Below are positions 1-64,000 of a stretch of DNA of 64,000 nucleotides, piece by piece (position 1 is the stretch's first letter; every line of letters begins with the position of its first letter). The translations under genes were made by a program, and so were the position numbers. Origin of the DNA: Oopsacas minuta (Eukaryota; Animalia; Porifera). The stretch covers positions 985,080 to 1,049,079 of the forward strand of contig JAKMXF010000332.1 of the NCBI GenBank assembly GCA_024704765.1, written 5' to 3'. The notes beneath the pieces are model-generated. The model saw only the letters and a list, made by a program, of their open reading frames with translations, had not been told where the DNA came from and ran no database searches.

Positions 1-843
1 AATATAATCATTTATTCTAGGGAAGTGTACTTAAAAAAATCGACTTACATTAAAATGACATTTGAGTAAAAACGAGACGTGATAGGGAATTCTGATGACA
101 GATTGAGAATCAGCATACTCAAGTTAACTAAAAACAACCCATGGATAATAATCAGCAAATTTGACGCAGGGCAGTGTATTTGATGCTCAAGAGAATAAGT
201 TTCTGATTAATTTATTCCAGCATTTGCTAGCTAAGTTATCATTCCTCTCTACTTATTCTATATCATGTTAAATTTGAAAACAAAGTTGATCTACATACTT
301 ACTTTGTTGTTTATGAGCTCCATGAGGGATGTATCCATTAATTTCGTCCTCAGCACTTCTTACAGGGAATCTGCTGGGATGCCTCTTTTTTGAGATGGTA
401 ACAGTGATCATATACTAATTTAAATCTCCGTCTGCACCTTAGTTCTTTATGACTAGCGAACTAGCACTTTTGTTGCTTGCCAAGTACTTAGATAACACTT
501 ACGCCATGGATAACATCTGTATTACAGTTGATGCATACTATTAATTTATCTATCCCCAAAAGCATACCATGAGATCTCTTTTACAATTTTCTGAAAAAAC
601 AAAGAGCGCTTGCAATTTCAATCGTCAACAACCCTAATAACTATTCTATTAGTATCTATTGTATCTCATTGTATCCCATTGGTGTCATACATTTTGTTCT
701 CACTCTTCGATCCCCGCGGACGTCCAAAATCAAGTCAGGTCAATTAGTCTAGACTTAAACTGGCACTATACATATTTTTTGATTCGTGGAAAGCTTACCA
801 TTTAACTTGAGAGTTGTAAACCCATTTTATTATCGACTGAGTA

Positions 844-1107
844 TTATGAAAGTTGGATACTAGGAGTATAATCACATTTACTGAAATATCCACTGATGGC
901 AGTATCGTGATAGGTACGGATAAACTCTTGGGTTGACCTCTGGCCTTGGTTGACGGAGATTTCTGTGCACCCAAATGTTTTATTGTACCTATGTTGCATC
1001 TTCACAGTAAATCCAAATGGAGAATACTTGTTATACCTCAGTAGCGACGTCAATATTTGTTGCATCCTCGATGTTGATAATTTTACTGGTAACTGAAAAT
1101 TTCCCAA
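844..1107 (-). pseudogene. Possible Gypsy-like integrase zinc-binding remnant
   Basis: ORF-track peptide FIRTYHDTAISGYF resembles the first half of the integrase HHCC motif (yH..p..GH.g); the flanks are too decayed to extend it. Confidence 0.3.
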
Positions 1108-1763
1108 TTAGTGTGTTTCATATTCCTATAACAGATGGATTGTTTACGTGGACTGTGGGTGGATATACCGTAAAAGCCAGGTTCCTTGAAACTATCACGA
1201 CTCTAGCATCTTTTCAACCACATCCTCTAATCTACAGAGTATATTCATCATGTAATTTAGATATGTGGTCATTTGGACTTTGTTAATTTGAACACCAATG
1301 AGCGTTAATAATCTGTGTTCTTTACTCGGAGTTCACATTAACCGGTATAATCCCAAATGAATAACCATTAAGTGACCTGATTGTGCTTAAATATTTGTTT
1401 GTCTTATCCGGAAATTCTTACAAACTGTGTTAAATAACGAGGTTCCACTACACTTACCGTTAGAATAAGACGTGTAGGATATCTTTCTTAATCTTATTTA
1501 GATGCATGGTAGAATGGATAATACATCAGCTTGAGGAACTCAATGTGAATCTTTTAGCCAATATTCCGAGGCTGTTGCTTTAATTGGCAGAGATTCGTCT
1601 GAGTTGACCATTTCTAAAAGAACTAGTCTAGTATTTAAATACAGGGTAGCTTTTCTTTTCTGATACAAAATACAGTATACCTATTAAGGCTCTATTTGAT
1701 TCTAGTCATTAGCTTACCATTTAGTATTTTGCTATTGAATATAAGGAACATATTGTCTACTAG

Positions 1764-2907
1764 ATGTGTGAAGATAGTATATCAAGAAATAGTATGGAAA
1801 GAGAGCGTGCTGCTATTATTGAATTATTTGCAAAGGGGTCTAGTCCGATCCATATCATGAAGAACCTGAATATTCCTATAAAAAGGCGAATGTTCGTAAA
1901 TCGCACCTTGATTCGATATAAGGATATTGAAGGAGTTTTTGACAGGCCGAGGAGTGACGTACGACTTCGATCACAACCACGAGGATGAAGAAGCTAATCC
2001 GGTCTCGCATTTTGCGAAGTCCTAAGAAATCAAATGAGAGAAATGGCCTTCGATCTCGAAATATTTCGCAGTTCAGTAACGAAAATTGTCAAAAGGGACT
2101 TAGCACTCTCTCCCAACTAACTAAATAAAGTTCACTTCATTTCCAACCAGGTAGAGCAAAAGCGATTTGCACGAAGCAGAGGCCTTGTTCGGAAGTTCCC
2201 AGATAGCGCTCTGGATAGTTTTCTCTTCTCTGATGAGAAATTATTCACAGTTGAGCAAGCCTATAATCGTCAAAATGACAGGATCCTTTCACCATCCTTA
2301 TCTATAATTCCTAATTAGCTCGATTGTGTGAAGAGAACTCAAAATTAGGCCTCCGTGTTGGTTTGGGCTGGAATTTCAGCAAACGGCCGAACCCCGCTAG
2401 CCTTTGTGCCATCTGGAGTGAAAATCAACTCTGAAACCTATAAAGAACTTATCCTAGAGTCTATTGTCAAAGATTTAAGTCAAATAATGTTCAATAATCT
2501 TCATTTTTGTTCCAAGAGGACGGTGCACCAGCTCACATGTCAAATGCCGCTAAAACCTTGCTTCAGAACAATATATCAGATTTCATCACCAAGGAGGAAT
2601 GGCAACCCTTTAGCCCAGATATCAACCCATTGGACATTTCTATCTGGGGCATCTAACAAACAAATGCCTGTGGTAAATCTCAAACATATACTGAGTCACT
2701 CAACTTGTCTCTGATTCGGGAATGGGGTAAAATCCCCCATGATACGTTGCGGACCGCTATTGACCGTTCTTAGTAATCTCAAAGCCGTCATCAGTCAATA
2801 GGTGATTACATTGAGTTATTGTTGCATAATCGTATTAGATTGCAGTATATAAAGTAAATTTAAGCTCAATATAATAATCTTCAGCTGGTTATATAATTTA
2901 TGGACTG
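1764..2907 (+). mobile_element. Decayed DD37D (maT-type) Tc1/mariner-superfamily element
   Basis: N-terminal HTH ORF at 1764; SDEKLFTVEQ, VWAGISANGRTPL and QEDGAPAH...SPDINPLD, with 37 residues counted between the last two D. Multiple stops and frameshifts. Probable right end ggactg|TA at 2907; left TIR not recognised. Confidence 0.8.
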
Positions 2908-3529
2908 TATAGTAAATATTAGAACTTAAGAGCCACCAGGTAAAAGAGCTTTGATCTCAAAATCAGTGCATTGTGTCCTCAATGACTCCTTGATTCTAAT
3001 TAAAGTCCTCCCCGCCATCTAGATAAACCGCTGTTTCTATCTCTTGTTTGTGCATCATAATGCTAATTTTCGACCTATCTTACTACTACTGAATTCTAAT
3101 GTATTTCAATGTTGGAAATCTATAAAATATTTCAAAGTGCTTGGAGTACGAATATATTTATTAGAATACTATATTTTACCGAGTAATGCTGATTTAAACA
3201 AATAGTGGCATATTTGGATTGCTGACTTCATTATTAACAATAGTATCAACCTTAGTAAGATTTCTGTCAGAGCTTCCTCATATAGTTTCCAATTGGTAAG
3301 TTATTTAATTAGCCTAATATTTAGAAAATATATATTGTCCTCTTACTTTTTGTCCCCAAAGCGTTACACATAGGACCGTATTTCAAGTCGGCCATTGCTT
3401 ATACTTAGCTTATTTTTTGTCTCCATTGTAAGTAGACGATTAACTTGTGTTTTATGACAAATTACTCTATGGATATTTTCTATCATTTTGGATTGTATAT
3501 CTTTGATTTTTTGGTTTTATCTTATCTAG

Positions 3530-3979
3530 AGTTTGGAAACAATTTGCTTGCTCTTAGCGTACAAGATTAAGTACCCCGAGAACTTCTTTTTGCTTAGAGG
3601 CAATCACGAATGCGCTTCAATAAATCGAATTTATGGATTTTACGATGAATGCAAACGTAGATTTTCTATTAAACTTTGGAAAACGTTTACTGATTGCTTC
3701 AACTGTTTACCAGTAGCTGCAATATTAGACGAGAAAATATTTTGTTGTCACGGTGGCCTCTCTCCAGATCTTCAGTCAATGGAGCAGATCCGAAGAATTA
3801 TGCGCCCTACGGATGTTCCTGATCAGGGCTTGCTTTGCGACCTTCTTTGGTCTGATCCTGAAAAAGATACTATGGGGTGGGCAGAGAATGAAAGGGGCGT
3901 ATCTTTCACTTTCGGTGGGGAGATTGTTGCAAAGTTTTTGCAGAAACATGATCTAGATCTCATTTGCAGAGCTCATCAA
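3530..3979 (+). CDS. PPP1C: Serine/threonine protein phosphatase 1 catalytic subunit, internal exon (450 nt, phase 0/0)
   Basis: [44 protein letters not shown]...DLICRAHQ is near-invariant PP1 sequence. Acceptor cttatctag ends at 3529; donor GTAAGT starts at 3980. The ORF-track extension to 4036 is intron read-through. Confidence 0.97.
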
Positions 3980-4273
3980 GTAAGTATTGATATGTATTAT
4001 TTCTGTTTACATGGAAGGCTATATGATCATTATTAATTTGTCATATTTTTGTCTCTTAAAGAAAGTACAAAATTTGTTAACTTTTATCAGAAATATCAAA
4101 CTTTGCTTTCGTTGAATGCTACAAAACTCCTTTCTGCAATTATAAATGAATCTACTTCGAAAACGTAATTATTTAATTTGCAGGTAATTCACCGGCGCTT
4201 ATCTAAAGCACTAACATGCTCCACTACGACTTAGTGCCTTGTTTGTTTAAGTATTGAACAAACACAATTTTTA

Positions 4274-7043
4274 GTGTTATTGGTACCTACGCTACCAGAT
4301 ATACTCGGCACTAGCCCTTTTATATTGTTCTCATTGCAACTTGATAAGTCAATTGATGTATCTTCATGCTCACAATTATTGGTTTACGTCCGTTATGTGC
4401 ACGTGAAAAAATTTAAGGAAGAGTTTTTGCTATGTCGCGAACTTGAAACCAGAACGAAGGCATAGGATGTGTTCAAATTGATTGATAGCTTTTTCCAAGA
4501 TAATAAAATTGAGTGGAAGTATTTGTGTGGAGTTTGTACCGACGGCGTGCCAGCAATGCTTTGTTCACGTTCTGGTTTCCAAAAGCTTGTTAAGGAAGAT
4601 CGCCAGAAGTCACAAGCACACATTGCATGATTCATAGACAAACACTTGCCTGTAAAACTATGCCAGCACAGCTTTTGACAGTGATGACATTAGTTATTAA
4701 GATCGTAAATTTTATTACATCGAGTGCTCTTAACACTCGCCTTTTCAGGGAACTTTGCGAAAATTTGGCTGCTAGCCATCAGACTCTACTTTTCCACACC
4801 CAAGTACGTTGGCTTTCCAAAGATAATGTGCTTAAACGAGCCTTGGAGTTGCTTCCAGAGATTAAATTATTTCTTGGTCAACACCGAAAACATGAATTCT
4901 TGACACAAATCAATGATTCCAATAATGATGTTTTTCTAATGTATCTTGTGGATATATTTGATCGTATCAATGTACTGAATCTCTCACTTCAGCGAAAAGA
5001 AAAGTACATGTTTGATTTGAGTGATAAACTCAAAGTTTGCCAAATGAAAATTCACAATTGGAGAAGAAAAATGGACTCAGGGAATGTATGATTGTTCGAA
5101 AGATTATCCGAATATTTTGATTACAACGATATTGTGTTGGATAATAATTCAAAAACAATAATCTCTGAGCACCTTACGGCCTTAGGCGAAGAATTTTCTC
5201 ATTATTATCCCGAGTGGAAGGACTCAGATTTGAAATTACCGAGAAATCCATTCACTTTCTCCCCTCAAGCAATACCTGACGATAATGATCGTGCACAGGA
5301 AGAATTGATAGACCTGATTAATGATGGATCTGCCAAGGAACTATTTGAAAGAGAGGAATTGAGTACCTTTTGATGTTCAATGGAGGAGTCATATCCTCTT
5401 CTCACTGAAATTATCCTGATGAGACTTTTGCCATTCCCTACCACGTACTCTTCTACAAATAAAAACAAGCACAAGAATAAATTGAAAGTGGAAGATGACC
5501 TCCGTTGTGGTCTTGCAAATACAGATCCCGAAATTCAGGATTTAGTTAAGGATAAACAGCTACATCCTTCTCATTGATATAATACAGGGTGTCCAGTAAT
5601 TATTGATACCTTTCATAAGTTGCTATAAGTTTCGAAAACTACCCACCATTTATTCATTTCATTTACCTATATAATCTCCTTCTAATTCTATGCATTTTGC
5701 AATTCTATTCGGCATGCCTACTATTAAATTTTCGAGGAGCGAAGAATCTAAGTTTGACCAAGCATTTTTCAGAAGAAATATGAGGTCATGAAGGTTGTTG
5801 TTCGGCTGGGGTGCCTCCTCAAGCTTCTGCTTGAGTATTGCCCAAAGATTTTCAATGGGGTTCAGGTCTGGCGAATTACCTAGCCATACTTCTTTCTGCC
5901 AAAAATTACGTAGGTGTTTATAACACCATTCTTGCGAAATTTTGGCCCTGTGAGATGGAGCACCATCTTGCATGAATATCGATTTCAACGGGCCTGGAAA
6001 CATTCTCTTCTGCAAGATATTTCCTGTCTTTCTTTTGTGTTTAATTGCATCTTTACAGGTTTGGCCAATATCTCATCCGTATAATAGGCGGAATTTATAT
6101 TTTGTTTAGGAGGTATTATGTGCAGTTCAGAGACCGCTTGATAGCTCATCATGCCCCACACCATGACTCTTTGAAGAAATTTTACTGTTTGCTGAGGGGG
6201 TATATTTGCTGAACTCTTTGCCCAAATTCGCTCATTTAGATGGTTTGAACGATGAAAAAGTTCAAATGGAGACTCATCACTCCAAAGAATGGATTTCCAA
6301 TCATCCACTGACCAATTTCGATATTTTTGGCAGAACAAAAGTCTGTTTTCCTTATGTTTTGGTGTCAATTTCGGTTGTTTGGGCCTTTTGAAGGGTTTAG
6401 CGCCAACAGACTTCTTCAAATAAGAGTGTACAGTACTTTTCGAAATAGAATGTCCTTTAGATTTCAATTTTGCACTCAATCTCCTTATGGACTGATGTCT
6501 TTTTCCCAAAGACTTTGATATTATCATATTTGCCATTGGATTCAATTTTGGCGGCCTTCCTGCACCAAGTCTATGATGGAGACTCTGGTTATTGATATGG
6601 CGTTCCACCACCTTTTAATAGTGGCAATTCCCTTAATAAGAAGATTAGCTACATCTTTCTGTGTCATGGCGCCTTCTATCATACCAATACCACGTGAACG
6701 AATCTCAATATTCATGATAATGACGCTAATAAAGATAGGAAATTGTGGTTAAATAAATTATACAAAATTTCACTAAATTTTTGGTATTTGAAATTCAAAA
6801 ATTGCAGAAAAGATCGAATCGGTAATGAACATTAATGAAATAACCTTATACATACTTAGGGAACAACATAACTCAAAGTATGGTCGAATAAAAATAGAAA
6901 TTCATGGTATCAATAATTTCTGGACACCCTGTTATTAGTTTGTCTTTATTTGATCAAATATTTCTCACAAGGAAATTAGGGAGTCGCGAATTAAAGGGTG
7001 CACTTTTAGGGGGTCGCCAGAGGAACAAGTTTGAGAACCACTG
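4274..7043 (+). mobile_element. 5'-truncated hAT (Buster/Charlie, ZBED5/FAM200-like) element, split by a Tc1-like insertion
   Basis: LQLD(K)SIDVS, CTDGVPAM, THCMIHRQTLA, HTQVRWLSK, YLVDIFDRINVLNLSLQ and a C-terminal ...LHPSH* at 5577; many stops. Right end reads CAGTGGTTCTCAAAC on the reverse strand, ending at 7043. Confidence 0.85.
5585..6931 (-). mobile_element. Full-length Tc1-like element with DD37E spacing; transposase frameshifted near 6000
   Basis: 26-bp TIRs CAGGGTGTCCAG(T/A)AATTATTGATACC with 1 mismatch; TA on the left, TT on the right. ORFs 5985-6611 (GAGRPPKL, WSDES, VWG) and 5659-6015 (QDGAPSH...NSPDLNPIE; 37 residues between D and E). Confidence 0.92.
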
Positions 7044-7299
7044 CGATAACATATATTATCAAGGTTGAGATACTAGCGAAGCGAACCGAAAATTTATAGA
7101 TTGGAATTTGAACAAATATTGATTGTATTGATATATCAGTTACATGTTATATTACAAACACTGATTTGCTTGTGAATTCAGGTATTTTATCATTTTGTAT
7201 TGTTTCAGGAACACTTTATGTTATATATTTTTATCCTGGAGTCTGTCTACGTCTTAGTCTTTAGAGGACGAGCAAAAACAAACTTTGAGAGTTAGTATA

Positions 7300-7640
7300 C
7301 AGCCACAATTTTGTGCTGATATCCAAACCAGTTAACCAGCGTATCACAAACAAGATCAATGCTCGAGTCTAGCGTACCCATGGTTCTTCTGTTGGTCCGA
7401 TAGAATATAATTTCTTCAGGGATTAGGCTGGCGTGGGGCATTCATTTGACATACATGTCATGATGTTACCTATGAAAAGACCTAAATTTATCCATCCATA
7501 GGAAATTACTTCAAACAGATTGTATACATGATCTTCAACATATGCCTCCAATAATAATTCGCATTCCAGTATGGCTAACATTGTGATTATATTCTAATAG
7601 CGCGCTTCGCTTTTTAGGTCGTTGCCCGAATGGCGGACGA
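7300..7640 (-). pseudogene. Gypsy-like integrase remnant (HHCC to core junction)
   Basis: Manual reverse-strand reading gives LLEYNHNVSHTGM...HVCQMNAPRQ...PTEEPWVR, across frameshifts. Confidence 0.45.
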
Positions 7641-8449
7641 TCCTTGAGCTTTATGCCTTGTTCTAGCTTAATCATGTAACAGCTAAATTAGTCTATGCTT
7701 TTTGGTCGAAACGCGAATGGATGTACTCGACAATTCGTGATTTGAGTTAATAATAAAGTAGAAACTTGTTTTTTAATATCCATTGATCATCCAAATAGCA
7801 TTTAACGGCCTTCTGTGGTAATACTGGAGCAGTTACGTGGCATTGGGTTACTGATCTCAGCATTTCGTGCCTCAATTATTATGCAGATCTCAAAAATAAC
7901 GAAATTCGTTAAAATTTGATTTTTTGGTAGTCATGATGACGTAATTAACTTGTGGTGATTTTCATTTTGCCACATTAAATTTCAAACTTCTATTATCTAT
8001 ATTGACAGAGCAGTGTCAAATAATTTTGCGATTTATCCACCACAGAAGCTTTCACTTTAATTAGATGTTACTTAGATTGAAATTATCATCGTGTGTCACT
8101 ACACACACTTTTACGATTAGCACTATCGTCCAATATGGAAACAAGTGGTACATGGTGGCGAGGATTCTCAATTATCAACAATACCTTGTAGCTATTCCAT
8201 GTGATAGTTCTGTAATAGACATATGAATGTGTAGAATAGGAATTCGAAATCAAAATAACACATATTATATTTATTAAATTCATTACAGATGAATATTTGA
8301 GTTGTTTATTACTATTTTCAATGATGCCTCCATATGAGTGAACGTCAGGCTACTCAGCTATCTATGGAGACTAGTGAGGACAATGCTGTCCGTCTCAGGC
8401 TATGCGAGAGCGTCAGATGTCTTAAGAAGTATCTTTGAAGGTGAAACAA

Positions 8450-8900
8450 GTCCTTGAAAGAAAGGTTCACCGAGATGAGTTGTATTCTAACACTTGTAAA
8501 TATCGAATATCCGATAATTTGACCAGATCACTAATTAGCTGTGATGTTCCAGATGGTTATGTGGATTAACATTAATGTGGCAGTTTTAGTTTTAGCAGCT
8601 CTGTGTGTCTGGCCAAGGGGTTGATTGTGATAAACCTGAGAGATCAATGCAGGGACTGACACCTTAAATAATTCTTCCCCTATATACTTTTGATTTTTAT
8701 CTCCATTTCTGATACATTAGTACCAAGAGACACAACTCCTGTTGTACTGATCGAGTAAATCTTGTCACTTGTGATAGGCTCGTGTTTAGCCAAGATGTTG
8801 CACCGCTTCAAGGATACATGATCCATGCTCCTAGCTGTTCCAAAGGCCTCTGATATTTTTAGGGTGATATCTTGTTCTATTCCTCACTAGTGATAGAAGA
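8450..8900 (-). pseudogene. Second Gypsy-like integrase zinc-binding remnant
   Basis: Reverse-strand fragments LISQVYHNQPLG..HRAAKT and DLVKIIGY resemble the integrase HHCC region; heavily decayed. Confidence 0.35.
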
Positions 8901-10509
8901 ACTATAAGTCCAGAAAATTGTAAGTTAATGAGTCAAGCAAATTCACCAGAGGAAAAGCTCTTCGCCTTATTATTCAAAGACATCATAGTAATCAAAGGAG
9001 TGACTTGTGCTAAGTTTGGATTCATTTTTTGACAACATAAGTTATTTATACTATTTGCATCCAATTTCTCTCCGTTTTTGTGAGTCTGAAGAATGGGAAT
9101 GTGTATTTTGATCAGAAATAATATTAAATTTTGACGAGAGAATCAATGTAGAATTATGATCAGAAAAGTATAATTTTGAAACTACCTGTTTCTATAGCGT
9201 CTTTCATGATATTCTTTGTGCAACTGAGGTGATTATATTTGAATTGGTTGAAAGCTATCCCCTATATGTGGTTCAGCTGCTTTAAAGTTATTTTTGATGT
9301 TGTTGATGTTGAATTTTCTCTGGATTAGCTGAAATATACACCTACTTGAGGCTCGCGTAAATATGTAATCAGCCGATGTCTCAGGCCCAATCTGTAAAAC
9401 TATAGTGTGACAGGGGCAGTCCCAATATTTTGCAGACCCAGTGTAATTCAGTACCAAGATTTCAAACCCGGGAGAAAATCATATCATTTAACGAGCAGTG
9501 GTGGTCTAAAGATCTGTTTAACCCGGGTCAGGGCCTGGGCTATGGATTTCGCATCCGGGCAAATGCCCGGTTTTACCCACTATGTGACAGCCACTGAGTG
9601 TAACTTTCATCAAGAAATCACTACTGTTGATTCTACTAGAGTATTGTCGGCATAGTAAACTGTTAACGAATTGATTTCATCTAAAATTAAATTCTTTAAA
9701 TTTTCACAAATCAATAAAAATAAATTTATTAAATATGCGTAGTGTTTCCTCAAAACTGATTAGGCGCATCATTTAACAGGTTTAACTTGTTAAATGATCC
9801 GCTTAAGATATCTAGCTGCGCTAGAATATGGAGTATATACATAGGGCTTGATACCTGAACATGTGACCGAGGCAGCTCTCAAGCCCACATATTAGCGGTC
9901 TAGCAAGATCCAGTTGGAAGAACTGAAATGTGTGATATGAAAAAGAAATAATCGATTAATCGAATTTAAGCTAAAAATCAATCTAAATCATTGATTTGAT
10001 TTTAAATATATCATCAAAATTATTTATGCATAGCCCTGCGTCTTAGAATTCAATATTTAGGCCAATAAATATGACACCAAGGAAGGCACATATGTCACCG
10101 TCAAAATTGAATGGACGCCAAATTGTGTGAGGTTATTCTTATACAATTTTATACTTATGATATTATGGGTTAACTAAAATAGAAATATATTTGTGTAATT
10201 ACTATTCAATAACATACAGAAGTCAGCGAGATGTACTGGGATATTAGGCCTACAATAACACTTGTGCTATCACGCAAAGTTACTGCGCCATTTCTAACTA
10301 GTTACTATAGATATGTTGTTGTGTTTGCTTCTGTTTTATCTGGACCAAATCAATCTACTTTCCTTTTGTCAAATACTAAAGAAATTTTCGAAGCAGAGCT
10401 TTAGTAGCTCACCAATTTACATTTGGTGAGGAGAGAGGAGAGAGATGAGATTAAAGAGAGCTACAGAGAAGATGGCTGTAACACATACGATCCCAATTAT
10501 GGCAGGACC

Positions 10510-13500
10510 AAGTTGCACTATTCTGTGGAGTAGTTTATGTGAGTAAAGGTCCTGTACGTGAAGGTGGTGATATCCGGGGGACTCCATGGCAGCACATCAC
10601 GAGCTCAGTCATGGGGGAGGTGACAGGGTGTACGAGTATTTCATGAGCCACAACGACGATCTTGATGACGATTCCTACAACCTTACTGTACCCCTGCTGA
10701 TCGAAACACAAGCTACACCTTATATTAACATCCTCTCTGTCCAGTCTGTGTAATAGATGATGACAACTATTCTGTGAGTTGCAGCCATTGTAAGCTGGAT
10801 CCATTTCATGCTGACTGCCTGGACCGACTGACGTGTACAGTAAGACTCCAGTACAGTACTTCTGTGCACGCGATGAGTACTGTAGGAAAGCGCGAAATAC
10901 TGAGAAGCTCGTCAAAAACCTGGAGAGCACTCAGAAAGCAAGGAATTGACATGATATAGTCTAGTATGAAACGTAGCAAGACTATTGAAAAGGAGATAAT
11001 GTGAAGATGCCATTTCTTACCCTAACAAGGTTAGAATTGGTACCAACAGCCTCATTAGTACCGTTACGGATGCGTACTGGATGGAAGGGCTTTCCAGATA
11101 GGGACTACACATGGAACAACCTGCCCACAGTGTGGCATCATCTAGAATTAGCAAAATTTTAGGGTCTTATAACTACCTGTAAATGTTGTAATATTGTTCA
11201 AGAGTCTGTCGAGAATACAACTATATTGTGTTTACTGTGTTTCAGCTTCTATGAATTTAAATTCTCATTGTCTAATGACGTAATTTTATAAGGTTTCAAA
11301 ACATTTTCCGAACTATAATTACGTTATCATAAATTCTAACAGTAGATGCAATCAAAATGCCTATTTGCAAGTAATTCAATTCCTGATTCATTTATAAGTA
11401 TTCACTATCATAACTTTGAACATTAATATCTCCCAAACTTAATAGAAATTTTGAGAGAACTCTTTTTCGAAGCCCCGAAAATTACCAAATTTCGGGATGT
11501 ATTTCGACATACTCAGAGGTAGATTTTTAAATGGGTACAATATGGGCCTCTATATTTTTAACAATGTTAAAGTACTGTATTACCCTTAATTTTATACAAT
11601 TATTAGCGCCCCATTCCCCACCATTTCGAATTTCAATCCAAATTTCTCTGGAACCAGCTCAATTTCAAACTTGTATTTTATCCAATTATTGATACTTAGT
11701 TGACATTACTTCCTTCCACCAGTTCAATGGATAAAACATTTGTTGCACAAAAAGAAGCATACGATATTTATAAATCACATGGTTGGAATAATTCTGGTGC
11801 AGCTCGTCAGATAATTGATGTTCATTCCTTGTCAGATGATCTGTTTGAAACCATTCGTTGGAAATTAAGAAATTTTCGAAAATCCAGAGATCATTATCAG
11901 AAGATTTACAACTTAAATGTTTGGGAGGGTATGGAGTTTTATTCAGTCACTACTTGTAACTCTGGATCATAAATGTCGATTGACACATTCGATTCTATTC
12001 CTGAGCACCACTCATTTATTGAAGAGAATCTAACAAAGATCAGAAAACCATTATTCAAACTCACAATGAAAGCAACTCGAAACCGTTTGAACGTTTGCTA
12101 AAGCATATTCAGTCCGTTGCCCAAAGGAAGCAGGTTGACGATAAGAAGGTTACTGCTTTAGCTCTGGAACTAATTTCTAATCAGGAAAATGATCGAGAAA
12201 CTTCCAGTATATGCAAAGAAATAATCACAACAGGCATGTATAGAAATGTAAAGAAAGTTTCGATACCTATGTCAAGTTATATAATAGATCTTCTCGAAAT
12301 TGGAGCATTCAAATACACACAGTTGAAGAAATTATTGAAACAAGATATCATATTCCCATTGTATAGAGTAATATCGCAATACCGTCAAGAAATTTCTCTT
12401 TTACGGAGCGTTTTATTTGTCACTAACCCTGAAGGTCACTCTATTGGTGTATCAGTTCCTTATTTCGAAATATTCGAACTAACAATTCAACGACATCTTT
12501 TAAGCTTCGATTCCATTGTAAACAACTCACAATATCCTTTGTCAGTTCGAATAGCAGACGGTCTAGATGGATCAGGCTCACACAATTCTTACAACCAAGT
12601 GAACTCAAATCTAGGTTTAGATACACACAGTATTATTCTATTCGGATTTAAAGTTCTCAGTATGACAGATAGCACAGGTTTCCCATTATACGTCGATACT
12701 TCTCCCAATTCACCTTTTTCATTCAGAGCAGTCTGCTTAATTGCGTTGAAGGATAATCACGAAAACGTTAAATTATTTTGGATACACTCATAAATCCGGC
12801 AACTAAATTAGTTGTAGAACAAGGAATTACAGTTGAAAATGGTCACATAGAAGTAGAAATAATTCGATCTATATTTGATACCAAAATGGCAGGTCTATTA
12901 GATGGAGCGGGTGGTGCATCATGTCATCTTTGCACGGCCACAGGAAGGAAATCAATAGTTTAGAGTGGGCCAGATCAGGTTTTCCAATTAATAGATACAT
13001 TATTGATGTTAACCAACTATTTGACGATATTAATGGGGAAGAAATATTTGGCCTACCTTCCAAAAACCGCTGTGGCATTACCCACCACCCTACTTCCGAA
13101 ATAAACATCTTAGCAGATTCTCCATTGCATGCGTATCTCTGTGTCTTTAGGTGGTATAAGTTACTCATATATCACTTAGACGCTGGGTTGTAGAAAGTGG
13201 TCACCTGCATACACAAAAGTACAGGACTCTTTGAAACGAATAAAATCAATTATAGAAGGAAAATCTAGTATCAAATCGATATTCGATCTAATCAAGGGGG
13301 ACTTCAACAACTGGTAATGTTGCATGAGACTGTTTCCGAGATAAAAGAGATTTCTTCAGATGGGCTACCTCCACTATTACCCCAGTTGATAAACCAACAC
13401 TTAAAATCATTCAAAACAACCTCTCGGTGATTTTGAGGATAGTTAACAGCAAGACCACATGGTCTTGAAAATCTTTGCAAGGAAACATATGAAATTGTTT

Positions 13501-14110
13501 TGAATCACTTTCCTTGGGTAAGCATCTCTCCCTCTTTTCATAAACTGTTTGCTCATTGTTTTCAAATAATTTATCGCTATAATCATGGTTATGGACTACA
13601 AAACCTTTCTGAAGAATGTTTAGAGGCTTGCAATAAGTATGTCAGAAGGTATAGAGAAAATTCAGCAAGAAAAACATCCTTTTCTGAGAACTTTCGTGAT
13701 ATTTTAGTCAGACTTTTGTGCTTCAGTGACCCTGTATTGGTTTTAAATCATCACAAAAGTATTAGAAAGGCTAAATCAAACGAAGATACCATGCTTGAAA
13801 CATCTGAACAGGATACCCTTTATGAATACCTGATAATCTATTAAAATTATGGATTAGTGATTTTAGTGATGACGTCATCTTCATATATTTCGAGTGAGAT
13901 AATTGAAAATTTGACTTGTCCAGTGAAATGTACGGGGTCGATTTTATATACAAGTATAATACAAATATTATCGATTTGAAGTTACAATTTGGCTAATCCC
14001 TCATTTTCGCCTTTTTGCCACACTTGTTGCCAGCACTCAACCACACTAACTTAACATCCTGCGGCACTGACAAGCTTCTCTACCATAACAATGTCCATAA
14101 GAGAAAGCTG
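10510..14110 (+). mobile_element. Internally deleted Ginger-like (KRBA2/SCAND3-type integrase) derivative, interrupted by a Transib at 11126-14026
   Basis: 10510-10660 is similar to 36285-36470 and 10670-10850 to 37910-38190. It carries SCSHCKLDPFHADCL; FQIGTTHG lies before the Transib and LNHTNLTSCG...KLS after it, matching the YQIGT...LS tail of the 15566 ORF. Confidence 0.65.
11126..14026 (+). mobile_element. Decayed Transib/RAG1-like transposon (family 2)
   Basis: Left end CACAGTGTGGCA follows CTGCC; right end tgccacacttg is followed by TTGCC (heptamer has a 1-nt lesion, TSD 1 mismatch). Fragmented ORF 11700-13844 carries RKPLFKLTMKATRNRL, LLEIGAFKYTQL, IADGLDGSGSH, GAGGASCHLCTAT, FHKLFAH and SEECLEACNK. 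Confidence 0.88.
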
Positions 14111-14114
14111 TCCT

Positions 14115-15260
14115 TGGCAATGATGGTGCTAATGCAATGTCTGGCCATATAAGTGGCGTTCTAAGGCGTTTGAGATTACTACTTGCAAGAAGTACAATTT
14201 GTATCCACTATAGGTCCCATAAATTTCAACTTGCTGCTGTCATTACTTGTGCAGAACATGTCCAAATAATGAGGGTTTTGATAGAATGTTAACAATCTGG
14301 AAAGCTTTCCATTATTCTCCCAAGAAAGCAAAAAAACTTTCACTGATCCAAGCGAAATTCCAGTCTTCTGAGATTAAATGGTAAAACCTATTCATACTCT
14401 ATGGCTCGCACGTGAAAGAGCCGTGTGTGCTGTGGAGCGGAGTATCCCAGCACAGTACGCACATTTGAAGAGATTTATAATGAAACTTGTGATGCCGAAG
14501 CTCATGGAATTGCGACTCTCTTGTCAAAATACAAAACTGTATCTTGTATCTATATTCTATCAGATGTACTCGATACAGTTGCCAAGTTACAAGGATTTTA
14601 CCTGGGAAAGCGATTTACCTTGGAAGTGTGCAATTAATGGTCAATAGTAAACACCACCACCTGGTTCAAGAACCAATCTTTTGTTTTTACAGATGATACT
14701 CAGCTGGTGGAAAACAAATTGTGATCATGGAAGAGGAAAAAATTCAATTTCTTCAGACAATGTATCGGCCATATATACAAAGTGTGATTGACCATATCCG
14801 AAAAAGAAGGGAATGCACTTATCTAGTCTCTTCTATGTCCGTTTCGTACCCTCCCCATCTCCTAAAACCGAACCTCAACTATCACTTAACTATGGTATGG
14901 AAAAGATGCAGAAGTTAATAAATGAATATAGTGTTATACAACATGTCAACTTTGGTTGTGATGGTGGTGTCACAACCAGCATTGATAGAGAGGAAACTGA
15001 AGCAGAATGGAAATTGTTTCGCAGATAATTTTGAAGCAATTCAAGAAATGCTCTTTGCAGGATGTACTATCGAAATTGATCAATGGCGGAGACATTTCGA
15101 TTGCATTTCTAAACTTATCAAATTTAGCTGCAATAGTAGAGGCAATAGTAGAGGCCTATAGGTTTTACTAGTAACAACAGCCACTGTTGAACGTACATTT
15201 AGCAATATAAAACTAATATTAACAAGGCTCCCCAACAGGATGGGCGACGGGACAAGTGAT
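14115..15260 (+). pseudogene. hAT transposase remnant (ZMYM1-like type)
   Basis: DGANAMSGHISGV, IHY.SHKFQLA, FHYSPKKAKKL, WLARERAV and the hATC tail VTTATVERTFSNIKLILTRL; many stops and frameshifts. Confidence 0.75.
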
Positions 15261-15369
15261 TCAAGAACTTTCAACTCTTCGGCCAGAACTTTTTCTTGTG
15301 AATAGACGTCCACGTCATCCCCAAAGTCAAGGATCAGTCGAGCGGAGCAATGGTGACATGAAGACTCAA

Positions 15370-16744
15370 TTGATGGCTTGGATGCGAGATAATAATATAT
15401 CCAAATGGAGCTATGGGATCCGTTTTGTGCAATGATCTACGAACACTTCATGTCATGAAGCAATAGGAATGGAACCGTATAAAGCAATGACTGGTAACAG
15501 ACCACGTTGTGGATTGAAAATTATTCTACCAACAGATTTTTCTCGATAAAATATTTACAGGTATATTGGAGAAAGATCTTGAAATTCAAATCTGTGAAGT
15601 TGAAAACGGAGATGTTAATTCTAATAATCCAGAAACTATAGTTTCACCTGGTGATGACAATCCTGATGCTGAAAGTAATCATCTACCCCCCTCAATGGCA
15701 GAATCTTCACTGGACAATGAGAGAACTCATCTACTCCCAATGGCAGAATCTTCACTGGACAATGAGAGAACTCATCTACTCCCAATGGCAGAATCTTCCC
15801 TGGAGAATAAAAGTACTCATATATTTACATGTACCACAACTCCACTAGGTAATGACAGTACTGAAAAGATTCTTAGTGATTTAATACGAGGAAAAGATCC
15901 AGAATTGCATCGTACAAATGTTTCTAATTCTCTACTCTCGGACTTTAGAGGAAATTATACCCATCCGGCAAGACTTGCACGAATAGAAGCTTGCAAAGGT
16001 ATCCAAAAACAAGCCAAAAAAATAATTGCACGCAGTACTCGCACCCTGCGTCCTCTTCGTATCGGTGATATCGTTGCTGTGCCTGTATCCCAGTTTGATC
16101 GAAGCAAAGGTAACCCACCAAATATAATTGGGATTGTTTTGGAATTTGATCAGAGAGGTTATCAAATAGGAACTAGAACTGCAAAAATAAGAGACCGACT
16201 TGCAAGAAATCAGGTTGAATTTATCAAATTTACTGGACTGAATTCAGAACACATACCAGATGAAGAATTATCGATTCGCGAAATAGTTCGAGCACAGAGC
16301 ATATCTGGTGGTCAGGGATTTCGCAGATGTCATTGCAAGAGCAATTGTTTAACAAAACGTTGCTCTTATTAAAGGCAGAGCTAATATGCAACAGTACTTG
16401 TCATGAGAAAGGATCATGTGATAGCATAGATTAGTGCGTATTGAAAACAGACAGACTAAGTTGTTTTCTCAAGCTATTTCCTTAATATTTTCTCACTTCT
16501 TATTCATATAATTTGTTTTCTCATCATGTTTCCTCATAGAATTATAAGTACATATTCTCGAAAATCTTTAGATGAACAGCATTGCACATTTCATGAAGTG
16601 TGCAATAATTTGAAGGACCATTACATGAAATGAGTAACCAAATATCTATTCAATGAAATGGACAATACAATTGCCCATTTCACCCATTGAGCAATTTGTT
16701 TGCCCAATGCATGAAATGGGCAATTTCACGATTTCCGTGTAACA
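15370..16744 (+). mobile_element. 3' half of a Ginger-like (KRBA2/SCAND3-type integrase) transposon with its right terminus
   Basis: WMRDNNISKWSYGIRFVQ...IGMEPYKAMTG (integrase core end); ORF 15566-16372 with IGDIVAVPVSQFDR, YQIGT and a CXC-like GQGFRRCHCKSNCLTKRC. Ends ...GTGTAACA at 16744 (reverse TGTTAC) with repetitive subterminal DNA. Confidence 0.72.
15693..15825 (+). repeat. 45-bp coding tandem repeat, about 3 copies (MAESSLDNERTHLLP)
   Basis: Unit caatggcagaatcttcactggacaatgagagaactcatctactcc; two exact copies and a diverged third. Confidence 0.9.
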
Positions 16745-17265
16745 TATACATACTGTAACATTTAAATTTTACAGTAAACATATGTTGTCATTAATAGATT
16801 ATGCACCATATATCCTCGAATTTGAATTTTCAGTCTGTTTTTGAAATATCAAAGTTTAGTCTTAATTTCTACCAAAATGGCAAATATTTCAAAAAATTGG
16901 AGTGAAAATTTCAGAAAAACCAGAGCTGATGGAGAAGGACTGATTATATTTCCGGAATCAAGATAGCCCATAGCCTATGGAGGAATATATTTTGATCATG
17001 TAGCAACATCTTTTCTAAAATTCGCAAGCCAGCGTTATCAATGTAAATATGCAGTTTAGAGTTGACTCATCATTCATCCCATAAGTTTTTAACTTGAATG
17101 GGCTAATTTTTGATTTTTGCTTCAGTGCTGTTATGTTTATAATTGTTTATTTGGAAGCTTACAATATTCAGTATTTACTTTACCTACATACAGTATGCGA
17201 TTATGATAGGAGTGATAAATTCATCCAAGAGCTCGCAATATCAGGAGTATCAGAAATAATATATG

Positions 17266-17800
17266 CAGTGGAAGTCGCTTAATCGGGGCATGGATAATCA
17301 GGACATCCGCTTAAACGGGACAAAGGTTTGTGAATAGATTTTTACATAGAATAATCGTCGGATAAGTGGGACATCGAATCGGTTGATCGGGATAAAAAAT
17401 CGCGAATAACCAATTATTTCATAGTTCATAATCACTTAATCAGGTATTCTTATCCCGATTAACCGAAAATGAAAGTTCTATTCATTAATTCGGATTTTAT
17501 CCCAATTAGACGATTGTATATTTATTCAGAATCATTGTAATATGGTTTGTTTGTAGAATAGGAATTTTAATAATCTACAACCATAACAATACAACGCTGA
17601 TTCGATTGCCATTTACAAACCATGATTATATAAATTTGCTTACTGCCTATATACATCCGGATTTTGTAGAAGTGTAATAAGATATTTCTCTTTATGATCT
17701 GAGACCTTGAGAACTAGTTTCGAATACTTAATATATCATAATTGGTTAATCGGGGCAAAACATTGACTCTCGAGCTATCCCGATTAATTGGCTTCCACTG
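17266..17800 (+). mobile_element. Tc1/pogo-type MITE, copy 1
   Basis: Ends CAGTGGAAGTCGCTTAATCGGG and CCCGATTAATTGGCTTCCACTG|TA; internal cccgattaa-type repeats; no ORF. Confidence 0.8.
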
Positions 17801-17872
17801 TACTATTAAAACGTAATTAATCTGTATGTATCTACTTAAGTATATATAGTTATAATTTTATATTTATATATA

Positions 17873-18586
17873 CAGTGGAAGCCGCTAAATCGGGACAGCT
17901 CGTGAGTCAATGTTCGTCCCGATTAACCGATTATGAGTATTGAAGTATTCAAATTAGTTTTTCATTGTCACATGACCAGATATATCCTATTTCTCTATTA
18001 CTAATCCTGATATATCTAGGTTTAGTAGAGATTTGGTTGTAGTATGGGCATAGTTCCGCTTCAAGAGGTCATAGAATGCGTTACGATATATACTTAAAAA
18101 ATAAGAAAATAAAGTTTAAGTAATCATGCAAAACGTTTGGATATCCAATAGTGTGGCCATTATTGAGGGAATTATACACGGTGGAATAGCCAATGTAACC
18201 TTGAGGCGAGTGAGCAATGTTAATAATCTTAGTTTAGTAAATGGTAGTCGCATCGGTGTTGTATTGTTATAGTTGTAGAGAATATTCAAATTCCTAGTTA
18301 ACAACAAACCATTTTACAAGGATTCTGAATAAATATACAATCGTTAAATTAGGATAGAAATCCTAATGAAGCGAATACAATTAATATCCGGTTAATCGGG
18401 ATAAGAAATCCTGAATAACCGATTATGAACTTACAAATATTCGGGTAATCGGGATAAAATCCTGATTAACCGATTCGATATCCCAATTATCCGACGATTA
18501 TTCTATGTAAAAATCTGTTCCCAAACCATTGTCCCGTTTAAGCGGATGTCCTGACTATCCAGGCCTCGAGTAAGCGGCTTCCACTG
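17873..18586 (-). mobile_element. Tc1/pogo-type MITE, copy 2, inverted relative to copy 1
   Basis: TA|CAGTGGAAGCCGCT...AGCGGCTTCCACTG|TA. The reverse complement of 18240-18586 aligns with 17266-17620. Confidence 0.82.
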
Positions 18587-21475
18587 TATATGTATATGTA
18601 CGTTCTCATACAAAAGTGTTCGTAAATCAAAAAAATAATTGTTCTTAACATAATTTTCACCATCCCTGACAGGGCTCGCTCAAAGGTGTCTGTGACCCTT
18701 TTAAGGCAAGCGAAGTACCTATCGGTTGGCTTGTCCATAATGTTAATTCTCTGAAAGATTGGGCCTAAATTAATTACCATAATATTAGGGGAAATGAAAA
18801 TGAACTGATACTGATGACAGAGAACGATGAAGGGCTGTGAAGTCGTTTAACGCCTTATTATATTTTTATTAAACTCACATATTTGGTCACAGAGGGTGTG
18901 TAATTCTACCTGCGAAAAGTAGAGTGATGACCATAAAATTGTTTGAATCATTCAGAGAATTCAATCTTTTTCCTCGTCTACGCATCTTTGGCATCTACTC
19001 AGTGAATATATTTAATTCCTCAAGATAAATTTTGTGGAATTCGCTGAGAAAGTAAAAATAATGGTATTAAATCTATACGATGCCAACTTGTTCCTAGCGC
19101 ATGTTCCTAGCGCATAGCAGGAACTATCGGAAGGAGAAATGCTTACTGTGGGATTCCACACTAGGTAGGCTCTATACACAAACATACAGTTATGAAAGAT
19201 TAAAGCAATATTTAATTCCTTATGTTCTTGTATAAAATCCTGTTTCTGATAAATTTCAGCGACGTCGTGTTCTAAAGGGTGGAGTGGCAGGGTCACTCAG
19301 ATATTTCATATGGCTTTAGAGATTGAAAATTTTGTGTCTTGATATACATGATGATTACATCATGGATATACTTCCGTCTTTAGTCGTTATAGACCTGGGC
19401 ACCAACAATTACTAGAGCCTTTCTACCCGAAAAGATGTCAAGATTAATAAACAACTTTAATTGAAAAGGTTCTTGCTGATATAACGAGTTTCAATTGGAA
19501 TTTTGCGAACTTTAGCTCCTGCAAAATGATCTATCAAATCATCAAATCGATGCAATCAACTATGTTTTACAAATCAATATTTCATGATGTTTAGATTGGG
19601 ACACTGGATTAGTCCTAACTGGTTTGGGAAATTGCGATAAACCGAGTCATTTGATTTTATCCTATAACTGTGTCACTGGATTCTGTCCTAAAGATCACTG
19701 GAATTTGTCCTAAATCCGAGTTTAAGACAAGTTCCAGCTGTTCCTAACGTATACAATTAGCAACAATTCTTCTCATCAGAAAGATGTAGGTCCCATAGTG
19801 GTAGGCCTGGGCAAGTGCCCAGTTTGACAATTTTTTCAGAGGCATTGTAGGTGTATACCCAGCCCTTTTTGCATCTTCAACAATTTATTTTCCCTATCTA
19901 AGCTTATTGCAACTCTATTAAGTAGAACCATTTGTGAAGATACTTGTTGATTACGTAATGTATAGTTACAGTCCTCTGATGCTAATCCGATGAAATCAAT
20001 ATCGAAAGTCCTTAAGATCATTTGCATAGAATTTTGGATTAATCACATGAAATAGTATTCGTTAGAAATGAATAGTATTTATACTTTTATGATGAATATA
20101 GTATATTATGTTGCGAGAAGATTCTTGGAACATCTATAGATATATCCAATGTATAGTTCGGAGTATACTAGTATGTATAATTATTTGAGATGTAGTTAGA
20201 TAAATGTTCATTGACAAATGTTCTTATATACTAAGGCAATGGACATTTAAATTTAGGCCACAGACAGTGATATAAAGTAATGAATATATATAGGAATCCT
20301 ATCAATTCCTATACAGTTGATATTTCTTATGACAACATTGGTTATAAGAATATATCAAATATTTGAACCATCCTCTTGGAAACGGTTCTTAGGTATAAGT
20401 CATGCCGATTATAGGAACATATCGATTATAAAACCTATTTTGCTACTCCCAATGGTAATCTTATAAGCTATAACCACTGTAGAGCTAAAATGGTGCACTT
20501 CTTCCGAACAAATGCATTAGTGAAATTTAATAATACGGACAATCCAGATAGAGAAAATTTCCAGGACGAAATGACGTCACCGGCTCATCACATTCTCTCT
20601 AGGCATAAAATTATTGAATATACCAAAGAATAACCCTTAAATTTGTAAAAAATACCAATAACATCCTTCCGAACGGGGCAAAACTTTGTGGACCGGTGGG
20701 GATGGGGAACAAGTATATTACTTTACTTATCACTACAATTATTTGATATTTTCTTTGAAAACATCCTAAGATCTCATTGTAAAATTCGAAATTGTAGATG
20801 CAATAATCTTATCTTCAGAACTTCAAATTGAGGCATTTTGGGGAATGCAATTATCTAGTCAACAATCTGGTGAAGTCATTTCATCCTGAATATTTTTGTA
20901 TTCATTTATTGGGCCTATTAATTATTTCACACTTTACATTTTGTAATTGTTTTGCCATCATACGTTTATGAAATCAACACATGTAAGAAGATGGAGCTTC
21001 AGTTAAATTGACTGATTCTAATGAGATATTGTGTCAGGGGTTTCCCCACTTGAGCGAAACTCATTTGAGCAAAACCCACTTGAGTGAATCCATATCACAA
21101 TGTTAATTATCTTCATTCATCGATATACCTATGTCCCTACCACCTATTTCAAAGTGACACAATTTATATTTAGCTCTAATCCAACCGAAAATGTTTGATT
21201 CTGAGAAAAATGTTTCTTAGGAAATTGACTTAAGCAGTAATTCACATCTGATCTGTATACATTATTTGATTTGTCAAATAAGAATGGTAACCTATGCCTT
21301 ATTGCTCTATATATTTTTGGTCCTGAGGTAATTAGTTTTTGATACGAAAAGATCATTATTTAATCGATAAAGTCATATTTGTATATTTTGATGATATCAT
21401 TATTGCACATTTGAATTATACAATTATTGTGATTATTTTAGACGTTTCTTTTAGTTGATAAATATACCTAAATAC

Positions 21476-21820
21476 AGTCGAACTTGCCTATATCGGCATG
21501 AAGGGACTGACCAAAAAGTGGCAGTTATGTACAAGTGGCCGCTATAGAGAAGTTAACCGTTGTGTGCTAATGTGGTAGTAACTTTATGTTAATGGTGGTG
21601 ATATAGAGAAGTTGTCATTAAGACAAGTGACCGACATTTACGAGAATATAGTGGAAGTAGTTAATCATAGCCACCCATGGGACTTGTCAAATGTAGACAT
21701 TATAGTAAGCGACCACTATATAGAGTAACCACTAGATAAAGGAACTGGCCGTTATACAGAGTTTTCTGCTATGTGCAGGTGACCGTTGTACAGAAATGGC
21801 CGTTGAACAGGTTCCTCTCT
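21476..21820. mobile_element. Possible pogo/Tigger-type MITE remnant
   Basis: Starts TA|CAGTCGAACTTGCC and contains repeated (g)accg(c/t)tata motifs; right end poorly conserved. Confidence 0.4.
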
Positions 21821-23252
21821 AGATCATAATTCAAGTATATAACTATGGTATTTCAAATGCTTATATGATGATATTTGCGAATCTTGGCAACAGTGTGCTG
21901 TGAACATATAATAAATACGTATGTTACTCCTAGTTTTTACTACAGAATTCTTTAACTTGTAAAATTAATGATTTCATTGAAGTTCACAAATTTGGTATTT
22001 GAGTCTGATAATATACGTACCTTAATGTGTAAATTCTACGTCCCTGAAGTTTAATAACAGTCTTTAGATTTTGCACAAAGAGGTGAAAATAAGATTAATC
22101 ACAGGATAAATATTTCTATATATACAAAATAAAGTTTAACAAGAATAGAATTGCATTCTACAATCGATACTAATACATTACAGTTGTAATATAACCTTTT
22201 CATTACTAAGCTAAAACTACAGCCTGGTCTTTATAGTGGAGTAATTTTGGGCCTTTTTAGACCCATTTTGCCGTAGTTGCCATATAGAGGTCTCTCTTAC
22301 TTTGAAAAAGAGCCCTTTTGGGCTTTCTTCAAACGTGAGAGAGCTTCGCCCTCTCAGTTTTGTGGAAAATTACTTCCCTTTCAAAATTTCCAAGTAACTC
22401 CTCATATAGCAAATTTTATCGAAAAATCCTGCGTGACTAAATTCAAGAAGGTTCATTGAATTTAACCATATTTTGCAATTTAGACACAAAATTCATCACA
22501 CTTCGGTCCACTCAATTATGACTATAACACTCGGGAAATTTGAAATTTTCCCAATATTCGACGCAATATTCACCAAATATTCTATTTGCACCTACTCTAT
22601 CTATCAATTTTCTTAAAATATCCCAAAAATATGAACGTAACTTAAGCCACTAAATAGTGGTATTGTATTGTTGCCATCAGAATTATCAACATTCATTGAT
22701 GATTTATTTTTTTATCTATTATCGTGTTTTTACGAAACTCAGGCAGTGGAGGGCTTTTTTCAATGTATTTTGTCAAGTAAAGGCCCCCAAAGTATTACAT
22801 TGCTGAATGACACAATATTCACAAATACTAAGCTAATTACCCATGTATCAAATTTATGTGTATTTTTTCGATAATTGCAAATTAATTGACATCTATAAGT
22901 TGTTAATTTAAGATTGGAATATGCTGAGTTATCATATAATGTTGCTATATTCGCTGGTTGTCGAGGAAGTGGTTTCCTGAATATACCTTGTGACCCTTAA
23001 AACTCAGGAATTCATCGTTTATCTCGAAAATTATCATTTCAAGAACAAAAGCCTATTTTAAATTGTAATAATAATACAGATATTTACGAACATTGTTGGG
23101 GACCGGCGATCCTTAAGGTAAATCGATATTTTGGGGAATATTCAACCACAGCATCATATATTGGAATCTCTTTTTAGTGAACCTCAATATGTATGCGGAA
23201 CAAGAATATGTATCCAGAAGGTGTTCACTATAGTGAAGTTGGATTGTATATA

Positions 23253-24609
23253 CAGTTTGTCAAGGTGAAATTGAGACATTCGTGTAATTGTGTATCTTCA
23301 TAATTTTTTCATTTGCTATGGCTAGATATGAAACGCATTTGTTTCCTGATTCATTTTACATGTATATCACGTCACCATTAGTTAATTGATTCTAGAATAC
23401 ACGAACAACCTATCAGTCTGTCACTTAGCATACACATTCCCGAAAATATCTGCTATATTTCCATAGACAGCTCCAATAACAGTTTTTGGCACATATTTGT
23501 CTCTTGTGTCGAAATACGTAATCAGGGTGGTGGAGTTAGAAAGAAGAAGCCTCATCCGAAAATTATTCGATGTGGGGGGTTATAAGTGGTAGCGAAATAC
23601 ATCAGCGAACAGCTATCCCGAGGAGCACTGTTTTCCGCATATTAGCCAAATTTCGTCAGGGCGGCAATATACAGAGGAAATCTGGAATCGGGAAACAGAG
23701 AATATAACATGTGAACGATGCTAGATCTCTTGTAAGCTTGGCAAATCAGAATCGCAAGATGTCCTTAAGAAAATTGGCTACTCGATTCAATCATCTTCGT
23801 CAGTAGAGTTTATCCCATGAAACGGTCAGGAATGAATTACAAAGGAGAGGGTACACCCACAAAGTTGCAAGGAGTATTCCTATGCTAACGGATTGACACA
23901 AACAACAAAGAGTATTGTGGGCTAAAAATAACAAACAAACTGATTGCGAGCGAGTAGCTTTTAGCGATGAGATGTCAATTTGGCTAGCTGGTAGCAGTAT
24001 AAGACTATGGTGCAAAGGGTACCAACAAGTGGTCAAGCAAAGCAACAAACAAAGTCTAAAATTACATGTTTGGGGAGCAATTTTTCTTCATGGGACCTTT
24101 CCGTTGAAGGTTTTTAGGCAGAACCTCAACGGAGAATTATATACGAACATCCTAAACTAGTGTCTGATTACACAAGCTCAGGTATTGTACCCTGATGGCT
24201 GGCCCTTTCAGAAAGATAACGATCCAAACACAAGTCAAAGTTGCTAAGACTTTCCGTGATAGTCATGATATATTTCGTATGGAATGGCCTGCTTGTAGCC
24301 CAGATCTAAACCCGATCGAAAATTTATGGGCTTGGATCAAACATCAGATCCATTTGAACCCTTCTCGTAATCTTAGTGGACTTGAAGAAACACTTCTCCC
24401 TATTTAGGATTGTATAGAACCTGAATTTTAGAGACCTTATTGGCAATCTATGCCAAAACGTCGAAGTTAGTGATCCAGAGTAATGGCTTTAAGCTCAAAT
24501 ATTAGTCTATAGACATGTTGTAATACATCAACTCGTATTTCGAGGCTTGTGATGATAATCTTTTAGAACTTAGGTTACACCATGGTCTCAATTTCATCTT
24601 GACACACTG
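23253..24609 (+). mobile_element. Decayed Tc1 element
   Basis: TA-flanked TIRs CAGT(T/G)TGTCAAG(G/A)TGAAATTGAGAC; FSDEMSIW, HVWGAI and QKDNDP...CSPDLNPIENLW, with frameshifts. Confidence 0.88.
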
Positions 24610-25689
24610 TATAATTATATTCGCAAAGCGTACAGAAAGAATAATTCATTTTTGGGATTTGCAAATCCTAAGCATGAAAGAGATCCTAAGAATTTCTTTT
24701 TCAGCACTATAACTAAAATCATTCGTTCCCATTCTTTGGATACATTTTTTATTTTTTGAGGTGTTTTATTGGACAACTAGTATGCATTGAAAGTACTGCG
24801 CTTCGGCACTAGGCTACTTGCCTCTTGTTCATATAATCGAGGAAAATTTTGAAAATGTCCTCCATTTTGCATCCAAAAAATTATTATTTTATCCTACTCT
24901 CATCAAATCAAAGGAATTTCTTTTTCAATATTCATTTCAGCACTATATTCATTGATAAATTTCAAAATTATATAAATTTATTTTTATACAATCTTGATAA
25001 CGGAGTAATTCCATTCTATGATTCCATTTGGCCAAAGTTATGCCGTCGATACATCATCGTCTTGCATATTGAGAAGTATATTTCCTTCCCATTTCAACCA
25101 TATAACATCTACATTGCCTGAGCAGTGTGCACTAAAATGTGCTATTTCTAAATCCCGAAAGTTGATAATTAGTCATAATTTTCCATAGGTAGAATGGTCT
25201 ACCAAGACTCCAAGATATGCGAGCCTGAAAATATATACCGCCGTATGCCAGAAGTAACCCTGGAGATCTTCCTGTATCCAATCATTTTACGATATCTGAT
25301 GTGTGATTAATAAGTTCCTGACCTGATATAGAAACACTTCGGACAGTAACTTTAATTCTGTACATTAAGACTTTGTATACTTGCAACCTATTAAGCTGCA
25401 AATCGATGTGTATTTTTGTTCGATATATTTATCTAGATAGGTCTGAGTTATGATAGAGAATGGATACCTTTTGAGATCTGGCATGAATATCAATATCAAC
25501 CCACAAAAGAACAATAGTGAAATATAATGAGCATTACTTGTTTGTCCAGCATTCTATATTCGTTACTTATATAGGTTAAGGTAAATACTATGGTTATACG
25601 ATTGAATATGGTGAGTCATAGTGAGTCATGATATTCAAGTTTATCCATTCTCTAGTCTACTATAACACAGACCTGTCTACATAAATATA

Positions 25690-28220
25690 TCATCTAAAAA
25701 CAATGGAACTCAAACTTTTGACTCCATAATAGCTTCGAAAGTATAAAAAGTATTAATGACTACACACGAATTAGAATTGAAGGTAAATCCAGACCTATTC
25801 TTGTCAAATTGGATTATAAGTTTATTAAAGAAAAGGTTGTATCAAATGTTGAAACTGATCTAAGAAACACATATTCACCAAAACCTATACCAGTAATATA
25901 TTCAAATTCAATGTTTCATGTACCTAATTATACATATGCTAGAGGGAGCAATCCAAAACACTTAATTACTATTTCACTCGCCAAAGAATAAGAAATTGTA
26001 TTTGCTTCAGCTACATTTGCTTGTTGGAATGCACACTCATTGAATAACAAAATAGCCTACACTATTGTTATTATTCTTCCAAATCACAATGATGTCGTTT
26101 GCTTAACTGAAACCTTGGTTAAAGCTAAAGACCCATATCCTATATATATCCTAATGAACACGCTGCCTGAGTATCGAATTAAAGGTCTGCCTAGATCAAC
26201 AATAGGCGGTGGTCTAGTTGTACTGCTTCGTAAAATATTCACTACTAAACTCAGTCATATACCCAAGTTTCATACTTTTAAGCATCTTGAGCTTACTATT
26301 TATGTGAGAATAAGGCAATGGTGTGAATTTTTATATATCGTCCGTCTCCTTCTAAAAAGAATACATTCACTATCTCTCAAGTTCGAACTGATTTCTCCAC
26401 TTTTACTGAAATACTAGTCTGCCCCTATACATTTTAATGGCAGTAGATTTTCATTTTCAGTTTGATTAAGTTCGTCAGACAGATGCATTTAATTTTCTGA
26501 CCTGTTAAATGATTTGCTTCAAGTAGCTCAGATTGAATATTATCAGATGAAGATAAATCATTGCCTAAACGATTGTCTTTTCAAACTGTTAAATTCATTA
26601 TTTTTGGTGGTAAGAAAAGACAAAAGGATACATTTCCAATGCACTCGTTTCTATATGACTTGGAGAATCGAGAATACATGACTCTCTGTGTAACTTTGCT
26701 GACTTCGCATGTGATTGAATGGATCCAAATCGTGGTCGTCTGCTATGACAAAATTCGAATATCTTCAACTCTGAAGTATTACTCAAAATCAAGGTTAAAA
26801 CCGATCGGACTGAATATCAGTATTCATGAATGGTTGCTTGACCGAATACTGATATTATTCGGTTATATCAGCCGATTACTACTGATAATATTCGGTTTGG
26901 CCCAACCAAATATTGAACTATTCGGTTGCAACCTTGCTCAAAATTATCAATGAAACATCTAATGATACATCATACTTTAGCCCGTTTCGGATTTTAATTT
27001 TCAACAATGTATGCACCCTCTTTTTCTCCAAATTTCTCAACTGGGGTTCATCTACTCTGCATAGACATCATTACTTTTTCCAGGTATTCAGAAACCCTAT
27101 TTTGACTCAGAAAATCTTTCAAACTATCGACAAGTTTCTACTCTTTCTTTTATATCTAAGTTCATTTATCGCGTAGTTAAATATATATTCACAAGAAAAT
27201 AACCTTTATTCAATTCAACAATCTGTATACCGTCCTAACCACTCCACCTGATCGCATACAAACTCTCATAATCTCTAAAGTAATGTCTCATTGATATACT
27301 TTACCTTGGGGTGTTCCACAAGGTTCTGTACTTGGACAGCTTCTTTTCTTATTATATATTTCACACATCCAGGAAATTCCATATTTTCACCAATTTGACA
27401 TAATAATCTAGGCTGATGACACCCAATTTATACAACCCTCAGCTATGATCCATGTAGTTGGAAACAAATACTATAATATGCATAAATGATTTTCTGATAT
27501 GGTACAAATAATCTCTTATTATGTAATTTCCTCAATTTCGGACAAATATTTCAAAAGTGAATTTATTTAATTTATGTATTGACGGACATTATATCAAGTA
27601 AGCTAATTATGTTAAGGATCTTGGTGTCGTATTGGAATCTAATCTTGATTTAAAGAACACATTTCTAATATCTGCTGTTCTGCATCAATAGCTCTCTAGA
27701 AATTGTCCAATAAACAATATCTTGGTTGAGGAAAATTTGAACGTATTGTTCATGCATTTATTTCTTGTAAACTTGATTATCGTAATTCTATTCTTTCTGG
27801 GATTATTGTCTTTGAGATTCAAAAGATTCAACGAATCCAAATGCATCTGCACGACTGATTATTAATGCAATTAATTTGATCATATTACTCCTATTTCTGC
27901 GAGCTCCATTGGCTAACTATACAAAAGAGGACTATATACAAAATACCGTTGCTAACAAATATATCTCTCAATTTTCATTCCCCGATTTATCTATATGACT
28001 TACTTCAGCTTCAGCAAGAGATCAATCCAGATAAAAATCTCAAATACAGTATAATGAACAATCTGTATATAAAGATACCAAACAAGATATTCTATGGTGG
28101 AAAGGTGTACTCCATAATTTCTCCTAATCTTTGGACCTCTATTCGAGTTTTTATTAGGAAAGCAGCTTCAGTAAATATTTCAAGAATAACTTAAAAACGT
28201 ACTTATTCTCTATTGATGAT
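25690..28220 (+). mobile_element. Heavily decayed L2/CR1-like LINE (ORF1 fragment, APE endonuclease, RT)
   Basis: RPILVKL (ORF1-like); FACWNAHSLNNK, DVVCLTET and GGGLVVL (APE); GVPQGSVLG, ADDTQ, VKDLGV, IVHAFISCKLDY and ELHWL (RT and tail). Confidence 0.78.
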
Positions 28221-29440
28221 AATATAATGTGCCGGCGTTAGGGATACTAAGCTAGAAAGTGCATATATTCGCATTTCCTGTCTTAATCAAGTATGAGTAC
28301 TGAATTTTCATTTACCTTCTATTACTGTGTATTTTTAACCTGTTTATATTGTTTAACTGCAAAGTGCATTGAGGCAGTATGTTCATAGGCTCACAAGTAC
28401 TATAAAAATATTATTATTGTTAGTGACTAACGAAAATTCGAAACCGTACGAGTATTCAAATAATCGTTCATTTTTGTCTATAATTTAGTTTATCATAATA
28501 GAAATGAAGATAATTATATTTAGCTATTATGATCTATTATCATTATTATCTAAATATCTACTTATGGATAAATGCACACATATGTGGTTCATTAAAAAGA
28601 ACATTCAAACGGATAATTTCGAATCTAACCAATATTCGTGTATTTTATATCGAAAGAACATTCGAACATTCTCTATTTTCGTTTTAGCCCTATATAAAGT
28701 AAAACCTCTATAAGTAGGGGAGATCGGGGCAACGAATCTTCTGATAACCCCAACTCCCCTTTATATTTTCGAATGCAAATATACTTTAACCATAGAATTT
28801 AAAGTTAATATCTATTGCTACTTCCTCTAATATCTACGCATATCTTCATTATGAGTTTAGTCAATACTTTCAGCCAACGATGGTTTTTCATGTGATATTT
28901 GATTATTATTAATGCTTTAAGGTTGTTGGTTTAATATACAAATTTGTAAGAAACTTCGTCTCATAAACCCAGATATTTCAATTCATTAAACGATATCTAT
29001 ATCTACCTGTTGTTGTACAATTTTATGACAAAATTTATAATTCCCGAGATCTTAAATTTTGTGAGCAAATAGAAATTTACGCAGCTATTTTGCGACCAAT
29101 CTTTGTCTGAAATTACAATTGAGTGAATCTTTTGATCTATCATATCCAGGAGTGAGAGGATCATTTCCCTGTTGATTATCCAATTAGCAAATACTCTTAT
29201 TCAAGTAATGTGATCTGATGAATCTCCTAATTATTGGAAAAGTAATATATGAAATTTGATAAATTGAGAGATCTAGGTTACTTCGCACTTCTTGTTGACA
29301 CAACATTTACTATAGTTGTACTTTGAGAAGTACAAGATGTGATGAGACAAATCGTTTATGAGTTTGTATTATTCCTACAAAGAAAAGTTTTTAAGTGATC
29401 TGCTGATCACTCCATTACTTGAATTTTATTATTTATATAG

Positions 29441-29701
29441 GTTGTTGAAGATGGTTATGAGTTTTACGCTAAGAGACAGCTTGTCACCCTATTCTCAGCA
29501 CCTAACTATTGTGGAGAGTTTGATAATGCTGGCGCTATGATGAGCGTAGATGATACCCTCATGTGTTCATTCCAAATTTTGAAGCCCGCAGATAAAAAAA
29601 AATTGATCGGGTACCAAGGATTCCAAGGTCGTCCTACGACACCACCAAGCAAAGGAGTTGGGAGAGGTGGTCCTCAATCCGCTAACCAAAAGAAAAAATA
29701 A
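29441..29701 (+). CDS. PPP1C: PP1 catalytic subunit, last coding exon (missed by the ORF track)
   Basis: After acceptor ttttattatttatatag, reads [86 protein letters not shown] (TAA 29699-29701). It continues exactly from RAHQ of the 3530-3979 exon and includes the C-terminal TPP motif. Confidence 0.97.
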
Positions 29702-30499
29702 TAAGCTATTTTTGCAATATAGTATCCACGCAGAGCTTTTTGGAAAAATTGGTTTTCTTCATATTGCGAATTACACTCTAACGATTATTTATCTGATATT
29801 TATCTGATATTTATCTCCTATCTTATGAAATACTAATTAAATATATCTACTTGGAGTTTCTTATGACTTCAGCGCAATTCACTGGACTTTCCGGAATGTA
29901 GCTTTTTCGATTCTTGGTTGTTTATCCTTAGGCACCACATTGTAAATACTAGTACTAATCAATATTAAGTATAATTATTTAGTCATAACTCCTTCTATTG
30001 ATGACTAGTGCCCTGAAGTCTGGGTCAATTCGTGACCAGTGAAATGCGCAGAGACGCATATGCAGACAAAAATTACCAATATTCGTTTACAACTATACTA
30101 TTATTGGTATTTTGGAAAAAAGACAATAATTTGTCTAAACTACTCTTTCATTGGATGGAGAATAAAATAGTTCAAATGATTTTATCCTCCATTCAATTAA
30201 AAAAATAGGCGGCACCAGCTAAATTAACTTTTAAGCTGTTGAGTTAATCCTCAACGTGTCAGGTATAATCCAAGAAACCAGAACAATTTTAAATGTTGCC
30301 ATAATTCTCACTCTCTGTAGGTATTATAACCCAGCAGATCAACTTTTCAAAGCACATGTAAAATGAGGAATGTCATAATAATCGTAAATTCTAATGCAAC
30401 ATAAAATAACATTTGAAAGCACGCATTGTACTAATAGATTTGTGTTCTTTATGATTACTACATACTAGGTTGGTTCCCATTATCGAAAGTATTACCTAT

Positions 30500-33400
30500 T
30501 GTGTTATACAGGAAATTGCTTTGTAAGGATATAGAGACAGCGAAATGTTGTCATTCCACCACCTACTAGATGACTATGGATATTTTCCGAGCAGCTCTAC
30601 TACTGAAATTTATGGCGTTGATGAATTATTTAAAGAACATTTACTAACTGGATCTTAAAACGCCAAATATCAGATCCCAGACTTCCAAAATGAAATAGTG
30701 AATATATGCGGTAAATATAATACAACTATCTTCGTGAATGAAATTAGAGAAGCCAATTTTTTCAAAATTCTTGCTGATGAAACTGGAGATGTCTCTAATA
30801 TTGAACAATTATCTATTTCTTTGAGATACAGTATAAATCATAATTATTGCAACTCCATATTTGCTCGGTTATCATACTCTGTGCTAATTGATTATCATTC
30901 TATTTAATTCTAATATGAAATATGAATGTTAGGATCAATAATTGATCCTATAACCGTTATTTTCTAGTACCATCTGGCACCGGCGTGTCATTGAACTATA
31001 GTAAGGTTCGATCATTTCTGGGGTGATAGAATCCCAAATATCTCCTAGTTGTGCTTTCAGGTCTTTAATTGTCTTTGATCTATCTCGGTTGAGTTTGTAT
31101 TTCATCCAACCGAATAGATTTTCTATAGGGTTCATATCTGGACTTTGACTTGGCCAATCTAGCTGATTATTTGGCATATTTTCGGCCATCCAAGTCTTGC
31201 ACCTACGACTAGTATGTTTCGGGTCGTTATCTTGAATCTAAAACCACTCTGTGCCATGAAAGACATTGGCGTTCTCCAACAAATGCCACTTCAAAATCTC
31301 GACAAAGAAGTGTGAATCTAGATCTGTAAAAAATAAACAGACGGAAGGTGCTAAATGAGGAAAACGCAGCCCATATGGTACTTTTGCTGAGTGTTTGATT
31401 ATTGGTTGATAAATTCTCCTGGGACCTTTACACCACATTAGCACTCTACCACCATGAATCCAGAAACTAGCTTCATCTGAAAACACAGCTTGACACCAAT
31501 TTCGATCTTTGTTCTTTCTAGCCCACTCAATACGTGCCAGTCGATTTCTTTCAGTTAGCATTGGCACACGAATTGGATAGGGCTTTGAATAATCAAGCGA
31601 TTTAAGACAACGGTAGACAGTACTTGTGGAGATATTAATGCCACGTTTCTGGCAGATTTCTTCCGCTATTTCATGGCAGGGTTTTTGCCTATCATTAGAC
31701 ACATATTTGGTACAAGATAAAGCGATTTTCTTCCGTAGATTGTCTGGCCTACCAGCTCCTCTCTTGTGATTCAACGTTTCTCCTTTATTAAAACGCTCCT
31801 TTATTCTGTAAACAATTGTCTTGTTTACACCACACAGCTACGAGATTTCAATGGCAGAGGCTTTCCTCCCTGGAGTAATGCTAAACCTTGTTTCTAGTTG
31901 CTTCCTGGGCCATCAAGAGATCAAATCGATCTTAAGCGAAAAGAAAATCTAACTCAAAGATAAACATGGTTAGTAATGATGACGTAATCAGTAATTTGCA
32001 CTAAAATTACATCAAACATAGTCCAACTACATGTAGAACAAGAAGGAAGCTACCTAAAGTCAATATCTTCAAATCTATAGACTTGGTTTGATAAGAAGCG
32101 AAAGTTGCAATAATTATGAATTGTACTGTATTACAATTTATCATTTGTCAAGATTAATGAGAGATTTCTAAGTTATACCAAAGTGAATGATATTACTGGT
32201 AATGGAATTGGCTTTGACGGGGCTGCTAGCATGCTTGAGAAATTTCAAGGTGTACAAACAATTATCAGACAACTGTTTCGGCTTCAGTTTTTACTCATTG
32301 TACGTCACATGCTTTAGATCATTCATTTACTAAGTGTTCAACTATTCCAGATCTTAGATCATGCTTTGCGAATATTTATATACCTATAAATTTTTTCCCC
32401 CACACCACAAAAGCTTCCAAAGCAACAGATTAGTATAGAGGCGATTTTTTAACTATAAATTTTGCGAACATTGGTGACGATAATTATTTTGATTTCTCTC
32501 TAGATACCGAACCCAGAAGAACGTCGTATCAAACTTAAAAGAATATGCAAAACAAGATAGTCCGAGAGGCTTGATTTATCTGGTCACATTCAGGTGTATT
32601 TCTTGCTGTCGCAGCTGAATTTGAATACCTAACCCACAATTCACCACTGAAATAGCTGGAGTAGAGGACGGGCTAGCCATATCTTTGTGCCAATTCCCAT
32701 GCATCTTAAAGTTGTGTTTCCTAGAGAAGTTTGCCAGTGTTTTGTTGCCTGTAACTAAAGAACTCCAAACCCTGGAATGGACATTCTCACCGGCTGTGAA
32801 TTAATCGCCGAATGAGTATTGAGGAATGTTAAGTGGAGAACGTTTCGCGAAAGTATATGAGAATGCATCAGGAATTTTTTATTGTTGTATTCTGTTCGAA
32901 TATCCTGCTACTTGTAGATATTTATTGGTCTAGCACATGACGTAGGTACAATTATGATCATTCCTCGGATGGTGCGAAGTTCTGAAAGTGATGCAAATAT
33001 CTATTATCTTGATTAAGTCTGTCCCTTTTATGGAGTTTGTTTGTAATGAATTGAACATTAGATTCTTTTCAGAAAAGTTGTTTCTCAGTGAAATTCAAGT
33101 AACCATAGAGTTGTATGATATGTTCCTTGATACTTCTTTTCAGAGAGCTTAATTGAAAGTCAGCTTAACCAAAGGAGAATAATAGTCAACAGTGGATATA
33201 TACGATCCACCTGAAAATGCTGTAAATGTATTGCAACACTGTAGCCTTGGTTTTTCCCGGAAGTTATGTTGTATTACAGACACATGCAACAATTCCAGTG
33301 CCAACTGTACTGCTAGTGTTGAGAGAGGTTTTCAACCTTAAGAAGAGTTAAAACTATGTGATGCAGCACAATGGGGACAACGATTGAATGATCTTTCTCT

Positions 33401-33854
33401 ATTAGCTATATACAGTGATATGCTACCATCCACAGAAGAAGAGATAGATAGATTCATTGTGAAATCACGAAAATCTAAAATGAGTAATTAATGATATAAA
33501 TAATATATAATTTCATAAGAATAAAGGGATAATTACCACTTGTGTATGAATTTCAATACTAAACAGAATACGCCCAAAGTGTTACGAGCGTAACAACTCG
33601 CCATTGGCCAGCTTTTGTCTAGAATATCTCAACATTCCAGCCGAAATCTGTGTAATTTGAAGGTCAGTTATTGAAAGAATTCACCACAAATGGCCGAAGT
33701 TTAAACAAATTAAGAATATTATTCAATCCTGACTGGTAGTAGTTATGAGCTTGCTGTGTTGCCAACTTTAGCTATGTTACTGAAAATTAACAGTATACTA
33801 AATCCTGACGGGGGGGTGGTACGTGCCCCTGCGCTCCCCCTAGCTACGCCACTG
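30500..33854 (+). mobile_element. Decayed hAT (PRKRIR/THAP12-like type), interrupted by a Tc1-like element
   Basis: FQNEIVNICG, FFKILADETGDVSNIEQLSISLRY; resumes with GFDGAASM, THCTSHAL and TASVER. Right end reads CAGTGGCGTAGCTAGG on the reverse strand, ending at 33854; left end not seen. Confidence 0.75.
30829..32128 (-). mobile_element. Full-length Tc1-like element with DD35E spacing (frameshifted)
   Basis: TA TSD on both sides; 26-bp TIRs CAGTA(T/C)AA(A/T)TCATAATTATTGCAACT with 2 mismatches. ORFs 31238-31774 (GAGRP, FSDEASF) and 30935-31189; QDNDPKH...SPDMNPIE has 35 residues between D and E. Confidence 0.9.
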
Positions 33855-36284
33855 GTGAAAATCATGCGTGTACAAAAACATCTTAACACCATACAATCTG
33901 CCAATAAAATTGCCCGTATATGGATTTTGGAGATTGTTTGTGTAGATCTAAAGATTTATATTCTGATCTATTTCACTGGGCAACAGCATATTTACACATA
34001 CCATACTATTGACTTTTTCAAGCTAATTCCTGGCCGATTGAGCTCAAAAGCTGTATCCATTTTTGCACATCACGTTGAAATTTTTGTATATCAAAGCTTC
34101 GATATTCAGCCAAAAAATATAATTTCGCCCCAAGCTGCTGGAGTTGAATTACTATTGCTTGTTGTACAATTTGGTATATTTACTTAAGAAACAATAGGAA
34201 ATACAGTAATGAAACATAATCCATTAAATATTTTAACTGTGTATCATTTTCTGAATATATATTTAATTTTATTTAGATCTTATGATTTCATAAAATATAA
34301 TTTCCACAGTACTTTACACTAAATTATGTATTCATCTTCATAGCCTTTCGATTAGTAAATGAACTCATTTATGAGAAAACAACCCCTTTTGCCAGTTTAT
34401 CATCGATTTTTATATGTGGAATATTTCTGTTTTGGTGTGCGAGGGTAGATCGAACAGTTTCTCGAGAGATATTAGTTCCTTTGCCAATGCTATTCTGAGT
34501 GGAATTTGGTAGCTCACAATATGTATACGTAGTGTTGTCATGTAAGTAAATAATCCCAAATTCTGGGTTAATAATACCCAAGATGCTGAATCAAAAATTT
34601 AACTTTTTTCAATATGTGTAATATATTCCCTCTGTTATGGAAATTTTTAAACAAAATTCGTCATATCTCAAATTTTTAAGAATACAAGTTTGGGTTAATT
34701 TTTGAGAGTGGATTGTGTCAATAATTGACTATGTTACAATAAGATCACACGTATTATATTTTCACCTTATTTAGTTCTTGTTATGGCCTGGAAGATAGAA
34801 ATAACTAGTAAATTCCGATTATGAAGGTTCTCACATCGAACATAACTAGATAATACATCAAGAAGGTAATGTATAGGGCATCTCAAGCTTATCAAAGTAT
34901 TTGTTGAGATATTTTCTTTCATCACTTTCGATTCAAAAGGAATTTTTTCGAACGAAATTATTCTTTATAGTATAAATAACTGAGGTGATGAAGAAAAATA
35001 GATCCATTTATTCACCTTAACGCAAAAAACCTTCCCAGAAACAAAGGATGTTGTCAATTGTGTACGAATAATATTATTCTTGTAAGCCTGTGTTATTTAA
35101 GGCTTAATTAGCAATTTAGAGTTATCCCACGTCAGAGTTGTTAAATTTGGGGAAATAATGGAATTTTTCTTGTTACTACATGCTTGAAATCGATGCATTT
35201 TGGTTCCAAAGTACCTAAATTAATACTATATTTTTCTAAAATATGAAGGGTTTAAGCTTTCACACCAAACTATGTTGAATTGCTTTCTCTATTCTCATTA
35301 TTTTATCTACATTTAACTCCAAATTACTATAGATCACTCAATCCATATGTATAAGCTGTGGCTACGTGCATGTTTTTCATTGGTACCTTTGCTCACTTTT
35401 ACCAATGAATCGGCTATACTTGGCCTTCTGTTATTATGCTAAATGACTAAATTTTGCTCCCAGGCAGAGTAGATCGCCGACCACTGGCCAAAGTCTGAAT
35501 CAAAGAGCGTATCGCCTATATTGATTGATTATTTTTCGTTAATAATGGCCCTTGGAGGTGCAATTGAAGTAATCGAACCATTAAAATGTGATTAATGAGG
35601 GTTGGCGAATCATCTGTTTCAAATTTCCATTAACAATATTTATGACTTTTTGAAATATTCTATTTTGAAAAATTAACTTAGAAGTTCGCAGACTATTCGA
35701 TTAGGGCCATTTCAGTCACTTATTCGACTCACTTAGACTTGTCAGATTTTAACGAAATTAGTATCATTGGAAAGGGGAGAGTTGGACGTTTTATGCAAAT
35801 GTTTTAATTTAAATACTCTTTACTTTTAGTTACTTTTAGGTGAAACTATTTAGGGTCACGACACGCTTGGATTTACCCACCTAAAAGTTTGGATTCGATT
35901 CTGAAATTCTCTATGTATACTTCGGTGATATTGGCATTTATGAAACTTACTTTCCTTAAAAATATTAACACTCGCGGAGCTAGAGGAATTCAGATTTTAA
36001 GTCGGGAGTGAGAGTGGTAGGGAAGAATCATTTTATACACCAGTAGAGTCAGTTCAATTTCATGTTTCTTACCCTAAATCCGACTGAATTTCAATTATGT
36101 TCATACTATTAGATAATTCAGATATAGACGTTATGACAATATCGATATATTCGTGAAACACTAAAAATTATCAACAGCAACAGCCTACAATTATCAATAA
36201 ATTCTCTGCATGTTTGTGTGTTAGACAAATTCAAACTATGAGATCAATTCTTGAAGTTTTCTCTCTTAAGATCAAGTTTAGCTA

Positions 36285-38190
36285 TTCTGTGGAGGAGTTT
36301 GGGGTGTAAAGGTCCTGTATGTGAAAGGCGGTGAGGTCCGGGGAACTACACGGAGCAAGTTACGCGTAGTGGCTAAGGAAAACCTGTGGGCGACGTTAGT
36401 GGTCGTACATCATGAGCTTAGTCATGGGGCACGTCACAAGAACGACGGGTATTTCATGAGCCACGACTATCACGTGCTTCGTGCAGTAATTGTCCTCTTC
36501 GTAGCCCTCTGCGCCATCTGCCAAGCCAACACACGCAGGAAATCCATACTGAAAGTCATCCACAGACCTATCAGATCCTAGAATGCTGGTCATCCTGGCA
36601 GGCTGACCTTGTGGCCATGCAGACATGCCCAGCCAAGAACTATCAGCACATCCCAACTATCAGGACTGCTTCAGCCAATTTGTCATCCTGAGGCATCTCA
36701 AGTCCAAGTAAGTGGTAGTGGTAGCTGAACATCTGGTACAAATCTTCTGTTAGTATGGCCCGCCACTCATCTGGCATACGGATAATGGAAGAGAGTTCGT
36801 TAACAAGCATCTATTCACTAGCGTGCGCAGACTCTAGAGAAGTGCACACCCTTTGCAGGGAGGGCCAAGACCTGGGTTGATAAAAATAATGATTTGTTAA
36901 AAATAATTAAAAAAATCCGATTTTTTTATTTAAATGCTACGGATAGTGGTAATCTAATAGTTATAAATCTTTTGTAAGTGGTTGTTTGAAAATATACAAA
37001 GACTCAGGGTTGCTTATTAATAACCAGCTTAGTATGAACATTCGTTCATTATGAACAACCCCCACAGGTCCCAATTCTTCGGCTTACATAAGATTTGTAT
37101 TATGCCAAGTCATTATGAAGGAGTTCACAATACGGGACCCTGACTGTACAAATCATTTATTTGTATTTAAATCGAACATCCCTGCCGTCAAATGAATAGA
37201 TTTTCGATGGGTATAAATAATAATATCAGAATGGACATAAGATAATAAAAACATCAAAATATTGAATTTAAATAAGATATTTTGATAAAACTCGGATTTT
37301 TGATTTAAATCACTTTATTTAAATCCAACAACCCTGCCAAGACACTCACAGGACCAGGGAAGTGTGGAACGAACTAATGGTGATTTCAAGAAGCAATTAT
37401 CCGCCGTCTCATGCATGCGGGTAGAGGTGCCAATGAGTGGGCAAGTGAGTTACATTTGTTCAGTATGGTAAGAATAACGCATACCACTCGAGTATCTGGG
37501 CGACATCCATCTCTGTATACTTTAGGAGAACGCTAACTGATCTCAGTGTGGATATGCTACTGCCAAGCGAGGTACTTATACCTTGATGTTGAGGACCAGC
37601 TAGAACAGATGCTAGCTACCATACAGGTTACCGAGTATGCTCATACTCCGCATACACCTCCGCAACACCAACCCTATGCTATTAACCTCTCTTTCTCTAC
37701 AGGAACCTACTGATGAAATAGATATTGTAGCGAGCATCACACTAACTGATACTGCTCGAGCAGAGCCTTGCTCTTCCCACGATATCAGTACCTACCCATC
37801 TTGCACTACCTCCCAGGAGCAGGATGACACACCAGCAGACGACGCTGATACGGACGATCTCCCTACGACCCAAAGGCCTACTTACTCTGTGTTCGTCGAC
37901 GAACTAGAGCAGATTCCTACAACCTTACTGTACCTCCGCTGAACGGTACACAAGTTACACTGATATTTACATTACCTCAGGCCAGTCCAAGCCGATACCC
38001 TATGATCCATCCGTCTTACCTTTACCACCTGCATCTCCTATTCCTTACGCATCTGGCACCTACTTCCCTGACTATCCTCTCTATCCAGCCTGTGTAATAG
38101 ATGATTGCAACTGTACTATGAATTGCAGCTATCATAGACTGGATCCATTTCATGCTGACTGCCTGGACCGACTAGACGCGTACTGTAAGA
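36285..38190 (+). mobile_element. Ginger-like (KRBA2/SCAND3-type) integrase pseudogene
   Basis: HHCC (VHHELSHG...CAICQ), QADLVAMQ, YQDCFSQFVILR, HTDNGREFVN, PRHSQDQGSVER, FVQYGKN, an acidic linker, then C-terminal C...C..LDPFHADCL. Confidence 0.8.
36872..37336. mobile_element. MITE inserted in the Ginger-like integrase
   Basis: Ends C(T/A)GGGTTG...CAACCCTG with gatttaaat-type subterminal repeats, flanked by duplicated CCAAGAC. Removal restores GGPRHSQDQGSVER. Confidence 0.8.
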
Positions 38191-40694
38191 CTTCCATTGC
38201 GACATAAGTGTAAAATATATTTTCAAATGACACTTCAAAAATGCATACAGAGAGTATTGTATCCTCAAAAAATAACGAAATTGTATATACTGTATTCGGG
38301 AGGATATTTCGCATATTGACGTGCTTTACTTAAATTGTTAGCGCTGCGCGTAGGTCAAAATTACCATCTATGAAAGATAAGCCATGACCTGCGAGGGTAT
38401 ATATACACTGTTGTATTACTTAATTGTTTAGGTTATTGAACTCCAATGATAAATAGAAATTCGGTCATTTGCTTTTTGCCTCAACATCACATTATATCCC
38501 AAATCTCAGAGATATACAAAGGATATACCTAGAATTGAGCAAGGGATTGGGGTTATGGGGCAAAAACCATATGTACATGTCTTTAGAGCCTTTAATTTCT
38601 GATTATCCTCTAGCAGGAATTGTGTCTCGGCTACTCGCTCCCAAACAGATGGATGAATACCCACCGATTCGAGACTTGGACATCTAGTATCTGTCAGGTG
38701 AACTAGGTTAAATAATGGCAATAAATTCAGTTTCAAGTCATAAATTAGTAACCATCAATTGTTCATATGACAAATCAAGATATGATTTCAGTGAAGTGCA
38801 TTCAAATTGTGATTAGGGCCCATTTCCCTCAATCAGGCCCTGGCTGCGAAGTTTAGAATATTTCATGACTCGAAATGAAGAAAATATAAAATGAAAAACC
38901 TGAAAAAGAAGTTAAAATTTCAATAATACTGTGAAATAGGATTCACTTTGTGAGATCAATTAAGTCAAGTTTTATTGAATTATGTTCATATTATTAGAGA
39001 AAGTCACATATATATATACAGAATATTTCAGAATCACGAAATTCAAACTATAGTATCAGTTTTCATTTCTTAGACAATGGATGAAGACTAATAACAACTG
39101 AGATTTTAGAATATAGATTACGTCTATTATCTGTCAAATATCGTGGAGTCACCCACACAATGACAATCAACTATTGAATGTGTGGCAGTTGGACCTTCTC
39201 TTCTGTAGATACTTTTGGATTCGGTTCAAAATATTGCAACAATTGCGTACGTTAGCATTAATTAATGTTTTCGGTCCCTCAGGGTTGCTGATAAAATTAG
39301 TGGGTGCACTTGGGACACACCTCAGTACCTGTCCGAAAAAGACTTAAAACAAAGTGAATCTATCTACATAACACCCCAGATAACACACAGATACTTGATA
39401 GCAAGCCAAGCGAATGCCAGACGCTTGTACAAGTACTCAATCCAGGAGTACTCATTGCCATATCTTGACCCCCTACTGAAATGTATAAAGAGCATCATAC
39501 TGATCACCACGTGGTTTATAATAGTATATGCTATGAAATAATATGATCAATGATTTGCCTTCAATGATTGGTTATGCTTCAAAAAGGTTGGTTCGTGAAA
39601 GGAATATTGCTCAAGTTAATATTGTGACTCAATGTTAAGCGCATTGCAAGAGTAAACGTATTAAAATGATCAGTGAGGCTAATATTAGGAACAGGTTGAG
39701 GCGGAACGTACACATATTCAAGAATGATATCTGAATCAAACTGACTTATACTATCCATTTGCAGTTGATCTAAATCATCAATGGGATCATCTATTGTTTA
39801 GTTGCAATTAGAAACTTGATTGCATATATTTACTGTTTGAACCTCATTTGGAGTCAACAAATTAACATTGGCTTATGATCATTAAAGTAAGATCATAGAA
39901 ATCAGACAATTCCAGTAAGAAGTTAATTGATAAACAGTGCAATTGAGAACAATAATTAATTGAAATCCCAGATATGGCTAGGGTAAAACCATACTATTTG
40001 GTGTCGTTTCAGATACATCTACATTGAATTCACCTGTAGTTATGTTTTGAATAGTTGCGTATCATAATCATGATTCTATCAAATTCAGATAAAAGTTGCA
40101 CTAATGGAGCACGAGGTGATCTGTAAACTGATATCAGTACCATTGGTCAATCTATTAAATTTGACTCATCAATTTCGATCATATCTCAATCATTGCACCG
40201 TTTTGGCAAATAGAATGAATGGATATTAATTTACAACTAGCTAGATCAAAGAGTATATATGTGTATCAGAACTAGACATGTAGCTATGCCATCTATGCAG
40301 CCAATAAGAAAATGACCTGGGGCCTTATTAACTAAAATTCTAAAAAATTTCTTAACTTAATCTTAGTGTATTTCTAAGAATAATTCTAAGAATTCATGAA
40401 ATAGTCTTAGTTTTCATTATGAATTCTTAACTTGGCTATACTTAACGGGTTCTAAGAATAATTCTTAGACTAATTCTTAGAATTGGGTAATTCTACTGAT
40501 TGATTCTTGCTATTGATTAGTAAAATTTATGACAATTTATTCAACTTCAATCGTTTTTTTGAGAAGATATAGGCATAGTAGAAAATAACATCCTTATACT
40601 TGTATACTTGATTTATCATTAATCAGATAATTGCCCCATCCAATAGAAAAGGATATTTATTGCATCTCTCATTTGTGTACTATTGTATTAACTC

Positions 40695-41735
40695 ATGGCC
40701 TCGCTTTTTGTTCTTTTGGAGCTGGAAATAGGCAGTTTACGACGCCAGAGAATTTTTCGTGACAGGTTAAACTCTCTTGAGGCGTACACAGATGTAGAGT
40801 TTATTTCTCGTTATAGAATCAGAAGAGAAAGGTTCTTAGAATTAAATGATAAAATTGAGACTTTCATTTCTCGATCTACAAGGCGATCTCATTCGCTTTC
40901 GGTGACAACTCAATTAGCGGTCACTCTTCAGTTTCTAGCTACGGGGAGTTTCCAAACTGTGGTTGCATCAGTTCATGGAATTTCCCAGCTCTCTGTGTCA
41001 AACTGTGTTAGAGGTGTAACAGAGGCATTATGCTCTATTGCGAAAGACTATATACAGTTTCCAACTGCTGCTAGACAGATGAGCTTGCAGCATGGATTAT
41101 TGGGAAAGTTCGGGTTTCCTAAAGTATTAGGTTGCATAGACGGCTCACATACCCCAATTGTTGTCTCTAGCACCAACGAAGCAATTTATGTTAATCGTGA
41201 AAGTTTTCATTCAATTAAGGTCCAAGTGATATGTGACTATATATTCAAGTTTATTGATGTAGTTGTGAAGTGACCAGGCAACACACATGACGTGTTCCTA
41301 TGGAGGCAATCAGGGATCAATCTTAAGATCGCCAGTAAAGAAATTCCAATTCTTCATGGGTGGTTTCTCGGCGATAGTGGTTATCCGTTGCCCCGAATTT
41401 AATGACTCCATTACTATCTCCTGTACAGCTCGCGAAAGAAGGTATAATCGTGTTTTCCTGAAGACTCGAAAGACAATTGAATATACCTTTGGAATATGGA
41501 AGAAAAGATGGAGATCAATGGACGAGACTGGTGGCAATTTGTGCTATAGCCCAGGCAGGGTTTGAAAACTACTCTTATCTTCCATGATACCTCATAATTT
41601 TTGTATTGATTGCGGTCTTCAAATTGAAATTGAAAACTTGGAAAGTGAGATGCCCTACACCGAAACAGACTATACTGGACATTCAGATAATGCGATTTTA
41701 GTTCGAGAAAATATAATTATAAACTATTTCACATG
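40695..41735 (+). pseudogene. Harbinger (HARBI1-like) transposase, inactivated
   Basis: LQFLATGS, GCIDGSH, HSIKVQVICD, then TGA in place of W (K*PGNTHD); frameshifted downstream (FLGDSGYP-like, IEYTFGIWKKRW). Confidence 0.88.
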
Positions 41736-41811
41736 ATATAGGAAGTTTAATTAATAAACTGAGCACATGAATGAATTAGGCTCTGATTTACTTATAGCAT
41801 AATAATATTTA

Positions 41812-42594
41812 TTATGGATTCCTAACCTTGACTTTGAAAGTAATGAGGTAATGAAGACAAATTAGAAGTAGGAAATGAAGGGGCAATGTCTGAAAATGTG
41901 GCAAAGGAGGCATAGTTTGAAGCATCAGAAGAGAAAGTGTCTTTGATTGATCCGCTGCTGTATGTTGCAAAATCTGGATTACTCGATCGAATTTACTCTC
42001 AAGTCGGTCTAGCTTAGAATCGATGTTAGCCAAAATCTCCAATTTCTTATCTTCTTTCTCTAAAATTGCACGTTTGGTCGATTCCAATTCGTCAGTCTCT
42101 AAACGATGACGTTTTCTTGGGGCCGGTTGGAAAAAATTTATTTTTTCAATATCTTCAGTGGGAACTGAGCTCATGAGCATCCTTTTAGTTTCATCATTTG
42201 AACTTTGGGATTCAAGAGGGAGATCGATACCCGATTCAATACCTTCAAAAGCTTCCTTCCCTTTGATGCTACTGATTTTAGCTTCTATTTCATCTAAATC
42301 AGCATCTGCAGGACCTCCACCAGTTTTTCTTGCTGATGCTAACTTATCTGCAATACAAGGCTTATGTTTTGTTAGTACATTATACCATTTTTTCATGACA
42401 TCATCTCTTGTTCTTACATTCCCATGTAATTCAGACAATCTCTCTGAAATTTCTTCCCAGATTTTGTTCTTATCATCGAAAGTCATAGTTGATGTTAGAG
42501 CGCCGAACAATTTCCATTTTTGATCATGAATGAGATCCACGAGTGACATTATCTCATCCTGAGTAAATTCTGTGAAAGAGTTTTCGGTTTTCAT
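41812..42594 (-). CDS. Harbinger Myb/SANT-like DNA-binding protein (260 aa ORF)
   Basis: FTQDEIMSLV...KNKIWEEIS...RTRDDVMKKW...RKTGGG is the typical Myb/SANT partner of Harbinger transposases; convergent with the transposase. The extreme C-terminus may be frameshifted. Confidence 0.85.
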   Translation of the reverse strand: MKTENSFTEFTQDEIMSLVDLIHDQKWKLFGALTSTMTFDDKNKIWEEISERLSELHGNVRTRDDVMKKWYNVLTKHKPCIADKLASARKTGGGPADADLDEIEAKISSIKGKEAFEGIESGIDLPLESQSSNDETKRMLMSSVPTEDIEKINFFQPAPRKRHRLETDELESTKRAILEKEDKKLEILANIDSKLDRLESKFDRVIQILQHTAADQSKTLSLLMLQTMPPLPHFQTLPLHFLLLICLHYLITFKVKVRNP

Positions 42595-43399
42595 GGTTCA
42601 TAATGCGAGCGATTGGTAAGATATTATCATAATTAATTAACATTTTATTATATTTTATACTTATCACTAAAGATGATAATAGACGTAAATGGATAAAGTT
42701 GCATAGATTACGTATATTTTTGCAGGACGTCACTCAAATGACATTGACTTTATTTACCTTAGTTTAGATACAACACTATTATGTTTCAAAAAATTTGAGA
42801 TATAATTGCATAAATATATTTATTGATGTCATAATACAATTCAGAGTGACATCAAGAAATAGTATCTAAATATAGTTGGTATGTAATTCGACTATAGTTC
42901 TATGCTGCGGGTATTACAACATGTTGGTATGATGATCAAACATATTGTCTTAAGTGATTAACAATCTTCTTTGTAAATAAATGCATATTTCTAATAATTT
43001 CATAGAAAAGTAGAATAAATTATAACTTAAGTGTCCTCTTTACCTCACTAAATATTTTTCTTAGAATTGTTCGAATTATTAGAATTACTCTAAGAATTGA
43101 GTCATATTCTAAGAATTTCACTTAAAGTTAAGCAAAATTCTAAGAATTTAAATTAAGAATTTTAGTTAATAAGGCCCCTGGAATATCAAAGCTAATAAAC
43201 AGAATAGTCATTGTCTCTTATAAATTATTATGCTCGATCCTATAATAACTGGATCACATGCTAAATCTTGTCAGTGTTTATTCAATGAACGGATATTATG
43301 TACAAAAATGTCAGGACTATTTAGTGGGATTAACCAAGTGATGCCACATGTTTCCTTCAATTGATTAAGTTTGAAAATACTGGTCTTTCTCAGATAGTT

Positions 43400-45000
43400 T
43401 ATCGGATAATTTTAGCTCTACTAAGTGTAGTGTATAAGGCATTACATGATAAACGATCTTCTACATGAGTACGACACATAAGTATCACCTCGAAATTTAT
43501 TATTAGTTAATGCTTAAACTACGGTGAAAGGAAATCGCTTTCTAACTATTTTATAGGATCTCAACCTTTGCCTCATTGAAAACGTTGTGTTTCTAACCCG
43601 ATAGGAGTCCAGTTATTCGAAACAGTATTATTTTTCAAGTACCGAGTCATAGAGTTAGCTCTTTCTCTTTTCCAACTGTTGGATTATCAAATTCCATCCA
43701 GAGAATACAGGGTAAACTTTCATGTGTATAACTCCTAGTTCAGTATTATATTCTCTGTAAGATATAAGTATCTCCATTTACCATCCTCTTAACAGTGTAG
43801 CTATTAATCGCCATAAGGTATCTAGCGGATATTTTAAGGAAGACCTCATAAGGTAGACCTTGAGTGTCTGATACCTTCAAACCTTGTATGGTGATTCTTA
43901 ATTAGCCAGAAATATCTCCAGCATTGTCACCTACTAAAGAATCAATAGCAATAAATTTACAGCCTTCAGTCGCTAATATATTCAGTACAGTCTCGTTATG
44001 AGGATTAACACTAGCATTAGTACTGAATAGATGCATTGCTTCGGTATATAGATTTATCAAGGAATCTTTTTCAATTTGTCTGCTTTTAAAAAGATCAATA
44101 TCAACGTCCTTTAAAGTACAGTTAGCAAATTGTTCAATGCTATTGCAAATTTTTTGTAATCGTTTGTCTCATCACCTGAGTTAGTTCTACAAAAGAATAC
44201 TTTTCCCAAAGATAAGAAGCAACTAATCCATCATAATTGTCACTAGTAGTATTGACACTCGAAAAACATAGGAAACATATACTGGAAGAAGTTGACGGAA
44301 ACCTCCCGCACAGATTATGTATGCCTAGTGAATCATCCATAATCGTTATTAGCCGGCTATATTAACTTGAGATATTATTTTGCTACCAACCATGGACATC
44401 TCATCAATAATTATCACTTTCAATAAACTTAGATTACTTCCTAAAGTGTTGCATACATCAGAAGATAGGTTAGTCATCGGGCGGTTAAATTCAGTTACTG
44501 GTAGAGCAAATGCACAATATAGTGTCATATATCATGGAAATTATGTGCAGCTTTACAAGTTAGAGCTGTTAGTAACGCCTTAATAACATCAGGATTAGTA
44601 CCTAGTAACGAATTAACGTATATTACCAAACCTTCGAATAGAGGTAGTTGCTTTCTCGCATTGAAGCAATGTAAAATATGCAGGAGTATTACTCATTAGA
44701 TTGTATTTAAATTCCTATACATTTGTAGAATTCCTCACCAGTACTCATAATAGGAACATTGGAGAATCCACTTGGAGGTTTTCAGGCCATTGCTAGTCAG
44801 GTTTGCATTCAAGATATTAACACCAGGATTATCGATCAGATTGTCAGATTCTTCAACCACATCAATACCCTCATTATTCATTATTTCCTCTATACCAATT
44901 GTATGAAAGTTAATCTCATCAGCACCTAAATCACCTAGGACATGTATAGCATCATTGGTTGAGGACTGGCCTCTACATTCAAATAATGACCTATATCGTG
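43400..45000 (-). pseudogene. PIF1-family helicase remnant, probably Helitron-derived
   Basis: Reverse-strand motifs IIIDEMSMVG, GGFRQLLPV, LWEKYSFVELTQVMRQ, GLPYEVFLKISARY and LYTTLSRA, in the expected order. Confidence 0.65.
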
Positions 45001-45045
45001 TAATGAATTCAAAATTAGATTAATATATACTTTTATAATCTACAG

Positions 45046-47321
45046 CAGGGGTCTTCAACCTGCGACTCGCGGGATAATTCTTGTTTTTGTTTATTTTGTC
45101 TTCACTTTGTTAATTTTGAAATTTGTGGTATTTTATTCAACAGATATTGTGAATATACTTAAGTATTAGCACTTTTTTGTTTCTCAATTCTGAAAACCTT
45201 GATGGTGTTTAAAGTGTATAGAAGACCTTTGTTGTCTTGAGTAATTTATTTAAGTCTTCAGTCAACATTCAAATACAAACAAAAGTATAAATCAGAAATA
45301 TTTGGCAATATACAATTTCATATTCGGATTTCAAATACTCTCCAAATACACATTTTTTATTATTCATTATTTATTTACGTATCCACTATGGCTACTTCTA
45401 CGTCAAAAAACGGAAGATACAAGAAGAAAATCGGTCATTCAAGATAGAATGGGAAATAAAGTATTTTTTCGTGGAGGACAGTGGCAAGTTCATTTGCCTA
45501 ATATGCCGTGAAACAATAGCTTCCGCTAAAAAAAGGAAACTTTGAAAGGCATTACAATACCATACACCAATCAAATTTTGTGGGAATTCTTGGGGAATCA
45601 CGAAAGGCTAAACTAGACAATCTTAAAAAAACTTGAAGAGTGAACAATCAATCTTTTCAAAAAATGATAATTCGGTTAAGTCGATCACAGCAGTTAGCTT
45701 TGCTATTAGCAATATAATCGCGAAACGTATGAAACCATTTACGGATGGTGAATTTATAAAGGAATGCCTAAATGAATTCGCTGATCAATGTTGTCCAGAC
45801 AAAAAACAACTAATACAGCAAGTCTCCTTGAGCGCTACGACAGTAATGCGCCGAGTGGAATCAATTTCAAAAAACATTCATACACAACTATTGGAAAAGA
45901 CAAATTGTTTTAGTTTCTGTAGCTTGGCACTTGATGGAAGTAAAGATATTTGTTATGTTGGACAATTGGCAATATGGATAAGAGGCGTTGATGAAAACTT
46001 CAACATTACCGAGGAATTACTGTCTCTGAGTTCTATGCAGGGAAGAACTCGTGGCATTGATATTTTCGAAGAGTTTCTTAAGACTGTGTCAGAAAATAAC
46101 ATTCCTGCCTTAAGGTTATCTGACATTTCAACAGATGGAGCTCATCAATGCTTGGTACAGGTACAGGGTTTAAAGGTCAAGTTCTACGATGGTAGACAGA
46201 CAATAATGTGACAGAAATATCATGGTATCACTGTATTATTCATCAAGAGGCCCTATGTGCGAAAACACTTGGACGGGAAAATGTTATGAAGTTGATAGTA
46301 GACGTTGTAAATTTTATCAGATCTAAAGGAGTGAATCATAGGGAATTTAAAGAATTTTTGAAAGATCTCGATTCAGATTACGGAGATGTATTATATTTTA
46401 CAAGTGTTAGGTGGCTGAGTAGAGGAGTAGTTCTTAAAAGAGTTTGGGAATTACGAGATGAAATATCAAGTTTCTTAGCCTCAAAGGACAAGAAAGTTCC
46501 TGAATTCGAAGGTACAAATTGAACTAGCGACTTTGCCTTCCTTGTAGATATGACTACACACCTAAGTATTCTAAATTCCATACTTCAGGGGAAGAACAAG
46601 TTGATTCATGAACTTTATGCCACAATTCGAAGTTTTGAGATGAATTCGCTCTATTTAAGTAACAGCTTAAAAATAACAATTTTTCTCACTTTCCAGCACT
46701 AAAGTCACAAGATAGTGCCGATGGACCAAATATGCTGAAATTATTTCAAATCTCCAAGAAAACTTTGATACTCAATTTAGAGATTTTAGAAATCAACAAC
46801 AAAGCTTCGAGGTTTTCACAGCCTTTCAGTTTTGATCCGAAATATGCTCCACGAGAGCTTCAACTTGAACTCGTAAACCTACAGTCTAGCATAGATCTCG
46901 AGGCAGAATTCAAGGATGTTGGAGTAATTAGTTTCTATAAAACTCTTCCTTCAGATCTATCCTGCTATTTTAAAACACGCAAGAAGGATAGCTAGTTTAT
47001 TTGGAAGCACTTACACTTGCGAGGCATTTTTCTCTAAAATGGAATATATAAAGAACTAATATAGAACTAATTTGACTGATGACCACCTCATGACGTTCTT
47101 CGTATTTCATCGACTGGTATGAAACCTATTATAGATGGTATCTTAATACAACAAGAAAAACAGTACCAACCTTCACATTAATATTTTAATATGATAAATT
47201 ACTCATAATAATACAGTACTATATGAAATATAGAATACGTGATACTTAACTTTTAATGCGGCTCGCCAATCTAATACGAATCTGATATTTGGCTCTTAGA
47301 AGAAAAAGGTTGAAGGCCCTG
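45046..47321 (+). mobile_element. hAT (Buster/SPIN, GTF2IRD2/EPM2AIP1-like) element, decayed
   Basis: Ends CAGGGGTCTTCAACC and (reverse) CAGGGCCTTCAACC; MKPFTDGEFIKECL, LALDGSKD, ISTDGA, WYHCIIHQEALCAK, VRWLSRG, STYTCE and ...QPSH*. Confidence 0.88.
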
Positions 47322-48429
47322 CACTAAACGATCCTAATTTTGAAAGTTTGTATTTTTTGTTGGTATGGCGCCACCCAATCTGGTAACTACCCCCCGTAAC
47401 CGCTATCTCAGGGGCCCTCTTATCCCTTGACTGTAATTAGAAAATTCTTTTACTGGTATACTTCTTATCAGAGTTCTACTGTACAAGTATAAGTACTGTA
47501 CAAGTATAAGTACTGTACAAGTAAAATTTAATTGTACACTTGATTAATTCGTACTATAGTACACCCTCGTTTATCAACTTATTTAAATTCTACTCTCGCT
47601 AATCCAATTACAAGACCCAAGAAAATTGTATCGAAATTTACATAAAATACAGCAAAGATAACTAATTGTTAATTATTTTAACCTGAAATCCCCTGTCATA
47701 TCAGTGCAGCACTCGATTCAAAATTTTCTAGGACAGTTTCGAATTATCGAGGTGGTGCTTTCCCATAGGATAATTAATATTCATTCACTAATCCGGACAA
47801 TTCATAACTTGATGTCATCTGGACGTTGGTACAGGACTGTTGAGATTAGCAAGGGCGTACTGTACCTATCTTAAACAACAATTTACTTTCAATTCATTTT
47901 GATCGAATATAACGTAGACTCGAAAAGTTCACAATAATTTTTGGTTCTCGAAGGGGTTATGCCCTATCCTTGTTCCACCATACTTGTTTTGATATCTCAT
48001 TCGACATTAGGCTTTTTAATTGCTAACCAAATTCACGCAGTTGCTGGCACTCTAGCCAGTTAGTTTAATCAAATATCAATATTTAACACTCTGCATGGTT
48101 TCAAAGTTGGAGCAATTTTGAACAATTTCGCCGAAAGATTGGTTACTGCGGAGATATATTGGCTTATTTTGACAAAAATTTTGCTTTTCTGTAGTGCAGG
48201 GCTCTAGCCCATGTCAGGTTGGTCAAGTTAACCTGAGCACTCATGTGACCTTTCCCTACTTGAGCGAAGTCGTAGATGGGTGACCACATCTTTTAGCGAG
48301 CCCACAAATGGCTAAAGCCAATAAGGAGTGGAATTACCCATGACTTTGATAAAGAATTCAACACTAGAAGTGTGTTAACTAAGCGAATCCAATACTATTC
48401 ACAATTTAACAAATAAATCGAGGAATCAA

Positions 48430-51180
48430 GGAAATAAGTTGCACTTAATTGATCAATCAAACACTGCATTTCTTACGTATGCATCACGATATACAACCTG
48501 GAAAAATCACCCACAATTAAGTTTTGAAGGTTATTCCTTCAGGTTTGACAGACTTAATGCGAGCAATACGAAAAAGGGATTGCGATGTCGTACCCGAGAT
48601 TGCAATGGAGGTTTATATACAAATGTCAATCAAGATAATGCAACTATGTCGAGCTTTCTACTAGTCATAAAGATCATTGTATTCCGGATCTATAGAATAG
48701 GGTTGTTGAAGAAATAATTCTGATCTTAAGATAAAGTGCGAACTAAAGTAACTCATATCACTGTATTATATAATGAATCTTCTGCGCTGCTCTCACAGAA
48801 TAATAATGGTGCATCAAGATTTCTTTGGTTCAATCAAATTGACTCTTGTACCTTGAAAGGCTTAGCCATTTTCCTGCACTTCCGATGTCGCGAGGTGAAC
48901 TAACTATACCAAATCACAAAGTAAACTTATTGCAGGTTGTGATTTTCACATGTTTTCTTCCCTAATAATAATATAATAATTTTTAGTATAGAAGAAAGCA
49001 TTTGTAGGCTCTCTCCTAAGTCTCATTGATGTGCTGATGGTAAATTTAAAAGTGTACCTAATATATATAGACAGATTTTCACTATCCATGGCTTTGAGGG
49101 CGACAAACTCATTTCTTTGGTTTATTGTCTACTATCTTCTAAAACACGAGCAATATATTCTCAAGTTTTTCATTCCCTTAAAGATAAAGCTGACACTCTA
49201 TCTGTAATTTTGATGCCCACATTATTTACCTGTGACTTTGAAAGTGCTAAATATCAAGTGTCAGGACAGAGTTCCCTACCACTCATATTCGTGGATGTTA
49301 CTTCCATTTTGCCAGGCAATATATAGGCGTGTACAACTATTAGGATTATCAATGATCTATATATATTACGAAGGTCATAGAGTGCATATTCGTAAACTTC
49401 TTGCGATTAGATTTATCCAGGTTGATCTTATCCCTCAATCCTTCGATTACAGGGGCATTCAATAAATACTAATCATACCATCTAAAACTATAAATACTTG
49501 TGTAAAGTTGGTAATTTTTGCTATGAATGTTCAAAGTAGTCTCCTTTATACGCTACAACTGAATTTGGCCTTTTAATCCAATTTTCAAATGTCTTTCTAT
49601 ACTGATCCATGGGTATGACTTCAAGGTATCTGTAAATTGCCCGACCGAGGCTGAGCCGATCCTCAAATTCGCGTCGGAGAGGTTATTTTTGAGTTTTCCA
49701 AACAGCCAGAAGTTACATGGGGCTATATCACGGAGTAAGGTGGATGTGGATCTTCGTGCATACCCATATCTTTAATTTTTTGCCTTACAGCCAAAGGTTT
49801 ATGCGTTCTAGCATTATCGTGCAAAATTTTGGGACCACAAGTTCCAGCCTTTGGACGACGCATAAGATAGTGTTTTTCAACCTCAGGCAACACCACATCT
49901 GCGTAAAATTGTCCTGTGAGTGTCTGACCTTTGGGAACAGGGATTTGGGCTACAGGACCTAGGCCATCGAAAAATATGCAGTACAAGACCCTCGGGGCAC
50001 GGAAGTCGGACACACAAACAGCTGGGGGTACCTCTCCCTTCTTTAGCCATACCCTGCCATCCTGCTTTCTGATCGGTAGTTTGAATTGTATCCATGTTTC
50101 ATCTCAGGTTACAATTTCTAATAACCGCCTAAGGTTACTCCCTTCATAAATTTCAACGTTTTCCTTAGCCATTTGGAGTCTCGCGTCCTTTTATGGAAAA
50201 GTTAAGCAATGTGGTACCCATCGCACTTGAACCTTCCTCAGCTCTAAATCCGCCTTCAGAATTGTGTGTGCACTTCCCGTTGAAATGCCAACATAGTTAG
50301 CTACCTCCTCAACCGAAGAATGCGGAAAAGACTCGACATATTCCTTTACTTCACTCAATTTGTCATTGTTGGTCGCCAGTTTTGGTACTCCAGGACGAGG
50401 GGGGTCTTGGACAGAGGTTCTACCTTCCCTAAATAGGCTCACCCACCATCTGACAGTTGAATACGATAAAGTATCTTCTCTACATATCGTTGCCAACTCG
50501 TCATGAATAGACTTTGGAGGGATTTCGAGAATGGTGCGAAATATGATGTACGTTCGTTGTACAAGTTCCGAAGAATTTGAACAAGAAGCCATGAAAAGTC
50601 TAAAGGACAAAATGTAGGTTTCTAAAAACAACCGAAACTTGGGAAATAATTAAGCGATCAACTCTTTCTAAGTTTTGTTAGAAAGTTGAAATATGGTTCT
50701 ATATAATTGCACTGAGAAATACTAGCTTAGAACTGCTATTTCATTATAAATATACAGTGATTAGTATATATTGAATGCCCCTGTACATAAAACAGCATTG
50801 TCCTCCTGAACTGCAGAGCCTTTTTAATACTTTGAGAACTACTGGATAGCAGTGTTGATCGTAATCTTTGAATATTCACGGGTTAAACGGAGGACAAATA
50901 ACAATCTTGAAGGTTGGCGCTTGAGCCTAAATTGGGCTATTGGGAAAACACATGCTAACAATTACGAATTCATCTCAAAATTGATCAGAGAGCCAGGGGG
51001 CAACGGAAACTCTACTATTCCAAATTGAAGCTGGTAATATCGAACGATACTCAAGTAGAACAAAGTGTAAGCAAATCAATGAAAGAATTGACATTATTTC
51101 AAGAGAATATAACATTGGGAAAAGGAATGTGGGTGAGATTCTACTCGAAATAGCGCATAATTTGTTTCAACCAACAGGTA
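48430..51180 (+). mobile_element. Decayed FLYWCH-MULE element, split by a mariner
   Basis: FLYWCH-like LSFEGYSF...RCRTRDC; DGKFKSVP, LVYCLLSSKT and TCDFESA; after the mariner, RTNNNLEGW. Ends not resolved. Confidence 0.75.
49450..50783 (-). mobile_element. Full-length mariner element (transposase broken)
   Basis: TA TSD on both sides; 26-bp TIRs CAGGGGCATTCAATA(A/T)ATACTAATCA with 1 mismatch; WVPH, TCDETW, HDNARTH and HPPYS motifs. Confidence 0.93.
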
Positions 51181-51394
51181 TTTCACTTTAACAGAGTATT
51201 TAGCATTTAACGCACTTCTAAAAATAATAATAGACAATTGTTTTTTCATATTCTTCAAGTATTGTTCCTAATATTAATCATCTATTACCCATTAAATTAA
51301 TTATTTTCCTTATACTACATTGCATTTCTATATTCGCTGTTTTGTGGATTCGCTAAAATAAATGGTTGCTCGCATTGCGCCTCGAGGTATTCAA

Positions 51395-51786
51395 TGGACA
51401 AACAAACCGACAAACAACAATTGAGATTTTATGATATTGATGTTGTTTACAATATTCAGACTCAGCATACTCGAGTATACTAGTATTGTCGTTGAAAGCA
51501 TGATTCTACCTCATTTTTGAAATTTGTTTACTTTATATTCATTAAACAACTGTAAATTTTCAAATGAGAAACTTGAAAATGCGAAATTCGGATTCAGCAT
51601 TATCGGTATATTTTGTTAAGTTTATTGAATTCTATTTACCTCCTTGATAAACACGATAAATACATAGTTATGCGACAATTTCAAAATCGCATACCGTAAA
51701 TCCTTTCCTTGACAACGGACAAACAAACAAACAAACAAACACAAACAAACAGACAAACAACAATTGAGATATAATAATATAGATAT
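51395..51786. repeat. Two related (ACAA)n-containing tails, possibly Helitron/Helentron-derived non-autonomous elements
   Basis: ggacaaacaaac...caacaattgagat occurs at about 51397 and 51717; hairpin atactcgagtat followed by ACTAG near 51467-51484. Confidence 0.45.
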
Positions 51787-51955
51787 CAGGGCCGTAGTCA
51801 TCGATCCGGTTGGTCAGGTTTCAACCTGACCGATTATGCTACCAAATTTTCCAATAATACACCAACTGGTCCAGTTGTACAAGTTAACCTGACCACTTTG
51901 TCTTGTTTGTGCTGTATTCAACCGGACCACTTGTATTTTCATGTCTACGGCCCTG
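51787..51955. mobile_element. 169-bp hAT-like MITE
   Basis: Perfect 11-bp TIR CAGGGCCGTAG; no matching TSD. Confidence 0.65.
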
Positions 51956-52309
51956 TAGTGGCGACATGTATTTCTACAAGTATGTAATACATTCATTCGG
52001 CCAAAAGTGCACTGTTTCTGGAATATTTACTCCAGCATAATAATACCAAACTTGTTTAACCAATCCCTGGTACTGTAATATTGCCCTTGCCATTGCCTTA
52101 GTGTTTTTAAATGCTATGTTCAAGCCGAAATTCCAAACTATCTTAAATTCGTTATCATTAAATAAAATGTACGATCAATTGATTCAATTTTGTTTATATC
52201 TTCCCGAATATTTCATATTGAGTTATGGTTCCTTATAAAAATAATATGTGTAGCAGGTATAGGATAATAGTCTGTATAACATGTTTCAATTCCACACTTT
52301 GATATAGTT

Positions 52310-52912
52310 ATGAAATTTCGGTTTTGTGGCGATTCAGACTGCCCTGATTGGGTACTTGCCGAAATAAGTGTTCTATCAAAAATGACATTATTAAAGATTC
52401 GATTGTTGGTTACTCAAATTGTTAACTACATTCTTGTTGGAAAGATTAACTATCATTCAATTGAAAAGATTGCTAATGATCCAAAATTTGATATATCTGA
52501 AGTAAAGGCCAGTGTTGCTGCAATTTCCTTTATTCTTAAGAATGCCATCCGCCATGCAGTTGATAGTGATAATTTATCGAACGAATTACAGCAGCTAGGA
52601 TTACAAAAAGATACAAGTATTGCTCTCTCAAGAATCTATGATGAAAATAGTGACAAATTGACAGTATGCATGAAGGAACATAGTCTACGTCTATCCCGTT
52701 TAATTAAAGTTGACTGGCGTGTTGATTATGTACTATCCTCAAGCGCTTTGTTTGATGTAAATGGGCCATCTTTTGAATTAAATTTGAGGACTATTTTGCA
52801 CTATTTGCTTCCTAATTTTCATCAAGTTTTGGTTGCTATCTCCAGAGAAAAATTCAGAATTATATTAACAGAACTGAAACAAGCTTGTAAAATCATGGAA
52901 TCTGCCTTATAA
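52310..52912 (+). CDS. COMMD4: COMM domain-containing protein 4, single exon, 200 aa
   Basis: MKFRFCGDSDCPDWVLAEIS...SNELQQLGL...VDWRVDYVLSSS...KFRIILTELKQA matches the COMMD4 pattern end to end, with intact ATG and stop. Confidence 0.95.
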   Translation: MKFRFCGDSDCPDWVLAEISVLSKMTLLKIRLLVTQIVNYILVGKINYHSIEKIANDPKFDISEVKASVAAISFILKNAIRHAVDSDNLSNELQQLGLQKDTSIALSRIYDENSDKLTVCMKEHSLRLSRLIKVDWRVDYVLSSSALFDVNGPSFELNLRTILHYLLPNFHQVLVAISREKFRIILTELKQACKIMESAL

Positions 52913-54480
52913 TTGGTGACATTTATTCTATGAAGAATTCATACTATGGATATGTTTACTGCGTGATTATTGTGTTAATATTTTGTATCATGTCCAGTGT
53001 TTTTCCGTAAACCGAGTTAATCGCTTCATTAACCACGTTTCTGTCATTTAATCATCCCCTACGCTCATCTAGACTTTAGAAGTTGGAGAGGATAAATTGA
53101 AATTAATTATTACAGTACCTACAGCAACAGGTACGGTGGATCTCGTTTCTACTAATTTATCGCTTAGACGAGCTTAAATTTTCACATAACTAGGTTCTTT
53201 CAGGCTACAGTGGATACCCAATTGGGATTAGTTGAGTTTATATGAACTCCGGAAATGGCGACCAAATTTTGACAATCCGTTAGTGTTTGTACTCTCTGTA
53301 TATGTCAATCGTTATAGTACACTAACCAACCATAGCTATTTGAAAACAGCTAAATTTTCTATTATTGTGAAAGGCAATAGGACATTCATTGGGCAATTCG
53401 TGCATTCCTTGGCGCTGAATGGATCCAACTAATGATCCAAATACAATCATTAATCCATCACATACACGGCCACAAACCAATCCATATTCAAATGGAATAC
53501 GGATATCAAAATGAAAATTATGTGTAATCTATGAAATCCATAAATTTAATGGATCTGATGGATTCTTTTGGATATTAAAGAATCCAAATCTCTCCAAAAT
53601 CCATGAATCTTGATAGAGTAAATTCAATTCCATTCAAATTGACTTAGTGGTCTCTTAGCTTCGAAATTTGCCGAATTGAGACACGCTGTACTAAAGTATA
53701 AATTTTTTACACTTTGCACTTTTTCTTTTCACGACTACATAATGTTATCGTCTGTGATTAATAATACATAGATGTAAAATGATTCACCTATCGTATTGTG
53801 TAGATTTCCTTAACTGGCCCAAATATTTATGCTTAAATTTCAAGAAATATTGTTTATTTGAATAGTAAATATAACCCACTTCTTATGGTAAATGCATGAG
53901 GAACGATATACTATTCATTGGAACTCAATTGATTGTCCAAACGACACATGAGGTAGTTTGAGATATCTAACCGCATATAACCGACTTCATAATGAGTAGA
54001 ATATCGTTTATCCCCCTATAAACCACTTATCTTCGAAATTTATCATAGTTCAATGAAGAGTCAATGAAGAGTCGATGAAGTTAGACGAATACCCATTCGG
54101 GAGTTAGAAGAAATGATAGTTATATCAAAAATCCACACTATACTCGATTATATCGGAAGATCAAAAACTGTCGAAGGTTCTACACAATAGGTCCAGAAAA
54201 TTTTCAATCATATCCAGAAAATTATTTGATCATTTTATCACATAATTATTAACACGTTCTAAATTGTTTATTTAAAACATAAATACTTAGTTGTATTTAC
54301 AGATTCTGATCTTATTATCGTATTCCACCCTCTACTATCGAATAGAATACAGTTGTGTTTAGTAACTTTTGTGATCGTATCGTAGCAGGTGATGAGTCTT
54401 GGTTTGATTATTATGAACCAGGGAGTGAATGTCAATCGAAACTATTGAAAATGCACGATGAACCGGTACCCATAAAGGTG

Positions 54481-54515
54481 CACAGTGGTTTGAAATGGGA
54501 GTTAGTAAAGAATAG
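54481..54515 (+). promoter_or_regulatory. 3' RSS-like end: CACAGTG + 19 nt + AAAGAATAG
   Basis: Read directly: heptamer 54481-54487, 9-mer 54507-54515. Confidence 0.75.
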
Positions 54516-54787
54516 GTATTCTAGTACTAGATAGCCATATGCAATGTATTATTTGCGAATAGGTTATCGTATCCGAGGAATCGTATGGGGTAATCAAATT
54601 TCTTCTATGGCTTCTAGATTTCTGGATATGACGTCATCACATATTATGATGACGTCACATTTAAAAAATTATTTAATAAAACTCATAGAAATTTCCACTT
54701 CATAAGAAAAATCTCCTACTCTGTATATATACTATTACCCTGTATAGTATTTGGATAAGAGTGTATAGATTTAACATTTTAATGAAT

Positions 54788-56983
54788 CTATGAATTAATT
54801 ATAAGTGAATCAACAATTTCGTCTATGGAAGAATCTAGTAATCTATTTTCGGTATTATCCCTACAACACTTTGCTCTTTTTGTGTGGCCGTGTTCCCCAC
54901 ACCTTTCACAAACTAAACTTGAACGAAATTGATTCAATACAGGGTCACTTTCAGAGGCCAGTCTCACGAAAATGTCCATTGCATTATCTTCAAATGAAGA
55001 CTTCCTTGCAAGATTCTCCCTATACTTTCTTAGTAACTTGTTGCATGCCTCGGATCCCTCTTCAGAGAAACTTTTCAGACCTCGCCCAAGGTTGAACTCT
55101 TTCAAAATTTCTTCTGAGTGAGCTAATACCCTGTGTAATGTTGGGGTAATGCTCACCCAAGGTAATGAATCAACGATCAAGAGATATGTATCGGTGCATA
55201 GATCACCAAAGACCTCGGTGTTAATGATCCTGTCTGAATTGATTATTCGAAGAATAGCTGACAAGTGTGTATGTAGTTTTGAAAGTGTTTCTTTGTGTTC
55301 TGTTTCAACAACTGACAATACACACTCAATGTATTTCGAATCACAGGAAAATGCTCGACGAGCTACACTACCAGTAGAGCTAGTACCTCCACTTGCATTC
55401 GGCTGATCTATCCTCATTCCTGTCTTCCCTTCAATCAGATTTCTGACAAATATCATTGAATTTTTTATCGTCAAAGATGTTGGTGACCATGTACGTTTTC
55501 CACAATTCAAATGATAAATTAGTAGATTGAACCACCTGAAAATGCCAGTGTACGAGTGTAACGGAGATGCTGGAAGGATGTTTATTGTTGAGGTTGGTTC
55601 GTGCGTTATGTTACAACGTTGGTTTGAAGGAAGTGAGAAGAACGAATGGCTGTCTTCTATTTCACCGAAAAGTTGAATTGCATCAGTAATGTACCTGTTG
55701 ATAGGAAATCCCTGTATTATCAACTCACGATCACTGAGTTCCTTATGTGTTGCTGTACATAATTGACAACTTGCCCCACCTGCCCCAGATAGAATTCCTG
55801 CCATTTTCCCATCAAGCATTGATCGAACAATGTCGACTCGTACTTGCTGATCAGGGCCAAGAGTAAATCCTTCACTTCTCATAAGATCAGTATCAGTATT
55901 GATTAGATCGTCCATAAATCGCTTGATATTAGCTTCGTTTTCTTTCGCAGCGAGGAGGAAAATCGGACGTTGAGCAAAAGGAGAATTGGGAGTGTTATTT
56001 TTCCAGAGTTCGCGACCGCTATTGCTTATTATCTTTACAGCTCTGAAACAGAATAAGATAAACGACTTAGTATCTGTATTCGTGTTTGATTGATTATATA
56101 CAGTGTGACTTCCAGAGCCATCTAATCCGTCTGCTATCTGGAATTGTAGGGGATAATCTTGAGCTGTAGGTGGCGGTAGCGTAGACATAAGCCTGCAAAA
56201 AGTATGGCGGACGTGATGGGCATATGGCATATATACACCAAGTGGAGTTTCAGGATTGGGGTACATCTGAATATCCGACCGTAAAATTATACTGTTTCTT
56301 TCTTCTACTACCCTATAGTATGCCGGGAAACGAATATCGCTAGATAGCAAGTGATGTCGGAGTTGTGTGTATTTCCTCCTGCCAATTTCTAGGAGATCTA
56401 CAAGGAACACTGTCTTGGTAACATCGAGCTCTTTCTTCAACAATTTACCGAATTGACCCGAAAACTTGTCATAGACTACAGATTTTGAAACTTTAGCTAT
56501 TTCTCGCTGTTTTGTTTGGTTCGATAGTAGTTGCAAGGCAAGTGCAGCTATCTTGATTTCTGAAGTATTCTCAACGATTGAGAGTGCTTTGATAGATTCC
56601 AAGACATTTGAGAGTCGTGAGCGTTGTTGTTGCATCGTGAGATTGTCAATACTCTTCCTATGGCTTGCAGAGAGTGTGGATATGACTTCTTCTTCATCTG
56701 AAGACAGCTCAACGGTATCATAAAAACGGTTCCTCTTCAACTCTGGTTCCATGGATATACCACAATGCCACCAGTCTCCCTCTAAGCAATCTAGCGATTT
56801 CTTTGCCTTCCTGATCCTGCTTCTTACTCGGAGGAGCGTTGCTTCCAATTGTTTCCTTTCTTCGAAGTCCATTTGAAAGTTCTGCTCAAAGAAACTGAGT
56901 GTCGTCGAGATACAGTTGTTGTTGTCTTTCAAAATCTTCGCAAATTCAAGATGAGAGTTAGGAAAAGTTAGTTCTTGAGTCAT
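54788..56983 (-). CDS. Transib/RAG1-core-like DDE transposase, 731 aa, intact
   Basis: NBD-like RKSIDNLTMQQQRSRL; DDBD-like IGRRKYTQL; catalytic-type IADGLDGSG, RSMLDGK and SEEGSEACNK; zinc ligands CQLC and HRVLAH; tail CERCGEHGHTKRAKCC. Confidence 0.93.
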   Translation of the reverse strand: MTQELTFPNSHLEFAKILKDNNNCISTTLSFFEQNFQMDFEERKQLEATLLRVRSRIRKAKKSLDCLEGDWWHCGISMEPELKRNRFYDTVELSSDEEEVISTLSASHRKSIDNLTMQQQRSRLSNVLESIKALSIVENTSEIKIAALALQLLSNQTKQREIAKVSKSVVYDKFSGQFGKLLKKELDVTKTVFLVDLLEIGRRKYTQLRHHLLSSDIRFPAYYRVVEERNSIILRSDIQMYPNPETPLGVYMPYAHHVRHTFCRLMSTLPPPTAQDYPLQFQIADGLDGSGSHTVYNQSNTNTDTKSFILFCFRAVKIISNSGRELWKNNTPNSPFAQRPIFLLAAKENEANIKRFMDDLINTDTDLMRSEGFTLGPDQQVRVDIVRSMLDGKMAGILSGAGGASCQLCTATHKELSDRELIIQGFPINRYITDAIQLFGEIEDSHSFFSLPSNQRCNITHEPTSTINILPASPLHSYTGIFRWFNLLIYHLNCGKRTWSPTSLTIKNSMIFVRNLIEGKTGMRIDQPNASGGTSSTGSVARRAFSCDSKYIECVLSVVETEHKETLSKLHTHLSAILRIINSDRIINTEVFGDLCTDTYLLIVDSLPWVSITPTLHRVLAHSEEILKEFNLGRGLKSFSEEGSEACNKLLRKYRENLARKSSFEDNAMDIFVRLASESDPVLNQFRSSLVCERCGEHGHTKRAKCCRDNTENRLLDSSIDEIVDSLIINS

Positions 56984-57048
56984 TGAAAAAAGCGTAGAAA
57001 ACGGTTGATTATCAGCAAATTCAATTTGTTAATGTCATATTAATCATG

Positions 57049-57058
57049 TATTTATATA
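57049..57058 (-). promoter_or_regulatory. Candidate TATA box of the Transib transposase gene
   Basis: TATATAAATA on the minus strand about 65 nt upstream of the ATG; weak evidence in AT-rich DNA. Confidence 0.3.
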
Positions 57059-57630
57059 TTAGATTTATTGGTAATTGGAATGCTGCAATCGAGTAGATAA
57101 ATTTAGCATATAAATTGCATAGCAACAAAAAGGTGACAATGGAATTCGCTGAAATTTTTCATGTTGCGCACTGTTTCGGGGCGTATCATTTTAATATGTC
57201 TTTCTAGATATTATAATGCCATTTTGGAATTAATTTCTAAGTGGTGTTTTGTGGTGTTTTTTTTGCGGCCATTTGGAAGTTCTTTTTTTAAAAATATTGT
57301 ACCTCTAAAGTACCATTAGTCAAATCAACTTTGAATCCAAATGTAGTAAAGATACACTGACGAAAATGGGAAATCAGATTTAGCATAACTGAATTGTGTT
57401 GAGGAAATAAAATAAATGAGATTCGGAGAATTCTGTGACGCTCTCAAGTAAACTTAAATTGGTGCTAATATTAACATCACTGAAACCGCAAATAGAACTA
57501 TTTTTGATTGATTCTTTAAATTCATATTGTGAGAGCTATATGTATTCGATCGAATTGAAATTTGAAATTAACATTATTCAAACAAACAAGAACGAGTTTA
57601 AACCATTAAAAATGAAATCTATTTTTTTGT

Positions 57631-57656
57631 CTATTCTTTGCATTCAAACCACTGTG
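57631..57656 (-). promoter_or_regulatory. 5' RSS-like end: CACAGTG + 10 nt + AAAGAATAG
   Basis: Reverse strand: heptamer 57656-57650, 9-mer 57639-57631. Confidence 0.75.
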
Positions 57657-58749
57657 AGGTGAAGGTCGCACTATCTGCTGGCAATAGAATGGCTATGGTA
57701 TTTTGGGATATGGAAGGAATTCTACTTCTTTATTGGTTACCAGAAATGACCACCATCAACAATGATTACTACATCGAAGAATTAATGGAATTCTTATTAA
57801 TCCTTTTAATCCGGAGATGCGAGACAAGTTGACACATGGAGTACAACTCCAACATTACTACGCAATGCCTCATATAAACTCCAAAGCAATGGATGCAATT
57901 CACCACTTGGGTTCCGAATGCCCCCCTCACCTCCCTTATAGTCCAGACCTGGGTCCCAGAGACTACTGGTTATTCGGAGAGATAAAGAGGCCGCTTCGTG
58001 GGAAGAGATTTGATGCTTTTTCAACGGCCAGACAAGAAAGTGAAACATCGATAATAGGTCCATCAAAAGAATTCTATTCCACTGGGATAGAAAATCTGCC
58101 AGGACGATGGATATGATATATAGAGTTAAAGGGATAATTTTCCAAGATTTGACAACGATTATTTATTGGTTTTGGTTTATTTAACTGAATGTCAATTATC
58201 AGTATTCTGTTCGAAGCGATTTCGACTTCGCTTTCAAGCTAGATGGCGTAGAGAATCACAATATCATATCAGTATTTTCGTTGTATTTCACTTGGTCCTA
58301 ACGCGAGTTCACTATTGAGAATGTTACTAAAAATTCTATCTATTCAGACTGGGATCAAACGATTCTAGTATTTGTTTAAATGGAAATCAGGGCTTAAATG
58401 GTTGATACGAAATTTCTAATTCATTATCTAACCACCGTCCAGGGATATTGTACATTTCAACAATATATTCAGGTGTCTAATAATTTTACCATACTTTGCT
58501 TTTATAATATTAGCTCATTGTTTATTTATTCCTTTGGCACATTCCAAATTCATGTTCTGCTCCCAGATGTACTACTGGATACTACAATGATCATAGTGGT
58601 GTTGCAGTGTTTCACATTCCTTCCGGGCCGCAAGATATCGTCCATAAGTGGAAACGATTTCTGCATACAGAAGTTAATTATTTCTTTAGAACTTGGATAT
58701 AAATCAAAATGATAATTCTACGGTTGAGGCTTAATTTTTCAGTAGGTAA

Positions 58750-60600
58750 TTGTGTAATTATGTGATAGATCTTCACACGATGATAAACATTTATATTTGT
58801 GCTAAGCACTTCGATTCTGATCATATAGTTGACACGGAAACTTATCTTGACATTGATGGTCAAACGAAGATAAGATCAATAAAGGCTACTTTGAAGGAAG
58901 GTGCAATACCTAAATATCTTCCTGGTTGCCTTGATCGTCTGAATGATCAAACTATTAAATATCCAAGGCTTGATAGAGACAAAAAGGAACGTGATTCACA
59001 AATCCAGGTATGTGTCAAATATTTAGGTTGTATTCTTATATGTTTTATGGTATCGTACTATATAGGCAATTAAACAGAGCGTTGATGTATTTGAAGAAGA
59101 GCAGAAACATCACTGTCTCTATTTTAGATGCTATAAACACTAAATCACAAAACGTAAAGATCCCCCAAGAATTGATTTTTGGAATATGGGTGATGTAATT
59201 AGTATCGTCCATCTAACAACAAATAGTGGAGTTATTTCTGTAGATAGTTTTACTATTGACAAATATCTTCAAGTGAGATGTTACCATCATGGGATATTAG
59301 TGAATCTATCAATCAAATCTATTTGTGATATGCGTCAGATCTCTACATTGATTCATGAATTGTCTGATTACACAGGATATAATGCAGTTTATGAACATTG
59401 TTTCTAACATTACTCACTTTTTATAATCTATTTAGAGCTTTCACATTGCATTTCTTCTATGAAAAATAAGCTATCTCCTTGCTGAACAAGTATTCGGTCA
59501 GTCTGGTAGGATTCATAATATATTAAGATAAATTCATGTGAGTACAAATTATCTTATGGTTTTAACTACCTACAAGTCCCCAACCTATTATCCCCAGCTC
59601 TATTTTATTTTGGGCCAGCTAGAAAACTCTACTGTAAAGAAGACATGTCGCCGGGATAATATGGTTACAATGATATTACCCTTAAAGTGTCAATTACCAT
59701 CTTCTGCTTGTTACAGACTACTTCGTAATATGAATTGTGTTTCTATGACTCACGAATCATCATTCTTTCGGTTATATTCTAAATTTGCCTTGATACGGAT
59801 TTCTTGACTTATCTCAGAGCAGAAACAACCGAATTTAACCAATATGGACGTCATGTTTGCCTTGATATTGATAAGATTCATGTGAAATCTTGCATTAGTC
59901 ATGAAGGTTAGTTGTTGTATTATTGCAATTGATGAAGCGATTCTATATATTTTGTTTTTATAAGGAGAAAAGTTTATTGGTCTTGCTGGATGTTCAAAAT
60001 CAGATTAGATAGATGCAGCCAAACTGTTTTATGTTTTATGATACCCAGCTTGTATAAGAAATGGTCTAGTGTTGTGCGTTTGTTGCCATTAACCAATCCT
60101 AAAGCAACAGATTTACTTGCAATTACTCAGCAAATAATTTGTGATATCGAATAGTGTGGATTAATTGTAGATGCGATTATCTCAGATAACTATCCTTTGA
60201 ATGTGAGTCTTTTCAGTTACTTGGGAATGATACAGATCTTCTAGCCTGTTTCCCTCATCCCAATAGTAGTGCACACTCTATTTATCTAGTTTTTGATTTG
60301 TACACATCATCAGTCTATTAGGAATATATGGATCAATCAAAAAGATGATGACTGTGCATTATTTTATCCAAACTTTGAAGATATTTCCAATTCTACTCAC
60401 CAAGTACGATTGGCGATTGAACGTTCGCCAGTTCCCAACAATTTTCTAAGGTCGGATTCAAGATTACTTTTAGTGCAGCTAACTCTTCTTAAACTTGATA
60501 GTGAGGCGTTTGAAGACTTGGATTATGAGTGTTTCGATTGCTGTACAGAAGGATAGGCTTATTACATTGACTTTTGACAACAATAGCCAATTGTTTACTT
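58750..60600 (+). pseudogene. THAP-domain P-element-type (THAP9-like) transposase remnant
   Basis: THAP-like ICAKHF...LKEGAIP; CLDIDKIHVK, IVDAIISDNYPLNV, FPHP and RNIWINQK; stops, frameshifts and probable introns. Confidence 0.7.
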
Positions 60601-60989
60601 AACAATCAGGCTAAGAATCTAAATATTCCCACTGTTCCTCAGATAATAAAAGGAAATATCTCAATTATCTTCTAAATAATTACATTGTATTCATCATTGT
60701 ATTTCATAATGTGTCTTATTTTATACTTGTGTTTGTACTGGGAAGCAATTAAATAACCATACTGCTATATTTATGATAATAATAATAATACTTAAATAAG
60801 AATAAGAATAAAGTAATTTATTATGATATACATGTGTTGTAGTCTAGAAAAGTCGACTGGATCTTATCCCTAGTCCAAAGTAGTGAAATGGCCTTATATT
60901 TAGTAGGCTTTGATGTAGACTATGCCAGATAGTGACCATAGATGAGACTTGAATATACTATTTTCAGCCCAATTCTAAGCAGAAATCTA

Positions 60990-61260
60990 AGTGCTGGCTT
61001 CATCCTGATGAGCCACGGCCTAAAAACACTTCCAGATTTCTGTACCAAGGAGGTGATGTATTTATGCTATTGCGTTTGATGCATACGGTCCAGTGTCTCA
61101 AGTTTGAGTCCCAAAACGGGTAGTATGTGCTGGAAACTTTATTATACTCAAGTACTCACAGAAGTTATAAAGCACTACTTAGAGTGCCGGCCGAGAACTG
61201 GTCCAAGTGGAATAAAGCTTTTGCATGATAATGCAAGAAGCCACAAGGCTAGGAAAATTT
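60990..61260 (+). pseudogene. Mariner transposase fragment related to the 49450-50783 element
   Basis: HYLECRPRTGPSGIKLLHDNARSH parallels HYLMRRPKAGTCGPKILHDNARTH. Confidence 0.7.
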
Positions 61261-61461
61261 TTAATATTCGAAATATTCTTGAAAATTATTTAAATTGTTT
61301 TATATCCTCCTAGCACGATCGGGATAGCTTTGATAGTCTCTTGCAACATTGCATTACGTTGAGATGTTATGATATGCCGAGTATTATTGGTACTGAAGCT
61401 TTATTGATGAATGCAGTTGCTATTAGTATACCTGAAGACATACGTATATATTACTAGCTTT

Positions 61462-63879
61462 GGGTCTAGCACATTTGCGTACATCACACATGCGTACAGT
61501 ATGTTATTATTTGTTGAATTCAAACAAATTCCTATATATATATATATTTAATGATTAGGCCATGTAAAATAAAATACTTGTTTCTCATCCATTTTTTCTG
61601 CGAAATAGGGGCGGGGGGCGGCATTTTATTTTATTTTTTGCATAGCGTAATTTTACTAATTTATTTAAACTATCTCGTTAATACGAATTTCTGATAAGAC
61701 GAACAATATTCGTACATAATCAGGTCCCTACAACCGTACTTCAATGGATATTACTCCGGTTTATGAGCTCCAGAAAGGCGAATAAATTTTAACCGTACGG
61801 TCCATTGGTGTTCGTATTAAGCTTCGCCTGTATATGGAAAACGCGATTAATCTATAATTGTATATAATAATAATGATAAAAATAATAATAATAAAATTTA
61901 GTACACACCACAGGGCTGATTTTTGCCATGCAGGGAGAAGTATTTAGGCCTGACTCGGACAGGTTTGAGTCTTGGACGGAAATTCACACCTGACGAAATT
62001 ATGATACCATTGCCACCTTTTTGGATTTTGAAAAATCACATGATTAGCCAAACTGCCCAGCCACCTAGCAAGCGAAGGGCGCTAATGTTAAATAATAAGC
62101 TTGTTTCGAAGATGCTCATCTGCGAATATAAGTATTAAATAAAGATATGTATTAAAATAAAAAAATTACCGAGGAGGGAGATTAAATGGGGCGGGCGGGG
62201 ATGATAAACAAGTATATTATTTTATATGGCCTTATAACAGAAAATAACAAGTATAATAAATATAGGTATGATTAAAATCTGGTTCTAAAAGCAAGGCCTC
62301 TTAAGTACACTAATATTAGCCTGTGAAAAAATGAAGTTACTAGGTTGAATATTGCCTTTTCATTATCAATTGATTTTTTCGTTTTTTTAGGGTCTTCACC
62401 GTGGGTAAATTTCAGCTGTTTTAACTCGGCATTACCTTGTTCCGTTTTAAGGCAATCTATGAATTTCCAAATTGTAGGGTAATGACAACCACATGTGCTT
62501 TGAAATCCACGATGCCATGCTTCTACTAAGTTTGTACTTCTCGGCAAGCCTTGTGGAACAAGATGAAAATTGTTCCAAAGAGATATTGCGAAGAGAGGAG
62601 TATTCCTTTCCCCATTCAAGTTTAGAATGCCTATGTAATTTTCTCCAAAATACCTGCAGAGAGGATATGCATTTTCTGGGAAAGTCATGGTCAGCTGTTG
62701 GAAAGACCAGCCGACGAGAGTTTGGGTGGGACGAAAGCTAGAGCAGGCAGCACACGCATGGTTAATGCAAATTCCGGATCATTATGATATTCTGACTGCA
62801 GGCCAAGAGACTGAAGTTTCCTATAAACTGACTGTGAGAGATGGAAAAAGCACGCTTTCACTTGATTTAATGTCCAAATTGAATTGAAAGAATTGATTGC
62901 TGCTTGCTCAAAGTCGACGAAAAAGTAGTGCAGTTGACAATTCGGACAGGCATCACGAATAACTTTCCACATTTTAGTGTATGTGGCAATTGATTTGTTC
63001 GGGAGTAGCGCGTATACACATGGTAATAAATGACCATTTTCAAAATGATTGGCTCCTCCAATAAGACAATGAACTGTGTATAATTGGCAAAGAGAGTAGG
63101 GACTGTTTTGAATGTGCCATCGGCTAGCCAGATCTTTGACATGGTCAAAAATTCTGTTCTCTTTAGTTGCAAATATCACTATCCTATCGGGGCCAATGCC
63201 AGAGTCGTAGAATAGAAAATTCCTGTTAACATTGTCTTGATGTTTTCAGCGTCTAATTGAAGTTCTTCAAGAGATACTGGATTAGGTGGAGCAATACGTT
63301 GCCTTTTATACATCATTTTCAGAGCGTGTTGATTTGGAAGCAGAGATTCAGACAATAAACTAGTCATCTCTCCTATCACAACGTGTGGATTGTCATTAGT
63401 TTCTCTCCCTCGCTTCCTCATTAAATCTTTCATGACTGTTACCTCACCTTTACCGTATTCCTGTGGGTGAGAATGTTCCCCAGACTTTTTGATGATTGTC
63501 TCATCAACGGAGTGTATTCTAGCTTTACATCCTCGCACATCACATCGCCACTCCTTTTTGATAGCTCCCCAATGGAAAATATACAAATATCTGTCGTGGG
63601 ATAATTTGTTAGTCCCCTTTGAAGATTTGACTATTTGGAATGAAGTATCGCTATTAGCAGACATTAGATACTTGGTGATAAAATATCCAGCTCATCCAAT
63701 GCATTTTATAGATCTCGAAATAATTTTGTAATTAGAGTTTATTTATCTGTGAAACCTTTAATTAACTTGTCAAATGTACATTACATTGTACACAACTGTG
63801 ATGTACGCAACTGTGAACTATAAACATTGTACGCAAGTGTTATGTACGCAAGTGTGATGTACGCAAATGTGCGGCTCCC
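61462..63879 (-). mobile_element. FLYWCH-MULE transposon with both ends, decayed ORF
   Basis: 8-bp TSD CTAGCTTT on both sides; TIRs GGG....GCACATTTGCGTACATCACAC with tandem tgtacgcaa subrepeats; WRCDVRGCKARIH, WLADGTFK, VDFEQAA, CFFHLSQ and STNLVEAWH. Confidence 0.88.
61557..62232. mobile_element. MITE (possibly Kolobok-like) nested in the MULE
   Basis: About 34-bp TIRs AGGCCAT(G/A)TAAAATAA(A/T)ATACTTGTTT(C/A)TCATCC with 3 mismatches; degenerate TTAA-like flanks. Confidence 0.65.
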
Positions 63880-64000
63880 CTAGCTTTATGGTATTCTAAA
63901 CTTTCAGTATGATGACCACCATTATTGACTCTATTATTAACAATGTACTCTGAAGTAATACCTGGTACACATACATTGTATATGAAATTATGAATAATAT

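Follow-up and report, generated by a model that had tools for sequence, protein, structure and literature searches.

Asymmetric, 12/23-like ends were reported in some insect Transib transposons in 2005 by Kapitonov and Jurka (PMC1131882). Tao et al. (2022) have since described Subgroup I Transibs, which have asymmetric ends, a CCGHC tail and an NBD equivalent, with ctenophore, Hydra and bacterial members (PMC9435367), and these three traits are already viewed as ancestral to Transibs (PMC9435367, PMC10462144). The ends of AanRAGL, from the pelagophyte Aureococcus anophagefferens, consist of a 13-bp element, spacers of 4 and 13 bp and a 10-bp element (PMC9435367). HzTransib, from Helicoverpa zea, has ends without a clear nonamer, and Carmona et al. 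attribute the 12/23 restriction partly to RAG2 (PMC4840297). A standing question is whether this restriction came from the ancestor of RAG1 by way of an NBD dimer, or whether RAG2 was needed. To our knowledge, HzTransib is the only Transib that has been studied biochemically and structurally; since it lacks both an NBD and a clear second signal, it cannot answer where the 12/23 restriction originated.

The window, the whole 64,000-nucleotide stretch of DNA analysed here, comes from the glass sponge Oopsacas minuta. Judged by identity and architecture, its segment 54481-57656 is almost certainly a complete, RAG2-less, RAG1-related Transib transposon of this sponge (Table 1), and the locus as a whole is best explained, with good confidence, as an autonomous cut-and-paste DNA transposon of the Transib superfamily residing in a hexactinellid genome. 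Contigs from three public runs break at 54480/54481 and 57656/57657 and then enter differing flanks, and the element is bordered by the perfect 5-bp duplication that the original prediction had described. On both sides lies a mariner-like frame; with the element and a single copy of the duplication taken out, it reads through from the left flank into 57662 and beyond. Pfam support for this host site comes from the right flank only. The Transib element is a recent insertion into this old mariner-like element. Within the window there is neither an empty-site copy of the host mariner nor a further copy of the element, the terminal 14-mer matching only at the two termini.

The locus combines the features of a Transib: a DDE transposase, a 5-bp duplication, ends that start with a 5′-CAC heptamer, and a single gene without a RAG2-like partner. 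It had been proposed to be a RAG1-only transposon, and this is what the gene content indicates, with an intact DDE transposase and no second gene. Neither a RAG2-like gene nor the convergent RAG1L-RAG2L pair of RAGL transposons is found inside the element. Apart from frames antisense to the transposase gene, the ORF listing of the element has only one frame of at least 80 aa, and non-coding stretches of 673 and 307 bases are too small for a second gene.

Table 1 Features of the Transib element and its host site in the window (ORF-5′ and ORF-3′ refer to the orientation of the transposase gene).
Feature	Position	Strand	Basis
Host, left half of a decayed mariner-like transposase that the insertion interrupts	54346..54480	+	reading frame
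Left 5-bp target-site duplication, AGGTG	54476..54480	.	identical to 57657-57661
Whole Transib element, 3176 bp	54481..57656	- (gene strand)	end sequences and contig breakpoints
ORF-3′ terminus: CACAGTG heptamer (54481-54487) in 14-bp inverted repeat CACAGTGGTTTGAA	54481..54494	+	end comparison
ORF-3′ spacer, 19 nt	54488..54506	+	length 19 in 10/10 elements; sequence 51% pairwise identical
ORF-3′ inner box AAAGAATAG	54507..54515	+	19 nt past heptamer; family consensus RGGRAATAG
3′-only conserved blocks: AGATAG (54529-54534), AATGTATTAT (54543-54552), ATAGGTTATCG (54559-54569)	54529..54569	+	3′-end alignment, column counts
Transposase ORF, 731 aa + stop	54788..56983	-	open frame; PDB and profile matches
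C-terminal zinc knuckle C692-C706 (C-x2-C-G-x-x-G-H-x5-C; CCGHC/CTT1 type)	54866..54910	-	motif and alignment
Catalytic span: D288 (56120-56122), D391 (55811-55813), E641 (55061-55063)	55061..56122	-	invariant columns
NBD-like domain, residues ~105-183	56435..56671	-	profile alignment to RAG1 NBD; superposes on RAG1 385/391-459
N-terminal three-helix domain, residues ~9-60, then disordered linker (81-107)	56804..56959	-	model
A-rich tract ACAAAAAAATAG (ORF orientation), directly inside the 5′ box	57619..57630	-	end alignment
ORF-5′ inner box AAAGAATAG	57631..57639	-	10 nt past heptamer
ORF-5′ spacer, 10 nt	57640..57649	-	10 in 9/10 elements (L005: 9); sequence 44% pairwise identical
ORF-5′ terminus: heptamer (57650-57656) in 14-bp inverted repeat CACAGTGGTTTGAA	57643..57656	-	end comparison
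Right 5-bp target-site duplication, AGGTG	57657..57661	.	identical to left copy
Host, right half of mariner-like transposase	57662..57829	+	Pfam PF01359 Transposase_1, E 2e-10, profile positions 26-65

The contigs from the public runs, most of them at least 99% alike, point to a family of many near-identical copies that looks young. Summed depth inside the element is far above that of the unique flank (Logan contig depths are not copy numbers). The genome holds another copy, L001, at 98% identity and with its own duplication, CTATG; Pfam gives no match for a 489-aa ORF belonging to an element nested in L001. The window element is probably still mobile.

As predicted, the 731-aa reading frame is open, without a stop. 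In single-protein searches its product matches HzTransib in the PDB (E 2e-21) and BbRAG1L (8e-8), and a family profile matches HzTransib (E 1e-66), BbRAG1L (8e-32) and mouse RAG1 (1e-23), the RAG1 alignment beginning in the NBD; Pfam with the single protein gives a RAG1 match below threshold only. The AlphaFold model of the transposase (pLDDT 88) finds its best structural match in HzTransib (Z 33.5, rmsd 2.6 over 467 residues, model residues 183-731) and also superposes on RAG1 including the NBD (Z 30-31.5, residues 99/107-688 onto 385/391-1004). The catalytic residues align with the HzTransib, RAG1L and RAG1 motifs, and E645 is likewise invariant. Sequence and fold matches together mark the product as a DDE transposase of Transib/RAG1-like type, with an RNase H fold and a D-D-E triad.

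HzTransib (PDB 6pqn and others; PMC4840297) has the same DDE core and 5-bp duplication. The sponge transposase, however, retains an NBD-like domain, a zinc-binding insert and a CCGHC tail, all of which are lost in HzTransib. Lacking an NBD, HzTransib aligns only from model residue 183 (profile position 170), and its zinc-binding region has 13 residues, compared with ~48 positions in the sponge family, where profile positions 409-457 align unbroken with RAG1 and BbRAG1L. The tail reads C692-x2-C-G-E-H-G-H-x5-C706, and the alignment with the BbRAG1L chain extends as far as model residue 715. The NBD-like domain has S-H-R-K at the position of the GRP motif. Upstream of it, the N-terminal three-helix domain reaches a pLDDT of 82 in a model of its own and shows little conservation (29% column identity); a helix-turn-helix reading of this modelled domain was considered, and it has no PDB fold match with E below 4.

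The sponge element is probably of the kind that Tao et al. call Subgroup I, an assignment made by shared features, the tree that we built being a within-sponge one. Common to both are the single RAG1-like gene, the 5-bp duplication, asymmetric ends with a CAC heptamer, the zinc-region insert equivalent to alpha11-alpha12, the CTT1 (CCGHC) tail and the NBD-equivalent domain. The sponge tail resembles that of MleTransib_3931 (supplement of PMC9435367), and beyond sponges the nearest named match is a protein of Mnemiopsis leidyi, with 30% identity. Unlike Subgroup I as published, the host is a hexactinellid sponge, and some sister lineages are tail-less with asymmetric ends kept; sponges do not appear in the text and two supplements of Tao et al. 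(PMC9435367).

The original prediction placed the heptamer CACAGTG at both ends inside a 14-bp inverted repeat, followed by a shared 9-mer 10 nt (5′) or 19 nt (3′) away. The inverted repeat is perfect between the two ends and, with the ORF on the minus strand, both spacings are exact in ORF orientation. The offset, taken to be about one helical turn, is 9 bp and thus somewhat less. For subterminal segments of 46 nt, as compared here, ~1% of pairs drawn at random from the window share a 9-mer, so a single copy is only suggestive and the comparison of 10 elements decides. For this we placed the window element and nine relatives (40-94% protein identity, from O. minuta and other assemblies) in an ungapped register table, with separate end alignments for the 5′ and 3′ ends. 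All 10 elements have the heptamer and then an RGGRAATAG box at +10 (9 in one) and +19; the box and its spacing are fixed but for this one 5′ spacer. A chance origin of the shared 9-mer was rejected, since the box is held in register in 10/10 elements examined.

Over nine families, mean pairwise identity in the heptamer is 97%, and the heptamer is kept in all relatives, with one copy mutated; perfect 5-bp duplications flank eight of the 10 elements. Box identity is 7.8/9 within an element versus 5.7/9 between elements, and in 8/9 families the 5′ box, placed against the 3′ end of its own element, fits best at position 27. These comparisons indicate that the two boxes of one element co-vary and co-evolve while the spacer sequences drift. 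Between the window element and L002, dS is 1.2 (synonymous sites near saturation) and dN/dS is 0.12, a sign of strong purifying selection on the gene, and both boxes and both heptamers are identical. The short/long placement of the second box is a fixed trait of the lineage and not a one-copy coincidence, and the register is conserved over divergent element lineages, down to ~40% protein identity. The Mnemiopsis relative L008 has no convincing ends or duplication, and we do not extend the 10/19 geometry to ctenophores; the metagenome relatives L011 and L012 (30-32%) lie on contigs too short for both ends and stand outside the register comparison.

Were the window element a dead or domesticated copy, its 9-mer could be what is left of an ancestral inverted repeat that was once longer and acquired a 9-bp indel, without present function. 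The ~1% chance of a shared 9-mer in a single copy is not negligible, and decayed copies do exist (L004 and L009 are without matching duplications, and the L004 heptamer is mutated). Such an origin is nevertheless very improbable: box and register survive at 40% protein identity despite diverged spacers, the gene is under purifying selection, and the full-length ORF comes with a perfect inverted repeat and duplication and with many near-identical copies in distinct flanks. The inner box is likely to be a site for transposase binding.

We propose that the transposase acts as a dimer in which each catalytic core would grip one heptamer, with nicking and hairpinning there by analogy with HzTransib and RAG. 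A dimeric NBD-like module would bind the two inner boxes and, being off-centre, would require one box to lie ~9 bp further out. The productive synapse would then join one left and one right end, that is, the promoter-proximal end with the +10 box and the distal end with the +19 box, and so impose a counterpart of the 12/23 restriction that does without RAG2, and integration would generate the 5-bp duplication. We regard the joint claim, that the NBD-like domain reads the inner box and that asymmetric pairing is enforced, as plausible if slightly doubtful. Running counter to this model, the GRP minor-groove motif is missing from the NBD-like domain, the box is not A/T-rich like the RSS nonamer, the 9-bp offset falls short of a full helical turn, and RAG2, to which Carmona et al. 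attribute part of the 12/23 restriction (PMC4840297), is absent from the sponge element.

The ends had been described as bipartite, which captures the heptamer and the box but is not the whole of their structure: a simple bipartite model accounts neither for the 5′ A-run nor for the three additional conserved blocks on the 3′ side. An A-run after the box is comparable in most 5′ ends and varies in length among copies (deletions at 57622), and the 3′ end carries ~90 bp of conserved blocks without a counterpart at the 5′ end. These additions, together with the missing GRP motif and the confidently folded extra N-terminal helical domain, speak for a different arrangement, in which some other module would recognise the inner box, be it the three-helix domain at the N-terminus (residues 9-60), the CCGHC tail or a host factor, for instance an HMG-box protein, and the asymmetry would reflect accessory functions that differ between the ends (a promoter at the 5′ end, termination or extra binding sites at the 3′ end) and not a pairing rule. 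In BbRAGL, moreover, end binding is dominated by the tail and not the NBD, as PMC10462144 relates in citing Zhang 2019. Each of these readers meets contrary evidence. The CCGHC knuckle is absent in L007, L009 and L010, yet their boxes are kept at 10/19, and the tail was rejected as a general box reader because the tail-less lineages retain the box. For the N-terminal domain, no DNA-binding fold matches significantly and conservation is low, and the co-variation of the boxes at both ends is easier to reconcile with a single reader encoded by the element than with a host factor. We consider reading by another module unlikely, and keep the NBD-like domain as the candidate reader.

Comparison of the ends with those of other systems limits the novelty of the layout, which the original prediction had overstated: asymmetric Transib ends (PMC1131882; PMC9435367) and the +10/+19 geometry, in a pelagophyte RAG-like transposon, are already published (PMC9435367). 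AanRAGL is like the sponge element in having its second block at +10/+19 after the first 7 bases and a 5-bp duplication, and unlike it in having a RAG2-like gene and in its motifs (CACACCC... and CCTCAAYAYG versus CACAGTG and RGGRAATAG). Among insect elements, Transib5, Transib2_AG and TransibN1-3_AG likewise have no RAG2 and carry a heptamer and a second block, with the short spacer at the 5′ end and the long one at the 3′ end; their spacers, however, are ~12 and 23 with an A-rich nonamer, whereas those of the sponge are 10 and 19, offset by 9 and not 11, and the box has a G-rich start.

With vertebrate RAG1 and its RSS, the sponge element has in common an identical CACAGTG heptamer, a homologous core including the NBD, and a short and a long signal. 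It differs in having no RAG2, no RING/N-terminal non-core region and no GRP motif, in a CCGHC tail that replaces the acidic tail, in its spacers and in a box that is not ACAAAAACC; the sponge locus is a mobile element, whereas vertebrate RAG1 is a domesticated recombinase. The supposed likeness to V(D)J signals holds for the heptamer and not for the nonamer: the spacers are 10 and 19 where an RSS has 12 and 23 (±1), and RGGRAATAG stands with S-H-R-K in place of an A-rich nonamer read by a GRPR/K-containing NBD.

The sponge family leaves the present picture unchanged. It is compact, apparently young and RAG2-less, with an NBD-like domain, sharply conserved short/long signals and tail-less sisters, and so offers convenient natural material for experiments on cleavage and synapsis and for cryo-EM. 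Tentatively, the +10/+19 layout with its 9-bp offset, common to sponge Transibs and the pelagophyte RAG-like transposon, may be ancestral to the RAG/Transib lineage. If so, an NBD-like dimer would have enforced short/long pairing before RAG2 was captured, and the sponge lineages with and without a CCGHC tail would be a natural experiment on two DNA-binding modes, NBD with inner box and tail with heptamer-adjacent bases. In the tail-less lineages, end positions 8-14 carry different bases, which fits these two modes.

The 3176-bp element is a well-preserved Subgroup I-like Transib in a sponge, of a kind that is already known. The original prediction described a RAG1-like transposon here, and its element, ends, duplication and ORF were all found in the window. 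The 14-mer CACAGTGGTTTGAA has exactly two sites in the 64-kb window, which are the two termini, inverted and with zero mismatches. Since the ORF lies on the minus strand, the end with the 10-nt spacer precedes the gene and the 19-nt end follows it, and the predicted assignment of 10 to the 5′ end and 19 to the 3′ end holds in ORF orientation. Inside the element there is no ORF for a RAG2-like gene and no room for one; according to Carmona et al. 2016 (PMC4840297), RAG2 contributes to the 12/23 rule. A 9-mer common to two 46-nt subterminal segments is seen in ~1% of segment pairs drawn at random from this window, and the shared 9-mer (hereafter the box) of this single copy, taken alone, is suggestive and falls short of proof.

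Features of the Transib element and its surroundings
Feature	Position in window	Strand	Source
Left terminus, start, reads CACAGTG	54481		window 54300-57850 read directly
Right terminus, end, reverse complement of CACAGTG	57656		window 54300-57850 read directly
5-base duplication AGGTG outside termini	54476-54480 and 57657-57661
Box AAAGAATAG, 19 nt from heptamer	54507-54515	plus
Box AAAGAATAG, 10 nt from heptamer	57631-57639	minus
Sole long ORF, 731 aa	54788-56983	minus
N-terminal three-helix unit, residues 9-60	56804-56959		AlphaFold model
A-rich run inside 5′ box	57619-57630
Three gene-distal-end blocks	54529-54569		MAFFT alignment
Mariner-like host of insertion, many stops	54181-54480 and 57657-57961

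A decayed mariner-like transposase makes up the flanks: the left one ends in ...DESWFDYYEPGSECQSKLLKMHDEPVPIKV, and the right flank, past one duplication copy, resumes in frame as KVALSAGNRMAMVFWDMEGI..., with the right mariner piece matching Pfam PF01359 (E 2e-10, profile positions 26-65). The Transib in its mariner-like host is a nested insertion with precise boundaries. The 64-kb window holds no uninterrupted copy of the host mariner. Contig depth is also raised over the left flank, as expected for a repeat.

We compared the DNA around nine relatives (L001-L007, L009 and L010), whose ends were placed through heptamer, inverted repeat and duplication, or through similarity. In ungapped register, a spacer of 10 nt separates heptamer from box at all ORF-5′ ends (one base shorter in L005), and a spacer of 19 nt does so at all ORF-3′ ends. 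The box and the 10/19 spacing, whose conservation the original prediction proposed to check, are kept in all nine relatives, apart from that 5′ spacer of L005. Mean pairwise identity over nine families is 0.97 for heptamers, 0.58-0.68 for boxes and 0.44-0.51 for spacers. When the 5′ box is slid along the 3′ end of its own element, the top match falls at position 27 in 8/9 families, and boxes agree at 7.8/9 positions within one element versus 5.7/9 between elements. The window element and L002 have diverged to a dS of 1.2 (dN/dS 0.12), yet both boxes and both heptamers are identical. Selection therefore acts on the box and on its short/long placement, and within an element the two ends evolve together. 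Both ends are present in L004 (2288-5549) and L009 (2384-5381), with differing flanking pentamers; these may be older or rearranged copies.

Relatives of the window element, with their duplications and box pairs
Locus	Relation to window element	Duplication	5′ box	3′ box
L001	same genome; 98% nucleotide identity; interrupted by 2.7-kb nested element	CTATG	AAAGAATAG	AAAGAATAG
L002	76% nucleotide, 73% protein identity	TAAAG	AAAGAATAG	AAAGAATAG
L003	62% protein identity	AACTA	AGGAAATAG	AGGGAATAG
L004	61% protein identity; 3′ heptamer mutated, CATAGTG	unmatched
L005	52% protein identity	CTTCG
L006	42% protein identity	GTCAG	AGGGAGTTG	AGGGAGTAG
L007	Oopsacas; 41% protein identity	TAGAG	GGGAAATAG	GGGAAATAG
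L009	Oopsacas; 42% protein identity	unmatched	TGGAAATAG	TGGAAATAG
L010	40% protein identity	AGGTT	TGGCTTTAG	TGGTATTGG

Against solved structures, the single 731-aa sequence matches the Helicoverpa zea Transib transposase (HzTransib; E 2e-21) and amphioxus RAG1L (8e-8), while Pfam yields a sub-threshold RAG1 match and nothing else. A family profile from 20 relatives extends these matches to 1e-66 for HzTransib, 8e-32 for RAG1L and ~1e-23 for mouse RAG1. The alignment to RAG1 starts inside the nonamer-binding domain (NBD), where the family reads sRkplseLtlkqqrsrL; the window protein lacks the GRP motif found in the RAG1 NBD and has S-H-R-K at that position. The HzTransib alignment starts at profile position 170, so HzTransib is without a domain of this type, and it was reported to be without most of the NBD and without a clear nonamer (Carmona et al. 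2016, PMC4840297). Profile positions 409-457 correspond to 13 residues in HzTransib, whereas RAG1 and RAG1L align straight through. In an AlphaFold model built from 40 relatives (mean pLDDT 88), residues 183-731 superpose on HzTransib (Z 33.5, rmsd 2.6), residues 99/107-688 on RAG1 385/391-1004 in NBD-containing chains (Z 30-31.5) and residues 184-715 on BbRAG1L, with structures ranked by Foldseek. D288, D391 and E641/E645 do not vary in either the 20- or the 40-relative alignment. The tail, C692-x2-C-G-E-H-G-H-x5-C706, is of the CCGHC (CTT1) type, as printed for a Mnemiopsis Transib by Tao et al. (PMC9435367). The model also contains an extra N-terminal three-helix unit with a disordered linker behind it. 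Modelled by itself the unit is confident (pLDDT 82); it is weakly conserved, and no PDB fold matches it significantly. In a putative mechanism, an NBD-like dimer would read the two unequally spaced boxes, and so would favour left-right synapsis.

Kapitonov and Jurka 2005 (PMC1131882) divided Transib ends into heptamer, spacer and nonamer and noted that the 5′/3′ ends of Transib5, Transib2_AG and TransibN1-3_AG are similar to RSS12/RSS23; from this resemblance Yakovenko et al. 2021 (PMC8355894) developed a hypothesis. Subgroup I Transibs, as defined by Tao et al. 2022, all have asymmetric ends, an alpha11-alpha12 region, a CTT1 tail and an NBD equivalent (PMC9435367). According to Martin et al. 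2023 (PMC10462144), Transibs are known with asymmetric ends, with the CCGHC tail and with a GRPR/K NBD. Each end of the Aureococcus RAG-like transposon has a 13-bp element and, beyond a spacer of 4 or 13 bp, a second element of 10 bp (PMC9435367). That places the start of its second block 10 or 19 nt past base seven, the same geometry as in the sponge elements. No sponge is named in the text or two text supplements of Tao et al. 2022 (PMC9435367), and our searches of the literature turned up no account of Transibs from sponges. What the element offers is a clean experimental system rather than a new principle.

MAFFT alignments of the first 100 nt of each end show that the ends are more than bipartite. 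In most families an A-rich run lies 2-4 bases inside the 5′ box (~heptamer +19 to +21), similar in position to the A-rich Transib/RSS nonamer; its length differs between genomic copies in Logan contigs. Three blocks occur at the 3′ end only, AGATAG (~49-54), AATGTATTAT (~63-72) and ATAGGTTATCG (~79-89), conserved between 40%-identity lineages and sharing an ATAG core with the inner box. Past the box, identity between distant pairs is 56% at the 3′ end and falls to 42% at the 5′ end. A reasonable guess is that the 3′ blocks are accessory transposase sites with a common ATAG core.

The CCGHC knuckle is present in the window element, L002, L003, L005 and L006, and is found in no frame of L007 (5000-5133), L009 (5030-5162) or L010 (4920-5055). 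These three retain intact ORFs and 10/19 boxes, and L007 and L010 have perfect duplications. Their end positions 8-14 read GCACG.. or TGGCA.., versus GYTTA.. in knuckle-bearing lineages. In a maximum-likelihood tree (omitting P0039 and P0047, near-duplicates of P0036), a branch with support 82/87 separates the knuckle-bearing sponge proteins from the others, and the correlation between knuckle absence and positions 8-14 may reflect a single phylogenetic event. Elements with both DNA-binding modes were predicted to tend to lose one (Martin et al. 2023, PMC10462144).

A word-indexed protein search returned 67 relatives, the named ones nearly all from Oopsacas minuta, with one from Mnemiopsis leidyi (30% identity) among the named matches. 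An exhaustive search of 1.84 billion cluster representatives gave 2517 proteins at E <=0.001 and 201 at <=1e-30; this is a large superfamily. Copies were surveyed by aligning Logan contigs from three runs of one sample to the element. In each run several contigs leave the element exactly at 54480/54481 or 57656/57657, beyond which their sequences are unlike one another, and 364/605, 282/465 and 1411/2255 of the aligned contigs in the three runs are at least 99% alike. Relative to the unique right flank, word depth summed over the element is higher by a factor of tens to thousands, a measure that should not be taken as a copy number. A run from a second organism contains a 779-bp contig ~94% identical to the transposase gene (window 55114-55892), which could come from a close relative of the host or from horizontal spread. 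The second genomic copy, L001, a locus of assembly GCA_024704765.1, carries its nested 2.7-kb element at L001:5741-8461, with 11-bp inverted ends CACTGCTCAAC and a 489-aa ORF without a Pfam match. The 3-bp duplication of the nested element, TAA, recalls PIF/Harbinger.
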